The position numbers and the translations under genes were made by a program. The notes beneath the pieces are model-generated. The model did no database searches and had not been told where the DNA came from. It saw only the letters and a list, made by a program, of their open reading frames with translations. This document shows positions 1-64,000 of a stretch of 64,000 bases of DNA, piece after piece (position 1 is the first letter of the stretch; the number at the start of each line of letters is the position of its first letter). The stretch comes from Pelagomonas calceolata (taxonomy: Eukaryota), in NCBI GenBank assembly GCA_918797485.1, contig CAKKNE010000002.1, positions 5,518,001 to 5,582,000 of the forward strand, given 5' to 3'.

Positions 1-807
1 CACCATGCCGCGTTGCACGACCACGTCGAGTGCGCGCACGAACTTGTTCGAAGAAGGGCATCATTGGATGTGAGAGATCGGAGCATGGGCCAGACGGCCT
101 TGCACCTCGCTTGCAAGGAGGGGCACGACCGTATTTTGAGGTTGTTGTTGGATGGCGGCGCTCGTACGGACTTGAACGATTTTAAAGACAGAAGTTGTCG
201 CGAAATCGCCGAGTGGTTCGGCCATAGTGAAATTGTGAGAATGTTGGATCTCCATCGACCGAAGGAAGAACGACCAAAGATAGACCAGCTGTACCTCGCT
301 AATTTGATACCTGAAAGAGCCACAGCACCTCTAGAGCCGTTCAAATTGTTAGATTGGCTCGCGTCCGATCCGGGCCTCGATGTGAAGGACCCGCGGTTGC
401 TCGAAGCCATGGAACGGCTGCATCGCTCGAAGTATAGGAGTAGATACGCGATCGCGCGGGCCGATCTGAAAGATCTGAGGGAGCTCGGTCTGCGGGGCTC
501 GGACGCGACGCGCGTGCACAAACGAGCTCTCGCGGAGCTGCCCGACGCTGTCGATGAAGGTGTGTTGGCAGCCAATCAAAAGGTCGAGGACGAGAAGGCT
601 CGACAAATACTGATGAAAGCGGCGAGCGAGCTGCTGGACACGGAAACAGTTAATGACGAGGCGTCCGTCGCGTCGCAGGCGTCGAAGGCGTCGCAAGCCT
701 CCAAGGCGTCGCAGCGGAGTATGCGGAGCCGACGACGGTCCGGCGCCCCTTCGCCGCCGCGGCGACGATCTCAGGGTAGTGTGGATGGTAACTTGACGAG
801 TCTGTAG
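1..807 (+). CDS. Ankyrin-repeat protein, 5' part outside the window
   Basis: Frame is open from base 1. Ankyrin motif GQTALHLACKEGHDRILRLLLDGGA, followed by a Ser/Arg-rich tail. Confidence 0.8.
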   Translation, partial: HHAALHDHVECAHELVRRRASLDVRDRSMGQTALHLACKEGHDRILRLLLDGGARTDLNDFKDRSCREIAEWFGHSEIVRMLDLHRPKEERPKIDQLYLANLIPERATAPLEPFKLLDWLASDPGLDVKDPRLLEAMERLHRSKYRSRYAIARADLKDLRELGLRGSDATRVHKRALAELPDAVDEGVLAANQKVEDEKARQILMKAASELLDTETVNDEASVASQASKASQASKASQRSMRSRRRSGAPSPPRRRSQGSVDGNLTSL

Positions 808-834
808 AAAACGGACGAATTACCCATAGGAACC

Positions 835-2511
835 CTAGGAAGCTTCTTCAAAGTCGAAGCGCACCTTGACGAAGGCCTGGCCCCCGCCCTTTGTCCAGAG
901 CGTCAGGCTTTCTGAAAGCAGGGGGATGGTCAGGTCGCGCGCGAGCTTGACCTCCTGCACCGGCAGCGACACGTGGCCGAGGTAGTCGTCGCCGGACACG
1001 GTGTCGTCGTCCCAGAATTCTAGAGTGACCACGGCGAGCTCCGGCACGGCGAGAGGAAACGAAAACGTCTCGTTGAACGTAGGAGATTTCGTGTTGTTCG
1101 CCGTCTTCGACTTGCGATGACCACGGTCCTGCTTCGGGCCTCCAGCAATACTGACCACGCAGTAGACGTCGGGCGCCTCCTCCATGCCCCAGCCCTTCGT
1201 CCAGCCTCTCGCACTCTTCAAATTTACTTTCAGCGTCTGCTTGATCGGCAGGGACTGCGTCCTTAAACCGGAAGCGTACTGGTCGAGTTCCTCGAAAGAT
1301 GATTCACGAAGAAACTGGGGCTTGGGCACATACCCACAACCGCCCTTGCGCAGGAAGAAGCCCCAGTTCGTGTACAGGGGGTTATCTTCGGGTGTCACTT
1401 GCATGTTTAGGGCTACAATTTGGCAGCCCGTCGCCCACGCGTCGCTCGGGTCGTAGTTGTCCGACTTGATGCGGTGGCCCGCCGGGTAGACGCGAGCGAG
1501 GGCGCTTCTAGTCCAAGCTTCCATCGCGCCCGGCCGCGCTTCCTCGCTACTTCCGGGCGAGTGTAAGGAGTGCTCGATGGCACTTAGTTCCTTCTTCAGA
1601 CCTTTCTTGACCTTCAAGCCCGCGAGCTTCTTGTGCTTGCGCTCGTTCCAACTGCTGGACGTGACGAAGGGCTCCTTGCCCGTCAATTGAGTAATGGTAA
1701 CGTCTTTCAGGGATTTTGTTTTCGTGTTCCTCACATAGATTAAATCCCGCAGGAAGGTCGCGACCTCCTCTTCCGGAGCCTCCTCCTCTATATTAGCTTT
1801 GGCGGCCTCGAGGTGCTCGGCCAGCGCCTCCTCCTCGTCCTTGCTGCGCCGTTTGTGCTTCTTCGCCACCTTGGCCTCATCCTCGTCGTCCTTGTCCTTG
1901 TCCTTATCGTCGTCCTTGCGCTTGTCGCGAATGATGACCTTACCTTTCAATGACTCCGGCGTAATCAGATCCCCTTCCTTCGGGATGTACAACTTGTCCC
2001 CGAGAACACCTCGTAACGTATCCGCAATGATCTTCTGGCCCTCGGCCTTGCAGTGGTTCTCCAATGTAACAATGACCGGACATTCGGTCGTGAAGAAGGC
2101 GTTTTCTGCTATGGCCGCAATCATGCGCTTGAACTTGCACTTCGTGCATAATGTACCTCCATGGGTCACAATGACAGAAGCATGATAACCTCGCTGCTTC
2201 ATGGAGTACTGCTTGTAGTCGTAACAATCCAATTCCACCACGCGACAGCCCAATCGCAACACTCTAGCTACGCTGTCGGGTGAGGAGTGAGACGTGAGTT
2301 GGTCGCCATTCAAATAAGTATTGTGCGACGAGTTGATGTAGTACGACGTCAAGGGTAGGGATAGATTGGGCGCCTCGTCGCCGGGATTCAGCGCCGCCTC
2401 GGCTACGGCCTTTAAAGCTTCTTCGTAGGCGTTGGCCTGCAAGCGTTTTTTTTCTTGCTTCTCCTTCAACCCCATGACGGCCGCCACGGACTTCTTGAAG
2501 AGGGAGGCCAT
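835..2511 (-). CDS. PLC: Phosphoinositide-specific phospholipase C (X, Y and C2 domains)
   Basis: X box YYINSSHNTYLNGDQL...GCRVVELDC...THGGTL...LENHC. Y box RVYPAGHRIKSDNYDP..WATGCQIVALNMQ...GYVPKP. C-terminal C2 domain. Confidence 0.95.
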   Translation of the reverse strand: MASLFKKSVAAVMGLKEKQEKKRLQANAYEEALKAVAEAALNPGDEAPNLSLPLTSYYINSSHNTYLNGDQLTSHSSPDSVARVLRLGCRVVELDCYDYKQYSMKQRGYHASVIVTHGGTLCTKCKFKRMIAAIAENAFFTTECPVIVTLENHCKAEGQKIIADTLRGVLGDKLYIPKEGDLITPESLKGKVIIRDKRKDDDKDKDKDDEDEAKVAKKHKRRSKDEEEALAEHLEAAKANIEEEAPEEEVATFLRDLIYVRNTKTKSLKDVTITQLTGKEPFVTSSSWNERKHKKLAGLKVKKGLKKELSAIEHSLHSPGSSEEARPGAMEAWTRSALARVYPAGHRIKSDNYDPSDAWATGCQIVALNMQVTPEDNPLYTNWGFFLRKGGCGYVPKPQFLRESSFEELDQYASGLRTQSLPIKQTLKVNLKSARGWTKGWGMEEAPDVYCVVSIAGGPKQDRGHRKSKTANNTKSPTFNETFSFPLAVPELAVVTLEFWDDDTVSGDDYLGHVSLPVQEVKLARDLTIPLLSESLTLWTKGGGQAFVKVRFDFEEAS

Positions 2512-2825
2512 GATTGGATGGCGCTCGCAAGGTGGCTGCCGCTCCTCGCCCTCGCAGGGCCGTCGGTCTCCGCAGAAACAGTGCTTGTTTTTTTTGCGCG
2601 GGGGGGCTTGGCCCTTGGGAGCGACTGCCGCTACTATGGTCTCGTGCGATCGCTAGCTGCCCCGCTACTCTTGGGCTGCCCCGCGCGGTTCTCGCTGCCC
2701 CCGCTGCCCGGGATCTCGGTCTCTGCTGGACGCTGGTTAAATGCTCTAGGCTCTCACTTCCGCAGCGAAGTTCCGCTTGTGGGCTGCCCCCGCGACCGCT
2801 GCCGTCGCCGCAGGCGTCGTCGAGG

Positions 2826-4334
2826 ATGGGGCGCATCGCAAGGTGGCTGCCGCTACTCGCCCTCGCAAAGCAATCAAGAGAGGAGACGCCCATACAACTA
2901 AACACCGCCGTCGACGCCGTGCAGCTCCCGGCCGCCGACGAGCCCATCAAACTCACGACGGCCAACACCACAACACAAACGAAAAACGTGTCCGGGCCGG
3001 CCTTCGACGCGCTCGACGTCCGCGCGGAACTCTTAGCGCCGCGCGAGGGCGCGTTATTGGCCTTGGACTCCTTCGAGGTTGGGATAAATGTCTTCACGCC
3101 GGACCCGGACGTGTTCGAGGACTACTACAAAGGATCAAGAGTGTGCGCGCGGTTGGATCAGGGCCCCTGGGCCTGCTGGTCCGTCTTCGACATGCAGCGG
3201 CCGCCGCTCTTTGCTCATGTCAAGCCGGGTCCCCACCAGTTGGAAGCCGTACTGACGGACCCGCGGGGAGACGGTAGAAGTATTCTACGAAGGAGCTGGT
3301 CCGGTGTGAGACGGTTCCGCGTCGCATCTGTAGAAGAGATGCCGCAGGAGGACGTTTCGACGGTGACCGAGACGGAAGCTCAACCAGAAGCCGTCGAGGC
3401 CGAGTCCATGCCCATGCCTCGATTACAGATCGACCAGCCGCGCGAGATGCAGCCGTTACCACCGTCCTTCGAGGTCGGGTTTGGGGTGGAGAGCGCGGCG
3501 CCCGACGAGTTTCGGCGATTATTCAAGCACGGCCACGTGTGCTTTGAACTCACAATATCGCCATCAGAAGCTCCAGAACCTTCCAGTGGTGTACCATGCT
3601 GGGCCGTTTTTGAAAATGCGCGGAAGCCCTTGTTCGCTGCGTTAGGTGATGGCTTCTATACTTTGAGAGGCTGGCTCCTCCATCCGGATAGCAGGCAGCT
3701 CGTCGCGCCGACCCAGAGCGGATTAAGGGCGGTCGTGACGTACGCGTCGACGACGCCGCAAGGATTAGCTCGCGACTCGTCGTCTCCTGACGCGAAGGAT
3801 GAAGAGCTGAAGGGCTGGGCGCGCCACTTCGATGAAGAGTCTTCAGCAGATTACTACGAGGCTCCGGGTGGAGACGTCCAGTGGCACCTCCCGTCGCGGT
3901 TCCCCGTGCCTCCCTCCACAGAAAATTCAACGATGATAGATCTGGCGATCACGGGCGAGGCCTGGAATGAAGATGCGGCCGTGCAGCGCGTCGTGCCGGT
4001 CAAACCCGGCACGGACCCAAAGGTCGCGGCGACACGCATCTGCCAGGGTTATGGGATCCTGAACTGGCACTGCGTCGACGCGCTGACGGCGCAGATTACC
4101 GAGGCGGCCTCCGCCGAGACCACGCCGGCGCCGCCTGTGCGGAAGCCGCCGCCGCCGCCGCCTCCAGAATTATCGCAGATCGTCGAGACGACGCCAGAGA
4201 CGCCCGCGGCAGCGGCGCCGGCGCCCAAGTCGCCGGTCCAGCGCCTCAAGGAGCTGAAGGAAGCCTTCGAGGGCGGGCTGATTACCGAAGAAGCGATGGA
4301 GAAGAAGCGGGACGAGATCCTGGCGGCGATGTAG
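2826..4334 (+). CDS. Secreted-type protein with an internally duplicated Cys-containing domain and a C-terminal SHOCT-like motif
   Basis: Likely start MGRIARWLPLLALA at 2826. Two related units (VC..CWSVFD..PPLFA and VC..CWAVFE..KPLFA). Ends RLKELKEAFEGGLITEEAMEKKRDEIL. Confidence 0.7.
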   Translation: MGRIARWLPLLALAKQSREETPIQLNTAVDAVQLPAADEPIKLTTANTTTQTKNVSGPAFDALDVRAELLAPREGALLALDSFEVGINVFTPDPDVFEDYYKGSRVCARLDQGPWACWSVFDMQRPPLFAHVKPGPHQLEAVLTDPRGDGRSILRRSWSGVRRFRVASVEEMPQEDVSTVTETEAQPEAVEAESMPMPRLQIDQPREMQPLPPSFEVGFGVESAAPDEFRRLFKHGHVCFELTISPSEAPEPSSGVPCWAVFENARKPLFAALGDGFYTLRGWLLHPDSRQLVAPTQSGLRAVVTYASTTPQGLARDSSSPDAKDEELKGWARHFDEESSADYYEAPGGDVQWHLPSRFPVPPSTENSTMIDLAITGEAWNEDAAVQRVVPVKPGTDPKVAATRICQGYGILNWHCVDALTAQITEAASAETTPAPPVRKPPPPPPPELSQIVETTPETPAAAAPAPKSPVQRLKELKEAFEGGLITEEAMEKKRDEILAAM

Positions 4335-4421
4335 TCCACTGTACGTGCGCGCGCGGTGCGACGCGAACAGCGAAAGACGAGCCGTTATGATCATGTAGTA
4401 AGAATTTTAACAAGAAGACTA

Positions 4422-5729
4422 CTAGCGCCGTTTGCGCCCGCCGCCCTTCTTCCTATACGTCTTCTTCTTCGGCCCCTCCTTCTTTCGCTTCTCGCGCGCG
4501 GTCTGGAGCCGCTTGAGGCCCCCCTGGATCTGCTTGTTGTCGACGAGCAGGTCATTGAAGTCCAAATGCATGCGCCGGCTCTTGCTGAGCCACCGCACCG
4601 AGCGGAACGTGTCCGAGAGGTCTGCTAGTGCGCCTGACGTGTCCGCCGCGTGGTCAATCACACCACCATCATCGTCGGACCAGTCCTCGATGTCGGACTC
4701 GTCGTACCGGTCGTTGTTGCGCCGGGGCGGCGGGTCGTCCGTCGTCAGGTCCACGACGTCGTCGTCGTCGTCATCAGCGTCGGGCCGGTCGTCGTCCTGG
4801 CTCGAGTCGACGACGACGATGGGCGCGCCCGCGAAGACGCCGAACCGCTCCTCGTCGTCGCCCTCGTCCTCGAGGACGTCGCGCGCGAAGCCGTCGTCGC
4901 CGTCGTCGTCTGAACTTTCGGCGATGGCGCGGCGCCGGCGAGGTGGGACCGCGGGCGCGCCGTCGTCGGAGTCGCTGCTCTCAATAGCGCGGCGCCGGCG
5001 CGGCGGTGGGGCCGCGGGCGCGTCGTCGTCGCTGCTCTCAATGGCGCGGCGCCGGCGCGCGCGCGTCGGCGGCGGCGACGGCGGAGGCGCCTCGTCCTCC
5101 TCCTCCTCGGCCTGCAGGCGCCGCGCGAGCGCGGCGTCGGCCTCCTCCTGGCGCCGCCGCGCGGCGTCGCCGTCGACCGGCTCGACCGAGTCCTGGGACG
5201 GAGGCCGCGCCCAGGCGTCGAAGCGCCCGGCCGGCGGCGCGCCGTCGTCGTCGCTGTCCGAGGCCGCGACCTGGGCCAGCGAGAAGACGCCGGCCGGCGC
5301 GTCGCCCTCGCTCTCGCTCTCGTCGTCCGACGCGCCCGCGACGGCGCTCAGCGAGAAGACGCCATTTGCCGGCTTGTCGCAGAGTCGCCGCCACTCGTTC
5401 CGCAGCGCCGCGGCGTCCGGCCGCGCCGGCGCGGGCGCCGGCGCGCCGGCGATCGTGTCCGGCGAGACGCGCCGCGGCGGTGCTGGTGGTTGTTTTACCG
5501 TCCGCGGCGGCGCGGCCAGGACCTCGCCGTCGGACTCGTCGTCCGACGGCGTCTCGACGACGCGCCGCCGCCGCTTCTCGGTGCGCGGCGCCGGGGCCGG
5601 CGGCGCCGGCCGCTTCGGCGGCGGCGGGCGCCGCGCCGCCTTCTGCCGCGGCTCCTGGCAGACGTCGCAATTGGCGTACGTCGCCTCGTTGAGGAAGGTG
5701 CAGGCGGGGCAGGGCCACTTTTCAGCCAT
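4422..5729 (-). CDS. RanBP2-type zinc finger protein with a low-complexity acidic/basic body
   Basis: N-terminal WPCPACTFLNEATYANCDVC, repeated RRRRAIESSD, basic C-terminus. Confidence 0.8.
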   Translation of the reverse strand: MAEKWPCPACTFLNEATYANCDVCQEPRQKAARRPPPPKRPAPPAPAPRTEKRRRRVVETPSDDESDGEVLAAPPRTVKQPPAPPRRVSPDTIAGAPAPAPARPDAAALRNEWRRLCDKPANGVFSLSAVAGASDDESESEGDAPAGVFSLAQVAASDSDDDGAPPAGRFDAWARPPSQDSVEPVDGDAARRRQEEADAALARRLQAEEEEDEAPPPSPPPTRARRRRAIESSDDDAPAAPPPRRRRAIESSDSDDGAPAVPPRRRRAIAESSDDDGDDGFARDVLEDEGDDEERFGVFAGAPIVVVDSSQDDDRPDADDDDDDVVDLTTDDPPPRRNNDRYDESDIEDWSDDDGGVIDHAADTSGALADLSDTFRSVRWLSKSRRMHLDFNDLLVDNKQIQGGLKRLQTAREKRKKEGPKKKTYRKKGGGRKRR

Positions 5730-6230
5730 TATTACTGCTCCAACAGCGCAGCCCGCAGCGCGTGGCTATTTGTATTGCTCTGAGCTGACCGCCGCGCGTG
5801 GCTAGCTTTGACCAGAGCGCGTCGCAGCAGCGACGAGCAACACGTGTGGTTGCCGATTACGATCGGCAACGCAGCAATGGCCGCTCAGCAGCGCTACAAA
5901 ACGCGCGCGCGCGGCGCGATCGATTTTTAATAATGTTTATCAAAACGGGTTTTATGCTCCGCGGAGAGATCGCCCAAAACTCGCTGCAGCTTGTCGTAGG
6001 TAGTCTTTCACCCGCGAGGGCTGCGGGATGCCTCCTCTCGCTGGGCTCACCACCGTCGTTTTGGCTGCCGCAGTGTCGTACTTTGCGCGCCGCGCGCGGC
6101 CGCAAAAACGAGTGAAACACAAAGCTAAGCTGCGTGACAGAGTACCAGACGGACCCTTACTCGCCGCGCCGCGGCGTACAACGTAACTCGCGCGCGAGCA
6201 AAGTGTTCGGACCGCAACAGTGCTACAAGG

Positions 6231-7292
6231 ATGACGACCCCCTGGCGCCGCGCGATGGCTGAGGCTAATGACGCGCCGCCGCCGCCGCCCGAGACGCGCA
6301 CACCGCTCTCTCCGATCAACGGCCGGCGCCGGCGGCTCTCTACCAAGGGCGCGCCGAAACCGCCTGCGCCCAAGACGGCCACCGAAGCGCCGAAGCGGGC
6401 GGCCGCGCCGAAGACGGCGCCGAAGCAGTCAAAGACGCCGCCGCTCGCCGCGGGTCTGACGCCGACGCCGCGCGGCGAGCTCGTCGACGGGGCGACGCTG
6501 GCCGCCGTCTTCGACACGCCGCCGCCGCCGACGCCCGTCGCCGCGCCGCCGGACTTCACGCTCTGCCGGGAAATTGGCGAGGCCGCTGCGGCCGTCGCGC
6601 CCGATAACGAGGCGGCAGCTCTCCGCGCGGCCCTCGCCGCGGCGCGCCAAGAGACCGCCGCGGCGCAATCGCGCTCGGCTGCGACGGCGCAGCTCCTCGA
6701 CGCGCTCCGCGACGCGCACGAGACTCGACTGGAAGTGGCCCGACGCCGCGTGAAGGACCTCGAGTTCGAGCTCCAGGCGCGCAAGGGCCGCGACGAGGCG
6801 CGGTCGCCCGAGGTCCAGCGCCAGCGCGAGCGCGCGGAGGCGTTCCGCCAGGAGGCCGCCCAAGCGCGCGGCGCGCTCGACGCCGAGCGGGCGGCCCGCG
6901 ACGCCGCCGACGCGCTCGCAGCCGATTCGCGTGGTGAAGCCTTTGTCGCCGACGACGTGGCTGACGCGGCGGCCGCGGCCGCGGCCGCGCGCGAGGCCCG
7001 GCTCTGGAACGCCCACGTCGCGTTGGTCGAGAAGCGCGACGAGGAGGCCAAACAACTGGCCGAGCTGGTCGACGAGCGCGACGCCTACGAGGCGGCGAAC
7101 CGCGCGCTGGCGACGCGCGTCGCGCGCCTCGACAAGGAGGCAGCGGAGCGCGAGGCGCGCGAGCAGGAGATCGCGGACGAGCTCGCGGCGGCGCGGCGGC
7201 AACAACGCGGCGCCAAGCACGCGGTCCTTGCTTTCGTAGTCGCGGCGGCATCCGCCGCCGTGGGCTCCATGACCATCTTCGCGCGTCGCTGA
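6231..7292 (+). CDS. Coiled-coil protein with a C-terminal hydrophobic tail anchor
   Basis: Ala/Glu/Arg-rich heptads; ends AVLAFVVAAASAAVGSMTIFARR. Confidence 0.7.
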   Translation: MTTPWRRAMAEANDAPPPPPETRTPLSPINGRRRRLSTKGAPKPPAPKTATEAPKRAAAPKTAPKQSKTPPLAAGLTPTPRGELVDGATLAAVFDTPPPPTPVAAPPDFTLCREIGEAAAAVAPDNEAAALRAALAAARQETAAAQSRSAATAQLLDALRDAHETRLEVARRRVKDLEFELQARKGRDEARSPEVQRQRERAEAFRQEAAQARGALDAERAARDAADALAADSRGEAFVADDVADAAAAAAAAREARLWNAHVALVEKRDEEAKQLAELVDERDAYEAANRALATRVARLDKEAAEREAREQEIADELAAARRQQRGAKHAVLAFVVAAASAAVGSMTIFARR

Positions 7293-7404
7293 GCCCCTCC
7301 GTCCGAAACCCCCCGAGAAGCGGGGAGGGGTAAGACCATGCTTGTGTGAATCATGGCCTCTCGGGCTTGGGCATGATGTTTTTCTTACTTGCTAGTAGTA
7401 GCCG

Positions 7405-8118
7405 GTGTGGAAGCCGAACGCGACGATCGTAATCAACGTCCCGCGCCTCGCCGACCGTGCTTATCTATCGAAGTTCGACTACGTGATGACCTACGACCTC
7501 GATACAACAATTCCGATGCTCACGATCCCCCAGATGTACAACGCGTCGCGCTACTTTGAGCGGGGCAAGCCCTGGGAACTGCGGAAAGACGCCGTCGCCG
7601 TCTTCGTGTCGAATTGTAGGAATGCTGGAGCGTCGAAGCGCCTCGCGTTCCTCGAGAAACTATCAAAGGTCTACCCGGTGCACTCCTACGGTCGGTGTCT
7701 GCACAACAGGGACGCGAAACAGCGCGCGGGCGAGGAGCGGGGCGTGTTCAAGCGGCGGATCCTCGCCGACTACAAGTTCGCCCTGGCGATGGAGAACGCC
7801 GTCGTCAAGGACTACGTGTCGGAAAAAGTCTTCGACGCGCTGCTTGCTGGTGCTTTACCGCTCTACGACGGCGCGCCCCGCGTTGGGCGTTTACTACCTG
7901 ATAGCGGCGCTATCCTGCGGACGGCGGACTTCCCGGACGCTTCGGCTCTGGCTGCTACGTTACGACGCCTCGCGGCGGGCCCCGAGCCGGAGCACTTCCG
8001 CTGGCGCGAGCGGCAGGACCTGGCGCCGGCCTTCCAGCGCGTCCTCGACATGTCCGCCCACAAGTACACCGCGCTGTGCCGCGTTTGTGAGCGCCTTCAG
8101 GCCGACAAGGCCAAGTAA
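7405..8118 (+). CDS. Alpha-1,3-fucosyltransferase (GT10) catalytic region, start unresolved
   Basis: FVSNC, VHSYGRC and YKFALAMENAVVKDYVSEKVFDAL motifs. No in-frame ATG or signal anchor found upstream. Confidence 0.8.
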   Translation: MWKPNATIVINVPRLADRAYLSKFDYVMTYDLDTTIPMLTIPQMYNASRYFERGKPWELRKDAVAVFVSNCRNAGASKRLAFLEKLSKVYPVHSYGRCLHNRDAKQRAGEERGVFKRRILADYKFALAMENAVVKDYVSEKVFDALLAGALPLYDGAPRVGRLLPDSGAILRTADFPDASALAATLRRLAAGPEPEHFRWRERQDLAPAFQRVLDMSAHKYTALCRVCERLQADKAK

Positions 8119-8129
8119 TAATTTATAAC

Positions 8130-9050
8130 TTAGTCGCACTTGGGCGTCCTCCGTCGGCGCACCGGCTCGTCGTCGTCCGAGCTCGAGCTGTCCGAGCTTT
8201 CGGCGGGCGCGGGCGCGGCCTTGACGGGCGCGGGCGCAGGCTTGGGCGCGGGCGCGGGTGCAGGCTTGGGCGCGGGCGCCGCCTTCACGGGCGAGGCCTT
8301 CTTCGCGAGGCGCGCGTTGAGGCGCGCCTCCATGGCGGCGCGCGCGTCGGCCTTGGCGTCGTGCGCCTTCTTGTTCGTCGAGCCTTCGTGCGTCGTGGCC
8401 GGGGCTGACTTGGGCGCCGGGGCCGGGGCCGGCGCCGGGGTCGGGGCGGGCGCGGCCTTGACGGGTGCCTTCGCCGGCGCGGCTTTGGCAGGTGCGGCCT
8501 TGACAGCGGCCTTCGCCGGAGCCTTCGCTGGAGCCTTCGCCGGCGCCTTGGCGGGTGCCGCCTTCGCGGGCGCCTTCGTGGACGGCGGCGGCGCCTTCTC
8601 AACCTTCCCAACAGGTTTCAGGAGCACCGCGGGCACGACGAACGCCAGTACCAAAGCGACGAAGAGCAACGCCAACACCTTCTCGCCGTGGTCGTCGACA
8701 AGTTCATAAATACGCTCGCCGAGGCTGGGCTCGTCGTCAGGGACCGGGTCGGGCGGCGGCAGCTCGTCCTCCTCGTCCTCCTCCTGCTCGTCCGCCCCCG
8801 CGTCGCTCCCCGCAACGCATTTACAGGAAGGGCAGCTCGCGTACGAGTACCAGATGAAGCCCTGCTCGCGGCGGCAGCCGCTGCCCTCGCAGGCCGTCTT
8901 GCACATGCACTCGCCCGTCGTCCGCGTCGGCGTGCCGTGATTGGTGTCGCACCAGCCCGCCGGGAAATCTTTTGAAGCGTCGGCCGCGGGCGCGGCGCCG
9001 GCCGCGCAGCGCTGCGCGAGCAGCCCGACGAGAGCGAGCCGCAGGCGCAT
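8130..9050 (-). CDS. Type I membrane protein with a Cys-rich ectodomain and an Ala/Lys/Pro-rich tail
   Basis: Signal peptide MRLRLALVGLLAQ, Cys-rich segment, transmembrane LALLFVALVLAFVVPAVLL, KAPA repeats. Confidence 0.75.
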   Translation of the reverse strand: MRLRLALVGLLAQRCAAGAAPAADASKDFPAGWCDTNHGTPTRTTGECMCKTACEGSGCRREQGFIWYSYASCPSCKCVAGSDAGADEQEEDEEDELPPPDPVPDDEPSLGERIYELVDDHGEKVLALLFVALVLAFVVPAVLLKPVGKVEKAPPPSTKAPAKAAPAKAPAKAPAKAPAKAAVKAAPAKAAPAKAPVKAAPAPTPAPAPAPAPKSAPATTHEGSTNKKAHDAKADARAAMEARLNARLAKKASPVKAAPAPKPAPAPAPKPAPAPVKAAPAPAESSDSSSSDDDEPVRRRRTPKCD

Positions 9051-9574
9051 GGCTACAGAGAGCGACGGTGCTCTGCGGCAACCTGTTGCTTTGGCAGAGG
9101 CGGGCAAGCCGTTACCTGCGCAGCGGCTGACGACTGCAAGCACAGGAGTTGTTAAAGCACACGAGCGGTTTCCTGTGTGGCGATTGGCTCTAAACAGCAA
9201 GTGCAAAATGTCAATAATCTGGCGATGACTAGCAGACAAAGACACTAGGGTCTGCAGACGCAGAGTCTATTGTTACACGGTCTTTGGCCCGTTTTTTCGA
9301 CGAATATACGCGTCGAGAGCCCGCATGCACGCGATGACGCACGCTTCGACACGGCCGCGGCCGCGCGGGCACGCCTCGAGAGCAACTCGTACGCGGACCT
9401 GATGAAGCGTGCCGATGCTACTACAGAAAGGGCGACTAGGGCTCCCGCCGGCGCCCGCGAGTCGCGAGGTGGCGCGTGCCTTTTGCCGAAGGCCTGACTG
9501 TGATGACAAAGTCGCATCCGCCTTTGGCTAAGGACCACATCACGCTGTCGTCAAACAGAACCGCCACGACGACG

Positions 9575-10432
9575 ATGAAGCTCGTTGCTCTCGCTCTCGC
9601 CGCTCCCGCCGTGACCGGGCTGCAGTTCGGCTCCAAGCCGGCTGCCCCCAAGGGCGGCTTCCAATTGCCCGCGGCGCCGGCGCTGCCCAGTATGTTTCCG
9701 CGTCGCATGTCCAACGTGCCTTCAAATGTGCTTAAGGCTGCAAGTGAGCTAGGCTTCCAGTCTCGTCTCTCCACTCCCACCTTTCCACGAGTCCACCGTC
9801 GGCCGCGCCGGCGCCGCGCGCGAGTCGCGAAACATTCATGTGATTGCACGCAGGCGAGGTGCCGGTCGCGGCGGTCGGAGCAGCTGCCCTGGCCGGCGCG
9901 CTAGCGCTCTCGGTCGGCAGCGCGGCCGTCGGCGACGGCATCGTCCGCTTCGGCATGCCCTTCGGCGGCGAGGTCCTGGTCCCCGGCGCGCCGTTCCAGC
10001 CCGAGAACGGCTACCTCGGCATGTGGTGCGTCTCTCGCGTCGAAAGCGTCGAGGGGGTATGTCGAGTATCTGTACTTCCGCGCAGGAACTGGGAGAAGCA
10101 GGGCCCGAAGGCCGTGCCCAAGGATCAAACTCCGGAGGCGCAGAAGGCGTTGATGGCGCAATTCCAGGCCGATCGGGCCAAGGTCAGTGACGCAGCGTCT
10201 TCATGAAGCCGTCGACGCGATGCCGCGCCGCGCGAGAGTCCGCGCGTCTCGCGAGGGGAACCGCGGCGACGGCGTCTGTGCCACACAGTTCGACGCCGAG
10301 GCCAAGGCCGAGGGCTTCACGTCGGCCGAGGCGCGCGGCGTAGAGCTTCGCGCGAAGCAGGCCGCGCAGAAGGCTAAGGAGGCCGAGGCGGCGGCGGCCG
10401 CCGCGAAGGCCGCCGCGGCCGCGAAGAAGTAG
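9575..10432 (+). CDS. Probable plastid-targeted membrane protein, 4 exons (introns 9690-9853, 10026-10085, 10183-10288)
   Basis: Starts MKLVALALAAPAVTGLQF. Removing the GT-AG introns gives a continuous frame ending AAAAKK. The 60-bp middle intron is in frame and less certain. Confidence 0.65.
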
Positions 10433-10497
10433 ACGACTAATCTTCTTCGTACGTTAGAACGGGAGGGATAGGGGGGACGGGGACGGGGGGGAATATC

Positions 10498-11226
10498 CTA
10501 CGCCTTCTCGGGCGCCTCGGCGACGGGGAGCGGCGGCGTCCCGCGCGCCTCGTCGACCTTGCCCTTGACGAAGGCCCAGCCCTTCCGCGCGCCGCTCGCC
10601 ACGAGGGAGAACCCCTTCTTGGCCTGCTCGACGACGACGGTTTTGACCACCACATACTTGTCGGCCACGCGCCACTCCTCGAGCTTCGCGCCGATGGCGC
10701 GCGCCACGGCCGGCGCGAAGCGCGCCACGGTGGCCGTCGAGTACAACGACAGGCCCACGGCGCCCTTGGCGCCCGCGAGCGGCAGGTTCGCGAGCTCGCC
10801 GGCCTCGAGCGACGCCGCGACGCCCGCCGCGCCCTGGCTCAGGTCCACGTTCGCCGCGTGGGCCTTGAACCTCCTTAAGTGATCCCGCGACTCGCCCATG
10901 AAGTCCGCGCCGTGCGCCGAGCAGCCGACCACCACATCATCGGCCGTCAAATTTCTGAGGGGAGCAAATGCGGCGTCGAAGGACTCGACCTTCCGTTCCA
11001 CGTCCTGCGCCGACTGTACGGAAGGAGGCACGAGGAACGGCGGCGGCGCGAGGGGGCCCAGGTCGTTTGTAGGGGCCGGCGCGGGCTGGTTGGGATCGTC
11101 CACCACCGCGAGCGTCGCGCCGCCGCTCTGCATCATGGCCGGGTACTTGGGGCTCTGGCTCACCGGGGGCGGTGGTGGTGACGCAACCACGTCGGGCAGG
11201 GCCGCCTCGGTTTGGGGCGCGGCCAT
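10498..11226 (-). CDS. Hypothetical protein
   Basis: 242-aa ORF with codon usage like its neighbours. The frame is also open about 50 codons upstream without an ATG. Confidence 0.6.
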   Translation of the reverse strand: MAAPQTEAALPDVVASPPPPPVSQSPKYPAMMQSGGATLAVVDDPNQPAPAPTNDLGPLAPPPFLVPPSVQSAQDVERKVESFDAAFAPLRNLTADDVVVGCSAHGADFMGESRDHLRRFKAHAANVDLSQGAAGVAASLEAGELANLPLAGAKGAVGLSLYSTATVARFAPAVARAIGAKLEEWRVADKYVVVKTVVVEQAKKGFSLVASGARKGWAFVKGKVDEARGTPPLPVAEAPEKA

Positions 11227-11987
11227 CGCGGGCGCCGCGGCGCTCGCCGCGTCGAGGCGCGACCCGGGGCTCGCCGGCTCGCCGCCGGCGACCTCCGGCG
11301 ACGGCGCGGGCCGCTTGGGCTTGTTTTTCTTACCCGTCTTGCTGGGACGGGCGGCGCGAGCAGCGGCTGTTTCCAGCTACTGCTTCGCTCCCTTGCGCAG
11401 CTCCTACCGCAGCCGGAGAACTGGTGACGAAATGTGCTACGCGTGGTAAGAGCGGTAACAGTGCTTCAGCCACGTAACCCTAGGTTATAGCCGACTACAC
11501 GCGCATCCACGCTGTATTTTTTGCCAACAGCTTTGGCGTCGGCATCGATTTTTCCGCCTCCGTTTTTCGCCACGTGTCCTTGCCATTGTTCGCCTCGACG
11601 GATGCCAGCGGAGCAACCGGGAAACGGGACTGATCGAAAACGTGCGGGTGACAGCGAGCAATTTCAGTGAGTGATTGTGTTTGCGACGCAAACGCACAGT
11701 GTGTAGCAGCGCCAACACATTCAAGCGTTCGAGGGTGTACTTCCACTATGGCTGCGGCACCATGCAAGCCGGCGCCGCCGCTCGCGCCTTGCAGTCGCCA
11801 TACAAGCCATGGTTGTGTCTGCAGCCATCGCCGCCGCCCAAACGCGGCCGCCGCGGCCCGCAAGCAACAGCAAGCCGAACAGCCACACGACCGCATCCCC
11901 CCACCGCAGGCCATTTCTTCGCTACGTCGATAGCGATCGAGGAGAGGAGGTACTACCCGTACCGCTTTACTCTCCCCCAAAACAACC

Positions 11988-12677
11988 ATGTCCAAGCTTA
12001 ATAAAGATCTGGTCGAGGGCGCCATCGACAAGATCTTAGCCTACTCGTCGGGCGAGACGATCCAGCACGACGGCGCCGACGTCAAGGGCAAGAAGCGCAA
12101 ATTTGTCGAAACGATTGATTTGCAGATCGCACTCAAGAACTACGACCCCCAGCGCGACAAGCGCTTCTCCGGGACGTTCAAGCTGCCCGTCGTGCCGCGC
12201 CCGAACCTCAAGTGCTGCATCATCGGCAACGCGGTCCACTGCGAAGAGGCCGAGCGCATTGGTGTGGACAAGATGAGTGTTGATGATTTGAAGAAGTTCA
12301 ACAAAAATAAGAAGGTCATCAAGAAGTTCGCCAAGAAGTTCGACGCGTTCCTGGCGTCGGACACGCTCATCAAGCAGATCCCGAGACTGTTGGGCCCCGG
12401 CCTCACGAAGGCGGGCAAGTTCCCGACCCTAATTGAAGGTGGCGCGGACCTCACGGAAAAAATTGATGGTGTTAGAGCCACCATCAAGTTCCAGATGAAG
12501 AAGGTCATGTGCCTGAACGTCGCCGTCGGCAACGTGTCCATGGAGAAGGCGCAGATCGTGACGAACGTGACCCTGGCGTCGAACTTCCTCGCGTCGCTGC
12601 TCAAGAAGAACTGGCAGAACATCAAGGTGCTCTACGTCAAGTCGACGATGGGCCCGCCGCAGCAGATCTTCTTCTAG
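11988..12677 (+). CDS. RPL10A: 60S ribosomal protein L10a (uL1)
   Basis: [25 protein letters not shown]...[16 protein letters not shown]...[16 protein letters not shown]. Confidence 0.98.
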
Positions 12678-12790
12678 GCGCGGTTGCCTAACCTGAGGGT
12701 ATTCTCATTCCCATCGAGGGGTCGCGTCGACGGACGTCGTGTGGCGAACGCGGAATCATTCGTGGGGGAATCGCGCCGGCTTAGAAAACA

Positions 12791-14335
12791 CTACTCACTT
12801 ACATCATCACCACGGGCAATCATTGCGTCGGCCCGCAGCACCCGCGCCCGGCACTTCTCGTGCGCCGGATCTAGGAGAAGCGCCGCGCGGCACTCCAGTA
12901 ATGCAGCTTGAGGGTCGCGGAGCCGCAACAGCGCCTCGGCGCGGTTCGCGTGCGCCGCGACCGCCAGCGCCGCCGCGTCGGCGCTCAGGCGTGGGCCGTG
13001 CACTAATCTACGGCACCACGCGAAGCGCGCCTCGGCGTCGTCCCACAAATCCTGCGAAGCGCACGCGTTGCCCTGGTCCTTCAGAGCCGCCGCTCGTTCC
13101 AGGTCCGGCGGCATGGTTATCCGGGACGCACCGAGGACGGCGCGCGCGCTGTAGAACGCCTCGACGACGCAGGGACCGCCCGCCGCCCGCAGCCCTACCA
13201 AATCCTGGGCAGCCTCGGCCTCGTCGTAAACGTTTTCGTTGAGATAGGGCCAGCCCCGCGCGAGGCGTCTTAAAGATAACGCAGAAGCCTCGGGCACCGC
13301 CCACGCGCCAGGCTCGTCCTCCCTTAACGAAGCGTAGCAGTCCACGAGGAGCGCGCTGCAAGGTCTTCTTCTACCAAAAAAGCGCGCGAGCGCGGCCTCC
13401 TCGACGGGACCTTCCCCAAAGACGCGGCGCCGCGGCGGGTCGAAGCGCGTCGGGTCCGTCGCCTCGCGGCCGCAGACGTCGGCCAAAGCCCGCTCGAGCG
13501 CCGCGACGCCGCCGGCTTCCACGAGTACACGGCGCGCCTCGACGGCGTCTTTTGATGAGGCGGCCCCGGACCCACGGCACAAAACGCAGGCGGCGACGCA
13601 CGCGTCCGGCAGCGCGTCTTCCAATGGAGCCGCCTCGGACGGCGCGCCCGCGTGGGCCAGCACCTCGCAGAGGACTCCCGCAAAGCCGTCCGCCTCCACA
13701 AGATCGCGCCGTCGATCCAGCGCCGCGTGGCCCGCGGCGAGGGCCCCGAGGAACGTGGACCCGGCGCCGCGGAGCGCCGCGGCACGCCGCGCCGCGGACG
13801 CCGCGTCGCCTCCCACTCTAGCTTCCGTCGCGCGCCGTCGCAATGCCACAAGTGCCGCGGCGCCGCCCGCCGCGACGACCATCGAAGCGAACTCCGGCGG
13901 CTCACTCAAAACGCGCGCCGCGGCGCCGCGGACGTCTCCTCCCGTAGCGACGTGCGCGACGACTAACGCCGCGGTCGTGGTCTCGTCGATCAGCTCCTGG
14001 GGCGGTTCTGGCGCGGGCGCGTCCTCTTGACAGACCGCGAGGAGGTACGGCGAGCCCGTCTGCCTTTTGAAGGACCGCGCGACGCGCGCGTGGACCGCGT
14101 CCACCTCTTCTCCAAGGTCGATCTCGGACCCGTCGTGGAAGAGGCGCTGCGCGCCGACGGCCTTTGCTACCTCGCTTAGAGGTTTTGACCCGCGCAGCGC
14201 GACGGCGACTATTCTGATCCGGTCCTCGGGCTTCACGACGGCGAGCGTGACTTGTTGCTCATCTTCATCTAGTGTAAGCGTCAGGCCCGGCCGCGGGGCG
14301 AACTCGACCTCCGCCTCGGCCGAGAAGGCTGCCAT
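12791..14335 (-). CDS. Helical-repeat protein with C-terminal TPRs
   Basis: AAALKDQGNAC...ANRAEALLRL..PQAALLECRAALLLDPAHEK. Confidence 0.75.
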   Translation of the reverse strand: MAAFSAEAEVEFAPRPGLTLTLDEDEQQVTLAVVKPEDRIRIVAVALRGSKPLSEVAKAVGAQRLFHDGSEIDLGEEVDAVHARVARSFKRQTGSPYLLAVCQEDAPAPEPPQELIDETTTAALVVAHVATGGDVRGAAARVLSEPPEFASMVVAAGGAAALVALRRRATEARVGGDAASAARRAAALRGAGSTFLGALAAGHAALDRRRDLVEADGFAGVLCEVLAHAGAPSEAAPLEDALPDACVAACVLCRGSGAASSKDAVEARRVLVEAGGVAALERALADVCGREATDPTRFDPPRRRVFGEGPVEEAALARFFGRRRPCSALLVDCYASLREDEPGAWAVPEASALSLRRLARGWPYLNENVYDEAEAAQDLVGLRAAGGPCVVEAFYSARAVLGASRITMPPDLERAAALKDQGNACASQDLWDDAEARFAWCRRLVHGPRLSADAAALAVAAHANRAEALLRLRDPQAALLECRAALLLDPAHEKCRARVLRADAMIARGDDVSE

Positions 14336-14677
14336 GGTCTTGGTTTGGGCAGCCCTGGTCTTGCTTGAGTGGCTGCAGAGTGTCCCCGTCGGAGCGCTAC
14401 TCTGCAGCCTCAGGAGTGCCAGCAGCGGTCAAAATCCGGCTCTGACTACCTCTCCACCAATTCAGCCAGGGCTGGGTCGTGGGCCGGGCAGCCTTTTTTT
14501 GGCTTTTACCCCCAAAAATAGCTTGCTAGTGTCTTAGCCCGCTAGCTGCGCGCGGCCTTTGCGCTCGCCCACTAGTCCTTGGGGGCTATTCAGGCGGGTC
14601 GCACTGATCCAGGCGACCCGCACCGTCACAGAAAACCATCACGCGACGCGAGGACGGGAAGGCAGCAACGAGTCCTA

Positions 14678-16204
14678 TCACTTCTTCTTAAACAGGAGCA
14701 ACAAACCCCCAGAACCGGTCCGCACCACACAAACGTCGTCGACGAGCCGCAATAATTCGGCGTCGAAGGCGTCCTCGACGAACGCGGCCGCGAAGCTCGG
14801 TGCCACACCTGATCGTGTCGCCTTCAGCGCCTCGGACGCGAGCGTCCGATCCAAGTCGCCGGTCCAGGTCACCGTGCCCACCAGGGGAAACATCAGGGTC
14901 CTCTCAACAATGCCCCGGTCGACGTCGACCGTTATGGACGGCGGACTGTATTTCTTCGTGTACTCCTCCGACTCCATCACGACGTTCCACGTCCCCTGCA
15001 ACCGCGACGCCAGCGGCTCTGTCCCCTCAAAATCGTCCCCTGTGAACCGCCCCTCGGCCAGCGCCTTGAGCGCGTCGGCGCATCGCGACTCGGACACGAA
15101 CGCACTCCTTCCTAAAGCTGCTCGCCGAAGCGTCTCGTCGACGGCCTGCAATGACTCCAACTTGATCGCTTTCGTGGCCGACGACAGGGCCACACTACTA
15201 CCAGTCGCGTAGGCGTTGTCCACGCGCCGTCTCGTAGCGGATAAATCTAATTCAAAAGCACCGCGCGCCATCTTCGCCGCCTCGGAATCGGCGTAGCTAC
15301 CTACACTGAGTTTGTCGGCGGCCTCAAACCCAAAAGAGAGTTGTTTGGCCCTTCGTTTGACGTCGGCGATCGGCGACAGCACGAGCGCGGCATAAACTTT
15401 CTTCGCCGACGCCGCGTCGCCGTTCGCCTCGTGACACAAGGCTAGCTCCAGTAACGCATCCGCACCTCGTTGCGTCTTGGCCGTGCAGTACTTCGTCGCG
15501 ATCGGCTCCAGGGCCCGTACCGCGCCGTACGCGTCGCCCCTCTTCACCAATAACTGCGCCCGCCGCGTAGCGTTCCGGATCTCGCCTTCGTATCGATCGA
15601 TGACGCGTTCGTCGGCCTGGTTCTTTTCTCGAAATCTTTTTAACCTTTCGGCCGTCTCCCGGGCCTTCGTCTCATTTACGACGTTGTTCTGTTCTGGGGC
15701 ACCGACGCCGATGCGTTTCCCGCCGCCGAACGCCTTCGAGATGTCCGCGGGCCGCTCGAAGACGCCCCAACTTCCCGAACCGGTCGGTTTATGCGTCTCC
15801 TGTTCGGTCGGTGGTGCCCAGGACCCGCCAATCCCAGACGTCGTCTTGACTGCGGCGTCCTCCAGCTCTTTGAGGATCGAACCACCGCCCCCGAACAGCG
15901 CCTCGCCCTCGTTCATCGCTTCGCTGAAGCCGGCCTCCTCGACCTTCTTTGATGATGCCTTTCGTGCCAAATCGGCCTCGTCCATCCTTTCCCCATCATA
16001 CCGCCGTCCCTGGGACTTGTACTCGCGGAGCTCGGCCATTTTTTTTCGGACCTCGGCCATCCGCTTCGCCCGAGCCTCAGCCTCGGGCATGATCGTCTTC
16101 GGGAGGTCGTCGGGCCGGATGGCGCGCGTGTGCGTGGCCGGGCGCTGGGGTGGTGGAGGCGCGAAGGCGAGCGCCGCGCCCGCGAGCGTGAGGAGGACCC
16201 GCAT
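14678..16204 (-). CDS. Plastid-targeted conserved protein with a TPR-like region
   Basis: ASAFAP-like signal ALAFAPP; GSWGVFERPADISKAFGGGKRI motif; TPR-like helices. Confidence 0.75.
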   Translation of the reverse strand: MRVLLTLAGAALAFAPPPPQRPATHTRAIRPDDLPKTIMPEAEARAKRMAEVRKKMAELREYKSQGRRYDGERMDEADLARKASSKKVEEAGFSEAMNEGEALFGGGGSILKELEDAAVKTTSGIGGSWAPPTEQETHKPTGSGSWGVFERPADISKAFGGGKRIGVGAPEQNNVVNETKARETAERLKRFREKNQADERVIDRYEGEIRNATRRAQLLVKRGDAYGAVRALEPIATKYCTAKTQRGADALLELALCHEANGDAASAKKVYAALVLSPIADVKRRAKQLSFGFEAADKLSVGSYADSEAAKMARGAFELDLSATRRRVDNAYATGSSVALSSATKAIKLESLQAVDETLRRAALGRSAFVSESRCADALKALAEGRFTGDDFEGTEPLASRLQGTWNVVMESEEYTKKYSPPSITVDVDRGIVERTLMFPLVGTVTWTGDLDRTLASEALKATRSGVAPSFAAAFVEDAFDAELLRLVDDVCVVRTGSGGLLLLFKKK

Positions 16205-16501
16205 GCTTGCACCTGGTGCGCGAATCGGGCTGCGCTTTTTGTCTGTGGGAGAGCAGTGGCAAAAAGGTCTCCCAAACTTGCCTTCGCTGCAGAGTTACGC
16301 GTGCACTGTCGAGCACTGATGCGATCGAGCGTCTGACCGGCGCACCCTTGCAACTCAACTGCAGCAGTCCACTCGTATCCAGCGGCAGTCGTGGCCGCCG
16401 GCCGCCGGTGTTTCTAGTGCCTTACAGACGCTAGCCCCGCGCTATACGTCTCTAGAAGGAGGTTTAGGCGACACACACAGACGCGCGGCGAAGCCTCACG
16501 G

Positions 16502-16978
16502 CTACACCGCCGGCTTAGCGGCCTCCGCGGCCCGCGCCTCCTCGTCGAGGCGCCGGCGCTTGGCCGCGCGCGCGGCGGCTTCAGGGTTCACGTTGGGGTT
16601 GTTGTCGCGCAGGTACTCGGACATCCATTTGATCGGGTCCTCGGGCCGCACCTGCGTGGTTGTTTGGTCGTTGTCTCAGTGCCGACGGTAGAGCCTCGCG
16701 ATCGACGCGATCACAAGCGGACGCCGGCCAAGCACCTTCACGAGCTCGGCCATGCCGTCGAGCATGATGGGGACGATAGTCTGATCCAAATAGGTGCGGA
16801 TCGGCAAATTCCAGACGGCCGAGTCGCGCGCGGCGGCGCCGGGCGGCAGCGTCGCCGGCGGCCCGGGCGCGGGCGCGGGCTCCGCGGGCTTAGGCTTGGG
16901 CGCCGGCGGCGCAACGGGCGCGGCGGGCGGCGCGGCCGGCGGCGCCGCGGGGGCTGTGGTCGCAGGAGGCGCCTCCAT
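16502..16978 (-). CDS. DPY30: Dpy-30 domain protein, 2 exons (intron 16652-16735)
   Basis: LPIRTYLDQTIVPIMLDGMAELVK|VRPEDPIKWMSEYL after removing an 84-bp GT-AG intron. Confidence 0.9.
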
Positions 16979-17362
16979 GTCTCTACAGAGAGCACAGGCC
17001 TCGTGGGCAAGAAGCGGAGCTGTTGAGACTCGCTGCGGCGACCGTTGGCAACGGCGACGACGTCCAGCGATGAAATTACTGCACTCTAGACGGAGCGCGG
17101 GCAACAGCGGGCTTTGCTTGAGAGACGGAATCCTAGTGGCCGAGTACGCTAGCCTTTATTCCCTCGCGCACCGGCCGGGCCACAGGGCAAGGTCTCGTCA
17201 TTACAAGAGCTCGTCCGGAGCTCATAGATGCGCGTACTGAACGCGACGAGCTGCCCTCCGTTCCAATAACTAAGCCCTCAGGGTGGTGGCAAGGGGCTGC
17301 CCCAGAGCCTCACGCTATCGACGCGACGCGATCACAATCGGACGCCGGCCAAGCCGCCAAGC

Positions 17363-17911
17363 ATGCCGCCCAAAAAGTCCAGCAAGGCCCTCGCGAAGCT
17401 CCAGAAGCAAATCCAACGCGTCGAGGACGAGTCGGTAAAACAGCAGCAAAGGAACCGGCACCTCCGTTTAGATGTGGAGCGCCTCGGGACGGTGCTGGAA
17501 CGGCGCACGCGCGAGCGCGACGTGGCCTACGCCGAGCTCGAGACGATTCTTGAGAGAAGGCCGACCAAGCTCAAGACCGTCCAGGCGCTCACGAAGGAGC
17601 ACGACAAGCTCGCGAAGCGCCTCACGAAAGACGCCCGTTCAAATGCCGCTTCGTTCACGGAGACGGCGTCGACTCCACAAGCTACTGATTTGTGGGAGTT
17701 GAGGGTGGCGGAGGAAGAATATCAGCTCGAGGTCGCACGTCTCAAACCTTTGGCGGATCGTCTGGCGCGCCTGGACTTTGCGCTGGCCGAGGAGCAGGAC
17801 GAGGATGCGCGGGATAGGTTGGGCGTCGAGCGGGCCGCAGTTTTGTCGAAGATGCGCGGCGATGACTTCTGGGCGCCCAATCAAGGGGGTGGTAACGGGC
17901 AGTTTGGGTAG
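17363..17911 (+). CDS. Small coiled-coil hypothetical protein
   Basis: 182-aa ORF starting MPPKKSSK, heptad-rich. Confidence 0.65.
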   Translation: MPPKKSSKALAKLQKQIQRVEDESVKQQQRNRHLRLDVERLGTVLERRTRERDVAYAELETILERRPTKLKTVQALTKEHDKLAKRLTKDARSNAASFTETASTPQATDLWELRVAEEEYQLEVARLKPLADRLARLDFALAEEQDEDARDRLGVERAAVLSKMRGDDFWAPNQGGGNGQFG

Positions 17912-18629
17912 TAGCACTGGCCTCGAACTGTGGCGCGTCGCGGCGAGATGGAGCGAGCCCTCTCTGGGAGCTTTGGTCGGCGGCGCGCTCGGGCACCGCG
18001 AGTCCACGAGACAAAATGCGGGAAATGGCGATGGCCGTCCTGTGTGCATGCCCCATTCGTGCCGGGGAGTGCCTATAGCTGCGAAAGAGTTTGAGCTGGG
18101 CCCTCGAGATAATCCTAGTAGGCATCAGCGAGCAGGCTGTCTCCAAATTAGGCTGGGCTTAAACGAGACGTGCGGAGCAGCGTGGCAGTCAAGAACTGGT
18201 GGAGAGAGACGGATTGAGCCACGGGCTGAGGCCTGTCGATTTTCAGCGGGCGCCGGGACGGCTGTGGTGCCAAAAGCGAGTTGAGCTGCAGCAGCCCTTG
18301 GGACCGCCGCAGCGGTGCCGCGGCACCTCCGCTGGCAACGCAGACACCCTTCGAGGCCTGCGGTGACCTCGTGGCTGCCGCGGGTGGCTCCGCATCGCGC
18401 GCTGCACCCGCGCGCCGCCGTTCGGCCTCGGGCGCCTCCCGGGCACGACTGAGCGCTGGCCGCGGCGCGCGCTCGCCGACGCCGTCGAGGCGGCGGAGCG
18501 CTCGCTGGCCGCAGCGGCGGGCCGGGAGGCGACTAAGCGTGAGAGAGCCGAGAGGACGCCGCCGCCGCGAGATTTAAACCACGATCGTCCGCGCAGGCCG
18601 CCGCCGCCGGTAGGGACGCGCAGGGCACG

Positions 18630-18944
18630 ATGGTGAACGTCCCCAAGGAGCGCAAGACGTACTGCAAGAACAAGAAATGCCGGAAGCACCAGGTCCACAA
18701 GGTGACGCAGTACAAGGCCGGCAAGGCCAGTAACTTCGCCCAGGGCAAGCGACGGTACGACTCGAAGCAGATGGGCTTCGGCGGCCAGACCAAGCCCGTC
18801 TTCCACAAGAAGGCGAAAACCACCAAAAAGATCGTGCTCCGATTGGAGTGCAAAACGTGCAAGGCCAAGAAGCAGCTCAAGATCAAGCGGTGCAAGCACT
18901 TCGAGTTGGGAGAGAAGAAGAAGGCGACGGGCCACGTCTACTAA
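18630..18944 (+). CDS. RPL36A: 60S ribosomal protein L44/L36a (eL42)
   Basis: [12 protein letters not shown]...[48 protein letters not shown]. Confidence 0.98.
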
Positions 18945-19036
18945 CTTGGAGTTTGTGAAACGGGTCCCCGGGGTCACATCGATCGACGGCGTAGTAGAGT
19001 AGCCCTCATACGCCATCGATGCGGCTCCAGACATGG

Positions 19037-19945
19037 TCAACTCGTCGTTAGCCACCCCCCCACCAAATCGCACGTCTCCGCTTCGTTCGCCGAGAGCATG
19101 ACGTCGTGCGGCCCCTCCACCATGACCGGTTCCACGCCCAGGAACCGGGCCGTCTCGTCGACCGCCTCTCTATCCACAACGCGGTCCGCGTCCGCGCCCA
19201 GGACTAAACACCTAAGATTCGAAGGCATCGATGCCCACCTGCCATCCTCGGTCGGCCAGCGCGGCAGCGACCGCTGGTAGTCGCCCAGGTCCAATCCGCT
19301 TTTAGAATCTGCCGCGAAGTAGCCCGTGTAGCGTTCAGCCGTCGCGTCATCAAGCTGATCATTGAAAAAGACGGCATTCGCGTCCTCCGGTGACCGCGCC
19401 GCACTTTTCAACGCGAAGGCCTTGGTGATGAGCCACGCTTCTCGCAAAGATCGTCTTACTACGCGCGCCGTGCCCGGTTTATTTCCTGACGGCGGGACGG
19501 AGCATAGCAACGCGAGGCCCTCGCAGCGGTCGGCGAGGCTTTCGTCGGTCGCCAACGCGTCAATGGCGACCGGTCCTCCAAAAGAATGCGCGCAGAGGGC
19601 GAGTTGCTTCCCGGGCAGTTGTAGGTTCACGGCCTCGGCGACGTCGGCGGCGTGCGTCGACAGTTTTATACTTTTCTCAACGCAGGGCGAGCCCGCCGTG
19701 CCGCGCAGACTTATGGAGTGCGCCGCTATGCCGTGTTTCTCGGCGAGGCGCGGCAGCCACCTTTCTGCAAAGCACCACGCGCCGTGGAACGTGCCGTGGA
19801 CGCAGACGAGGTGCGTTTTTGGAGAAGGTGGTTCGCAGGAGAGCCACTGCATCTGCTGGCCCGATTTGAGGGCGACTTGGCTTGTTGTGACGCTGAGCGC
19901 GTCGGCTAAGGTTGCTGTCGCGACGAGGGCTGCCAGCAGATGCAT
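19037..19945 (-). CDS. Alpha/beta hydrolase with a signal peptide
   Basis: VHGTFHGAWCF, nucleophile elbow AHSFGG, ADRVVD, PHDVML. Confidence 0.9.
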   Translation of the reverse strand: MHLLAALVATATLADALSVTTSQVALKSGQQMQWLSCEPPSPKTHLVCVHGTFHGAWCFAERWLPRLAEKHGIAAHSISLRGTAGSPCVEKSIKLSTHAADVAEAVNLQLPGKQLALCAHSFGGPVAIDALATDESLADRCEGLALLCSVPPSGNKPGTARVVRRSLREAWLITKAFALKSAARSPEDANAVFFNDQLDDATAERYTGYFAADSKSGLDLGDYQRSLPRWPTEDGRWASMPSNLRCLVLGADADRVVDREAVDETARFLGVEPVMVEGPHDVMLSANEAETCDLVGGWLTTS

Positions 19946-20311
19946 GGTTGCTACCAGCGCTGCGAATGGAGGTTCTCTTTTGCTTTTTAAGGCTGTCGGA
20001 GGGTCACTTGTACCGCAGCGACGACCAATAGTACAAATGGTCCGAGTTCTATGGCTTCAAAGCATCATCGAGAGCCTGGAAGCCTAGTGTCTCTTCACTT
20101 AGCTCATTATTGACCATCTTGCCCAGTATTGCTCAAGTCTTGCTAAGACGAGGGATTCACGAGGCTCGCCTCTTCGATCGCAAAGGCACTCTCGCCTCTT
20201 CCTGGCACGTCGCCCGGGTGGTTTCACGCCGCGACAACGCCCCCAAAATACTCTAAGCTCGAGATACCCCAGAACAAGTGCGCCAGGAATCAGAGGGAGT
20301 ACCTTACAAAC

Positions 20312-21495
20312 ATGCTGAGCGAGGTCCTACGCCGCGACACGCTCTCGCAAGCGGGCCGCGCGCGCGCGGCCAAAGCGAAACTGCAAACCGATGTCGAAAG
20401 GCTGCTTGAAAGACAAGGCAACGCGCTTTGGTCCCTGTTTGGCGACGCCGTCTTCGCCGTCCTCGTCGCGTCGAGCGTGGCGTGGGGCCTCGCGTCACTA
20501 GCTGCGTGGAAATCAAGTTTACGGCGCGTTCGTCCTGAATCGCCGCGTCGACCTCCACGCCATCGACGCGACGCAGGTCAATAGGCCACTACAAGGGCTG
20601 GTGGGACGTCGGCTCGTTCCTCGGCGAGAATTACGATCGCGACGGCTTCTGCCTCGCCCACAAAGGGACGTGGTACGAGTCTCAGTTGCTCTCGATGTAC
20701 GGGTCGGTCATTCTCGCTCTAGTGTTACAAGTCATGGTCCGTAGCCTCGCTGCGAACCGAGGCGAGCTCCTGGTCGTCGAGCGCTGTGTGGAAATCAAAC
20801 AGTGAGTAGGTCAACGCCATCGAGCAGACGTAGGAATGGAGGTAACCTCGCGTCGATGGCGTGGGGCGCTCGAAATTTGATTTCCACACAGGTCGACGGG
20901 AACACGAAAAGCATCATAAGCCACGGCCTGGGCCACGGCGTTTTGCACTACCTGTCTGTGACGCAGGGCGGCCTGTCGCGCTCCGAGCCGCTAATCACGC
21001 GCGCCACGCCGTGGTACGTCGCGGCCGGCCTGCTCCTCAGCTCCTTCGGCCTCTTCTTCGACCTATTGGAGCGCACAGAGTTCCCACCCTGGCTCAAGAC
21101 GACGCAGGCCGTCGCCAGCGCCCTGCTCGTCCCGACCACGGTGCCCCTCATCATGGCGCGGTTCCGAGTCCGCCGAGGTGTCTTCGCGTCGCCGGCGCGC
21201 GGCCCGACGGTCTCCCACACAGGTCTTCGGCGTCACTGGACTCATCATATTCTTTAACGTGCACCTCGACAGGTTGCTCCACGGCCTCGACGGGGCGAAG
21301 GACCGGTACTACGCGCTCTATGCGCTCACCCAGTGCCTCTCATCCGCGGCCATGTGGGCGGAGCCGTACCTCTGCGACTCGCTCCTGGTCAAGTACGGGG
21401 GGCACGTCGTCTTCGACTACTCGATCCCGCTCGCCTTCATCGTGTATTTGGCCGCGGCGTCCCGCATGGAGCCGCGGAAGGCCAAGGCCGCCTAG
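20312..21495 (+). CDS. Multi-pass membrane protein, 4 exons (introns 20494-20576, 20776-20891, and one ending at 21222 with an uncertain donor)
   Basis: Splicing gives WGLA|SIGHYKGWWD..DGFCLAHKGTWYESQ..ELLV|VDGNTKSIISHGLGHG...|VFGVTG..YGGHVVFDYSIP. Confidence 0.75.
20502..20576. mobile_element. Introner-like element with a truncated right TIR
   Basis: Left TIR ctgcgtggaaatcaa. Flanking 8-mers gtcactag and gtcaatag match 7/8. About 70 bp near-identical to the PRP31 intron. Confidence 0.8.
20784..20891. mobile_element. Introner-like element
   Basis: Perfect 16-bp TIR ctgtgtggaaatcaaa / tttgatttccacacag. Flanks gtcgagcg and gtcgacgg match 6/8. Confidence 0.88.
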
Positions 21496-21537
21496 GCTCC
21501 TACGCGACGCATAACTAAGCTATCTGCTAACAAAACT

Positions 21538-22380
21538 TTACCGCGGCCGCTTCCGCGCCGGGGGAAACGCCCTCGAAACTTCACCCGGGTCGAGCGCCAG
21601 CCGCCCGCCGACGTCGCGGCAGACGCGCGGGTCGCCATACACACGGCCGACGGCATCAACAACGCGCCGCTCGAGCTCGTCGACTAGTGAGGGAGGGCAG
21701 TAGCCGTCCCGCGCGGACCGCGCGACGGTCACCATCGCGGGCGGGTTCGATTTTGTACAAAGCAGCGCCGCCTCGAACGCGTCGACGGCTTTCACACAGT
21801 CTTCCACGTCGTCGCAGCCACCGGAAGGGAGCGGCCCCGTCAACCTCGATTCATTGAGCGGCACGCCCGCGAACGGGTCGCGGCACGAAAAGAAGTCGAG
21901 GCACACGTCCAGGATCCAAGGGCCCTCGACGGAGAGGGCCTCTTTGTATGATTCGGTGACGTCCAACCTACAACATTTTGCTTCGCTTAAGACTTCTTGG
22001 CTGTACGCCTTATCCTCGACGAAGTAGCTCAGGGACGAGTCGACCTTCAGGGCTCCTCCTTTATCCACACCGACGGTGATGTCGTATCCACCAACAGCGA
22101 TCTGGTCCGCGAACGTCGGTTTCAACCACGTTATTTTTGACAAGTGGCCCTTCAAAACTAAAGGCCAGATCCACTCGCAGATGCCGTACTCCGACTCGTC
22201 GAGGAAGTCGTACAAGACGCGCGGCGCCTTTATTGCCGAAGCGTCCCGCAGGCACCCCAAATCTGGGTGCGCGTCTATATGAACGAGGTGTATGTTTGTG
22301 AGAGGTAACGCTTTCTTCCGTAGTGCGACGTGGAGCCACGGTAAGGCGTCGTGGTGGTCCTCGACGACGGCGATGAACAT
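21538..22380 (-). CDS. UPF0489 (C5orf22-like) arginase/deacetylase-fold protein
   Basis: VVEDHHDAL, VHIDAHPDL, ILDVCLDFFSC, VARSARDGYCP. Confidence 0.85.
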   Translation of the reverse strand: MFIAVVEDHHDALPWLHVALRKKALPLTNIHLVHIDAHPDLGCLRDASAIKAPRVLYDFLDESEYGICEWIWPLVLKGHLSKITWLKPTFADQIAVGGYDITVGVDKGGALKVDSSLSYFVEDKAYSQEVLSEAKCCRLDVTESYKEALSVEGPWILDVCLDFFSCRDPFAGVPLNESRLTGPLPSGGCDDVEDCVKAVDAFEAALLCTKSNPPAMVTVARSARDGYCPPSLVDELERRVVDAVGRVYGDPRVCRDVGGRLALDPGEVSRAFPPARKRPR

Positions 22381-22675
22381 CTTACGCCATCGATGCGGCT
22401 GCTGTCACCGCTGATCACGCTGCAGCCTCTGCAGGAGGCTGATGAACCAACACCGCGCCGGGCGGCACTACCAGCGCTGCGGGTGCAATCAAATGACCAC
22501 AAATCGATGCGAGAGACCTCACCCGCGCCTATGACGCCTCGTAAAGTGCTGCAGCGCCCATTGCTAGTATGTGTGTCGCTATCACATTATCGGAACGCGA
22601 GCAGGTTGTAGTTGCTGCCAAACAGAGCGAGCACGACAGTAAAAGGTAAACAGCACACGGAGTACATCCTCGCTG

Positions 22676-24238
22676 ATGACGATGAGGCGCTGCCTGACGC
22701 TGCTGGCCCTCGCGGGGTGCCGCGCCTTCCTCCCTCGCCCACCACTGATAACGAGGCTGCGGCCCCTCCGTGAAAGTGCTGGAGACGACTTCCTCGAAAG
22801 CCTGTTCGAGGAGGCCGACCAGCGCGTGGTCGATGACACGCCCGACCGGCCGCCGCGCAATTACGATGCAGCTCCGTACGCGGAGCACGACTACGAGCGC
22901 GCGCAGGACGACGACGGTAGTAGTGTAGACGTCGCCGCCGTCGACGCGTTGTTGGCGGAACGCGTGCAGATGAAAAGACGTAGGCTGTTCGACGAAGCGG
23001 ACGCGATTCGAGACGAACTCCAGAGAGTGCATGGTGTCTCAGTATGGGATCGGGAAAGAGTGTGGAGAACGGGCCGCGGCGGCGGTCGAAACCAGAGGCA
23101 GCGCGGCCCTCCTAGAAGCTTACCGGCGTGCGGCCACGATTACGAATGCGGCAACTCCGATTCATCCCAATCGGGGATGGGTGTGGACGAGATCGACGCT
23201 ATTTTGGCCGAGAGACTACAATGTAAGTTCCGGCGGGACTTCCAGCGGGCCGACGCGCTGCAGGAGGAGCTTTTTAGTATGGGCGTCCGCGTCCACGACG
23301 GCCTGAAGTTGTGGCGCGACGATGGAGGCGGATTTGGCGACGAAATGGGCCGGAACGCGAAAGCAGGCCGACAGAGAAACTCGAGACAAGATCGCGCGAC
23401 GTACACGATGGATCCCGACAGTGACGACGTCGATGACGACGAAAAAATAGAAATCGAGAAGTTAGTGGCGCAACGACTCGAAGCGAAATTTGAGAGAGAC
23501 TACGCGACGGCGGATCAAATCCGGGAGCAGCTGCAGAATGAGTATGACGTCAAAGTGGACGACCGGAAACGGAAGTGGATGGTCGGCGATCGGCCGTTCC
23601 GCGGCGCGCCGGACCTGAACGCTCCTTATACGAGGAGAGGTGGTGGTGATGTCGAGGATGTCGCGAAGGTCGAGGAGTTGGTGGAAGAAAGAGCAGATGC
23701 TAAAGCTCGGCGCGACTATGCCGCGGCCGACGCGATCCGGGACCAGCTCAACGCGATGGGGATATCTGTGGATGATCGCTCAAGGGAGTGGCGCGTGGCG
23801 GACGCGCCCTACGCTCGCGCGCGCGGCGACAGTGCGTCTGTTGATGTCGCGACTGTTGAGGCGCTCGTGGCTGAAAGATCAAGCGCTAAAATAGCAGGGG
23901 AGTACGACACGGCGGACGCGATCCGCGACCGGTTACGCACCGAGTTTGGGGTTTCTGTTGACGATAGGGTGAAGGAGTGGGTCGTGGACGGAAGGCCGGC
24001 GGCCGCGCCGGCGGCGCCGGCGCCCGTCGTGGACGACGAGCCCTTCGTCGTCGTGGACGCGCCTGCCGCAGAAGAGCCCGCCGCGGCCGCCGAGGAGGCA
24101 CCAGCCGGCGGGCAGAGCGAGGAGGAGCTCAGCGCCCTCACGGTACCGGCGCTCAAGGACCTCTGCCGCGCGGCGGGCTTGAAAGTTGGCGGGAAGAAGG
24201 CGGAGCTGGTCGAGCGCATTCTGCGGGGGAGTAATTAG
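22676..24238 (+). CDS. Plastid-targeted protein with five repeats resembling the CysRS C-terminal domain and a SAP domain
   Basis: Signal CRAFLP; five copies of (L.AER..AK..RD(Y/F)..ADAIR..L...G.SVDD....W); C-terminal LTVPALKDLCRAAGLKVGGKKAELVERI. Confidence 0.8.
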   Translation: MTMRRCLTLLALAGCRAFLPRPPLITRLRPLRESAGDDFLESLFEEADQRVVDDTPDRPPRNYDAAPYAEHDYERAQDDDGSSVDVAAVDALLAERVQMKRRRLFDEADAIRDELQRVHGVSVWDRERVWRTGRGGGRNQRQRGPPRSLPACGHDYECGNSDSSQSGMGVDEIDAILAERLQCKFRRDFQRADALQEELFSMGVRVHDGLKLWRDDGGGFGDEMGRNAKAGRQRNSRQDRATYTMDPDSDDVDDDEKIEIEKLVAQRLEAKFERDYATADQIREQLQNEYDVKVDDRKRKWMVGDRPFRGAPDLNAPYTRRGGGDVEDVAKVEELVEERADAKARRDYAAADAIRDQLNAMGISVDDRSREWRVADAPYARARGDSASVDVATVEALVAERSSAKIAGEYDTADAIRDRLRTEFGVSVDDRVKEWVVDGRPAAAPAAPAPVVDDEPFVVVDAPAAEEPAAAAEEAPAGGQSEEELSALTVPALKDLCRAAGLKVGGKKAELVERILRGSN

Positions 24239-24454
24239 ATTGATTCGGACGTGTACGCCACGCGGTGTGCGTGTGGACCTAAGGACCCCGGGCAATATAT
24301 ATACCCCGGGGCCGGGCGCGCGCTCAGGCCAGCGCCCGTCCCCCCGACCGCGGAAACGCAAGTGCCATCGCTCCTAGATACACCTCATCCCTCGACGTGC
24401 GGAAACGACTGCCTCCGCTAGCGATGCTCACGCTCTAGGGAGCAGTCCAAGCTT

Positions 24455-24856
24455 GTGACGGTCTCCGTCCTCAGCAGATGCCACGGCGACTTGGGTCTTC
24501 CCTTTACTATCTCCGAGGGCGGCGAATTGACCAATGCGACCAATACGACATCCTACGAGATCTCCGATAGCTCAGATACGTGTCCGCCACCATTTGGAAC
24601 TGCGACGCCGACCGGGCTAATCGAGCCAAATGACAGCACGCCGGGTAGCGTCGGACTCTGCCAACCCCTAACGAACGAAAAGAGTGTCATCTTCACCGTG
24701 AATGGCAAATGGCCCTGCGCGGCGCCGCAGACGCCCGAACCCACGGCCGCGCCGACGCCCCATCATCATCACCACGATGGGGCCGTCGCCGAGTTCCGCG
24801 ACGCTGCGCTCGGCTCGGTCGTCGTCGCGGCGTTGACGGCGGCCGTTCTCCTTTGA
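24455..24856 (+). CDS. Possible small GPI-anchored/surface protein, start unresolved
   Basis: Cys-spaced Ser/Thr-rich segment, PT-rich linker and hydrophobic C-terminus. No clear ATG. Confidence 0.4.
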   Translation: MTVSVLSRCHGDLGLPFTISEGGELTNATNTTSYEISDSSDTCPPPFGTATPTGLIEPNDSTPGSVGLCQPLTNEKSVIFTVNGKWPCAAPQTPEPTAAPTPHHHHHDGAVAEFRDAALGSVVVAALTAAVLL

Positions 24857-24954
24857 GGAGAAGAAGCATGCGCCGACGAGAAGCGTACGCACATCTGATG
24901 ACCCCGAATCCCGCCCCGCCCCCGTCCCGCTCACACGAGTAACTAGAACACTGG

Positions 24955-26659
24955 TTACCCAAACAGCCCCGGCTTCGACTGCGGTAAAGCGGATTGAAAC
25001 CCCGACGACTCGGAGAACCACTTCGCGTTCGCGGCATCGACCTTGCCTTGCATCATCTCCGGGTTGGCTAACTCAATACCCTGGACCGGCGTGAACACCA
25101 ATGATGAACTGAGACCGTTCGTCGCACCAGAAGACATCTGGATCATCTTCCGCCGTTTTTGGGAGACCTTTGCCTGTTTTTCTTTCTTTTGGGTGGCTCG
25201 CAGGTTGCCGCCCTCCTTGCCCAGCAACCCAAAATCTAGGCCCATGCTGTCGTCGCCGTATTCACCTCCAAGAGTGTGGGCGAAGGCTCTTTTATTCATC
25301 TGCGCGCGCATTTCCGTCGGCCGCGTCTTCTCCTTCCTGTGTGGAAATCAAAATTATACGGCGCGTTCGTGCTGAATCTTCGCGTCGACCTCCACGCCAT
25401 CGATGCGACGCCTGCTCGATGGCGTGGCGATGCCGGTTCCTCGCCGCTCGACGGGACCAGCGCGGCCGCGTCATCGCCATCCCCGACACACTGGTTGATT
25501 TTCACACAGACCGGCACGCTTTCCGGACGCGTCTTCCACCGCGCTTCTTCTTCCCCGTCATAATATCCGGAGGCGGCAGGGCTTTGACCTTCTGGGCTTT
25601 CGGCGGTTCGCAGGCCTTCTCGATCTTGCTCTCGATGTCTTCTCGGAACGACTGCGCCGCCTCGACACCCTTGCTGCGATCCCCGAACGCGTCGAAGCGC
25701 GCACAAAGCGCCGCCTTGTTCGCCACGAGCTTCAGACATCTTTTTCGTAGTGCTGGAGGCGCCTGCTGCACGAGATCGCAAAAGTACAGAACACCAGTGT
25801 GAGGCATGCCCGCGACCATGCCGAAGCCCCCTAGATATCGCTTCTCCTGGCCCATGACCGTCATGTTGCAGGCCGGCACTCGCGCTAGATCAGCTAACCC
25901 GCCGGCCATGCCCACCAACAATGCAGCCAACGACGGTCCCACTAAATGCGTGAGGTTAGGAGCGAGCATCGACATTCGAGACTGGAGGTACTGGAGTATG
26001 GTACCCTTGTCATCTTCCAACCGTAGACAAGCGTCACACCCTCGCATACATTCCCCGAGCTCCGACTCGGTCAAAGGCTGGCCAGATGTCGTACTCCCCG
26101 TCACGGACACGACCATGACGACCGTCGGTGGTAAGATACCGGACAAGTCGACCTGCGTCATGTCCATCTCGTTGCCCATCTGAGCTACTACCCTTAAATA
26201 TTCGAGCTTCGAAGGAACCAACGTCTCCAATTCCGGAAACTTCTTCCCGTACAAATCATTAACGTAGGCGTGGACCTCGTGCAACTCCGCGTCCATCTTG
26301 ACGAGGATTTCATTCGACTCGACAATCAGAGCGTATTCCTCGTCGTCGTCAAAGGACGCGGGCTTTTCGGAGCGTTCCGCGATGGCGGTCATATGACGTC
26401 TATATCGGTCAGATGTTTGGAGCTTTATTTTCGCGTCGACGCCTTCGTTTTTTATGATGTCCTCCATGGCGTCGTCATCTGATTCTTCGAGGTCGTTCGC
26501 GAGTTCCTCGTTCGTTTCTTCTTGTTGTTGCTCTTCGTCGTTGTCTTCCTCGAGCTCGTCGAGGTCATTTAAGAAGCTGTCGGCTAATGTCAAAGCCATG
26601 TTGCCGCGCGGCGCGAGTTCTAAGGGTTGGCCCTGGGGGACCTGCTGCTGCGACGCCAT
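24955..26659 (-). CDS. PRP31: U4/U6 snRNP protein Prp31, 2 exons (intron 25337-25517)
   Basis: LADSFLNDLDEL, YGKKFPELETLV, APNLTHLVG. After splicing: KKRGGRRVRKA|KEKTRPTEMRAQMNKRAF...SGATNGLSSSLVFTPVQGIEL. Confidence 0.95.
25337..25509. mobile_element. Introner-like element in PRP31
   Basis: TIR ctgtgtggaaatcaa / ttgattttcacacag (14/15). The minus-strand GT donor lies 8 nt outside the TIR. Confidence 0.85.
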
Positions 26660-27060
26660 TTTTTGCGGGTGAGCGTCGGCGGCGTCCGGCGGCGGCGTCT
26701 ATATGCGGCGGCGCGGCGGCTGGCGTGCTGTCCGGCCTTAGCAGTGGTGCGGCAGTAGGGGTGCGGCGCGCGTGGAATCGGCGGCGCGCTGTCGGCGCTG
26801 TGCAGCGATGCAGTAATATGGGTCAGGCGTCACCCTTGCGCCCCCGCGACGTGCTTTTTTACTCGACGACGCGCCCCAGCTGCGAGCTAGCGCGGTAAGA
26901 CACTAGCCAGGCACAGCCAAGCAGCTCGGTAAAAGCGTGTGCGAGGCCGCTCGGCCAAAGCTGTAGGTTCCCCAAGGTCTGTGGCCTCCAGACAGACTGC
27001 CGGCGCTGGTGACCGCGATCCCGGAGAGCGCCAACCCAATTTCAGAGGCAGAGAGCCTCC

Positions 27061-27148
27061 AGCCAATTTTTTAAAGGCGCGACGCGACGCGGCGCGCCGA
27101 CCGCGCTCTAGCCAATTTTTTAAGGCCCGGCGACGCGGCGCCGACCGC
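27061..27148. repeat. Imperfect tandem duplication (~45-50 bp) just upstream of the ATG
   Basis: agccaattttttaa(a)gg...cgacgcggcg(cg)ccgaccgc occurs twice. Confidence 0.7.
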
Positions 27149-27159
27149 CAGAACAACCG

Positions 27160-30100
27160 ATGGAGGACTTCCTCGACGCCGCCAAGAATAAATTAGGCGA
27201 GTCCGTCGAGGGCGTCGCGGCGCTCGCGGCCAAGGCCGGCGAGGTCGGCCAGGAGGCGCTCGGCGTGCTCGCGGAGGCGGCGAGCGCCGACGTCGAGAGT
27301 TACGGCGAGGGGATGATGCCGCCACCAGAACCGGAGACGCTCGCGGGTTTATTAGACGCGCTGGTCAAGGCGGACGCCAAAGTGTCTGCGAGAGACGCGC
27401 ACAAGTCGGTGACGAAGAAGGACGCCTTCAAGGATTTGTCGGTGGGCAAGGTCAAGAAGGCGCTGGCCGCCGCCAAAAAGCGGGCCAAGCCCGCCGAGGC
27501 GGCCGCGCCGGCGGCCGCGCCGACGCCTGAGCCGCCCGCGGCGCCGGCCGCGCCGCCGCCGGAGCCGGCCGCGCCGCCGCCGTCGGCGGCCGCGCCGGCC
27601 GCCGACCCTGCCGCCCTCGAGGCGGCCAGAGATAGGGAGGAGCGGGAGCTCGAGCAAAAACTCAGAGCGGCGGGGCGGCGCTACGCGGAGAGCGAGGCGC
27701 GCGCCGCCAAGGCCGAGAAAGCATTAGAGGACGAGCGCAAGGCGGCTCAGATGAAGGCGGACGAGCGGGACGCGGAACTAACAAAGCTGACGCGGCGCGC
27801 CGAGGCGGCCGAGCACAAGGCGAGCCAGAGCGCGTCGGCGTCGGACGAGCTCGCGACGGTGACCGCCGAGCGCGACAAGCTACGAAAGGACGCCGCGGCC
27901 GCCGAGGAGAACGTAGCAAAACTCGAGGCCGACCTTAGCGAAGCGCGCGACGCGTCAGAGAAAGGCAGCGGGCTCGAGGCCGAGCTCCAGGCCGCGCGCG
28001 ACCGCATCGCGACGCTCGAGGCCCAGGTCAACGCGCCGACGGGCGACGCCGACGCCGACGCGCTCCGTGCAAAGGTTGCTCAACTGGAAACAAAAGTAGC
28101 GGCGAACGACAAGGCCATGGCCGAGGCCGGCAAGCGTTTTAAACAATTGAAGGAGAAGGCGAAGCGGCGGGTGGAAGAGGAGAGCGCCAAGCTCAAGCCA
28201 CTGCAGGCCGAGAACGACGAGTTGCGAGCGAGGCTGGCCGACGGGGGCGGCGACGCGCCCGTGCAGGACGATTCGAAAGTGAAGGACTTGGAAAAGGAGG
28301 TGAAGGCCCTCAAGAAGCAGCTCCGCGAGGCGCCGAAGCCGTCTACGTCGTCCGGCGACGAACGTGTGCGAGAACTGGAGCAGGAGCTCGAGTGGGCGCG
28401 AGAAGATAAAGGTGGCGAGGCGGAGTTATTAAGGGAGGAGCTCGCGGAGGCCAAGAAGAAGGCCCATGCGGCGCAGACGCAACGCGCGGCCGAGGTCGAA
28501 CGACTAGAAGAACGTTGTAGAGCTCTAGAACAGCAGAATTCGCAGCAGGGCCAGTCCTTGGTGAGTTTGCGGGGCGACGTCGCCAAGATCACGGATAGTG
28601 AACGGGCGAAGCGCGATGATCTTGAAAAGGAGATCGCGCGCTTGACCGAGGCCGCGTCGAAATTGCAGAAAAAATGTGATGATACTGAAAAAAGACGGGA
28701 GGACGTCGCCGCGGAGCTGAGCGAGGCGCTGGCGAGCGGTGGCGGCGGCGGTGGTGGTGGTGGTGGTGGCGAGGACGCTGAACAGTACAAACGCGAGGCC
28801 GCTTCCGCAAAAAAGAAGCTAGATGCTGTGGTCGAAAGGTACAATACGATGAAGAAGAAGGCCAAAGCTTCATTAGATGAGGCCAAGGCCGAGATCGCTT
28901 CCCTGAAGAAACAGCCTGTTGTCAAAGAGGACTCGGAGGCCTTGGAGCAGGCGCAATCGAAGCTCAAGGCAGTTGTGGAGCGCTACAACGAGCTCAAGAA
29001 GAAGTCCTCTGCTGCGATCAAGGACCTGAAGGCGAGCCACGCCGCTCAAATGAAGGAGGCCGCGTCCTCAAACGCGTCGGCCGACGAGTTGGCCAAGGTC
29101 ACCGCCGAGCGCGACGCGCTGCTCGAGAAAGGTAGTAGTGATGCATCCGCGGAGCTCGCCTCGACGAAGCGCAAGCTCGATGCCGTCGTCGAGCGCTACA
29201 AGCAGCACAAGGCCCAGGGCAAGGCGGCCATCGAGGAGCTCCAAAGGCGCCTCAAGGAGGCGGGCGCCGCGCCGGCCGCCGCGGCGCCGGAGGGCGCGGC
29301 GGGCGGGGACAAGGAGAAGGAAAAGGCCCTGCGCAAGCAGGTCATGGAGCTGCGGAGGGAGCTCGCCAAGGCGAAAAGGGACGCGCGCGCCGCGACGCGC
29401 GCCGCGGCGTCCGGCTCCCAGGACGGCGAGGCGCCCGCGCCGCCGGCGCCCGACGCTGCGGTCAGCGCGGAGCTCGAAGAGGCCAAAGCAAAAGCCGAGG
29501 CGGAGCTAGAAGAGGCCAAGGCCGCGCTCGAGGCCGAAAAGAACAAAACAAAGGCCGCCGAGCAAAAACTCGCCGGCTTCGAGCAACGCGGGAAAGCCGC
29601 GGCCAAGCGAGCTAAAGACGCCCAGGCTCTACTGGACAAGGCTTCTGAACGCGAAAAGATTTTAGTACAACAGGAGGACGCCGCGCGCGCCGCGGCGGCC
29701 GCGGCGGATGCATTAAGGGCCGACGTTGACCGGCGCGCCGCGGACGGGTCGTTATTAGCTGCATTAAGGGCGGACGCGGCGCAAGCTCGACGCGAGGCTT
29801 CGGAGGAACGAGCAAGGGGCGAGGCCAAGCTCGAGGCTGCGGCCAAGGACGCGGCCGCTACTTTGGATAGGTATCGAGCGCGGTCAGCGGCCGCTTTGAG
29901 GAGGGCGGGCGCCCAGTCCATTGATCGAGGAGCGAAAGCGGCAGATTTAGAAGCGCAGTTGGAAGAGCTTCGGGCGGACGCGGCCCACGCGGCCAAAGAA
30001 AGGGACATGGCGCGCGACGACGCCGCGGCCGCACGGCGCGAGGCCGAGGACGAACGGGAGCGTGCTACATCTTTTCAGGCACGCATGGAAGAGTTCGGCC

Positions 30101-30393
30101 GCACGGCGGAGTCGGCCGACGCCGCGGCGCGCGACGCCGGCGCGGAGGCCGAGGGAGCGGTCCAGGCGGCCTTCGCGGCGCGCGACAGCGCGCTGGCCGA
30201 GGCGGCGAACGCGCGCGCGCGCGCGGTCATGCTGGACGAGCAGCTGCGGGATCTGAGACAGCAGGTCGAGCGGGGCGACCCCTTCGTGCTCGTGGACGGC
30301 GACGACGACGACTTCGTGTCGCTCGGGCGCGACGACGGCGTGCGGCTGGACCTCGAGGCGCTGCGGGCCGCGCCGTCGTTCGCGACCGCTTAA
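27160..30393 (+). CDS. Long coiled-coil protein (golgin/myosin-tail-like)
   Basis: 1077-aa A/E/K-rich heptads with three KL(D/K)AVVERY repeats. Confidence 0.8.
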   Translation: MEDFLDAAKNKLGESVEGVAALAAKAGEVGQEALGVLAEAASADVESYGEGMMPPPEPETLAGLLDALVKADAKVSARDAHKSVTKKDAFKDLSVGKVKKALAAAKKRAKPAEAAAPAAAPTPEPPAAPAAPPPEPAAPPPSAAAPAADPAALEAARDREERELEQKLRAAGRRYAESEARAAKAEKALEDERKAAQMKADERDAELTKLTRRAEAAEHKASQSASASDELATVTAERDKLRKDAAAAEENVAKLEADLSEARDASEKGSGLEAELQAARDRIATLEAQVNAPTGDADADALRAKVAQLETKVAANDKAMAEAGKRFKQLKEKAKRRVEEESAKLKPLQAENDELRARLADGGGDAPVQDDSKVKDLEKEVKALKKQLREAPKPSTSSGDERVRELEQELEWAREDKGGEAELLREELAEAKKKAHAAQTQRAAEVERLEERCRALEQQNSQQGQSLVSLRGDVAKITDSERAKRDDLEKEIARLTEAASKLQKKCDDTEKRREDVAAELSEALASGGGGGGGGGGGEDAEQYKREAASAKKKLDAVVERYNTMKKKAKASLDEAKAEIASLKKQPVVKEDSEALEQAQSKLKAVVERYNELKKKSSAAIKDLKASHAAQMKEAASSNASADELAKVTAERDALLEKGSSDASAELASTKRKLDAVVERYKQHKAQGKAAIEELQRRLKEAGAAPAAAAPEGAAGGDKEKEKALRKQVMELRRELAKAKRDARAATRAAASGSQDGEAPAPPAPDAAVSAELEEAKAKAEAELEEAKAALEAEKNKTKAAEQKLAGFEQRGKAAAKRAKDAQALLDKASEREKILVQQEDAARAAAAAADALRADVDRRAADGSLLAALRADAAQARREASEERARGEAKLEAAAKDAAATLDRYRARSAAALRRAGAQSIDRGAKAADLEAQLEELRADAAHAAKERDMARDDAAAARREAEDERERATSFQARMEEFGRTAESADAAARDAGAEAEGAVQAAFAARDSALAEAANARARAVMLDEQLRDLRQQVERGDPFVLVDGDDDDFVSLGRDDGVRLDLEALRAAPSFATA

Positions 30394-30720
30394 CTTCCTC
30401 TCTTGTGAGTTCTTTTAGTGCTTCGGGACGCGTTTTTGCTGGCTAGTGTCTTACAGCGCTAGCGTGGCGCGCGGTGCGAGCCCCCGAGAGCTTGGAGCAA
30501 AGGAGCTACAACGCTAGTTGTGCGGTTGTGGCGAGAGGTCAGCATCACACAGCTCGGCCGAAACCGCATCTCTACTCTCGATTCTCGTGCGAGCGCGCAC
30601 GCTTCTTGACATCAATTTCATCGCTCGTGCAGACTGTGCAGCCGCTTGCGAGGCGCCATAACTGCTCTACCGTCGACTGCGCATCGCTCGTGCGGCACCC
30701 GCAGCTATCAACTAGCATAG

Positions 30721-32778
30721 ATGGACCTCAAGGCCAAGGTCCGCGACCGCCGCCGCGCCAAGGCTAAGGCTAAGGCCAAGGCCAAGCCGAAGCCTGAGAA
30801 GCGCCGCCAGGAGGACGCGGCGGGCAAGCCCAAAAAGGCGGCGAAGCGCCGCCGCGAGGACGCACTGAGCAAGCCAAAAAAGACCGGCGACGACGAAGCG
30901 GAGGCGCCGCGCGCGGGCCGCGTGGTAGCCAGGCCCGCGTGGGACGCGGGCGCCTGGGCGCCGGTGGCCGTGCCGGACGAGTTCTGGACGGGTGTTGATG
31001 ATGCGGCCTGCCTGTCGCTCGAGGAGCTGCCGGGGAGCAGCTACACGGCGCTGCGGAGCGGCCAAAACGTGGAAGAGACCGTGGTCGAAGAAGACGAGGA
31101 ACCGACGCCACGAGCAGCAATGGACGTGACGCCCGACGTCGGCGCGGACCAAATCGAGGCGATCCGCGCGACGTGGTGCGAGGGCCCCCTTTCTCTGAGG
31201 GACGAGCTGCTGGCGTCGCTCTCGCGAATGGCCTTCGCCACCCCAACGCCCTGCCAGGCGGCCTGCATTCCGAAGATCCTGCGGGGCAAAGATGTGGTCT
31301 GCGCGGCCCAGACGGGCTCGGGAAAAACATTAGCGTTCGCCTTGCCGGCGCTCCACGACGCCCTCGCCAATAGTGATGGAGTGCGGTCGTTGGTGCTGGC
31401 GCCGACGCGAGAGCTCGCCCGGCAGATCGCGCAGCATTGTGTGAATGCTTTACCTCGCTCCGTCGACGCGAAGCGCCTCGTGTGTTGCATTGTGGGTGGT
31501 TTAGCCGAGCAGAAGCAGGAGCGGCAACTCGCACTGGCACCTTCTATAGTAGTAGCGACGCCCGGGCGCGCGCGCGAGCTCATCGAGGACGGCAAGGCGT
31601 CGACAGTTGCGAAGGCGTTGGAAGAGAGGACGCTGCGGTTCCTGATCCTCGACGAGGCCGACCGGCTGCTGGCGCCGGGGGCGTTTGCGGACTTCACTCT
31701 ATTAACAAAGAGGTACCTCGTGGACCACGCCGAGCGCCCGCGTAAAAGGTGGCAAACACTTGTGTTCTCCGCAACACTAGCTTGCGGCTCCACTCAGCCA
31801 CGCGACAAGAAGCGGAAGCGCCAGACCGACGCGGATCCTCGAGCACTCCTCAAGGCCGTCGAGCCGCTGCGGAGCCCGACGCGCAAACTGGAAGTTGTTG
31901 ATTTGACGTCATCGAGTAAGAAGGAGGAAGAAGACGACGACGAGGAGGAGAACGTGGCGCTGCCGTCCACATTAACGCTCGAGGCCGTGCGCGTCGTCGA
32001 CGCCGCGAAGCTCGCGACGTGCTACGCGCTGCTGCGGGGCGGTTCATCAAAGGGGAAAACGGTCGTTTTTACTAACGCCATTTCGTCGGTGAAAACTGTG
32101 GCTTCCGCGCTCCAGAAATTGCAGATCCCGCGCGTGCACCCATTGCATGCCGCTTTGCAACAACGCCAGCGGTTGAAAGCTCTCGACGCCTTCGAGAAGA
32201 ATGACGACGCGGTGCTCGTCGCGACGGACGTCGCCGCGCGCGGGCTGGACGTCGCCGGCGTGTCCCTCGTCATTCATTACGATGTGGCCCCAACAATGAA
32301 GCTGTTCGTCCACCGCGCCGGCAGAACGGCGCGCGCGGGCCGGGAGGGGCGGAGCGTGTCGCTGGTGGGGCCGCGCGACGCGGCGCGCCACGAGAGCATC
32401 GAGGCGGCACTCGGCGCGCCGTTCGTTGACAGGAAGATCGACGCGCGCGTCGTCGCGGAGGCCGCGGACCGGGCGCGGCTCGCCAAGAAGCTCGCCGACG
32501 CCGAGCGCCACGCGGCGCGCGACCGTTCAAGTCGCGATTGGGCGCGGCGCGCGGCCGACGCCGCGGACCTCGTGCTCGACGACGACGCGGCTGTTGAAGC
32601 GGGCGGGTCTTCGCAGCGGGACCTCGACGCGATGATAGAAGAGGCCGGCGCCTCGCGGCCGCAGGGGCGCATGGCTGTTGTTAACGCGGACACGCTGCGC
32701 ATGCTCGCCGAGGAGCGAGCGCGCGGCGACAACTGTCCGCGGCCACGCGACAAAAAGAGGCGTAAAAAGCGTAAGTAG
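30721..32778 (+). CDS. DDX24: DEAD-box RNA helicase, DDX24/MAK5-like
   Basis: PTPCQ, AQTGSGKTLAF, PTRELA, GGLAEQKQERQL, DEADR, SAT, LHAALQQRQRLKAL, HRAGRTARAG. Confidence 0.88.
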   Translation: MDLKAKVRDRRRAKAKAKAKAKPKPEKRRQEDAAGKPKKAAKRRREDALSKPKKTGDDEAEAPRAGRVVARPAWDAGAWAPVAVPDEFWTGVDDAACLSLEELPGSSYTALRSGQNVEETVVEEDEEPTPRAAMDVTPDVGADQIEAIRATWCEGPLSLRDELLASLSRMAFATPTPCQAACIPKILRGKDVVCAAQTGSGKTLAFALPALHDALANSDGVRSLVLAPTRELARQIAQHCVNALPRSVDAKRLVCCIVGGLAEQKQERQLALAPSIVVATPGRARELIEDGKASTVAKALEERTLRFLILDEADRLLAPGAFADFTLLTKRYLVDHAERPRKRWQTLVFSATLACGSTQPRDKKRKRQTDADPRALLKAVEPLRSPTRKLEVVDLTSSSKKEEEDDDEEENVALPSTLTLEAVRVVDAAKLATCYALLRGGSSKGKTVVFTNAISSVKTVASALQKLQIPRVHPLHAALQQRQRLKALDAFEKNDDAVLVATDVAARGLDVAGVSLVIHYDVAPTMKLFVHRAGRTARAGREGRSVSLVGPRDAARHESIEAALGAPFVDRKIDARVVAEAADRARLAKKLADAERHAARDRSSRDWARRAADAADLVLDDDAAVEAGGSSQRDLDAMIEEAGASRPQGRMAVVNADTLRMLAEERARGDNCPRPRDKKRRKKRK

Positions 32779-32782
32779 TTTA

Positions 32783-34040
32783 CTATGCTGGCATCCGTCC
32801 GCGCCGCGCGAGGCCGTCCCAGAGCGGCGCCGTCGGCACGTCGTGCTCGGCGAAGATGAACGCGTTCTGGAAACCCCCCTCGGTCTGCACCTGTGTGGAA
32901 ATCAAAACTTCACGACGCGACGCATTGGTTGATTTCCACGCAGGTCTCCACCGTGATGTTCTCCAGTCTTCTGACGCCGTCGCCGCGCAGCTTCGCCCCC
33001 CGCTCGAGGTTCCGCGCCCACCTTTCGAACTTCCCGCGGATCAAATGGCGCGGTGGGCCCTTCCAGACGTTACCCTTGAAGCGCCCGTTCGAGCAGACCT
33101 CCTTCGAATCGAAAGAATGGTCGCCGACGACAAACACCTCGTCGCGCTTCGAGTGGACCAGCCCCGGCAGGCAGCAGGGCTTCAGGACTAAGAAAGAGCA
33201 CTTCTCGTGCGAGTTGAACAAATCCAACGCCTTGAGCGACAGCGTCCCGCAGAGGTGCACCGCGAGGACCACGATGTCCCCGGGCGCCTCGTCCAAAATA
33301 CGGCGCTTCATGCCGCGCACGGAGGACTTGCATTTTAGATCCTGCTTCGAGGTCGTTAATGTAATGGGCCAGTCCTCGTAGTAGTCGTAGATATGATCCC
33401 AGTTGATCTGGTGCGGCAGGGGCTCGTCCTGGCCGTTCAGCGGCCAGGCCTTGTCCACGAGCACGATCCTCGACACCTTGTCCTTCGGCAACAGCTCACT
33501 CAGCAGCATCGCGAGGTAGCCCTTGCCCGAGCACAGGTCCACGACCGTGACCGGTGTTGTGTGAGCGTCCACGTAGTCCCTACAGGCCGCCACGACCGGC
33601 GCGCACTCGATCAACTCCTTGACGACCTTGTCCTTCATTAATCTATTCCAGAGCTTCGGGTTGCCCCGGTAGCGCCGCCGCCACCGCACGACGGCCGCGG
33701 CGCTATCCAAGTAGGTTTGGCCGTAGGCGGCCTGGTTCGGCGCCCCGCGTAATGCCTTGTCGAGCCAGTCCGCGAAGGCCGCCTCGCCGTCCAAGTCGGG
33801 CCCGGCGGCGCCGGTCCGCGTCGTCGCCCAGCCGTCGCCCGGGAGCTCTTCTTGGGGTGCCGCAGTGCGCGTGCCGGCGGTCTCCGCCGCGAGCGCTGTT
33901 TGCGGTGCCGCAGCTGTACGCGTGCCGGCGGGCTCCGCCGCGAGCGCCGGCTTTGGTACCTTATTCGTGCGCGGGGACACGAAGGCGCCGACGACGGAGG
34001 TCCAAGCACTGAGCAGCCAGCTCCGGAGTTTCATGAGCAT
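32783..34040 (-). CDS. SAM-dependent methyltransferase, 2 exons (intron 32891-32951)
   Basis: VVDLCSGKGYL, AVHLCGTLS, LKPCC. Spliced end NIT|VQTEGGFQNAFIFAE...MPA*. Confidence 0.85.
32891..32943. mobile_element. Minimal 53-bp introner-like element
   Basis: TIR ctgtgtggaaatcaa / ttgatttccacgcag (14/15). Flanks gtctgcac and gtctccac match 7/8. Confidence 0.88.
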
Positions 34041-34285
34041 CTGCGGTTGCACTCGCTGCGGCTGCAACTCGGTCGATAAATGCTTGCAAAAATACCTTGT
34101 TACTGCGAAGTGCAAGCGCAGCACGCACGATTAGCTCTATGGCAGCTGCAGCAGCCTCAGCTTTGCTAGTGTGTTACATGCCGCTAGCTGCGATTATTTT
34201 TCGACACACACGCTGGCTGTATAGCTCTATTACCGCGATCAATCTAGGATACGGTCGCTACCGCAGCGCACCAGCAAGCCTAAAC

Positions 34286-34819
34286 ATGTTTGAGGACTCA
34301 GAGAGCGAGAGCGAGGCCGAGGCGCCACCAAAGGAACCGGAGCCCGTGAAGCCGGCGCCCCGCAAGCGCAGCAGAGCGCCGCCGCCGGACGACGACAGCG
34401 ACAGCGACGAGGACCGCAGGCGGCCCGTGGGCCCCGGCTTTAGAAGGGACGAGTGGCGCGCGGACGCGCTCGCCCGGAGCGGCGCGGGCGACTTCGGGCA
34501 AGCCGGCTCCTTCGTGGACCGCATGGCCGCGTCCTTCCAGGCGCCGCGTCTCGTCGGCCCGGCCGACGAGGACGCCGCGCCGCGCCGCGTGGCGGCGCGC
34601 GCGCCGTCGCACTGGACGCGCGAGAGCGCGAACGCCGCGAAAGTCCGCGCGGAGCTCCTGCGCGCGAACCCGTCGTCGGGCCGCGACGGCCGCGCGGCCT
34701 ACGAGCGGCCGTCGATGCACGGCCGCGAGATGGTCATTTCCGTCGGGCCCTCGTCTTTGCCGTCGACGTGCCGCGTGACGCGGTCGCGGATCCCCTCGGC
34801 GAACGTCAAGTGGTCTTAA
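34286..34819 (+). CDS. Hypothetical protein
   Basis: ORF from MFEDSESE. Its stop overlaps the stop of the convergent gene (ttaa 34816-34819). Confidence 0.55.
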   Translation: MFEDSESESEAEAPPKEPEPVKPAPRKRSRAPPPDDDSDSDEDRRRPVGPGFRRDEWRADALARSGAGDFGQAGSFVDRMAASFQAPRLVGPADEDAAPRRVAARAPSHWTRESANAAKVRAELLRANPSSGRDGRAAYERPSMHGREMVISVGPSSLPSTCRVTRSRIPSANVKWS

Positions 34820-35616
34820 GTACATACAAAGGCGCAGAGCGCGCGGACGACTCCTGCTGGGGGCGCTGCCGCGTCGATCCCTGCGTAGACCTCGACCGTC
34901 GCGTCGCCCCAGGACCGGTCGTCGCCTTTCGCGCAGCAGACCAAGGCGCGCCGTGCCCTGAGACTGACGTCCGCGGGCGGCGCGATCAGCGCCACGCGCT
35001 CGCACTCGACCGCACTCACGACGGCCGCGCCGCGCCCGGCGCCCGCCGCGACGACGTCGGCCACGCCCCGCGCACGCACCTCGCGGATCAAGGCGGAGAC
35101 GTCTTCCGGCGCCGCATCATCCGATGACAAAAACAGCCAGAACGCCTCGCGCACGGCCCGGTTCGCCCATGCCGCATCCACACTGCGCTTCGCCGAGTCT
35201 CTGTCGCCGTCGCCGACGTAGACGACGACGCGCCGCGGCGGGTCGACGCGCAGCCAGGGCAGCGACACGCCGAGCCGCTCCTGGACACCACTCGTTTCGC
35301 CGCGCGATCGGCTTTTCGCCGCGCGCCCGTCGACCTTCGATTTGGCGATGGAGAAGGCGGGCGCGAGCCATTCGCCGCAGCCGCACCGCATGCCGGTCCA
35401 CGACCAATGCCCCAGCTTGGCGCCGCATTCGCAGCACAGGCGGCCACCGTCGCCCTGGAGCTGCTGCGTCATCCATTCGAGTGGCTCCTCGAGCACGAAG
35501 CTGCCGCACTCGTCTCCAGTGAGACCGTGGACGACGTCCGTCGCGTCGAAGAGGTGGCGCCGGCAGGCGCCGCAGCGGTAGGCGAGCACTTGTTGTGGTG
35601 CGACCAGTGCCGCCAT
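34816..35616 (-). CDS. Protein with a Yvh1/DUSP12-like zinc-binding domain and no phosphatase domain
   Basis: YRCGACRRHLF...EPLEWM...GRLCCECGAKLGHWSWTGMRCGCGEWLAPAF. Confidence 0.8.
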   Translation of the reverse strand: MAALVAPQQVLAYRCGACRRHLFDATDVVHGLTGDECGSFVLEEPLEWMTQQLQGDGGRLCCECGAKLGHWSWTGMRCGCGEWLAPAFSIAKSKVDGRAAKSRSRGETSGVQERLGVSLPWLRVDPPRRVVVYVGDGDRDSAKRSVDAAWANRAVREAFWLFLSSDDAAPEDVSALIREVRARGVADVVAAGAGRGAAVVSAVECERVALIAPPADVSLRARRALVCCAKGDDRSWGDATVEVYAGIDAAAPPAGVVRALCAFVCT

Positions 35617-35916
35617 TTTCTCTTTTTTTTGCACTGCTGCTCTTGCGGCTGCTGCACGCTGCACGCTGCAGACAGAGGCAGACCGGTGGTTGTGACCGCG
35701 TGCTTGGCCGAAAAGCTACCGCTTCTGGCGGTGCATCAATGGCACGTCACTTTTTGTCTCTCGTTCTTGTCTTTGGGCCAGTAGGCGCCTAAAGGGCGAT
35801 TATATTGTGGCGGCGGCTAGGCTGCCTTCCTAATGCCTTACAGGCTGCTAGCGCGATCTGGGACTTGGCAGCCGAAGCGGGAGGATTGCGAGCCTCCTGT
35901 GCGTTCCTGGGAAGCC

Positions 35917-37065
35917 ATGCTGCTGAGTCGTGCACGTTTCGCAGCGGTCCGAGCTTCACACAATCGCCTGGCGCAATCCAGGCTGCAGCCTGCTTCCCGC
36001 CTGGCCTCGAGCCAACGCGGATTCCAGGAGTGGGGCACCCTCCGGGAGCGCGCGACGCGCTGGCTCGAGCGCCGCCGGGCCTACCGGCTCGCGTCGAGCC
36101 TCGCGAGCAAGTGGTGGATCCGCCGGCCGCTCCGGGCGGGGCGCTACGTCGTGTTGGGCGGCGTTTTGTTCGCGAGTGGTCGAGAAATCGGCAGCATCGA
36201 GTACGCGAACGACCCGGTGGCGAAAGAAAGGGAGCTCCTCGAGGCTGTCATAAGGAGCGCGGGCGGCGTCCGGGCCTCGGTCGACGGCCTGCACGCCATC
36301 GCCGCGCTCCCTCCCACAAAACGGACGAAGCGCGTCGACGCCCGCGTCCAGCCCGTCGTCGCGCGCTGCGTCGCGGGCGCGCGCGAGCTGGCGCGAAGGC
36401 GGCTCGAGAAGGCCAAGGCGAGCGGCGTGAAGCGTGACATCGACGAAGCCCAGGCGCTCGTCAACAAGATCAGTAGGCCCTGGAAGGCCGTGGTCGTGGG
36501 CACGCCCGACGGGGGGCTGCCCTTCATTAATGCCTGGGTGACGGCCTTGTGCCCGCGCACTGTCTTCGTGACGGAGGCGCTCGTCGAGGAGCTCGACCCG
36601 ACGCCCGACGAATTGGCTTTATGCATCGGCCACGAGCTCGGGCACCTGGTCTGCGGGCACACGGAGGATAGGATTTACTTGAAGGCCATGCTCGCCTACG
36701 CCGAGCTGATTCTGCTGGCGTTCCTCGACCCGACGGGGCTGCTCACATTATTGGGTGCCATGGGTTTTCAGAACACGGCCGAGCTGTTCCTCGCGAAGTA
36801 CTCGCGGGATAACGAGACGGAGGCCGACGCCACTGGGCTGAAGATCGCTGCTTTAGCGTGCTACGACGTCCGGCGCGGCACGCATTTCATGAGGAAGCTC
36901 AGCGAGGCGACGGGTTCGCGGCCGACGTCGTGGTGGGCGACGCACCCGGCGACTGAGGACCGCTACGCCGACCTGCGGAGCAGTTCGCTGGGCGTGCACG
37001 AGAACGTCTACGGGTCGCACTGCACCGCCGTGGGGAAGGCGCTCCAGCGCCTCGTGACTCGGTGA
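35917..37065 (+). CDS. OMA1: Peptidase M48 (OMA1-like), probably mitochondrial
   Basis: DELALCIGHELGH, YSRDNETEADATG, WWATHPATEDR; Arg-rich N-terminus. Confidence 0.85.
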   Translation: MLLSRARFAAVRASHNRLAQSRLQPASRLASSQRGFQEWGTLRERATRWLERRRAYRLASSLASKWWIRRPLRAGRYVVLGGVLFASGREIGSIEYANDPVAKERELLEAVIRSAGGVRASVDGLHAIAALPPTKRTKRVDARVQPVVARCVAGARELARRRLEKAKASGVKRDIDEAQALVNKISRPWKAVVVGTPDGGLPFINAWVTALCPRTVFVTEALVEELDPTPDELALCIGHELGHLVCGHTEDRIYLKAMLAYAELILLAFLDPTGLLTLLGAMGFQNTAELFLAKYSRDNETEADATGLKIAALACYDVRRGTHFMRKLSEATGSRPTSWWATHPATEDRYADLRSSSLGVHENVYGSHCTAVGKALQRLVTR

Positions 37066-37181
37066 TTTTCTCTTTCGTTCATATAATTTTGCTCCTTCTT
37101 TCTATCTTTGAAGACTCCCGGACCCGTTAACACTACAGAATTTAACCAACCTCGACGCCGTCGACGCGGCTCCGGGGGCGG

Positions 37182-40100
37182 TCACTTCCGATGCTTCTTG
37201 AGGAGCGCGACGATGGACGAGTTGCCCCATCTTTTTGCGATGGACAGAGGTGTGTCACCCCAGTTCGTCGCCCGATCGACCGCCGTGCCTTTGTCCAGCA
37301 ACAGCTGCGCCGCGTCGACGTGGCCGTTGTAGCAGGCGATGTACAGCGGCGTCGCCCCGTTCTTTTGCGCCCGGTCTACCTCCGCGCCTTTTTCTAGCAA
37401 GAGCTGCGCCGCGTCGACGTGACCGTTCTGGCAGGCGATGTACAGCGGCGTCACACCGTTCTCCTTCGCCCGATCGACCTCCGCGCCTTTGTCCAGCAGC
37501 AGCCGCGCCGCGTCGATGTGGCCGTGTTCGCACGCGACAAATAGGGGTGTCAGGCCGTCCTGTTTAGCTTGGTCGACCTCGGCGCCTCCGTCCAGGAGTT
37601 GCGTCATCGCGTCGACATCGCCGATCTTGGCAGCGGCATGCAACGGGTAGAGGTGGTCATCGATCAACGTGACGACTTCTTCATGATCATTATACTTTGC
37701 TGCGTCCAGCGCAGTCCCCCCGTCCTCGTCCGCCCGGTCGACCTCCGCGCCTTTTTCCAGCAACAGCCGCGCCGCGTCGACGTGGCCCTTCTCGCAGGCG
37801 ATGTACAGCGGCGTCCGACCGTCCTTCTTCGGCGGATCGACCGCCGCGCCTCTCTCCAGCAACAGCCGTGCCGCGTCGACGTGGCCCTCAGTACAGGCGA
37901 TGAACAGCGGCGTCCGACCGTCCTCTGCCGCCCGGTCGACCTCCGCGCCGTTATCCAGCAGCAGCCGCACCGCGTCGACGCGGCCTTTTTCACAAGCGGC
38001 GTACAGCGGCGTCCGGCCTTCCTTGTCCGCCCGATTAGCGTCCGCGCCTTTATCTAACAACAGTTGCGCCGCATCGACGTGGCCCTTCTGGCAGGCGACG
38101 TACAGCGCCGTCAGACCTTCCCGCCATCCGTCTGACCACACTCGTGACCCCGCTCGATCAACCTCCGCGCCTTTATCTAACAAGAGCCGCGCCGCCTCGA
38201 CGTGGCCGTTCTGGCAGGCGACGCACAGCGGCGTCGTGCCGTTCTGATTCGCCCGATTGACCGCCGCGCCGTCGTCCAGCAGCTGCCGCGCCGCTTCGAC
38301 GTGGCCGTTCCGGCACGCGGCGTACAGCGGCGTCCAGCCGTCCTTATCCGCCCGATCGACCTCCGCGCCTTCATCTAACAACAGCCGCACCGCGTCGACG
38401 CGGCCGTTCTCGCAGGCGATGAAAAGCGGCGTACGGCCGTTGTCCTGCGCCCGGTTGACCTCCGCGCCTTTTTCCAGCAACAGCCGCGCCGCGTCGACGC
38501 GGCCGTTCTGGCAGGCGTCGTACAGGACCGTACATCCCTTTTCGTTCGCCCAATTCGGATCAGCGCCGCGCTGGAGACATAACCGCATCACATCGAGGTT
38601 CCGGTTTCGGCAAGCAATAAGAAGCGGAGTTGCGCCATCCAAGCACAATTCGACAGCTGCTCCGTGGTCTAGAAACAGTGTCGCGACGTCGAGGTGTCCG
38701 CAAGCACATGCAATCCCAAACGGCGACCACTCAGTCTCACGCCGCTTATCGACCGCGGCACCAGCATCGAGCAGCAAGCGCGCGACGCCGATGTGCCCTT
38801 TCAAACTCACAACGAACAGTGGCGTATAGCCATCACTATCTTCCTGATCGACGCAAGCGCCCTCCTGAAGAAGAGCGCTTATTGCGGCGACGTCACCCTT
38901 GTAGCACGCAAGCGTCAGTGGCGTCGTGCCGCTCTCGATGCGCAGCTCCCCCCACCGCTTCCCGAAAGCCACAAAGAGCCCGCTCGTATCGCCCCTGACA
39001 GCCAACGCCCTAACATCATCATCAAAAGCAACCACCCGCAGCGCCTCACCGCCCTTGCTTGCGTCCCACACCCGCAAAGTCTTGTCGCGCGACCCGCTCA
39101 CGAGCCGCGTCTCGCCCGTCGCCGGGTCTGCGAAGGCCGTCAGCGCGTTCACAGTGTTCGTGTGTCCCTCGAGCACGAACAGTAGCGCGCCGCCCGCGGC
39201 CAAGTCCCAGATGCGCACCTTGTTGTCTATTGATCCGCTCGCGAGGCGAAGGCCACCCGCCGCCGGGTCTTCGAAAACGGTCAACGCCCACACCGATTCC
39301 GTGTGCCCCTCGAGCACGACCAGTGCCTCTCCGCCCGCAACCGGGTCATATATGCGCACCTTCCCATCACCACGTGCACCACAAGCGAGCCGCGGCGCGC
39401 CCGTCGCCGGGTCTTTGAAGACCGCCAGCGCGCGCACCTCCGAGCCAAGGTCGATCACGACCAGCGCTTCACCACCAGCGACCGGGTCGTATATGCGCAG
39501 ATCACCACTTTTCTTTCGCCAATTGCCCGTCCCGCACACAAGCCGCAGCGCGCCCGTCGTCGGGTCCGCGAAGAACGCCAAAGCAAACTCAATGCCGACG
39601 GCGATCACGACCAGTGCCTCGCCGCCCGCGACCGGGTCGAAGACACGCACCTTCTCATCTCCAGAGCCACAAGCGAGCCGCGGCGCGCCCGTCGCCGGAT
39701 CCACAAAGAACGCCAGCGCATTCACCTCCGAGCCAACGTCAATCACGAGCAGCACACCACCAGTCTCCGCGTCCCACACGCGAACCGTCTTATCCCAGGA
39801 CCCAGTCGCAACCAGCAGCGCGCCCGTCGCCGGATCTACAAAGTTTACCAGGGCCCTCACCTCCTTAGAGTGCCCCTCGGGCTCCGCCTCGATCGCCGCG
39901 CCGCCCGCCGCCGGGTTCCAGACTCGGACGTTATCACCGTCTGCGCTCACGAGCCGCGGCTCGCCCGTCGCCGGGTCCGTGAAAGTTGTCAAAGAGGCCA
40001 CTAACCATTTGTGTCCCTCGAGCACGACCAGCGCCTCACCGCTCGCGACCGGGTCGAAGACGCGCACTTTCTGATCTTTTGACCCGCTCGCGAGTCGCAG

Positions 40101-43100
40101 CGCGCCCGTCGCCAGGTCTTTAAATGCGACCAGTGCACCCACTGGCGAACCCACGTCGAGCACGAGCAGCGTGTCGCCGCCAGAAACAGCGTCGAAGATG
40201 CGCACCTTCCCATCCATAGAGCCGCACACGAGTCTCGGCGCGCTCGTCGCTGGTTCCTTGAAGACCGCCAGTGCAAACACATGAGAACCAACATCTAGCA
40301 CGAGCAGCGCGTCGCCGCCCGCGACCGGGTCGAAGACAAGCACCATGTCTCCCGACGCGCATGCAAGCCGCGGCGCGCCCGTCGCCGGGTCTTTGAAGAC
40401 TTCTAGTTTGCTAGTAGTAGTACCCACGTCGATCACAAGCAAAGCTTCGCCGCCAGCGACCGGGTCGAAGACACGCACCTTTCCGTCCCGTGACCCACTA
40501 ACAAGGTAAGGAGTGCCCGTCGCTGGATTCGCGAAGACCGCCAGCGCATACACCCAAGAGCCCACCTCGAGCAAAAGCATTGCCTCGCCACCGGCGACCG
40601 GGTCGAAGATGCGCACTTCGCCATTATCACAATCTGCAACCCGCGGGTGCATGCTGGTACCACAAGCAACCCGCGGCTCGCCCGTCGCCGGATCTTTGAA
40701 GGCCGCCAGCGCATTCACCTGAGAGTACCGTTCGGCGGCGCCGTTAATCACCACCAGCGCCGCACCACCCGCGACCGGGTCATAGATGCGCACTTTGCCG
40801 TCATGAGAACCACAAGCAACCCGCGGCTCGCCCGTCGCCGGATCCACGAACGTCGCCAAGCAGTCAGCACGAGTCTCGATCCGACACCGCTCCGCCCCAC
40901 CCGCCGCCGTCAGACCCATCGGTCGCGCGGCCGAGAGGGGCAGCTTGCTTGCGACGCGTCTCAAATCCTCGGCCAGGCGTCCCGCGGCCGACTTAGCATC
41001 GGCGCGCGGCACAAGCCGCTGCCACAACTGCTCTACGAGAGGCAACCCCCGTGATAGCAGGTTCCGCGACAACACCAATGCATCGGACAACAAAAATGTG
41101 TCCTGTTCCTTCAGAGCACGCAAGTCGGCCACGAAGGAAGCGATGTCGCCGGCGCTCCGCTTCCGCACGTACGACAGGCTACACGCCACAGCGACGGCCT
41201 CGCCCTCAGCAGAAGACCGCTTCATGTGAAACAAGCACCAACGCAACGCATAAGCATCCGATGCCACACCACCCTCGCCCTCCACAAATGAAGCCAGCAC
41301 TTCATCCGCGGCCGCGTCGCTCGAGTGCGACTCGGTATCAAGTACCCCAGCACGAACCGCCTGAGCACACGCCCGCGCCAGCCGCCGATGCGCCGCGTCC
41401 CGCGCGACGAAGAAATCGTCCTCAGAAGAGCGCTTGTCGAACGGCGCCTCGCCCGTCAGCCAGTCCGTCACTGTCTTATGTAAAACACCAATGACGTCGC
41501 CCTCGCGTAGTGGGAACAGCAGGGACAAGCCATCACAGACCTTCTTGCACCACGCCCGATCCCAGCCCAACGCACTACTCGCCGCGTCGACGGTGAGCGG
41601 CTCGGCCGCGGCACACACAAGTTCCACCAGCGGCAGCGCGTCGCGCCACGCAGCATCATCAACGAATACGCGTCGAAAGTTTTCCTCGTAGATCTCGTCG
41701 AGGCCCGCCGGCAGCGCGCCGACGCTCGCAAAGTCGATCTTGCCAGTCGTTGCCTCGAGCTGGTCCGCGATGAGCCGCGCGTAGAGCATGAGCCCGTCGG
41801 CTTTCCGCTCGAGTGCACTCACTGCGGCGTCGAGCGCCGACGAGTTGAGGCGCTCTGAAATGAATGCCTCGAGCGCCTCCGCCCCGACACTCGTGTCCTT
41901 GCACATGTCAGGTAACGCCGCACGGATCACTTCATACTGATCGTGCGCGATGTGCTTGGCGTCCGCAATGCTCTTCAAATTCAGTTGATTCTCCGCGATG
42001 TGCGTCTGGCTGTCGTCGAGGGGGACGCGGACGTTCAAATTAAAGTCGCGGTAGCCCATGGGCGTGGGGTGGGCGAACTTGTTCTTCACTTGGGCTATCT
42101 CCAGGCCGACGCTTGCGAGCCGATTCAGGACGTCGAGCAGTTCATCGGGAGTCTCACACAAGATAGTAGCTCGAGAGAGATCTTTGAGATAACGAGCGTC
42201 GCCGCCGTAGTCATTGGCGAGCTTTTGCAGCGACCGCGGACGACCCTTTACGCCTGGACTCTGTATATCATCGTGGAGCTTTCTCAAAGAATCAACCAAA
42301 ACCTTCTGAGCCACTGCGGCTTGGGCATAGAGCGTCTCGAAATCGCCCTCGTCCTGCTTGAGTCCTGGGTTTCGTCGCTCCCTGTAGGCCTCTAGCTTGT
42401 CGAGTCCGCTCACGCCTCGCATGGCTTCCGCGTACGTGGCCTTGGCTCGACGGAGCGGATCTTCGAGTGCCGCAAAACCTCCGAGGCGACCGGCGAGCTC
42501 CGGGAACTTCGCCTCGACCTCGTGTCGCAGCGACTCCATCGTCACCTCGAGCTCGATGTGCTCCTTTGCGAGTTCAGTTAGGTACGCCCTCACGTCCTGC
42601 CGATTCCGTCCTTCGTCGACACGGAGCTCCGTCGGCGTGTAGCCCTTCAGTGTAGCCTTAATTTGCGCCTCGTCGCGGCTTGTCGCTACGATTTTGATCC
42701 AGGGCGGTAGCGTCTTGAGCTCGGTCGCGAGCAGCGACAGCACGGGCTTCAGCGCGTCGCGCGGCAGCTCGTCGAGCGCGTCTATGACTAATACGAGGGC
42801 GTCGTCCGGGCCGCGCGGCGCCTTGACGCTTCGCAACGGCTTCGCTACTAAAGCCTCGAAGAGCTCGTCGACCTTGTCGGTCTCGACGCTAGCGCCCTCC
42901 CTCCGCGCGTCTCCGAAGCCCTCCACCGTTGCACACAGCATGCCCGCCAGAGACCGCAGCAGCACCGCTGGCGCGGACCGCGCCGGCTCGGTGTGCTTGC
43001 AAAAGTGCCACGCGGCCGCGTTTTCCTTGTCGAGCAGCCGCGCGAGCAATTCAGCCGCTGCCACGCTCTTGCCCGTGCCGCCGCCGCCGATCAACCAGAA

Positions 43101-43439
43101 GAGCTTTGCGCTATCAACGTCAGTCCGCCAGCGGAGCACCGCCTCGAAGACCCACTCGCGCGTGCCGGGCAGGTGCTGCCCGCGCTTCTCCGCAATTATG
43201 GCCGAAAAGTCCAGCGCTTCCGCCACGTCGGAGCGGTCGACGCCGTGGAGCTTTTCGTAGAGCGCCTCGGAGATCGCGGCCTTGGCCTCGGACTCCTTCC
43301 AGCACCGCACTGCCTCGTCCCTGGAGATCTTGGCTTCCGCGAACTTCTCCTCCCACGCGGGCTGCCACTTGGCGCCCGCCAGCTCCTTCGCCTCGGCAAG
43401 CGAGACCTCCTCCGGGAGAGATGATATACCACCGCCCAT
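37182..43439 (-). CDS. NLR-like STAND protein: NACHT with an inserted RelA/SpoT-like domain, WD40 repeats and ankyrin repeats
   Basis: Start MGGGISS at 43439. GTREWVF, Walker A GGGGTGKS, Walker B LVIDALDE, VATSR; GYRDFNLNV..HIAENQL; ~14 WD40 and ~18 ankyrin repeats in one intact frame. Confidence 0.9.
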   Translation of the reverse strand: MGGGISSLPEEVSLAEAKELAGAKWQPAWEEKFAEAKISRDEAVRCWKESEAKAAISEALYEKLHGVDRSDVAEALDFSAIIAEKRGQHLPGTREWVFEAVLRWRTDVDSAKLFWLIGGGGTGKSVAAAELLARLLDKENAAAWHFCKHTEPARSAPAVLLRSLAGMLCATVEGFGDARREGASVETDKVDELFEALVAKPLRSVKAPRGPDDALVLVIDALDELPRDALKPVLSLLATELKTLPPWIKIVATSRDEAQIKATLKGYTPTELRVDEGRNRQDVRAYLTELAKEHIELEVTMESLRHEVEAKFPELAGRLGGFAALEDPLRRAKATYAEAMRGVSGLDKLEAYRERRNPGLKQDEGDFETLYAQAAVAQKVLVDSLRKLHDDIQSPGVKGRPRSLQKLANDYGGDARYLKDLSRATILCETPDELLDVLNRLASVGLEIAQVKNKFAHPTPMGYRDFNLNVRVPLDDSQTHIAENQLNLKSIADAKHIAHDQYEVIRAALPDMCKDTSVGAEALEAFISERLNSSALDAAVSALERKADGLMLYARLIADQLEATTGKIDFASVGALPAGLDEIYEENFRRVFVDDAAWRDALPLVELVCAAAEPLTVDAASSALGWDRAWCKKVCDGLSLLFPLREGDVIGVLHKTVTDWLTGEAPFDKRSSEDDFFVARDAAHRRLARACAQAVRAGVLDTESHSSDAAADEVLASFVEGEGGVASDAYALRWCLFHMKRSSAEGEAVAVACSLSYVRKRSAGDIASFVADLRALKEQDTFLLSDALVLSRNLLSRGLPLVEQLWQRLVPRADAKSAAGRLAEDLRRVASKLPLSAARPMGLTAAGGAERCRIETRADCLATFVDPATGEPRVACGSHDGKVRIYDPVAGGAALVVINGAAERYSQVNALAAFKDPATGEPRVACGTSMHPRVADCDNGEVRIFDPVAGGEAMLLLEVGSWVYALAVFANPATGTPYLVSGSRDGKVRVFDPVAGGEALLVIDVGTTTSKLEVFKDPATGAPRLACASGDMVLVFDPVAGGDALLVLDVGSHVFALAVFKEPATSAPRLVCGSMDGKVRIFDAVSGGDTLLVLDVGSPVGALVAFKDLATGALRLASGSKDQKVRVFDPVASGEALVVLEGHKWLVASLTTFTDPATGEPRLVSADGDNVRVWNPAAGGAAIEAEPEGHSKEVRALVNFVDPATGALLVATGSWDKTVRVWDAETGGVLLVIDVGSEVNALAFFVDPATGAPRLACGSGDEKVRVFDPVAGGEALVVIAVGIEFALAFFADPTTGALRLVCGTGNWRKKSGDLRIYDPVAGGEALVVIDLGSEVRALAVFKDPATGAPRLACGARGDGKVRIYDPVAGGEALVVLEGHTESVWALTVFEDPAAGGLRLASGSIDNKVRIWDLAAGGALLFVLEGHTNTVNALTAFADPATGETRLVSGSRDKTLRVWDASKGGEALRVVAFDDDVRALAVRGDTSGLFVAFGKRWGELRIESGTTPLTLACYKGDVAAISALLQEGACVDQEDSDGYTPLFVVSLKGHIGVARLLLDAGAAVDKRRETEWSPFGIACACGHLDVATLFLDHGAAVELCLDGATPLLIACRNRNLDVMRLCLQRGADPNWANEKGCTVLYDACQNGRVDAARLLLEKGAEVNRAQDNGRTPLFIACENGRVDAVRLLLDEGAEVDRADKDGWTPLYAACRNGHVEAARQLLDDGAAVNRANQNGTTPLCVACQNGHVEAARLLLDKGAEVDRAGSRVWSDGWREGLTALYVACQKGHVDAAQLLLDKGADANRADKEGRTPLYAACEKGRVDAVRLLLDNGAEVDRAAEDGRTPLFIACTEGHVDAARLLLERGAAVDPPKKDGRTPLYIACEKGHVDAARLLLEKGAEVDRADEDGGTALDAAKYNDHEEVVTLIDDHLYPLHAAAKIGDVDAMTQLLDGGAEVDQAKQDGLTPLFVACEHGHIDAARLLLDKGAEVDRAKENGVTPLYIACQNGHVDAAQLLLEKGAEVDRAQKNGATPLYIACYNGHVDAAQLLLDKGTAVDRATNWGDTPLSIAKRWGNSSIVALLKKHRK
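37190..38930 (-). repeat. Ankyrin array of ~99-bp units with high internal similarity
   Basis: Repeated GxTPLYxACxxGHVDAAxLLLxKGAEVDRA, visibly similar at the DNA level. Confidence 0.9.
38940..40880 (-). repeat. WD40 array of ~140-bp units
   Basis: Repeated F.DPATG.PRLACGS.DGKVR(I/V)(F/Y)DPVAGGEAL; 13 clear units plus a degenerate one. Confidence 0.9.
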
Positions 43440-43763
43440 CTGTAAGGGCTGCCTCAATTCACCTGGCGGCTGCCTGTCCTTCTTCGCTGGAGTGAAGGCT
43501 CGGGCCGGGACCCGCACTGCGACTCTCGCCGTCGCCGCCAAATAAGTCCACCCTGGCTCTCGGGCAGCGCCGCTGCGCCGGGCCGGTGCGTGCGGATCGG
43601 AACCCGAACCGCAGACGCGGACCTCCTCACACGCGATGATGCGCGGCCTGGCATCAGTTCAGAGATATATGTGCATTTCTTTATGGAAACAGGGTCGGCG
43701 GGAAACGGCTGTGCGCTGCGTGCAGAACGCGCGGCTTGCCCTCGCGGGGGGGTGGTGATGAAT

Positions 43764-45383
43764 TCAGGCGTCGAGCGCCGCGCGGAGCGTCTCGGCGACG
43801 CGCGCGCACTCGTGCTCCTCGATGACGAAGGGCGGCGCCAGGATGAGGACGTTGCCGAGGCCCGGCACCGTCGACGCGTTGCGGCCGACGACGACGCCGG
43901 CGTCCGCGCAGCGCCGCACGATGGCGCCGCACGCGTCATCATCTAAAGGCGTCTTGGTGTCTCGATCCGCGACGAGCTCGACGCCGACCAAGAGGCCGCG
44001 GCCGCGCACCTCGCCCACGTGTTTGTGCGCGCCGATGGCCTCCTCCAACGTCCGCTTGAGGAACGCGCCCATCTCCGCCGCCCGCTCGACCAGCCCCTCC
44101 CGCTCCACGATCTCGATGTTGCGCAATCCCACAGCACAGGCGACGGGGTGCCCTCCATAGGTATTGATCGACCGCAAGTGCGCTAGCCGCGGCGGCAGCG
44201 TCGACGCGACCTTGCCCTGGTGCACGGCGTCCGGGCAGTCATGAAAGTTCGCGAACACCCTATCGGAAACGACGCAGGCGCCCAAGGGCTGGTACCCAGA
44301 AGTCAGGCCCTTGGCGAGCGTCACGATGTCCGGAGTTACGCCGTAGTGGTGGTGCCCGAACATCGCGCCGGTTCTTCCAAAACCGCTCACGACTTCATCC
44401 AATATGAGTAAGACGCCGTGGTCGTCGCAGACCTTGCGGACCTCCTTCAAATAATTTTCTGGAGGGACTAAGACACCTCCCCCGGACGTGATCGGCTCGC
44501 AGATGAACGCCGCGACGGTCTCGGCGCCCTCCATGCGGATCGTCTCATCTAGTGATGCGGCCAAATCGAGACCGTGCTGCGCTTCCGTCTCTCTAGAGCG
44601 GTAGGGATAAGGCGTCCCCACCTTGATGTAGCCCGGCGGCTGCGGCCCGAACCCGATCTTCCGCTCCGCCTGGCCCGTGGCCGCCATAGCACCCGCGGTG
44701 TTGCCGTGGTAGGCGCGGTGGCGCGAAATGATCTTGTACCGTAGAGGTCCCGACGGGTCCTGCTCGACGTTCGCCGCGTGGAACTGCCTCGCAATTTTGA
44801 AGGCAGCCTCGTTCGCTTCAGAGCCGGACGCCGTGAAGTAGGCGTGCGCCGGCGCGCTCCAATCCAGTAAATCGGAAATTTTCGTGGCGAGCTCGATCTG
44901 GGGGATGGAGCCGTGCGCCGGCGACAGGAAGGGGAGCTGAACCATGGCGTCGTAGGCGACCCTCGCGAGCTCTTCGCGCCCGTACCCGACGTTGACGCAC
45001 CAGAGGCCGCCCATGGCATCCAACTTCGTGGACCCATCTAAGGAGTAGAGCGTCGAGTTGTGCGCGTAGTGGACGGCCGCGGGCGGCTTGGATTCGTCAC
45101 AGGACCAGGAGCGCTGCTGCGTCATCGGGTGCCAGACGTGCTTGGCCTCCTTCCTCTGTAGATCTTCTATCAAGGACGCGAAGTTCGGCTGTTCCTCCAT
45201 TCTATGAGCGGCCGTGCTCAGTTCTCGGTTGAAGGGCGGCGGCGCGGCCGCGCCGGCGGCGGTGCTGAGCTGCGGGGCCGACGTCGGCTGGAGCGGGCCG
45301 TCGGTCGGTCGGGCGACCGTGGACTTGAGTGCGGTGCGTTGCGCAGCGGCCGCGCGGCCCCGGAGGGCGAGGGCGCGCCGCAT
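43764..45383 (-). CDS. Class III PLP aminotransferase (taurine/omega-amino acid:pyruvate type) with a transit peptide
   Basis: DAMGGLWCVNVGYGR, SGSEANEAAFK, AYHGNT, DEVVSGFGRTG, PDIVTLAKGLTSGY, NTYGGHP. Confidence 0.92.
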   Translation of the reverse strand: MRRALALRGRAAAAQRTALKSTVARPTDGPLQPTSAPQLSTAAGAAAPPPFNRELSTAAHRMEEQPNFASLIEDLQRKEAKHVWHPMTQQRSWSCDESKPPAAVHYAHNSTLYSLDGSTKLDAMGGLWCVNVGYGREELARVAYDAMVQLPFLSPAHGSIPQIELATKISDLLDWSAPAHAYFTASGSEANEAAFKIARQFHAANVEQDPSGPLRYKIISRHRAYHGNTAGAMAATGQAERKIGFGPQPPGYIKVGTPYPYRSRETEAQHGLDLAASLDETIRMEGAETVAAFICEPITSGGGVLVPPENYLKEVRKVCDDHGVLLILDEVVSGFGRTGAMFGHHHYGVTPDIVTLAKGLTSGYQPLGACVVSDRVFANFHDCPDAVHQGKVASTLPPRLAHLRSINTYGGHPVACAVGLRNIEIVEREGLVERAAEMGAFLKRTLEEAIGAHKHVGEVRGRGLLVGVELVADRDTKTPLDDDACGAIVRRCADAGVVVGRNASTVPGLGNVLILAPPFVIEEHECARVAETLRAALDA

Positions 45384-45833
45384 TTTGCGTCTAGAGTGCT
45401 CCTGTGTTCGTCGCGCTGACTGCGCACGCTACGCGGCGTTTCGGACTGCGCCTTCTTGCGTGTCCCGTAAGTGCGGCCTCTGCGGCCCCAGGGTATGCCG
45501 TGTTGCTTGTGCTGCGCTTTGTACGCCTCAATCAGACGCACTTTTGTCAAAACGACTGCAAAGCGCTCAAATGATGCCCTTGGTGACCGTTGGAGGGGGA
45601 ATTCAAAAAGAACCTCTCCTAGCACTCGTGCTACGTGGTGCTGAAACCAGAAAAAGGCGTTTTGGCTTCGAGGCTCTGGGCCTCTTCCTAGTGCCTCTAT
45701 AGGCCGCTAGCTCTGCAAAAAATCGCATCGGCGGCCTTTAGGTCGCCAAGGAGACAAGCAGGGCTCACGTTGTGACTCGTGCGACACCTCTGCTGATCTG
45801 CAGCAGCGAAACCGAGCCAAAAAGCAAGCAACC

Positions 45834-46802
45834 ATGGCCTCCAAACTAGACCGCCTCGCAGCCATGGCGCGGGACGGCGCCAAGAGCACGGTCGCCGAGG
45901 CGACGGGCGCGAACGGCCAGCCCAAGGTCATCCTCGAGCACGGCTCCGGCGCGCTCGCCGAGATCTACGCCCACGGCGCGACGGTGACGCGCTACCGCTC
46001 ACCAGGTGGAAGGGAGGTGCTCTGGACGTCGAGCATTGCAGTTTTTGATGGCAAGAAGGCGATTCGAGGCGGCATCCCCGTGGTCTTCCCCTTCTTCGGG
46101 CCGAATCCGGATGAGCGAGTGGGGACCATTGCCGAGTGCCCGCAGCATGGTTTCGCGAGGACCAGTCGCTGGTCTATTGCTGATTTATCCGTAACCAGCG
46201 AAGGCGGGTGCAAGGTCGTGTTCCAACTCCAGGATTCCGAGGCGACGCGCGGCATCTGGCCCTTCGCCTTTAAGCTGACGTACGAAGTCGTCTTGGACGA
46301 GGACTCGCTCGCGACGTCGCTGACCATCACGAACTCCGGAGAACGGGAGATGGCGCCGCAGTGCCTCCTCCACACCTATCTCAACGTCGCCGACTCAAAG
46401 CAGGTCATGATCTTCGGGCTGGAAGAATCGGAATATGCGGACAAGCTTACGGGTAAAACTGAACAGGAGGACATGCCCGCGATTCAGTTCCGGGGCGAGA
46501 CGGACCGTATTTACAGCGGCGCATCACGAAAAGCGTGCCCGCTCGCCGTGCGGCCCGAGGGCGTGAGGGTGGACGCGCACGGCGCGCTGCTGGAAAAGGA
46601 CGGGACCGTGACCGCGGAAATCGCGGCGGACGTCGTGATCTGGAACCCGCACGTCAACAAGGCCAAAGCCATGGGCGACTTCGACGACGACGGCTGGACG
46701 GCGATGGCCTGCGTCGAGCCCGGCATCGTCGCTTCTGATAGAACGGACATCGCGCCGGGCGCGTCGCTCGTCCTCTCCCAGACCATCGCGCCCGAGGACT
46801 AA
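45834..46802 (+). CDS. D-hexose-6-phosphate mutarotase (aldose 1-epimerase family)
   Basis: KAIRGGIPVVFP, QHGFAR, LHTYL, ETDRIY, VIWNP, CVEPG. Confidence 0.93.
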   Translation: MASKLDRLAAMARDGAKSTVAEATGANGQPKVILEHGSGALAEIYAHGATVTRYRSPGGREVLWTSSIAVFDGKKAIRGGIPVVFPFFGPNPDERVGTIAECPQHGFARTSRWSIADLSVTSEGGCKVVFQLQDSEATRGIWPFAFKLTYEVVLDEDSLATSLTITNSGEREMAPQCLLHTYLNVADSKQVMIFGLEESEYADKLTGKTEQEDMPAIQFRGETDRIYSGASRKACPLAVRPEGVRVDAHGALLEKDGTVTAEIAADVVIWNPHVNKAKAMGDFDDDGWTAMACVEPGIVASDRTDIAPGASLVLSQTIAPED

Positions 46803-46809
46803 GAAAGTA

Positions 46810-48237
46810 TTAGAACACGTCGTCGTGCCGCGCCGCCGCCGTCGTCGCCGTCGTGCCCGTCCGCGACGAGGCGCCGGTCCGCGACGACACGTTGTCGTCC
46901 TCGTCCGGCCCCGGCGCGAGCCCGGGGAAGGGGTCGTCGCCGTCGTCCGCCGCGGGCGCGGCGACCATACCCGGGAGCGTCGGGAACGCCGACGACGAGG
47001 CGGCCGGGGGAGGGCGCGGCGGCGCGGCCGGCGGCGGAAACGTGCGCCGGGGCGGCGGCGGCGGCGGCGGGCGCTCCGGCGCGGCGTCGGAGCCGTCCGA
47101 GTCGAAGAGCGCGTCGATGGTCTGCGGGCGCCGCGCGGGCGCCGGGGCCGCGTCCGCGCTGTCGTCGTCCGCGAAGCTGACGTCCCCCGAGCTGTCGCTG
47201 GCCGAGGCGGACTCGCTCTGGTCGTCCGCGCGCGGCCGGGGCGGCGCGGCGGCCGTGCTGTCCGCACCGCCGCGCACCGGCGCCGCGCCGGCCGCGCCAA
47301 ACATGGAGTCCTCGGACGCGTCCACCGCGCCGCGCGCCGGTGCCGCAGCGTCCGCATCACCACCGAACATCGAGTCCTCGGACCCACGGACGCCGGCGCC
47401 GCCGCCGAGGCCCCCACCACCGAACATGGAGTCCTCGGACGCGCTCGCGACCTCGACCTCGTCCACGATCGACGCATCGCTGTCGTCGGGCCGCGGCCGC
47501 AGCGCCGCCGGCTCGGGTGATGGTGAGGGCGACACGCGCGGCGACAGCGTCCGCGGCGACGCGCGCGGCGACTCCGACTCGAAGGACGCGTCGCCGTAGG
47601 ACGCCCGCGGACTTATGGACGCCTCCTCGAAGGAGGCCGACGCGGAATAGGAGTCCTCGGCCTGCTGCACATGTTGTAGAGCGGCGGCGCGCGCGGCCTC
47701 GAGTTTGGCGGCGGTGGACGCGGGCAGCGGCATCGACGACGACAAAGACATAGAAGGGTCGAGCTTCGGCACCGGCTGTGCCCCGTGCTCGAGGAGCTCG
47801 CAGAGCAGCGGAATCTTGGACGGCACTGCCGGTAGGCCGACGTTGTCCCGCAACTTCGACCGCGTCGCCGGCGCCAAAACTTGGTCAGGGTGCACCCTTT
47901 CATCACTCAAACCGATGTCCGGCGCCAAAACACAAAGGACACGCGTCAGGCCGACGGACGCGAGGTAGTCGACGACGAGTCCCAGCGCTTCGTTACCGTG
48001 CGGCAGCTTTCGACACCTCTCTGCGGTCGATGCCTGTTCACCGGGAGAGGGTTCCACCATGGCCGCGAAGATGTCGGCCCGCAACTGAGCTTTAAGGGCG
48101 GCCATGACGCCGCTTTGTTCCAATTTGCACTCGACGGCCTTGTAGAGCTTCTGCTCCATGGCCTCGTACTGCTGCTTGTCGATGTACATGCCTTGGGCCG
48201 CCGCGGCGGCGGCGGCCTGGTCGACGCTCGTGGCCAT
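46810..48237 (-). CDS. FOP/FGFR1OP-like centrosomal protein (LisH-like N-terminus, disordered tail)
   Basis: LEQSGVMAALKAQLRADIF...LVVDYL...PLLCELL; three SEDSMFG repeats. Confidence 0.75.
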   Translation of the reverse strand: MATSVDQAAAAAAAQGMYIDKQQYEAMEQKLYKAVECKLEQSGVMAALKAQLRADIFAAMVEPSPGEQASTAERCRKLPHGNEALGLVVDYLASVGLTRVLCVLAPDIGLSDERVHPDQVLAPATRSKLRDNVGLPAVPSKIPLLCELLEHGAQPVPKLDPSMSLSSSMPLPASTAAKLEAARAAALQHVQQAEDSYSASASFEEASISPRASYGDASFESESPRASPRTLSPRVSPSPSPEPAALRPRPDDSDASIVDEVEVASASEDSMFGGGGLGGGAGVRGSEDSMFGGDADAAAPARGAVDASEDSMFGAAGAAPVRGGADSTAAAPPRPRADDQSESASASDSSGDVSFADDDSADAAPAPARRPQTIDALFDSDGSDAAPERPPPPPPPRRTFPPPAAPPRPPPAASSSAFPTLPGMVAAPAADDGDDPFPGLAPGPDEDDNVSSRTGASSRTGTTATTAAARHDDVF

Positions 48238-48723
48238 GGTTGACTGATCTCTGGAGAGAGGGCAGCACCAATTATGCGTCGCGAGTGGTTGCCCCGCGCG
48301 AGGCAGCGCACGTATTGATTGAGATGAATGGAACGGGCAGCCCGACCACCCGTATGAGGCCGAGCGCTTCGCAATTGGCTGCAGAGCGCTTTCAAACCAG
48401 GCAAAACGAGGCAATTCGTGGGACTGCGGTGAGACGGCTGCGACCCGACGCCTATGGACTCCTCTCGGGCCGCGAGCAATCTCTTTGAGATGCAAAAAAA
48501 AAAAGCTAGTGTGTCTATCTCGCGCCGCATTTCAAAAGTACGAGCTTGTAAGCCGGTTATCTCGGCCTCTGGGCACTTGCGAGACGCAGGGAGCTGTAGA
48601 GCAGTGTTTCGTAGCTTGATTTCGTCGGGTTCTCGAAAACTCCGCCGCGCGCCACCGCTAGCGCCGCTGCGAGCAATTTGAGTCGGGAGGCTGTGCGCGC
48701 TGCGCGTGCGCGCTGTGCAAGCG

Positions 48724-51387
48724 ATGGAGCCGCCGCCCGAAACCGAGGAGGACTACTTTGCCGCGGCCTACGAAGAGGAGCTGGCCATGGAGGAGGAGGC
48801 GCGCGCGGCGGCCGAGGCGCCCGCCGCCGCGCCGATGGACACGGCCGAGCCGTCGGAGGCCGACAAGCCCAAGGGCGTCTTCGACTGGCGCGAGCGCGAC
48901 GACTTCGGCAAGCGCTTAGTGCCCGAAGAGAGCCGGGCGAAGACGGTGCATGATAGAAGGAAGGAACAAAAGCTGCAGGCACCGGGCGCCGCCGTCCCGG
49001 ATGAGAGTGTTGGATTACTGAGACTGCCGCCTCATAACGTACCGTCCATCCCGGTGACGCTGGCGGACGGGTCGAGGAGGCACGCGGCCATTGCACGATC
49101 TGGGACGCTCGAGATGCGCTCTTCTCAACTGCTTTCAAGACCCGTCGATGAGATGCTGCGGGAGATCGACGAAGATGTTGTACAAGATGATGAGGATGTG
49201 GAGATGACGTCCGAGCGGGGCGACGGCGCGCTCTGGGTCGACCGCTACGCGCCCACGAGCTTCCCCCATTTACTGAGCGACGAGAGAACAAATAGGGATG
49301 TGCTCCGAGCCATCAAGGACTGGGACCCCCACGTGTTTCGGAAAGCAGCACCGGCACCTCCGCGAGTGCCCCAGTACCGACCGACGCAGCAGTCGTATTC
49401 ATCACAAAGGTCGTCGAACTTCTCGTCGTCCGGCGGTAGAAGGTACGACGCCCCCAAAAGACTCAATGCGAGGCGAGGCGAACCGCCGCAACGCGAGTAC
49501 AAGAAGTTCTCTCCTAAAAAAGACAAGAAGCCCTTCGTTCCTGAGGCTCCGAAGGCTACCCGAGGTGACGATGGAAGACCCCTGAAGCGCGTCATTTTGT
49601 TAGCCGGCGAGCCAGGGACAGGCAAGACGACATTGGCCCATGTGCTCGCTAGACAAGCTGGTTATAGTGTAAGAGAGGTCAACGCGTCCGACGAGAGATC
49701 TGCCGCAAAACTGGAGGATGCCGTGAGAACCGCCTCGTCGAACCGAACGCTGTCGTCGGACCGACCCACCTTACTAGTGTTGGACGAGTTAGATGGTGCT
49801 GATGGTCAACAAGCGGTGGCGTGCCTCGTGCGCATGGCTCAGGCCGAATTACCCTCGAAAAAGAAGAGTAGTGAGAAACGGGCGTCGTTGTTTGGTCTAA
49901 AGGAAGAGGAAAAGACGACGACAAAGAAGCGCAAGGGGCCGCCTCCTCTCAGAAGGCCCGTGATTTGTGTCTGCAATGATTTATATGCTCCTTCCTTAAG
50001 GCAGTTGCGAGATGTGGCGTTGGTGTTCCAGCTGCGGAAGCCCACGGTGCCTCGTCGTTTAGCTCAAAGGTTACGTTCAGTAGCGGATAGTGAAGGCGTG
50101 GCGTCGTCGCCGGCCGCACTAGCAACTTTAGCAGATGCCGCCGATGGCGACGTGCGAGCAGCTATTGGGAGTCTGCAGTTCGCCGTCACCGCATCAGGTG
50201 ACCGCAAGGACGCCGCGAAAGTCACGAAAGCCATCTTGCAGGCCGCCCAGTCGGCTACCAAAGACAGATCAGCAGACGAGCCCGAGCTCTTTACTCGCTT
50301 ATTTAAGGTAGGCGAGCCGAAGCCCAAGAAGATCAACCATGAGGACGGTGTTAAGTTGATACCACCGAAACCGTTGTTGGTGGAGCTGGCGCAGTCCTCC
50401 GCGCAGCGCATTGTCGATGGTGTGCTAGAGAACTACGGCAAGTGCGAACGGAGGCAGCCCGATTCTCTAGATGCCGCTTCGAAACTACTAGATGACCTGT
50501 CCGTGGCGGACCAGTTCATCGGCACGGCTTTTGGGAAGGACTGCTTTTCTGCGCTGCCCTACGCCGCCGCTGCCGCGGGCCTGTCGGCGCACTCTTTATA
50601 CTCGGTAGATTCTCCACCGTTGATGAAGCGGCCTACCGATAGAATCTTTCGTTCAGAAAGGCAGAAGCATTCGTCGGCCTTATGTTCACTGGACGATTCA
50701 AGGGCGAGGTACGGCGGCCAACTGAAACTAGGCTGCTCGGTTCTAGCGTTGGACGTCTGTGCGTCGTTACGAAGACTAGTTCTGAAGCCCGGTTCCGTAC
50801 GGCCGGTGAACCCCGACCTACTAAGGCAGCCCGAGCGCGAGGCGTTGGACAACGCGGCCGGTCGGTTGGCAGCAAACGGCCTCACGTTCGAGCGCGATCT
50901 ATCCTTCCCGAAGCCCGACGAGCCGCCGAGACCGTTCAAGTTTAGATTGAGGCCCGACGTCGCTTCCGTGTCCTTATTTGCTGATGCGGCCGAGGAGCCT
51001 TTGTCAGATGTCTTGCGCCAGACGCTCGCGCGAAAAGTTTTAGTGGAGAAGGCGCGGCGACGGGAGCGCGCCGAGGCTGATAAGAGGAGGGAGCAGAAGC
51101 CCATCAAAAAAAGACAATCGGTGGCGCCCGTCGACGCCGAGACGCTGTTGAAAAAAGCGGCGGCTAAGGTGCGGACGCCGGCCCAGCCCCAACGGCGGGG
51201 CTTCTCCTTCTCCTCGTGGCAGACGTCGAACAAGCGGGCGCCCCCGCCAAAAGCGACGGCGAAGCGCAAAGCCCAGGAGCAGCTCGAACGGGCGTCGCGG
51301 CCGGCCTACGCGGTGCAGTACAAGTTCAAGAAGGGCCACACGAACGCCGTCCGGCGCGAGGTGACGCTCGAGGACCTGCTGGCCTGA
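48724..51387 (+). CDS. CTF18: Chromosome transmission fidelity protein 18 (RFC-like AAA+)
   Basis: LWVDRYAP..LLSDERTNR, GEPGTGKTTLAHV, EVNASDER, RPVICVCNDLY, C-terminal YKFKKGHTNAVRR. Confidence 0.93.
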   Translation: MEPPPETEEDYFAAAYEEELAMEEEARAAAEAPAAAPMDTAEPSEADKPKGVFDWRERDDFGKRLVPEESRAKTVHDRRKEQKLQAPGAAVPDESVGLLRLPPHNVPSIPVTLADGSRRHAAIARSGTLEMRSSQLLSRPVDEMLREIDEDVVQDDEDVEMTSERGDGALWVDRYAPTSFPHLLSDERTNRDVLRAIKDWDPHVFRKAAPAPPRVPQYRPTQQSYSSQRSSNFSSSGGRRYDAPKRLNARRGEPPQREYKKFSPKKDKKPFVPEAPKATRGDDGRPLKRVILLAGEPGTGKTTLAHVLARQAGYSVREVNASDERSAAKLEDAVRTASSNRTLSSDRPTLLVLDELDGADGQQAVACLVRMAQAELPSKKKSSEKRASLFGLKEEEKTTTKKRKGPPPLRRPVICVCNDLYAPSLRQLRDVALVFQLRKPTVPRRLAQRLRSVADSEGVASSPAALATLADAADGDVRAAIGSLQFAVTASGDRKDAAKVTKAILQAAQSATKDRSADEPELFTRLFKVGEPKPKKINHEDGVKLIPPKPLLVELAQSSAQRIVDGVLENYGKCERRQPDSLDAASKLLDDLSVADQFIGTAFGKDCFSALPYAAAAAGLSAHSLYSVDSPPLMKRPTDRIFRSERQKHSSALCSLDDSRARYGGQLKLGCSVLALDVCASLRRLVLKPGSVRPVNPDLLRQPEREALDNAAGRLAANGLTFERDLSFPKPDEPPRPFKFRLRPDVASVSLFADAAEEPLSDVLRQTLARKVLVEKARRRERAEADKRREQKPIKKRQSVAPVDAETLLKKAAAKVRTPAQPQRRGFSFSSWQTSNKRAPPPKATAKRKAQEQLERASRPAYAVQYKFKKGHTNAVRREVTLEDLLA

Positions 51388-51412
51388 TGCTCTTCCTAAG
51401 ACTACTAGTTAT

Positions 51413-52837
51413 TTACTTGCTCTTGTAATATTGGTCGCAAGCCATGAGAACGCCGAGGAGTACCACCGCGGCGCAGATAGAAGATGCGTCGGGCGGGCCT
51501 GGTCGCGGCGCGCGCGCGACGTCGGCGCACTCGAGGCGGTAATGTGTGTATACCGCTTTAAATCTTGACGGCCCGACTGCGTAGCTAATCCGGTCGCCGA
51601 CGGCGAGAAACTCCCCGAGCTGCACTAAGGAAGCCTCGTGCAGTAACAAGTTGTCGCCGTCCTCGCCCCGCACGAAGTAGAACCTCCGCCTTGTGTCGCC
51701 TTGTGTCTCGGAGTAGAACCTCCTATGAACGGGATCACTTAATTCAACCTCTCTGACCTCGTATGCCACCACGACACCCGTAAATCGCTCATCGGATAAT
51801 TCTGCTACCGGGGACGGATCGCCGAGTTGCCATCTGGGTCGTTCTTTGTCCTTCTCCATGGCCTCCTTGTCGGCCCACCACTGGTCGGCGAGCCGACCTC
51901 GGGTCGGCCGGAACCATCTGAAGGCCGAGTAGAGGACATTTGGCTCCACCATCGACTCGGCGCCCTGGAACATCGCCTGCATGGTCCTGACCTGCTGGAC
52001 CCACCAGCCACCGAGCGGTTGGTTGAAGGATCTCGCATCCTTAAACATCCACTTCATATCTAGGACCCTGTGGACCCGCCAGTCGCCCAGCGGCTGGTTA
52101 AACGACGCGGCGCCAAAGAACATCGCGCGCATGTTCCAGACGTTGTGGACCCGCCAGCCGCCGATCGGGTGGTTGAACGACGAGGCGCCGCTGAACATGG
52201 ACATCATGTCCTCGACCTTGTCGACCTGCCAGTCACCCAGCGGTTGGTTGAACGCCGAGGCGCCATCAAACATGTGGCGCATATTCGTGACGTTGTGGAC
52301 CCGCCAGGCGCCGAGTGGGCGGTTAAATGCCGATTGACCTTTGAACATCTTATCCATCGTAGTTACGCTCGAGGTATCCCACGCGCTGATGTCGTCGTTG
52401 AACAGTGGTAAGTCTGCCAAAAGCACACAGGATGTGTCCTCTACGTCATCGTTTTCATTTAACGCGGTCCTGCCAAACAACCCCCGCATGTCCGTGACCT
52501 GGGAGGTGTCCCACGTCGAGATGTGCGGCAAACGTGTGTCGCCGCCGCACCAGCGCCTTATCCAGACTCGCAGCGTCTCGTTCGTGAGAGGTTCCACGAT
52601 GGGAGGCCTGGCGTGCTGCGAGTCTGGGTAACCTCCATGATGCGGCTGAACGAGAGGTTGGGCATCGGCAGCAGCCCGCGCCTGATTTTGACGGGAGGCC
52701 TCGGCGCCACAGATGTGGCCCGGGGGCATCTCGATTGTAATGGGCTCGTACGACTCGCCGTGCTCCAAAGTCATCGTCGGACGCCCATACGACGAGTAAA
52801 TCCATTCTCCTGGGGGTCGGTACCATTCTCCTCGCAT
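51413..52837 (-). CDS. DUF285/BspA-like repeat protein with a cold-shock-like segment and a hydrophobic C-terminus
   Basis: About seven 25-aa FNQPLGDW.V..V.NM..MF.GAS repeats. Confidence 0.85.
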   Translation of the reverse strand: MRGEWYRPPGEWIYSSYGRPTMTLEHGESYEPITIEMPPGHICGAEASRQNQARAAADAQPLVQPHHGGYPDSQHARPPIVEPLTNETLRVWIRRWCGGDTRLPHISTWDTSQVTDMRGLFGRTALNENDDVEDTSCVLLADLPLFNDDISAWDTSSVTTMDKMFKGQSAFNRPLGAWRVHNVTNMRHMFDGASAFNQPLGDWQVDKVEDMMSMFSGASSFNHPIGGWRVHNVWNMRAMFFGAASFNQPLGDWRVHRVLDMKWMFKDARSFNQPLGGWWVQQVRTMQAMFQGAESMVEPNVLYSAFRWFRPTRGRLADQWWADKEAMEKDKERPRWQLGDPSPVAELSDERFTGVVVAYEVREVELSDPVHRRFYSETQGDTRRRFYFVRGEDGDNLLLHEASLVQLGEFLAVGDRISYAVGPSRFKAVYTHYRLECADVARAPRPGPPDASSICAAVVLLGVLMACDQYYKSK

Positions 52838-53040
52838 CGTCGATGGCTGTGCGTGCGCGTGCAGCTGCCCTTAAAGCTGCCCCAGTCGAGCTCAGGAAGC
52901 TTCCTAGTGCCTTACAGGACGCTAGCACTTCGTGGCCGCGTGGCTTGGCATGTCAGGCTTCGCGTTGGCAGTGCTCAACGAGGTATTTGAACACGCATTG
53001 CTGCGAAATTGCATTGCTCGCATCAGCTCTGCTGGACAGC

Positions 53041-54228
53041 ATGGCATCACTCGTGGTCGACGCAGCGTACGTGCACCACGGAACCGCCGCCGCCTCAGCG
53101 GACAATATCAACGGCTGGAGCGAGGCTGCCTTAAAACGAATAAAGCCGAAAGCGTTCAAGCGGCGCCTCGAATCCGCGCTAGGGCTGTCGATAGAGCGCG
53201 CCTGCTGGTGCGCGGCGCGCGACGGCCGCGTCGACGCCGTGGCGACGAAGCTCGACAAGCGGCTGAGGAAAGCGGGCTTCGTAACATCATACCGTCGCAT
53301 AAAGATGGACGAGGTCGTGTGTCGCAATCGGGACTGCGTCGCGGCCGGTACCTGCCCCCACTTACATCGGAGCAACCCGGTGCGCTGCCGCCGCCAGGCC
53401 GGCGTCGACGTCGACGTCGCGTGCCGCGCGCTCCAGTTTATTACCGAGCAGCTGATGAGTGAAACAACAAGCTGGCAGTCGTCGACGTGGACGCACGCCC
53501 AGCAGTCCGCGCAACCCTGGCTCGTGCTCGTCGCCGGCGACGGGGACTTCCTGTCGCTGGTAGAGACCGCGAAGCGCCTGGGCGCGAAGGTCGCCGTCGC
53601 GGCGTGGCGGCGGTCGGTGCACGACGATCTTGTGGAGACGGCCGACGCGTTCCTGGCGCTGGACGACGACGACGTCGTCTGGAACGAGGGCGACGACGAG
53701 GAGGACGACGACGACGCGAGCAGCGCCACTCCTCAGATCGCGTCGCCGTCGCCGCTCCTCGTGCCGGCGCAGCTGTCAATCAGTGGTTCGCCTTTTGGCG
53801 CGGCGGCGCCGATGCCGCCCGCGCCCGACGACGAGCTGTCGCGCGCGCTCGCCGAGTCGGCGCTGCTGGCGCGGCTCGACGCGGCGACGGCGAACGACGG
53901 CGGAGACGACGAGCTTGCGCGAGCCCTCGCGGAGTCGGCCAGACAGCACGCCCTCGAGGAGCGCCAGCGCACAACCTGGAGGCACCCCGAGCTCGAATCG
54001 AGCGATGAAGAGCAGGATTCCTCCGAGCTGGAGACGTCTGGCGAGCTGGAGACATCCCGCGAACTGGAGACGTCTGGCGAGGCGTCGCTGCGGCATCCGG
54101 AGTTGGAGGAGCCGTCACTCGCGCGGACGCCCCGGAGCTGGGAAGACTGGGCGCGTCCGCGGCACCCCGAGCTCGATTCCGACAGCGAGGACGGCCTCGA
54201 CACCCGGCCGGGAATAGTTGTATTGTAA
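53041..54228 (+). CDS. NYN/LabA PIN-fold domain protein with two UIM-like motifs
   Basis: LVVDAAYV, QAGVDVDVA, LVAGDGDFLSLV; DDELSRALAES and DDELARALAES. Confidence 0.8.
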   Translation: MASLVVDAAYVHHGTAAASADNINGWSEAALKRIKPKAFKRRLESALGLSIERACWCAARDGRVDAVATKLDKRLRKAGFVTSYRRIKMDEVVCRNRDCVAAGTCPHLHRSNPVRCRRQAGVDVDVACRALQFITEQLMSETTSWQSSTWTHAQQSAQPWLVLVAGDGDFLSLVETAKRLGAKVAVAAWRRSVHDDLVETADAFLALDDDDVVWNEGDDEEDDDDASSATPQIASPSPLLVPAQLSISGSPFGAAAPMPPAPDDELSRALAESALLARLDAATANDGGDDELARALAESARQHALEERQRTTWRHPELESSDEEQDSSELETSGELETSRELETSGEASLRHPELEEPSLARTPRSWEDWARPRHPELDSDSEDGLDTRPGIVVL

Positions 54229-54233
54229 GTGAA

Positions 54234-55832
54234 TTAGTGGTTGTCCCGCCGCGTCCCCGCGCAGGCCTCCGCGCGCTGCTCCAGCGCCGCGACGGCCCGG
54301 TCGTAGACCCCCAGATCGATCGGATTCGACGCGACGAAGGCATCCTCGAGCGCCGCGTGCTCCCAGTGCGCCGTGCGCGCCTTGTGCCGCTCGCGCGCCG
54401 TTTGGTGGTGGTGGACGTGCTTGAGGTGCTTCATCGCCCGCGACGCGCGGTCTTCCGTCGCGCTCCTCAATACTCTCCTCCGGTCGGGGTAGGCCTTCTT
54501 CAGGCCCAGGAAGTGCGCGGGCAGCCTCCTCTCCAACTCGGCCACGACGAGCGCTAGTTTGTCGGCCGGCGCCACGAACAGAACTGACGACGAGGCCACG
54601 GCCCAGGCCTCGTCCACGGTATTGCATTGGGAAGAACCACAGAGCCACTTCGCGTCCGCATTATCAACATCGTGCCCTTCGGTCATGAAGCACGAGGGAG
54701 AGTGGCCCGGTCCTTTGCCACTGAAGTCCACGCTCCCGAGGCACTGCTGGATGGCCTCCATCGTCACGAGCGCTAAATGCAAAGAAGCCATGCGCTCGCG
54801 CGGGTGTCGGACAAAGGCGACGACAACTGGAGCTTTACTGCTCAGCACTTGCGTGAGGTCCGGGACCTTGTACGCGCCGACGACGACCGCCGCGTACTTA
54901 TTGGACTGCTCGAAGCACGCGGGCAGGTCCCTGGTCTGCGCCTCGTCGGCGCGGCCACAAACCGAAAAGTCGTTGTCGTTCTTGAGCTGCTTGAAGGCGT
55001 CGTACAACCGTTTGACGCTGCTGGAGGCCCCGGGCGGGTGTATAATACCGACGGCGCGGTGCGCTCCGGATAAATGGGGCGGGCACGCGCCGTCGTCGCT
55101 TTTTTTTGTTGATAGTTCAACGTGGTCCTGCAAATCGCTCTCGAAGTCGTGGGCGTGGATGACCGTGCAACCTTTATCTGCATAGGTGCCGTCCTTCAGT
55201 TGCACTGCTCTACAGTGGCGCACGTTGCGACAATTGTAGATCATCGGTAATTTCGCCACCCTTAGACCTTCGTCTTTCGCCTTGCGCACGGCCACTTGAA
55301 AAGAAGGCTGCTCGCGGCGCGTCCGTTGCATGACCGTGCGGTATTTGGCCTCCCAGTGGCGCCAGAGCGCGTTCGAGCGCGCGTTCTTGGAGAACGCCAA
55401 AACACCGGCCGACGCGCCGGAGTGGTTGCCGCGGCCGCCCCAGACGCAGGCCACGTCCGTGTTCCTCAATAAAGGGAAGAGCGTTTTCCCAGGATCCTTG
55501 CAGGCCCTGGTGTCGCTGTCGAGGAAGATCGTGCGCTCGTAGGGCGACGCGAGGCCGCCCCGCAGCTTCTGCAACCTAAACCCCTGCGAGTCGTGCACGT
55601 CGAGGTCCGGGAAGGCCTTTTCTGCTCGTATGACAACATCAAAAACTTGCAGCGACGGCCCGACGTCCCGCAGCGTCGCGGCGTCGGACACGAAGGTGAT
55701 GTTGGCGGCCGGCGCGACGCGGCGTAAACTCCGCGCGCTCGCGACGGCCTCGTCGCCCCGATTGGTGACGAAGAGGTAGCCCTCGTCGGGGGTCGCCGCG
55801 GCCGTCAGGGCTAGGGCGAGGAGGCGCCGCAT
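54234..55832 (-). CDS. Nucleotide-diphospho-sugar glycosyltransferase with a sulfotransferase-like C-terminal domain
   Basis: Signal peptide; SPYERTIFLDSD (DxD), EQPSF, YNCR; then VAFVRHPRERMASL...NPIDLGVY. Confidence 0.75.
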   Translation of the reverse strand: MRRLLALALTAAATPDEGYLFVTNRGDEAVASARSLRRVAPAANITFVSDAATLRDVGPSLQVFDVVIRAEKAFPDLDVHDSQGFRLQKLRGGLASPYERTIFLDSDTRACKDPGKTLFPLLRNTDVACVWGGRGNHSGASAGVLAFSKNARSNALWRHWEAKYRTVMQRTRREQPSFQVAVRKAKDEGLRVAKLPMIYNCRNVRHCRAVQLKDGTYADKGCTVIHAHDFESDLQDHVELSTKKSDDGACPPHLSGAHRAVGIIHPPGASSSVKRLYDAFKQLKNDNDFSVCGRADEAQTRDLPACFEQSNKYAAVVVGAYKVPDLTQVLSSKAPVVVAFVRHPRERMASLHLALVTMEAIQQCLGSVDFSGKGPGHSPSCFMTEGHDVDNADAKWLCGSSQCNTVDEAWAVASSSVLFVAPADKLALVVAELERRLPAHFLGLKKAYPDRRRVLRSATEDRASRAMKHLKHVHHHQTARERHKARTAHWEHAALEDAFVASNPIDLGVYDRAVAALEQRAEACAGTRRDNH

Positions 55833-56080
55833 GGGGCTGCCGCGATCGCTGCCCGATGCGTGCTCTGGTGTTTTGTGGGCTTGTGCCGATGCTCAATTAC
55901 TTGGGCTTGTGACTCTTGGGCGCAAAAAAGGGCTTCGGGTTGCTTTTTTGGCGTGCTTGCTAATGTCTTTATGCCGCTAAGCTTGTCTCGACTGCCTCGA
56001 CTTGATACGGCTGGCTCCCTTGCCGATTTTTGCACCGCAGCTCGCGAATCGACATCGCATCGATCAATAGAGCTGCCACG

Positions 56081-56526
56081 ATGCGCGCCACGACGCTCGT
56101 TTTGCTGGTCGCTGGTGCTGCTGCGCTCCAGCCCACTCTGCGCGTGCACGCGGCGGCGCGGTCCCGTACGAGTGGATGACCAGTGCAGAAAACAACCAAA
56201 GGATTCGACGACCTGACGGCGAAACGACTCTAATGCTTGTAACGCTTGACCGCGACCCGCGCGCCGGACGTCGACGGCGCCGCCGACGGGAGGGATCGTC
56301 CAGCCTCCACGCCATCGAGCGGACGCGTCGGTGTGGCGAAAAGGTCGACGCACACACAGGCATCGTCGCCCGGGCCGAGCCAGAGCGAGAGGACGGCATG
56401 GTCGACATCAGACCCCAGCCGCGGGAACTGGACAGCGACGCGGAGCTCGGTCTGACGGTGCTCGCGCCCGGGATCGCGCTGTTCGCGCTCATCGCGGTCG
56501 TGGCCCAGTTCGCGCACCCGGTATAG
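56081..56526 (+). CDS. Small probable plastid membrane protein, 2 exons (intron 56166-56359)
   Basis: MRATTLVLLVAGAAALQP...RSR|IVARAEPE...LTVLAPGIALFALIAVVAQF. The GT-AG phase is compatible. Confidence 0.6.
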
Positions 56527-56787
56527 GCCTAGTTTATAATTGGATCATACGAACAGCGCTGACACCGGATCATCTCCAGATTTAGAAGGTGCGGGGCCGC
56601 TCGCGTGCGATGCGAGATACGATGCGGTGACGCACTCGGGGTCCGTGCTAGAGTGACTAGTTCAATAAGCGACTCTCTCTCACGAGTCGCAACGTGCGCG
56701 ACGCGCGGTGCGACGTGCGCGCTACTCCTAGTAACATAAGTCTTAGTGAGCCAGACGAAAACAGCGCGGCCGCGCGCCGCCGCCGCG

Positions 56788-56847
56788 GGAGGACCAGGTC
56801 GGCCCCACACCCAGAGAGATGGTGTGGCGCGTCATAGGCGGTCCCCC
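56788..56847 (-). promoter_or_regulatory. Candidate SECIS element
   Basis: Minus strand GGGGGACC-gcct-ATGAC-GCGCCACACC-atctctctg-GGTGTGGGGC-CGAC-ct-GGTCCTCC: helix I, AUGA/GA core and a 10-bp helix II with one mismatch. Confidence 0.75.
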
Positions 56848-56903
56848 GCGCGCGGCGAGCCCCGGGGCGTGCGGTCCCCGGGGCGGCCACCAAGTGCCTT
56901 CGT

Positions 56904-57563
56904 CTAGAGCTCGTCCTTCGCCGCCGCGACTTTGGCCAGCTTCGCGAGCAGCTTCCGCTGGGCCTTCATCTTCTTCTGCGTCGCGTCGGACAGCAGATCG
57001 TCCAACCGCGCCGCCTCGGCGTCGCGCGCCGCGGCGTCGCCGCGCCACGCGTCCAAATACTGGGACTCCTCCTCGTCGCAACCCTTCTTGGTTACGGCGT
57101 CGCAGACCTTCCTAGAGGTTGTGACGGCGTTGATCATGCGCTGCGGGATCTTGAACTCGTCGCAGATCTTCTGGGTCGTGATCCGCTCGACGGGCGCGCC
57201 GCCGGGGCCCGTGTCCGCGTTGTAGTACCGCAGCGTCGGCCAGCCGCCCGCGCCGGGGTTCTGCGGCGTCCCGTCCCGACTCTGCGTGACGCGGCCCTCC
57301 CGCAAATTCACGTCCCCGAAGACGACGCCCGCGTCGTCCTTGTAATGCTCCACGGCCGCACGCCATCCCGGAGCCTGCTTGACTCATCAGCCTCAGCCCT
57401 CCGACGCGATGAACCGCACCATCGCCGTCTTGCCGGCGGCCAGCGCTTCTTCGACGAAGTCGTCGAAGTTGGCAGCCGTGAGAGGGGTGGTGCCCTCGGC
57501 TAGCGCGGAGCCAGCCTCGGCTGCGCCTATGCAGGCCAGGGCCAAGAGGATGCGGCGCGCCAT
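56904..57563 (-). CDS. ER thioredoxin/PDI-like selenoprotein with a G-U-G-U-U motif (three Sec codons), 219 aa
   Basis: Signal peptide, LTAANFDDFV, VRFIASEG, then codons TGA-GGC-TGA-TGA, then VKQAPGW...FGDVN...GWPTLRYY, ending KDEL. Both halves are in the same frame. Confidence 0.88.
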
Positions 57564-58003
57564 CTCTGCACGCGTTTCTCTGCACGCGTTTTCCGGCGAA
57601 ACGGCGAGGACACGACTCGCGCCAGCGACGCGATCGGTCCCGGACGTTCGCTGGCTCTCTCCTGCGCCGCAACGAGAGCCAATTCGAGCCAAAATGGCCT
57701 ATGTGCGCTGTGATATACCCGTGCGATAGACCAAAATGCATGGGTCTTTTTGAAGGCGTGCTACGTGGCCTCAGGCCTCAGGAAAGCGGCGCAGGAGAGC
57801 CTTCGCCTGCCGAAACTGCCGCTCCGCGGATCAGAGTCCCAGAGTTTAATTCGCGCGCTCTCCGCCTGCGCGTCGTCTTACGAGCCGATTGACAACCGCG
57901 CGAGCCTGTTGACAGTAGCCAAGTACCGCAGCGGCAACTTGCTGGTCGAAAAGAGGGCTGCAAGCACGTAAAAAAGCAGCACAGTGAAAGGCCAGAGATC
58001 CAC

Positions 58004-59163
58004 ATGGCAGCGGTCGTCCAAAGCCCGCCCCACGAAATCGCGCGCCAGGAGAAGTTGGCGCATCTCGCCGCCGTCGACGCGCGCGAGGAGCTCCAGCGCC
58101 GCCACAGCCAGGGCCAGGCCGACGCCGGCGCGGAGGCCGAGCGCCAGGCCCGCGTGGCCGCCTTCGGCGAGGCGCCGCAGGCGAGCCCCTTGGTCAAGGC
58201 CATCAGCGCCGGCGAGCTCGAGAAAAAGGCGACGACGCAGCAGGTGAAGGCCCTCGCCGAGGAAGAGCGCGCCCAGCGCATGGCCGCCGAAGCCGAACGC
58301 GAGCGCGTATCCGAGTCCGAGCGCAAGTCCAATGCGGCGGCGGCCGACCGCGCGGCGGAGGGCGAGCGCCAGGAGCGGCTCCAGGCCCAGGCCAAGGCCG
58401 ACGCGCAGGAGGCGCTCGTGCGTGCCGAGGCGCAGCGCCGCTCGCTCGAGCTGCAGGACGCGGAGCGCGCGGAGCGCCTCGCGGCCGGCCCGCAGCGCTC
58501 GCCGCTCAAGGGCTCCAAGGTCCTCGAGACCGTCGGCGACGCGGCCGCCGAGCTCGGTGCGGACTCCGTGTCATGCCTTCGTTTTGGGGTCGCGTCGATG
58601 GCGTCGAGCCTCACAAAGTTTCGTCCACACAGAACGCAAGGGCAACGCCCGCCGCGTCGACGCCGCGGCCGAGGAGGAGCGCGAGCGCCGCGTCAACGAA
58701 GAAGCGGCCCACGAGCGCGCGTCCGAGACCGAGCGCCTGTCCAATGCCCAGGACGCCGACAAGGCCGCGGAGGCCGAGCGCTCACGCCGCGTCGCGGAGG
58801 ACAAGCGCCGCGAGGCCGACGCCGCGCGCGAGCGCCAGACCGCGGCCCGCAAGGCCAACAAGGCGATGGACGCGGAGCGCGGCGCAGTGCACAAATCAAA
58901 TTCGCGGCGCTTCGCACGCCATCGACGCGACGTGACGGTGCGGTTTCTGACTCACCGGTTGATTTGCGCACAGGCGCGCCGACCGCGTCGCGGCGCACGG
59001 CACCGCGCCCCTGGCCTCGCCGTCGTCCAAGGCGATGAAGAGCGTGAGCATCACGCCGCGACCGGCCGACGCGCCGCCGCCGCCGCCGCCGGAGACCCAA
59101 ATCTCGACAGAGTCGCTCGACACCGCGTGCACCAAGGCGACGAAGACCTGCGTCATCGCCTGA
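58004..59163 (+). CDS. Ala/Glu/Arg-rich coiled-coil protein ending in CaaX (CVIA), 3 exons (introns 58557-58632, 58877-58973)
   Basis: Splicing joins three frames: AELE|RKGNARR...MDAE|RADRVAAHG...KTCVIA*. Confidence 0.75.
58885..58973. mobile_element. Introner-like element forming a GC-AG intron
   Basis: TIR cagtgcacaaatcaa / ttgatttgcgcacag (13/15). Flanks gcgcggcg and gcgcgccg match 7/8. Confidence 0.8.
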
Positions 59164-59243
59164 GGCGCCACCGCGGACGAAGCCGCGTTCCCCCCTGTGT
59201 CCCCGCGTGATCCCTGTCCTCCTCCCCTCTTGTAACAACAAAC

Positions 59244-59585
59244 TTATATGGAGTGCTTCACGAGCGCGGCGAACGCGATGCCGAACCAACAGATCTCGAG
59301 GAACATCGGAGCATAGGCTTTCTTGCAATAGCAATTGAACCCGACGCACGCGGACCCGAAGAGGTTCATGCAGTCGACGACGACGGGGTGCTTGCGCAAA
59401 ATCTGGTTCGCAACGAATAGATACGCGACCAGCAACGTCGCGGACCCAACATACCCCAGGACGTCGTTCAGCTCGGGCCCGCGCCGGCGCTTCTTCGGGG
59501 CGCCGGCCTCGCTCGCCGCCGGGCTACTCAGGTAGATCGTTTCGCCCTCCGGGTCGTAGTACGACGGTTTGCCGGCGGTCTGCAT
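59244..59585 (-). CDS. Small membrane protein
   Basis: LGYVGSATLLVAYL...MNLFGSACVG...AYAPMFLEICWFGIA; about three hydrophobic segments. Confidence 0.65.
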   Translation of the reverse strand: MQTAGKPSYYDPEGETIYLSSPAASEAGAPKKRRRGPELNDVLGYVGSATLLVAYLFVANQILRKHPVVVDCMNLFGSACVGFNCYCKKAYAPMFLEICWFGIAFAALVKHSI

Positions 59586-60048
59586 CGCTCAATTTTATCG
59601 TGCAAGTAACAGCGACAGTCTGATGGCTCTAGCTAAAGTACCAGTTCGGGGGTCAGGGCGCGAGACGCGCGACGAGCTATTATTTGGCAAGTTTGGTTTT
59701 GAGCACAACGCCCACAACGCCAATATCAATGCAGGAGTGATTTTCGCTCAATGCCGCGTCGGCGTACTACCAATGCCGGTACTTCCGTCGGTCGCTTCAA
59801 TCCGTAAGCGCGGTAGGGCGTCAAACGCGTCCCCGCCGCACAAGCTTGTGGCTTTCGTGCGGGTTGCTTAGCCTTCTCAAACCAAAGAACAGTATCCAAC
59901 ACCACCCATCTCTTAATAGACAACCGTGCGACCAGTCCCATAAAACCCGACATCAGTTGTGGCGCACGATCGTACAAAGCGCAGTCGTTGGTGCCGCGTA
60001 CACAAAATGCCCGGCGCGGGCTGCGCCTAAAACCACACAAAGACGACG

Positions 60049-62313
60049 ATGGGCCGCGGCGACGAGCGCGTCCTGCGCATGGCGCTGCGCAACGTCCTGC
60101 GGGCCACCAGCCACGAGGACGCCCTGGGCGTAACTCGGGGCTGCCCCGCGGCGGACGTGACCGAGGCCTACCGGGACATGGCCATCCTGTGCCACCCCGA
60201 CAAGGTCGCGGCCGGTCTGCGCGGCGATGCGGGTGTGGCGATGTCGCGGCTGAACGCGGCGCGCGACGCGCTCCTGAGCAAGAGCAGGGAGACAGCGCCG
60301 CCGCCGCAGCGCCTCCGCGTCGTCGCCCGGAGCGCGACGTCGCTCGACCTCGCCTGGGACGGCGCCGGGCCCTTCGAGCTGCAGTGGCGCCCGGCCTCCT
60401 CACCAAATTGGCTCGGGACGCGCCTATCGGGCAACGCGTGCCGCAAGAAGAACCTCGCGGGCGGCGCATCTTATACTTTCCGCGTCCGCGCCGCGGCGGG
60501 GTCGGCGTGGTCGCGCGTCGTCGCCGGGACGACGCTGCGGCACGCAAACCGCGCCGAGGGCGACGAGCTGCGGCGCGCGGCGCGGGAGCGGGTCGACGCG
60601 AAGCGGGCGGCTGCCGCGGCGCGCGCTGAGGCCGCGCGCCAGGAGGCCGCGCGCCGCCTCGTCGCGGAACGGGAACGCCTGGCGGCGATGAAGGCGCAGG
60701 CGGCCGCGCGCCGCGTCGCCGCCGCCCGCGCCGGCTTCAGGAGCGCGGCTTCAGGAGCGGGCGAATGCGGTGCCGCTCCGGAGCCGCCGGCTGCGCCTGT
60801 CGAACGCGGCGCCGCCGCGGAGCCACCGGCGCCGCCGGCCGCGCGGGACGCACGGTCCGTCGAGGCGCGCCCCCAAAAGTCAGCGAGCTGGCGTGCGGAG
60901 AAGCGCATAGCCGAAGAACAACGCATCGCCGCCGAAAAAGCCGCCGAAGATATGCGCCGCAAGGAGGAGGCTCGGATCGCGGAAGCGGGCGAGGCCGCGC
61001 CGCGGGCCGCGCCCGTGACGCCGCCCGAGGGGCACCGTGACCAAGCCGCACAAGAAGAAGACGACGACCGCTTCGCGCACGAGCCGCCCTTCGCGACGAG
61101 CCCGCCGCGGAAACGGCCGCCGCGGGCCGAGGCGCCGCCCGTCGTGACGCCCCCGGCGACGCCGCCGGAGCCGGAGGATGACAAGCCGGACGACAGCCGG
61201 CCCTTCTCGCACGCCAAGCCGCTGAGTCCGATGCCGCCGGACGCACACGACAAGCAGCAAAATTATGTGAAGTGGTTCGTGCGGCCCCGCGCGCCGTCGA
61301 AAACGCAACAACCGCCGCCACACCGCGAAGTCCGCGCGCACCGGACGTGTTTAGATCATGCGCGCATGGTCAGCTGCGTCGCTTCACTGACAAAGGATAG
61401 GGTCGTGAGCGGCTCCTTCGACCGCACGCTGAAGATCTGGAACGCTGAGGACGGTGCCTTGCTCAAGACGCTGAGCGGCCATTCCCGATACGTCCAGTGC
61501 GTCGCGGCGCTGGGCGACGACCGCGTCGTTTCTGGAAGTTGCGACGGCACGGCTAGAGTCTGGGACTGCGATTCCGGGGAGTGCGTGCACGTGCTGCGGG
61601 GCCACTCGGCGCTCGTGACATGTATGTCCGTCCTCTCTGATGAAAGAATGCTGGTCACGGGCTCCTTCGACCACACGCTGGAGGTCTGGGATACGTTATC
61701 ATCGAAGAACGTCGGTACGTTATTAGGTCACGCGGACCGCGTCTGGTGCTGCGTCGCTCTGGCGAACGACTGGGTCGTTTCTGGAAGTTTCGACTGCACG
61801 TTGCGGGTCTGGGACGTCGAGCAGGCGCGGTGTCTGTCTACCTTGAAAGGGCACCGGGACCGCGTGTGGTGTGTGGTGGCGTTGAGTAGATGCAGGGTCG
61901 CGTCGGGGTCCCTGGACCGGACGCTGCGGGTCTGGGACTGTATTACTGGAAATTGTCTCGGCGTCCTCGAGGGGCATTCCAGGGAGGTGCGGTGCGTCGT
62001 TTCATTGAAGGACGACGTGCTGGCTTCGAGTGGCGACGACCGCTCCATCAAAGTCTGGGACCTCTCCGATTATAAGTGTAGGCGCACCCTCAACGGCCAC
62101 GGCCACTTCGTTACTGGTCTCGCGGTGCTCGCGGACGGCCGCCTCGCGTCGGCGTCGCACGACCGCACGCTGAAGATCTGGGACGCCTTACAGGGGAGGC
62201 GCCTCGCGACGCTCGCCGGCCACGCGCACGTCGTCGAGCGCGTCGCCGTCCTCCCCGGCGGCCGCCTCGCGTCGGGGTCCCACGACCGCTCGCTCAAGGT
62301 CTGGAAGTTCTAA
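60049..62313 (+). CDS. DnaJ + FN3-like + WD40 protein
   Basis: AYRDMAILCHPDK; SATSLDLAW...YTFRVRA; about eight GH..V..V....RVVSGSFD.TL.VWD repeats. Confidence 0.88.
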   Translation: MGRGDERVLRMALRNVLRATSHEDALGVTRGCPAADVTEAYRDMAILCHPDKVAAGLRGDAGVAMSRLNAARDALLSKSRETAPPPQRLRVVARSATSLDLAWDGAGPFELQWRPASSPNWLGTRLSGNACRKKNLAGGASYTFRVRAAAGSAWSRVVAGTTLRHANRAEGDELRRAARERVDAKRAAAAARAEAARQEAARRLVAERERLAAMKAQAAARRVAAARAGFRSAASGAGECGAAPEPPAAPVERGAAAEPPAPPAARDARSVEARPQKSASWRAEKRIAEEQRIAAEKAAEDMRRKEEARIAEAGEAAPRAAPVTPPEGHRDQAAQEEDDDRFAHEPPFATSPPRKRPPRAEAPPVVTPPATPPEPEDDKPDDSRPFSHAKPLSPMPPDAHDKQQNYVKWFVRPRAPSKTQQPPPHREVRAHRTCLDHARMVSCVASLTKDRVVSGSFDRTLKIWNAEDGALLKTLSGHSRYVQCVAALGDDRVVSGSCDGTARVWDCDSGECVHVLRGHSALVTCMSVLSDERMLVTGSFDHTLEVWDTLSSKNVGTLLGHADRVWCCVALANDWVVSGSFDCTLRVWDVEQARCLSTLKGHRDRVWCVVALSRCRVASGSLDRTLRVWDCITGNCLGVLEGHSREVRCVVSLKDDVLASSGDDRSIKVWDLSDYKCRRTLNGHGHFVTGLAVLADGRLASASHDRTLKIWDALQGRRLATLAGHAHVVERVAVLPGGRLASGSHDRSLKVWKF

Positions 62314-62322
62314 CAAAAACTA

Positions 62323-63018
62323 TTAGTAAGCCTGTCGCCCGAAGCAGCACTTCCAACACGCCATACATAATGGCCGGCCGACCGTCCAGACCAACCCACA
62401 GACCTTCCGCAGCACGAGTAACACGCCGCGCCCGCCGCCCGGCATATTCATCAGCGCGGTCCAGGCGAGGCCGCCGATCTGCATGGAGGCGAAGACGACC
62501 GTGAGGATATAGGACCGTCGTATGCAGGCCGCCCAGAGCGTCAATAACAAATTCAAAGCGTAGGCCAGCGCGTAGGGCAGCCTCTTTGAGTTGAGAAAAC
62601 TCCGCAGGAAGGGCTTCACGCCCCGGACCACCGCGAGCGCCATGCAGAAGAAGATGCTGCCCGTCGTGAACGCGAGCGCGAACTTCTGGGGTCGTATTAC
62701 CAAAATAGGTAGCCCCAGCGTGAACGCGAGCGTGAACATGACCAGAGAGGTCACGAGCAGCAGCGCGAACGCCCGGAACCGCCGCGCGGCCGCGCCGGTG
62801 GCCTCGGCCGCGCCCTCGTACTTTTCGTGGGCCCAGGGCGTCCAGGCGGCGAGTTTATCTTCTGCTCTATCTAGTACAGCATCCGCCCGGTCGACGACAT
62901 GATCTAAATTGGTGAGATTTAGCAGGTAGGACGCGAGGTCGTCTTCACTGTTGTCGTAGTAGCCGGCCTCCTCGTCCTGCACGTCGTCGAGCCAGCGGGA
63001 GAACTTGGTGTAGGACAT
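62323..63018 (-). CDS. SFT2: Got1/Sft2-like vesicle transport protein
   Basis: RFRAFALL...IRPQKFALAFTTGS...RLPYALAY...MPGG; four transmembrane segments. Confidence 0.85.
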   Translation of the reverse strand: MSYTKFSRWLDDVQDEEAGYYDNSEDDLASYLLNLTNLDHVVDRADAVLDRAEDKLAAWTPWAHEKYEGAAEATGAAARRFRAFALLLVTSLVMFTLAFTLGLPILVIRPQKFALAFTTGSIFFCMALAVVRGVKPFLRSFLNSKRLPYALAYALNLLLTLWAACIRRSYILTVVFASMQIGGLAWTALMNMPGGGRGVLLVLRKVCGLVWTVGRPLCMACWKCCFGRQAY

Positions 63019-63520
63019 GTTGTTTGGTGTGCAAAGCTGTCCTGCTTACTGAGTTTGTTGAGAGGCTTAGGACTGCGCCCCCTGGCGCACGTATGATAGG
63101 AGTAGAAGATGCCAGTCGCTGCCGGACTCTCAAGGCTGTATCCAGCGGGGTAAAAGCCTGAACAAGCGTGAAAGCGCCGAGCTAGCGGCCGGGAAGACAC
63201 TAGAGAAATCACATCCTGATGGGGGGCGTCCCGAAGAGGGGGGGGCGTGCGAGTCCCTGTGACTCAGCCCTTGCGTCCTAGTCCAGCCGGACGGGTGGGC
63301 CCGGGGGGAGCGGGAGGGGTACGGGGGACCCCGCGACGTAACTAGCCTGAGCCTTAATCACAAACAGCTAGCCTCGGCGACTAGGACGGGTCTAGAACGG
63401 GTTCGGGGAGGGCTCGGGTACGCCAGTGACTCGTAAAACTACGATGGGAATAATTAAAAACGACAGGATACAGTTCGAAATTTTCGACAAGAGACAGTGC
63501 GCAGGTCCTGCGCGCTATCG

Positions 63521-64000
63521 CTATGGGGGACCGGCCGGCGCCTCGCCCGGGGCGCTCCGACAGACCACCGCGTGGCCCGCGTCGACGAGCGCCGCGTTCA
63601 TGATGCCGCCGATGCCAAAGGCCGGCGCCATGCGGATGCCGAACGCCACGACGGTCGCCGGCGCCACACGCCAGACGTCCCGTATTCTTTCCGCTACAGT
63701 AGCGACGGGCGCGTTGTACATGTTTAGGGCTAATAAGTGCACGGGCGCACACACCCCCTGCATGGCCACGGGCGACACCATCTGCGCACACGCTTGCGCA
63801 CTCACTGGATCCATGGCGCCACTACTTGAAATGCCCTTGGCCAGCATCTTTGGTAGCGTAAACGACGAAAAGATCGTGATGAGGTCTCTTGAGAGAAATA
63901 ACCCATACGACGCGAAGGGCATGGCCTTCTTGCCCGCGCCACTGCCGCCGTACATCTTGGCGAATGCGACATCTTTAGCAATACAAGCGGACGCGTTGAC
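63521..64000 (-). CDS. Conserved membrane protein, 5' part outside the window
   Basis: Frame is open to the window edge: SYGLFLSRDLITIFSSFTLP...APVHLLALNMYN...RMAPAFGIGGIMN. Confidence 0.7.
   Translation of the reverse strand, partial: VNASACIAKDVAFAKMYGGSGAGKKAMPFASYGLFLSRDLITIFSSFTLPKMLAKGISSSGAMDPVSAQACAQMVSPVAMQGVCAPVHLLALNMYNAPVATVAERIRDVWRVAPATVVAFGIRMAPAFGIGGIMNAALVDAGHAVVCRSAPGEAPAGPP

What the first reader, a model, noticed from the sequence alone, without database searches (positions are those of the whole stretch)
41900..43439. NLR-like protein with a RelA/SpoT-like nucleotidyltransferase inserted inside its NACHT module
Seen: after Walker A (~43065-43088), Walker B (~42770-42800) and the DVRAYL helix, the chain contains about 250 extra residues. 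These include VKGRPRSLQKLANDYGGDARYLKDLSR...VKNKF..PTPMGYRDFNLNV...HIAENQL (~41960-42260). The NACHT helical part then resumes (LERKADGLMLYARL, LPAGLDEIYEENFRR, LHKTVTDWL). Established: K..R...K, D..R, GYR and ExQ are the motif series of RelA/SpoT-type synthetase domains, and NACHT proteins with WD40 or ankyrin repeats act as immune/allorecognition receptors that normally carry their effector at the N-terminus. Inference: a sensor-gated alarmone synthetase or toxin-type pyrophosphokinase, i.e. a candidate algal antiviral or cell-death system. MGGGISS fits an N-myristoylation signal, suggesting membrane anchoring.
Basis: partly seen in the sequence, partly recalled or inferred. Interest (0 to 1): 0.9.

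Follow-up and report, generated by a model that had tools for sequence, protein, structure and literature searches.

The report
Algal immune receptor with embedded alarmone-synthetase
A marine alga's gene encodes an immune-receptor-like ATPase with a bacterial-type "alarmone"-synthetase domain inserted into the middle of its switch module, a layout kept in distantly related eukaryotes; it likely makes a stress nucleotide (probably ppGpp) when triggered, and would give phytoplankton an untested way to shut down infected cells.

Summary
One open frame (43439-37182, minus strand, 2085 aa; Pelagomonas calceolata by database match) encodes an N-myristoylation-like start, a NACHT/STAND ATPase, WD40 repeats and ankyrin repeats. 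A 240-residue domain (aa 296-535) sits between two helices of NACHT helical domain 1 that lie 1-15 residues apart in most insert-free NACHTs. Pfam misses it, but sequence, profile and fold searches place it among RelA/SpoT synthetases. The catalytic Asp, Glu and Gln are kept in 34-35 of 35 dereplicated embedded copies. The same insertion occurs in Prymnesium and many unnamed sequences, and the 19 embedded domains tested form one strongly supported branch. RelV-type proteins (ppGpp-only enzymes) score higher than the ppApp toxin Tas1, so (p)ppGpp is the likelier product. Pelagomonas carries two insert types, about 60% identical, on NACHT frames 82-89% identical, with variable WD40 positions, as in fungal NLRs. 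NLRs with an N-terminal RelA/SpoT domain are known in fungi, so this is a new variant, not a new kind. I found no description of the internal placement or the algal family. Activity, ligand and immune role are untested.

The parts
37182..43439 (-). Whole gene as one open frame, 2085 aa: myristoylation-like start, NACHT with embedded synthetase, helical domain, WD40 repeats, ankyrin repeats
   Evidence: the NCBI model (P0002) is identical to aa 1577 and then ends after a predicted 137-bp intron
43419..43439 (-). MGGGISS, an N-myristoylation-like motif (MGxxxS; consensus recalled)
   Evidence: sequence; MGxxxS starts recur in distant homologs; not tested
43209..43418 (-). About 70-aa N-terminal segment of unknown role
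   Evidence: no Pfam match (protein 26); not folded
42555..43208 (-). NACHT/STAND nucleotide-binding domain and first helix of helical domain 1 (aa 78-295): Walker A 43088-43065, Walker B 42791-42768, TSR, DVRAYL
   Evidence: NPHP3_N E=1.3e-23, NACHT 4.8e-7; fold matches MalT, Apaf-1, Avs3; Walker K kept in 30 of 30 covering rows
41835..42554 (-). 240-aa inserted cassette (aa 296-535): helical stem, synthetase core, returning helix
41904..42359 (-). RelA/SpoT-fold synthetase core (aa 361-512): K398, K406, D420, R423, K452, GYRDFN 462-467, E483, Q485, H499
41370..41834 (-). Remainder of helical domain 1 and winged-helix domain (aa 536-690; LPAGL, LHKTV)
   Evidence: weak AAA_lid_TANC1 match E=0.0015; half-profile matches insert-free NACHTs; model
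40890..41369 (-). Helical domain 2-like arm (aa ~691-850)
   Evidence: by position; homologs match APAF1_C here; mostly not folded
38940..40889 (-). WD40 repeats with a conserved scaffold and a few hypervariable positions (candidate sensor)
37185..38930 (-). About 15 ankyrin repeats (present in some paralogs only)

Best explanation
This is an NLR-like NACHT-WD40-ankyrin protein with an intact RelA/SpoT-type synthetase domain inserted in its NACHT module, which likely acts as the receptor's output and likely makes (p)ppGpp in the cytosol to arrest or kill an infected cell. Shown: the architecture, the insertion point between helices 1 and 2 of helical domain 1, the synthetase fold, conserved catalytic and ATPase motifs, purifying selection on the insert in pelagophyte paralogs, and faster-changing repeats. 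Inferred from how STAND proteins work: a lipid anchor holds the protein at a membrane, and in the ADP-bound closed state the synthetase is kept off. Binding of a viral, bacterial or non-self ligand to the WD40/ankyrin repeats would drive nucleotide exchange, rotation of the winged-helix and sensor arm, and oligomerisation. Because the enzyme hangs directly from helical domain 1, that movement would switch it on. It would then transfer pyrophosphate from ATP to GDP/GTP, draining GTP and blocking growth and virus production. Product identity is inferred from kinship to RelV/VpEAS.
For: Clean insertion. Confident two-fold model, pLDDT 90.5, matching STAND proteins (MalT Z 16.1, rmsd 7.3, 314 aligned; Apaf-1 Z 15.2) and small alarmone synthetases (RelP Z 14.2, rmsd 3.0, 145 aligned). 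In 35 dereplicated embedded copies: D420 34, E483 35, Q485 34; all eight key residues in 28. All 12 closest NACHT relatives (46-100% identity) carry the insert and none of 25 distant ones does. All 40 metagenome loci have NACHT flanks. The 19 embedded domains tested form one side of a 100/97 branch against 38 presumed prokaryotic or phage rows. dN/dS is 0.07-0.18 for the insert in 6 of 6 pelagophyte-type pairs, against 0.43-0.55 for WD40 in 4 of 4. Variable WD positions on a conserved scaffold resemble fungal NLRs (PMC4986451 passages). RelV-like proteins score 71-84 bits against 39 for Tas1; 35% identity over 156 aa to a protein named RelV. The V. parahaemolyticus homolog has DLARAT, VKNRF and GYRDLN, and VpEAS makes only (p)ppGpp (PMC12691689 passages). 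Excess ppGpp kills Drosophila cells (PMC7666150 passages). No other effector domain was recognised in this protein.
Against: No activity, ligand, phenotype or expression data for this gene. The gating mechanism is not shown; model coordinates could not be inspected. Motifs do not fix the product: SaEAS has Apk-type motifs yet prefers guanylates, and motif swaps did not change Apk2 specificity (PMC12226406 passages). RelV is not a unique sister group: uncharacterised phage-head and other proteins score as high, and Tas1 is the best PDB hit. In the second group of loci, insert dN/dS was 0.50-0.74 in 3 of 6 pairs (low dS) and 0.20-0.25 in the others. Some related domains occur outside NACHT proteins. 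Neighbouring genes are housekeeping. High plastid ppGpp increased virus susceptibility in Arabidopsis (PMC10107265 passage).
Confidence: 0.45

Rival explanations
1. Same sensor-gated receptor, but the enzyme makes (p)ppApp like Tas1/Apk1 and Apk2 and kills by draining ATP and ADP.
For: Tas1 is the top PDB match by sequence and Foldseek. Tas1 R330, N370, E382 and Q384 align to R423, N467, E483 and Q485 (chain numbering offset 21). The insert has the Apk-type R-x-T of syn2 and the Asn of syn3 rather than AVR and SxH; DxN in 30 of 35 embedded copies.
Against: Syn3 reads DxN, not the Apk GxN. RelV-like GYRD proteins score about twice the bits of Tas1 and share the KNxF..P loop that Tas1 lacks.
Confidence: 0.18
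2. A regulated signalling enzyme rather than a killer: the STAND switch tunes cytosolic alarmone levels in response to nutrient stress, bacterial partners or membrane cues.
For: Non-immune STANDs exist (MalT is the top fold match). Hydrolase-only RSH proteins are reported from Aureococcus and Emiliania (PMC3153485 passage), which would allow reversible signalling. The gene lies among housekeeping genes.
Against: Multiple paralogs, broken copies, swapped cassettes and hypervariable repeat positions fit a conflict system better than a housekeeping signal.
Confidence: 0.17
3. The insert is an integrated bait or sensor: it binds a viral or bacterial protein or a nucleotide and trips the NACHT switch, and output comes from the N-terminal segment or a partner.
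For: Two insert types about 60% identical sit on near-identical frames in one species, as expected for diversifying baits. Integrated decoys are an established NLR feature (PMC12258605 passages). Some homologs carry other N-terminal domains.
Against: Catalytic residues are nearly invariant across very distant lineages. Both insert types keep them, and the second type is 89-96% identical among five copies. A separate variable sensor already exists.
Confidence: 0.12
4. The domain modifies another substrate (for example tRNA 3' ends like CapRel) or is catalytically idle and structural.
For: CapRel shares the fold (Z 11.9, rmsd 3.3, 158 aligned). The invariant D465 and a Lys at 454 differ from canonical small synthetases.
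Against: Identity to CapRel is 12% against 29% to Tas1, and CapRel is absent from the profile hits at E<=1. Motif conservation argues against an idle domain.
Confidence: 0.08

Closest known systems
Fungal NLRs with a RelA_SpoT effector (RelA_SpoT/NACHT/WD40; Dyrka et al. 2014, PMC4986451; PMC12258605)
   Same: NACHT of the NPHP3_N type with WD40 or ankyrin repeats, an alarmone-synthetase domain, conserved repeats with variable positions, and different effectors on near-identical nucleotide-binding domains.
   Different: There the domain is N-terminal and annotated as PF04607. Here it lies inside helical domain 1, escapes PF04607, and the host is a unicellular alga. Fungal domains did not appear among the named hits, but were not compared directly.
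RelV / VpEAS exported (p)ppGpp synthetases of Vibrionaceae (PMC12691689)
   Same: 35% identity over 156 aa to a protein named RelV; shared DF..LY..A..AQ helix, DL.R.T, VKN.F..P, GYRD and E.Q motifs.
   Different: RelV is a small single-domain periplasmic protein with a signal peptide. Here the domain is embedded in a 2085-aa STAND protein without a hydrophobic N-terminus.
Tas1/Apk1 and MuF-fused Apk2 (p)ppApp synthetase toxins (PDB 6OX6; PMC10083569; PMC12226406)
   Same: Same fold (Z 13.2, rmsd 3.1, 150 aligned, 29% identity) and aligned active-site residues; related phage portal and MuF fusions are among the hits.
   Different: Syn3 is DxN, not GxN; no delivery domain; no immunity gene recognised nearby; control is predicted to come from the STAND switch.
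Bacterial NLR-related proteins (bNACHT, Avs)
   Same: STAND switch with a repeat sensor and an enzymatic effector; alarmone synthetases are listed as effectors and transmembrane inserts within NACHT are noted.
   Different: No insert-bearing bacterial NACHT was found: one hit in 185,579 genomes, and it looks like a chimeric contig. No PADLOC match for the insert.

Membership tests
NACHT/STAND NLR-like proteins | NACHT-type P-loop domain with Walker A, Walker B and sensor-1 | tested here: met
NACHT/STAND NLR-like proteins | Helical domain 1 and winged helix following the P-loop domain | tested here: met
   present but interrupted by the insert
NACHT/STAND NLR-like proteins | C-terminal repeat sensor (WD40, ankyrin or TPR) | tested here: met
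NACHT/STAND NLR-like proteins | Ligand-induced oligomerisation and immune output | not testable with these tools
   needs experiments
Fungal RelA_SpoT-NACHT NLRs | Synthetase located N-terminal to the NACHT domain | tested here: not met
   the domain is internal
Fungal RelA_SpoT-NACHT NLRs | Effector matches Pfam PF04607 | tested here: not met
   no match for this insert
RSH synthetase (SYNTH) superfamily | Synthetase fold | tested here: met
   top 11 of 48,161 chains are RSH synthetases; RelP Z 14.2, rmsd 4.2, 155 aligned
RSH synthetase (SYNTH) superfamily | Catalytic syn motifs (basic helix, Asp, GY, ExQ, His) | tested here: met
RSH synthetase (SYNTH) superfamily | Pyrophosphokinase activity | not testable with these tools
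   needs an assay
Apk1/Apk2 (p)ppApp synthetases | Signature syn2 RYT, syn3 GxN, syn4 YH (PMC12226406) | tested here: inconclusive
   RAT, DxN, LN here; Tas1 itself has RNT, GVN, VN
Apk1/Apk2 (p)ppApp synthetases | N-terminal PAAR or MuF delivery domain | tested here: not met
RelV / exported alarmone synthetases | GYRD-type synthetase core | tested here: met
RelV / exported alarmone synthetases | Export signal and single-domain layout | tested here: not met
   no hydrophobic N-terminal stretch; embedded domain
Plastid RSH1-4 (long RSH) | Hydrolase plus synthetase domains, canonical SxH and ExQIR motifs | tested here: not met
   no hydrolase domain; RelSeq only E=0.31

The most novel reading that the evidence does not exclude
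Pelagophytes, haptophytes and other protists share an old family of membrane-anchored NLR-like receptors whose effector is a prokaryote- or phage-derived alarmone synthetase grafted into the ATPase switch itself and exchanged between paralogs as a cassette. Pathogen recognition triggers cytosolic (p)ppGpp or (p)ppApp synthesis and abortive cell death. This would be an endogenous alarmone-based immune pathway of eukaryotes acting in abundant phytoplankton.
Probability: 0.4. Interest if true: 0.9.

Novelty: new variant of a known kind. Interest (0 to 1): 0.72.

Why it matters
Antiviral mechanisms of marine microalgae are poorly known, although viruses end blooms of these lineages. NACHT transcripts rise in virus-recovered Gephyrocapsa huxleyi (PMC12489294 passages; whether that gene has the insert is unknown). 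This family offers a concrete receptor, enzyme and product that can be tested with a 240-residue construct. It also bears on whether eukaryotes make alarmones outside plastids, and shows a way of wiring an enzyme into a STAND switch that differs from the usual N-terminal effector. Standard Pfam annotation misses the domain, which may explain why it went unremarked.

Tried and rejected
No whole genome was held, so paralog number and the presence of a matching hydrolase could not be counted. Sequencing-run evidence was not obtained, so splicing of this gene is untested directly. Five in-frame GT..AG pairs could formally remove most of the insert. I consider splicing-out unlikely because the insert is stop-free, under purifying selection, retained in the NCBI model and present in a complete transcriptome-derived homolog (P0006). 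Pfam, NCBIfam and PADLOC gave nothing for the insert. A two-copy complex prediction of the insert gave no verdict (score 0.00); it is not used either way. The protein atlas did not answer. Viral origin of the whole gene is unsupported: 4 viral loci and one phage (2 records) have only the synthetase core, none with NACHT; these scans use narrow patterns. Bacterial membership is unsupported: the single genome hit (L005) joins a pelagophyte-type piece to bacterial-looking genes and is probably chimeric. An assembly artefact is rejected because the architecture recurs in many independent records. My first reading, a (p)ppApp toxin, was lowered after the RelV comparison. Searches of earlier scan findings by sequence and by genome returned nothing.
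Full report
What is there. The minus-strand frame 43439-37182 is open for 2085 residues. A database protein identical over the first 1577 residues is labelled Pelagomonas calceolata. Pfam finds NPHP3_N/NACHT at aa 92-267, WD40 repeats and about 15 ankyrin repeats, and nothing in aa 281-533.

The insertion is real and clean. I built profiles of the NACHT part before and after the extra segment. Of 25 distant NACHT proteins (coral, fungal and unnamed; 26-38% identity), 22 matched both halves: 1-15 residues apart in 17 and an extrapolated 22-37 in 5; 3 lacked a second-half match. The distance is 240 here and 255-265 in seven homologs. The site is the loop between the first and second helices of helical domain 1. 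A model of aa 70-700 is confident (pLDDT 90.5, pTM 0.76) and matches both STAND proteins (MalT Z 16.1, Apaf-1 15.2, Avs3 14.9) and small alarmone synthetases (RelP 14.2, YwaC 14.1, Tas1 13.3).

The insert is an RSH synthetase domain. phmmer gives Tas1 E=5.9e-9. A 76-sequence profile gives Tas1 7.5e-24, YwaC 1.3e-9, SaEAS 1.8e-6 and RelSeq 0.31. The insert alone folds at pLDDT 95, and its top 11 matches among 48,161 chains are RSH synthetases, ahead of other nucleotidyltransferases at Z 7 or less. Tas1 R330, N370, E382 and Q384 (residues from PMC12691689 passages, which prints the last as Q382) align with R423, N467, E483 and Q485. In 35 dereplicated NACHT-embedded copies, D420 is kept in 34, E483 in 35, Q485 in 34, and all eight key residues in 28.

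Which product. Tas1 is the best solved match, but not the closest type. RelV-like proteins score 71-84 bits against the insert (P0133, P0162, P0196, P0207) where Tas1 scores 39. One member of the P0207 cluster is named RelV and is 35% identical over 156 aa. The V. parahaemolyticus representative in the supplements of PMC12691689 shows DLARAT, VKNRF and GYRDLN and is 100% identical over the domain to the only listed entry from the strain that yielded VpEAS. That this entry is VpEAS is my inference. VpEAS makes only (p)ppGpp (passages). The published Apk signature is RYT/GxN/YH against AVR/SxH/IR (PMC12226406 passages); this protein has RAT/DxN/LN, and DxN occurs in 30 of 35 embedded copies. Motifs do not settle specificity, and uncharacterised phage-head and other proteins score as high as RelV. 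I put (p)ppGpp at about twice the odds of (p)ppApp.

A family, not a one-off. All 12 closest NACHT relatives (46-100% identity) carry the insert; none of the 25 more distant ones does. Named carriers are P. calceolata paralogs and Prymnesium parvum; most others are unnamed, and one is from EukProt. Of the best 150 of 1873 hits among 50%-identity representatives, 39 show a NACHT flank; the rest are fragments, other fusions or prokaryote-like proteins. All 40 metagenome loci have a NACHT flank and the 4 viral loci have none; the search patterns came from embedded copies, so this count is biased. In a quick tree of 130 domains (210 before dereplication), all 35 embedded copies fall in one 58-row branch (SH-aLRT 89) with 23 fragments or non-NACHT fusions. 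In a careful tree of 57 rows, 19 embedded copies form one side of a 100/97 branch against 38 rows that I labelled prokaryotic or phage, mostly by presumption; 16 embedded rows and the non-NACHT rows of that branch were left out. This fits a single insertion, but the trees are unrooted and name no donor.

Signs of a conflict system. In six pelagophyte-type pairs the insert has dN/dS 0.07-0.18, like the NACHT parts (0.06-0.20), whereas WD40 is 0.43-0.55 in four pairs and ankyrin 0.40 in one. In a second, haptophyte-like group the insert gave 0.20-0.25 in three pairs and 0.50-0.74 in three with low dS, so constraint is less clear there. Across 76 WD repeat units the scaffold is conserved and four positions exceed 3 bits of entropy, resembling fungal NLR repeats (PMC4986451 passages); I ran no site-level selection test. 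Two insert types, about 60% identical, sit on NACHT frames 82-89% identical, with the drop in identity confined to roughly aa 300-535. Both types occur in P. calceolata records (P0002/P0003 and P0263/P0048). This suggests exchange of the cassette or homogenisation of its flanks. Several loci are broken into multiple frames.

Mechanism. Shown: architecture, fold, motif conservation. Inferred from established STAND behaviour (recalled): a closed ADP state, ligand binding at the repeats, nucleotide exchange, opening and oligomerisation. The enzyme is attached to helical domain 1, so this change would likely switch it on. An MGxxxS start, recurring in distant homologs, and the lack of a hydrophobic N-terminus suggest the cytosolic face of a membrane, not the plastid. 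Excess ppGpp is lethal in Drosophila (PMC7666150 passages) and depletes GTP in E. coli, so arrest or death of the activated cell is plausible. None of these steps is tested here.

Relation to what is known. RelA_SpoT is a recognised N-terminal effector of fungal NACHT NLRs (PMC4986451, PMC12258605; passages), and alarmone synthetases are listed among bacterial NACHT effectors (bioRxiv 2022.07.19.500537, passages). The concept of an NLR with an alarmone synthetase is therefore in print, though I saw no functional test in those passages. I found no description of an internal insertion or of an algal family in ten full-text searches (listings only, except papers cited as passages); subscription journals are largely outside this library. 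The raw Tas1 homolog table of PMC10083569 (file cut when stored) lists Pelagomonas (64 mentions), Aureococcus (17), Chrysochromulina WD40/Het-e proteins and Reticulomyxa NACHT proteins. The main text mentions eukaryotes once, in another context, and I did not check the layout of those entries. The supplements of PMC12691689 have no such names. Supplements of the bioRxiv preprint were not seen and may list relevant architectures.

Verdict. The feature is real, conserved and not described in what I could search: a new variant of NLR-like proteins with an enzymatic effector, unusual in the position and subfamily of the enzyme and in its hosts. Interest 0.72. Confidence in the full mechanism is 0.45, and about 0.8 that the domain is an active nucleotide pyrophosphokinase.

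Noticed in passing
P0010-P0013, P0235-P0237; L014:142-3903, L018, L019, L020, L021, L023-L026, L030: In haptophyte-type members the myristoylation-like motif follows a ubiquitin-style RGG (RGRGG|GCSQS after a ubiquitin-like domain in Prymnesium; RxRGG|MGAGAS in others). A deubiquitinase cut could expose the glycine. Inference only.
   Followed up: partly
window 38571-38707: The NCBI gene model (P0002, 1580 aa) uses a 137-bp GT..AG intron that shifts frame and drops most ankyrin repeats, while the unspliced frame stays open to 37182. Either a model error or alternative splicing.
   Followed up: partly
L005:1-1329: A contig in an alphaproteobacterial MAG begins with a pelagophyte-type NACHT-insert piece abutting bacterial-looking genes (MutS- and malic-enzyme-like by eye); probably chimeric.
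   Followed up: partly
L031, L033-L037, L042 (match regions): Copies broken into several frames, some lacking part of the insert stem; pseudogenes or introns, not resolved. L039 has apparent in-frame introns in the NACHT and synthetase parts.
   Followed up: no
P0153, P0146, P0105, P0103, P0125, P0095: Proteins with the same cassette but no NACHT P-loop, fused to discoidin, HEAT-like, ankyrin or LRR regions; they branch among the embedded copies and some keep traces of the flanking helices.
   Followed up: partly
L001:2796-5447, L003:228-2510, L004:1954-4236: Phage portal proteins with a C-terminal GYRD-type alarmone-synthetase domain.
   Followed up: no
P0010, P0011, P0013 N-terminal parts: Prymnesium members carry an additional nuclease/phosphatase-like domain (PF03372 listed for P0013) ahead of the NACHT.
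   Followed up: no
window 51416-52870 (-): DUF285 repeat protein.
   Followed up: no
window 43767-45428 (-) and 35821-37062 (+): Immediate neighbours are a class III aminotransferase and an M48 peptidase; no alarmone hydrolase or second NACHT was found among 24 of the window's long frames scanned with Pfam or by the NACHT profiles.
   Followed up: yes
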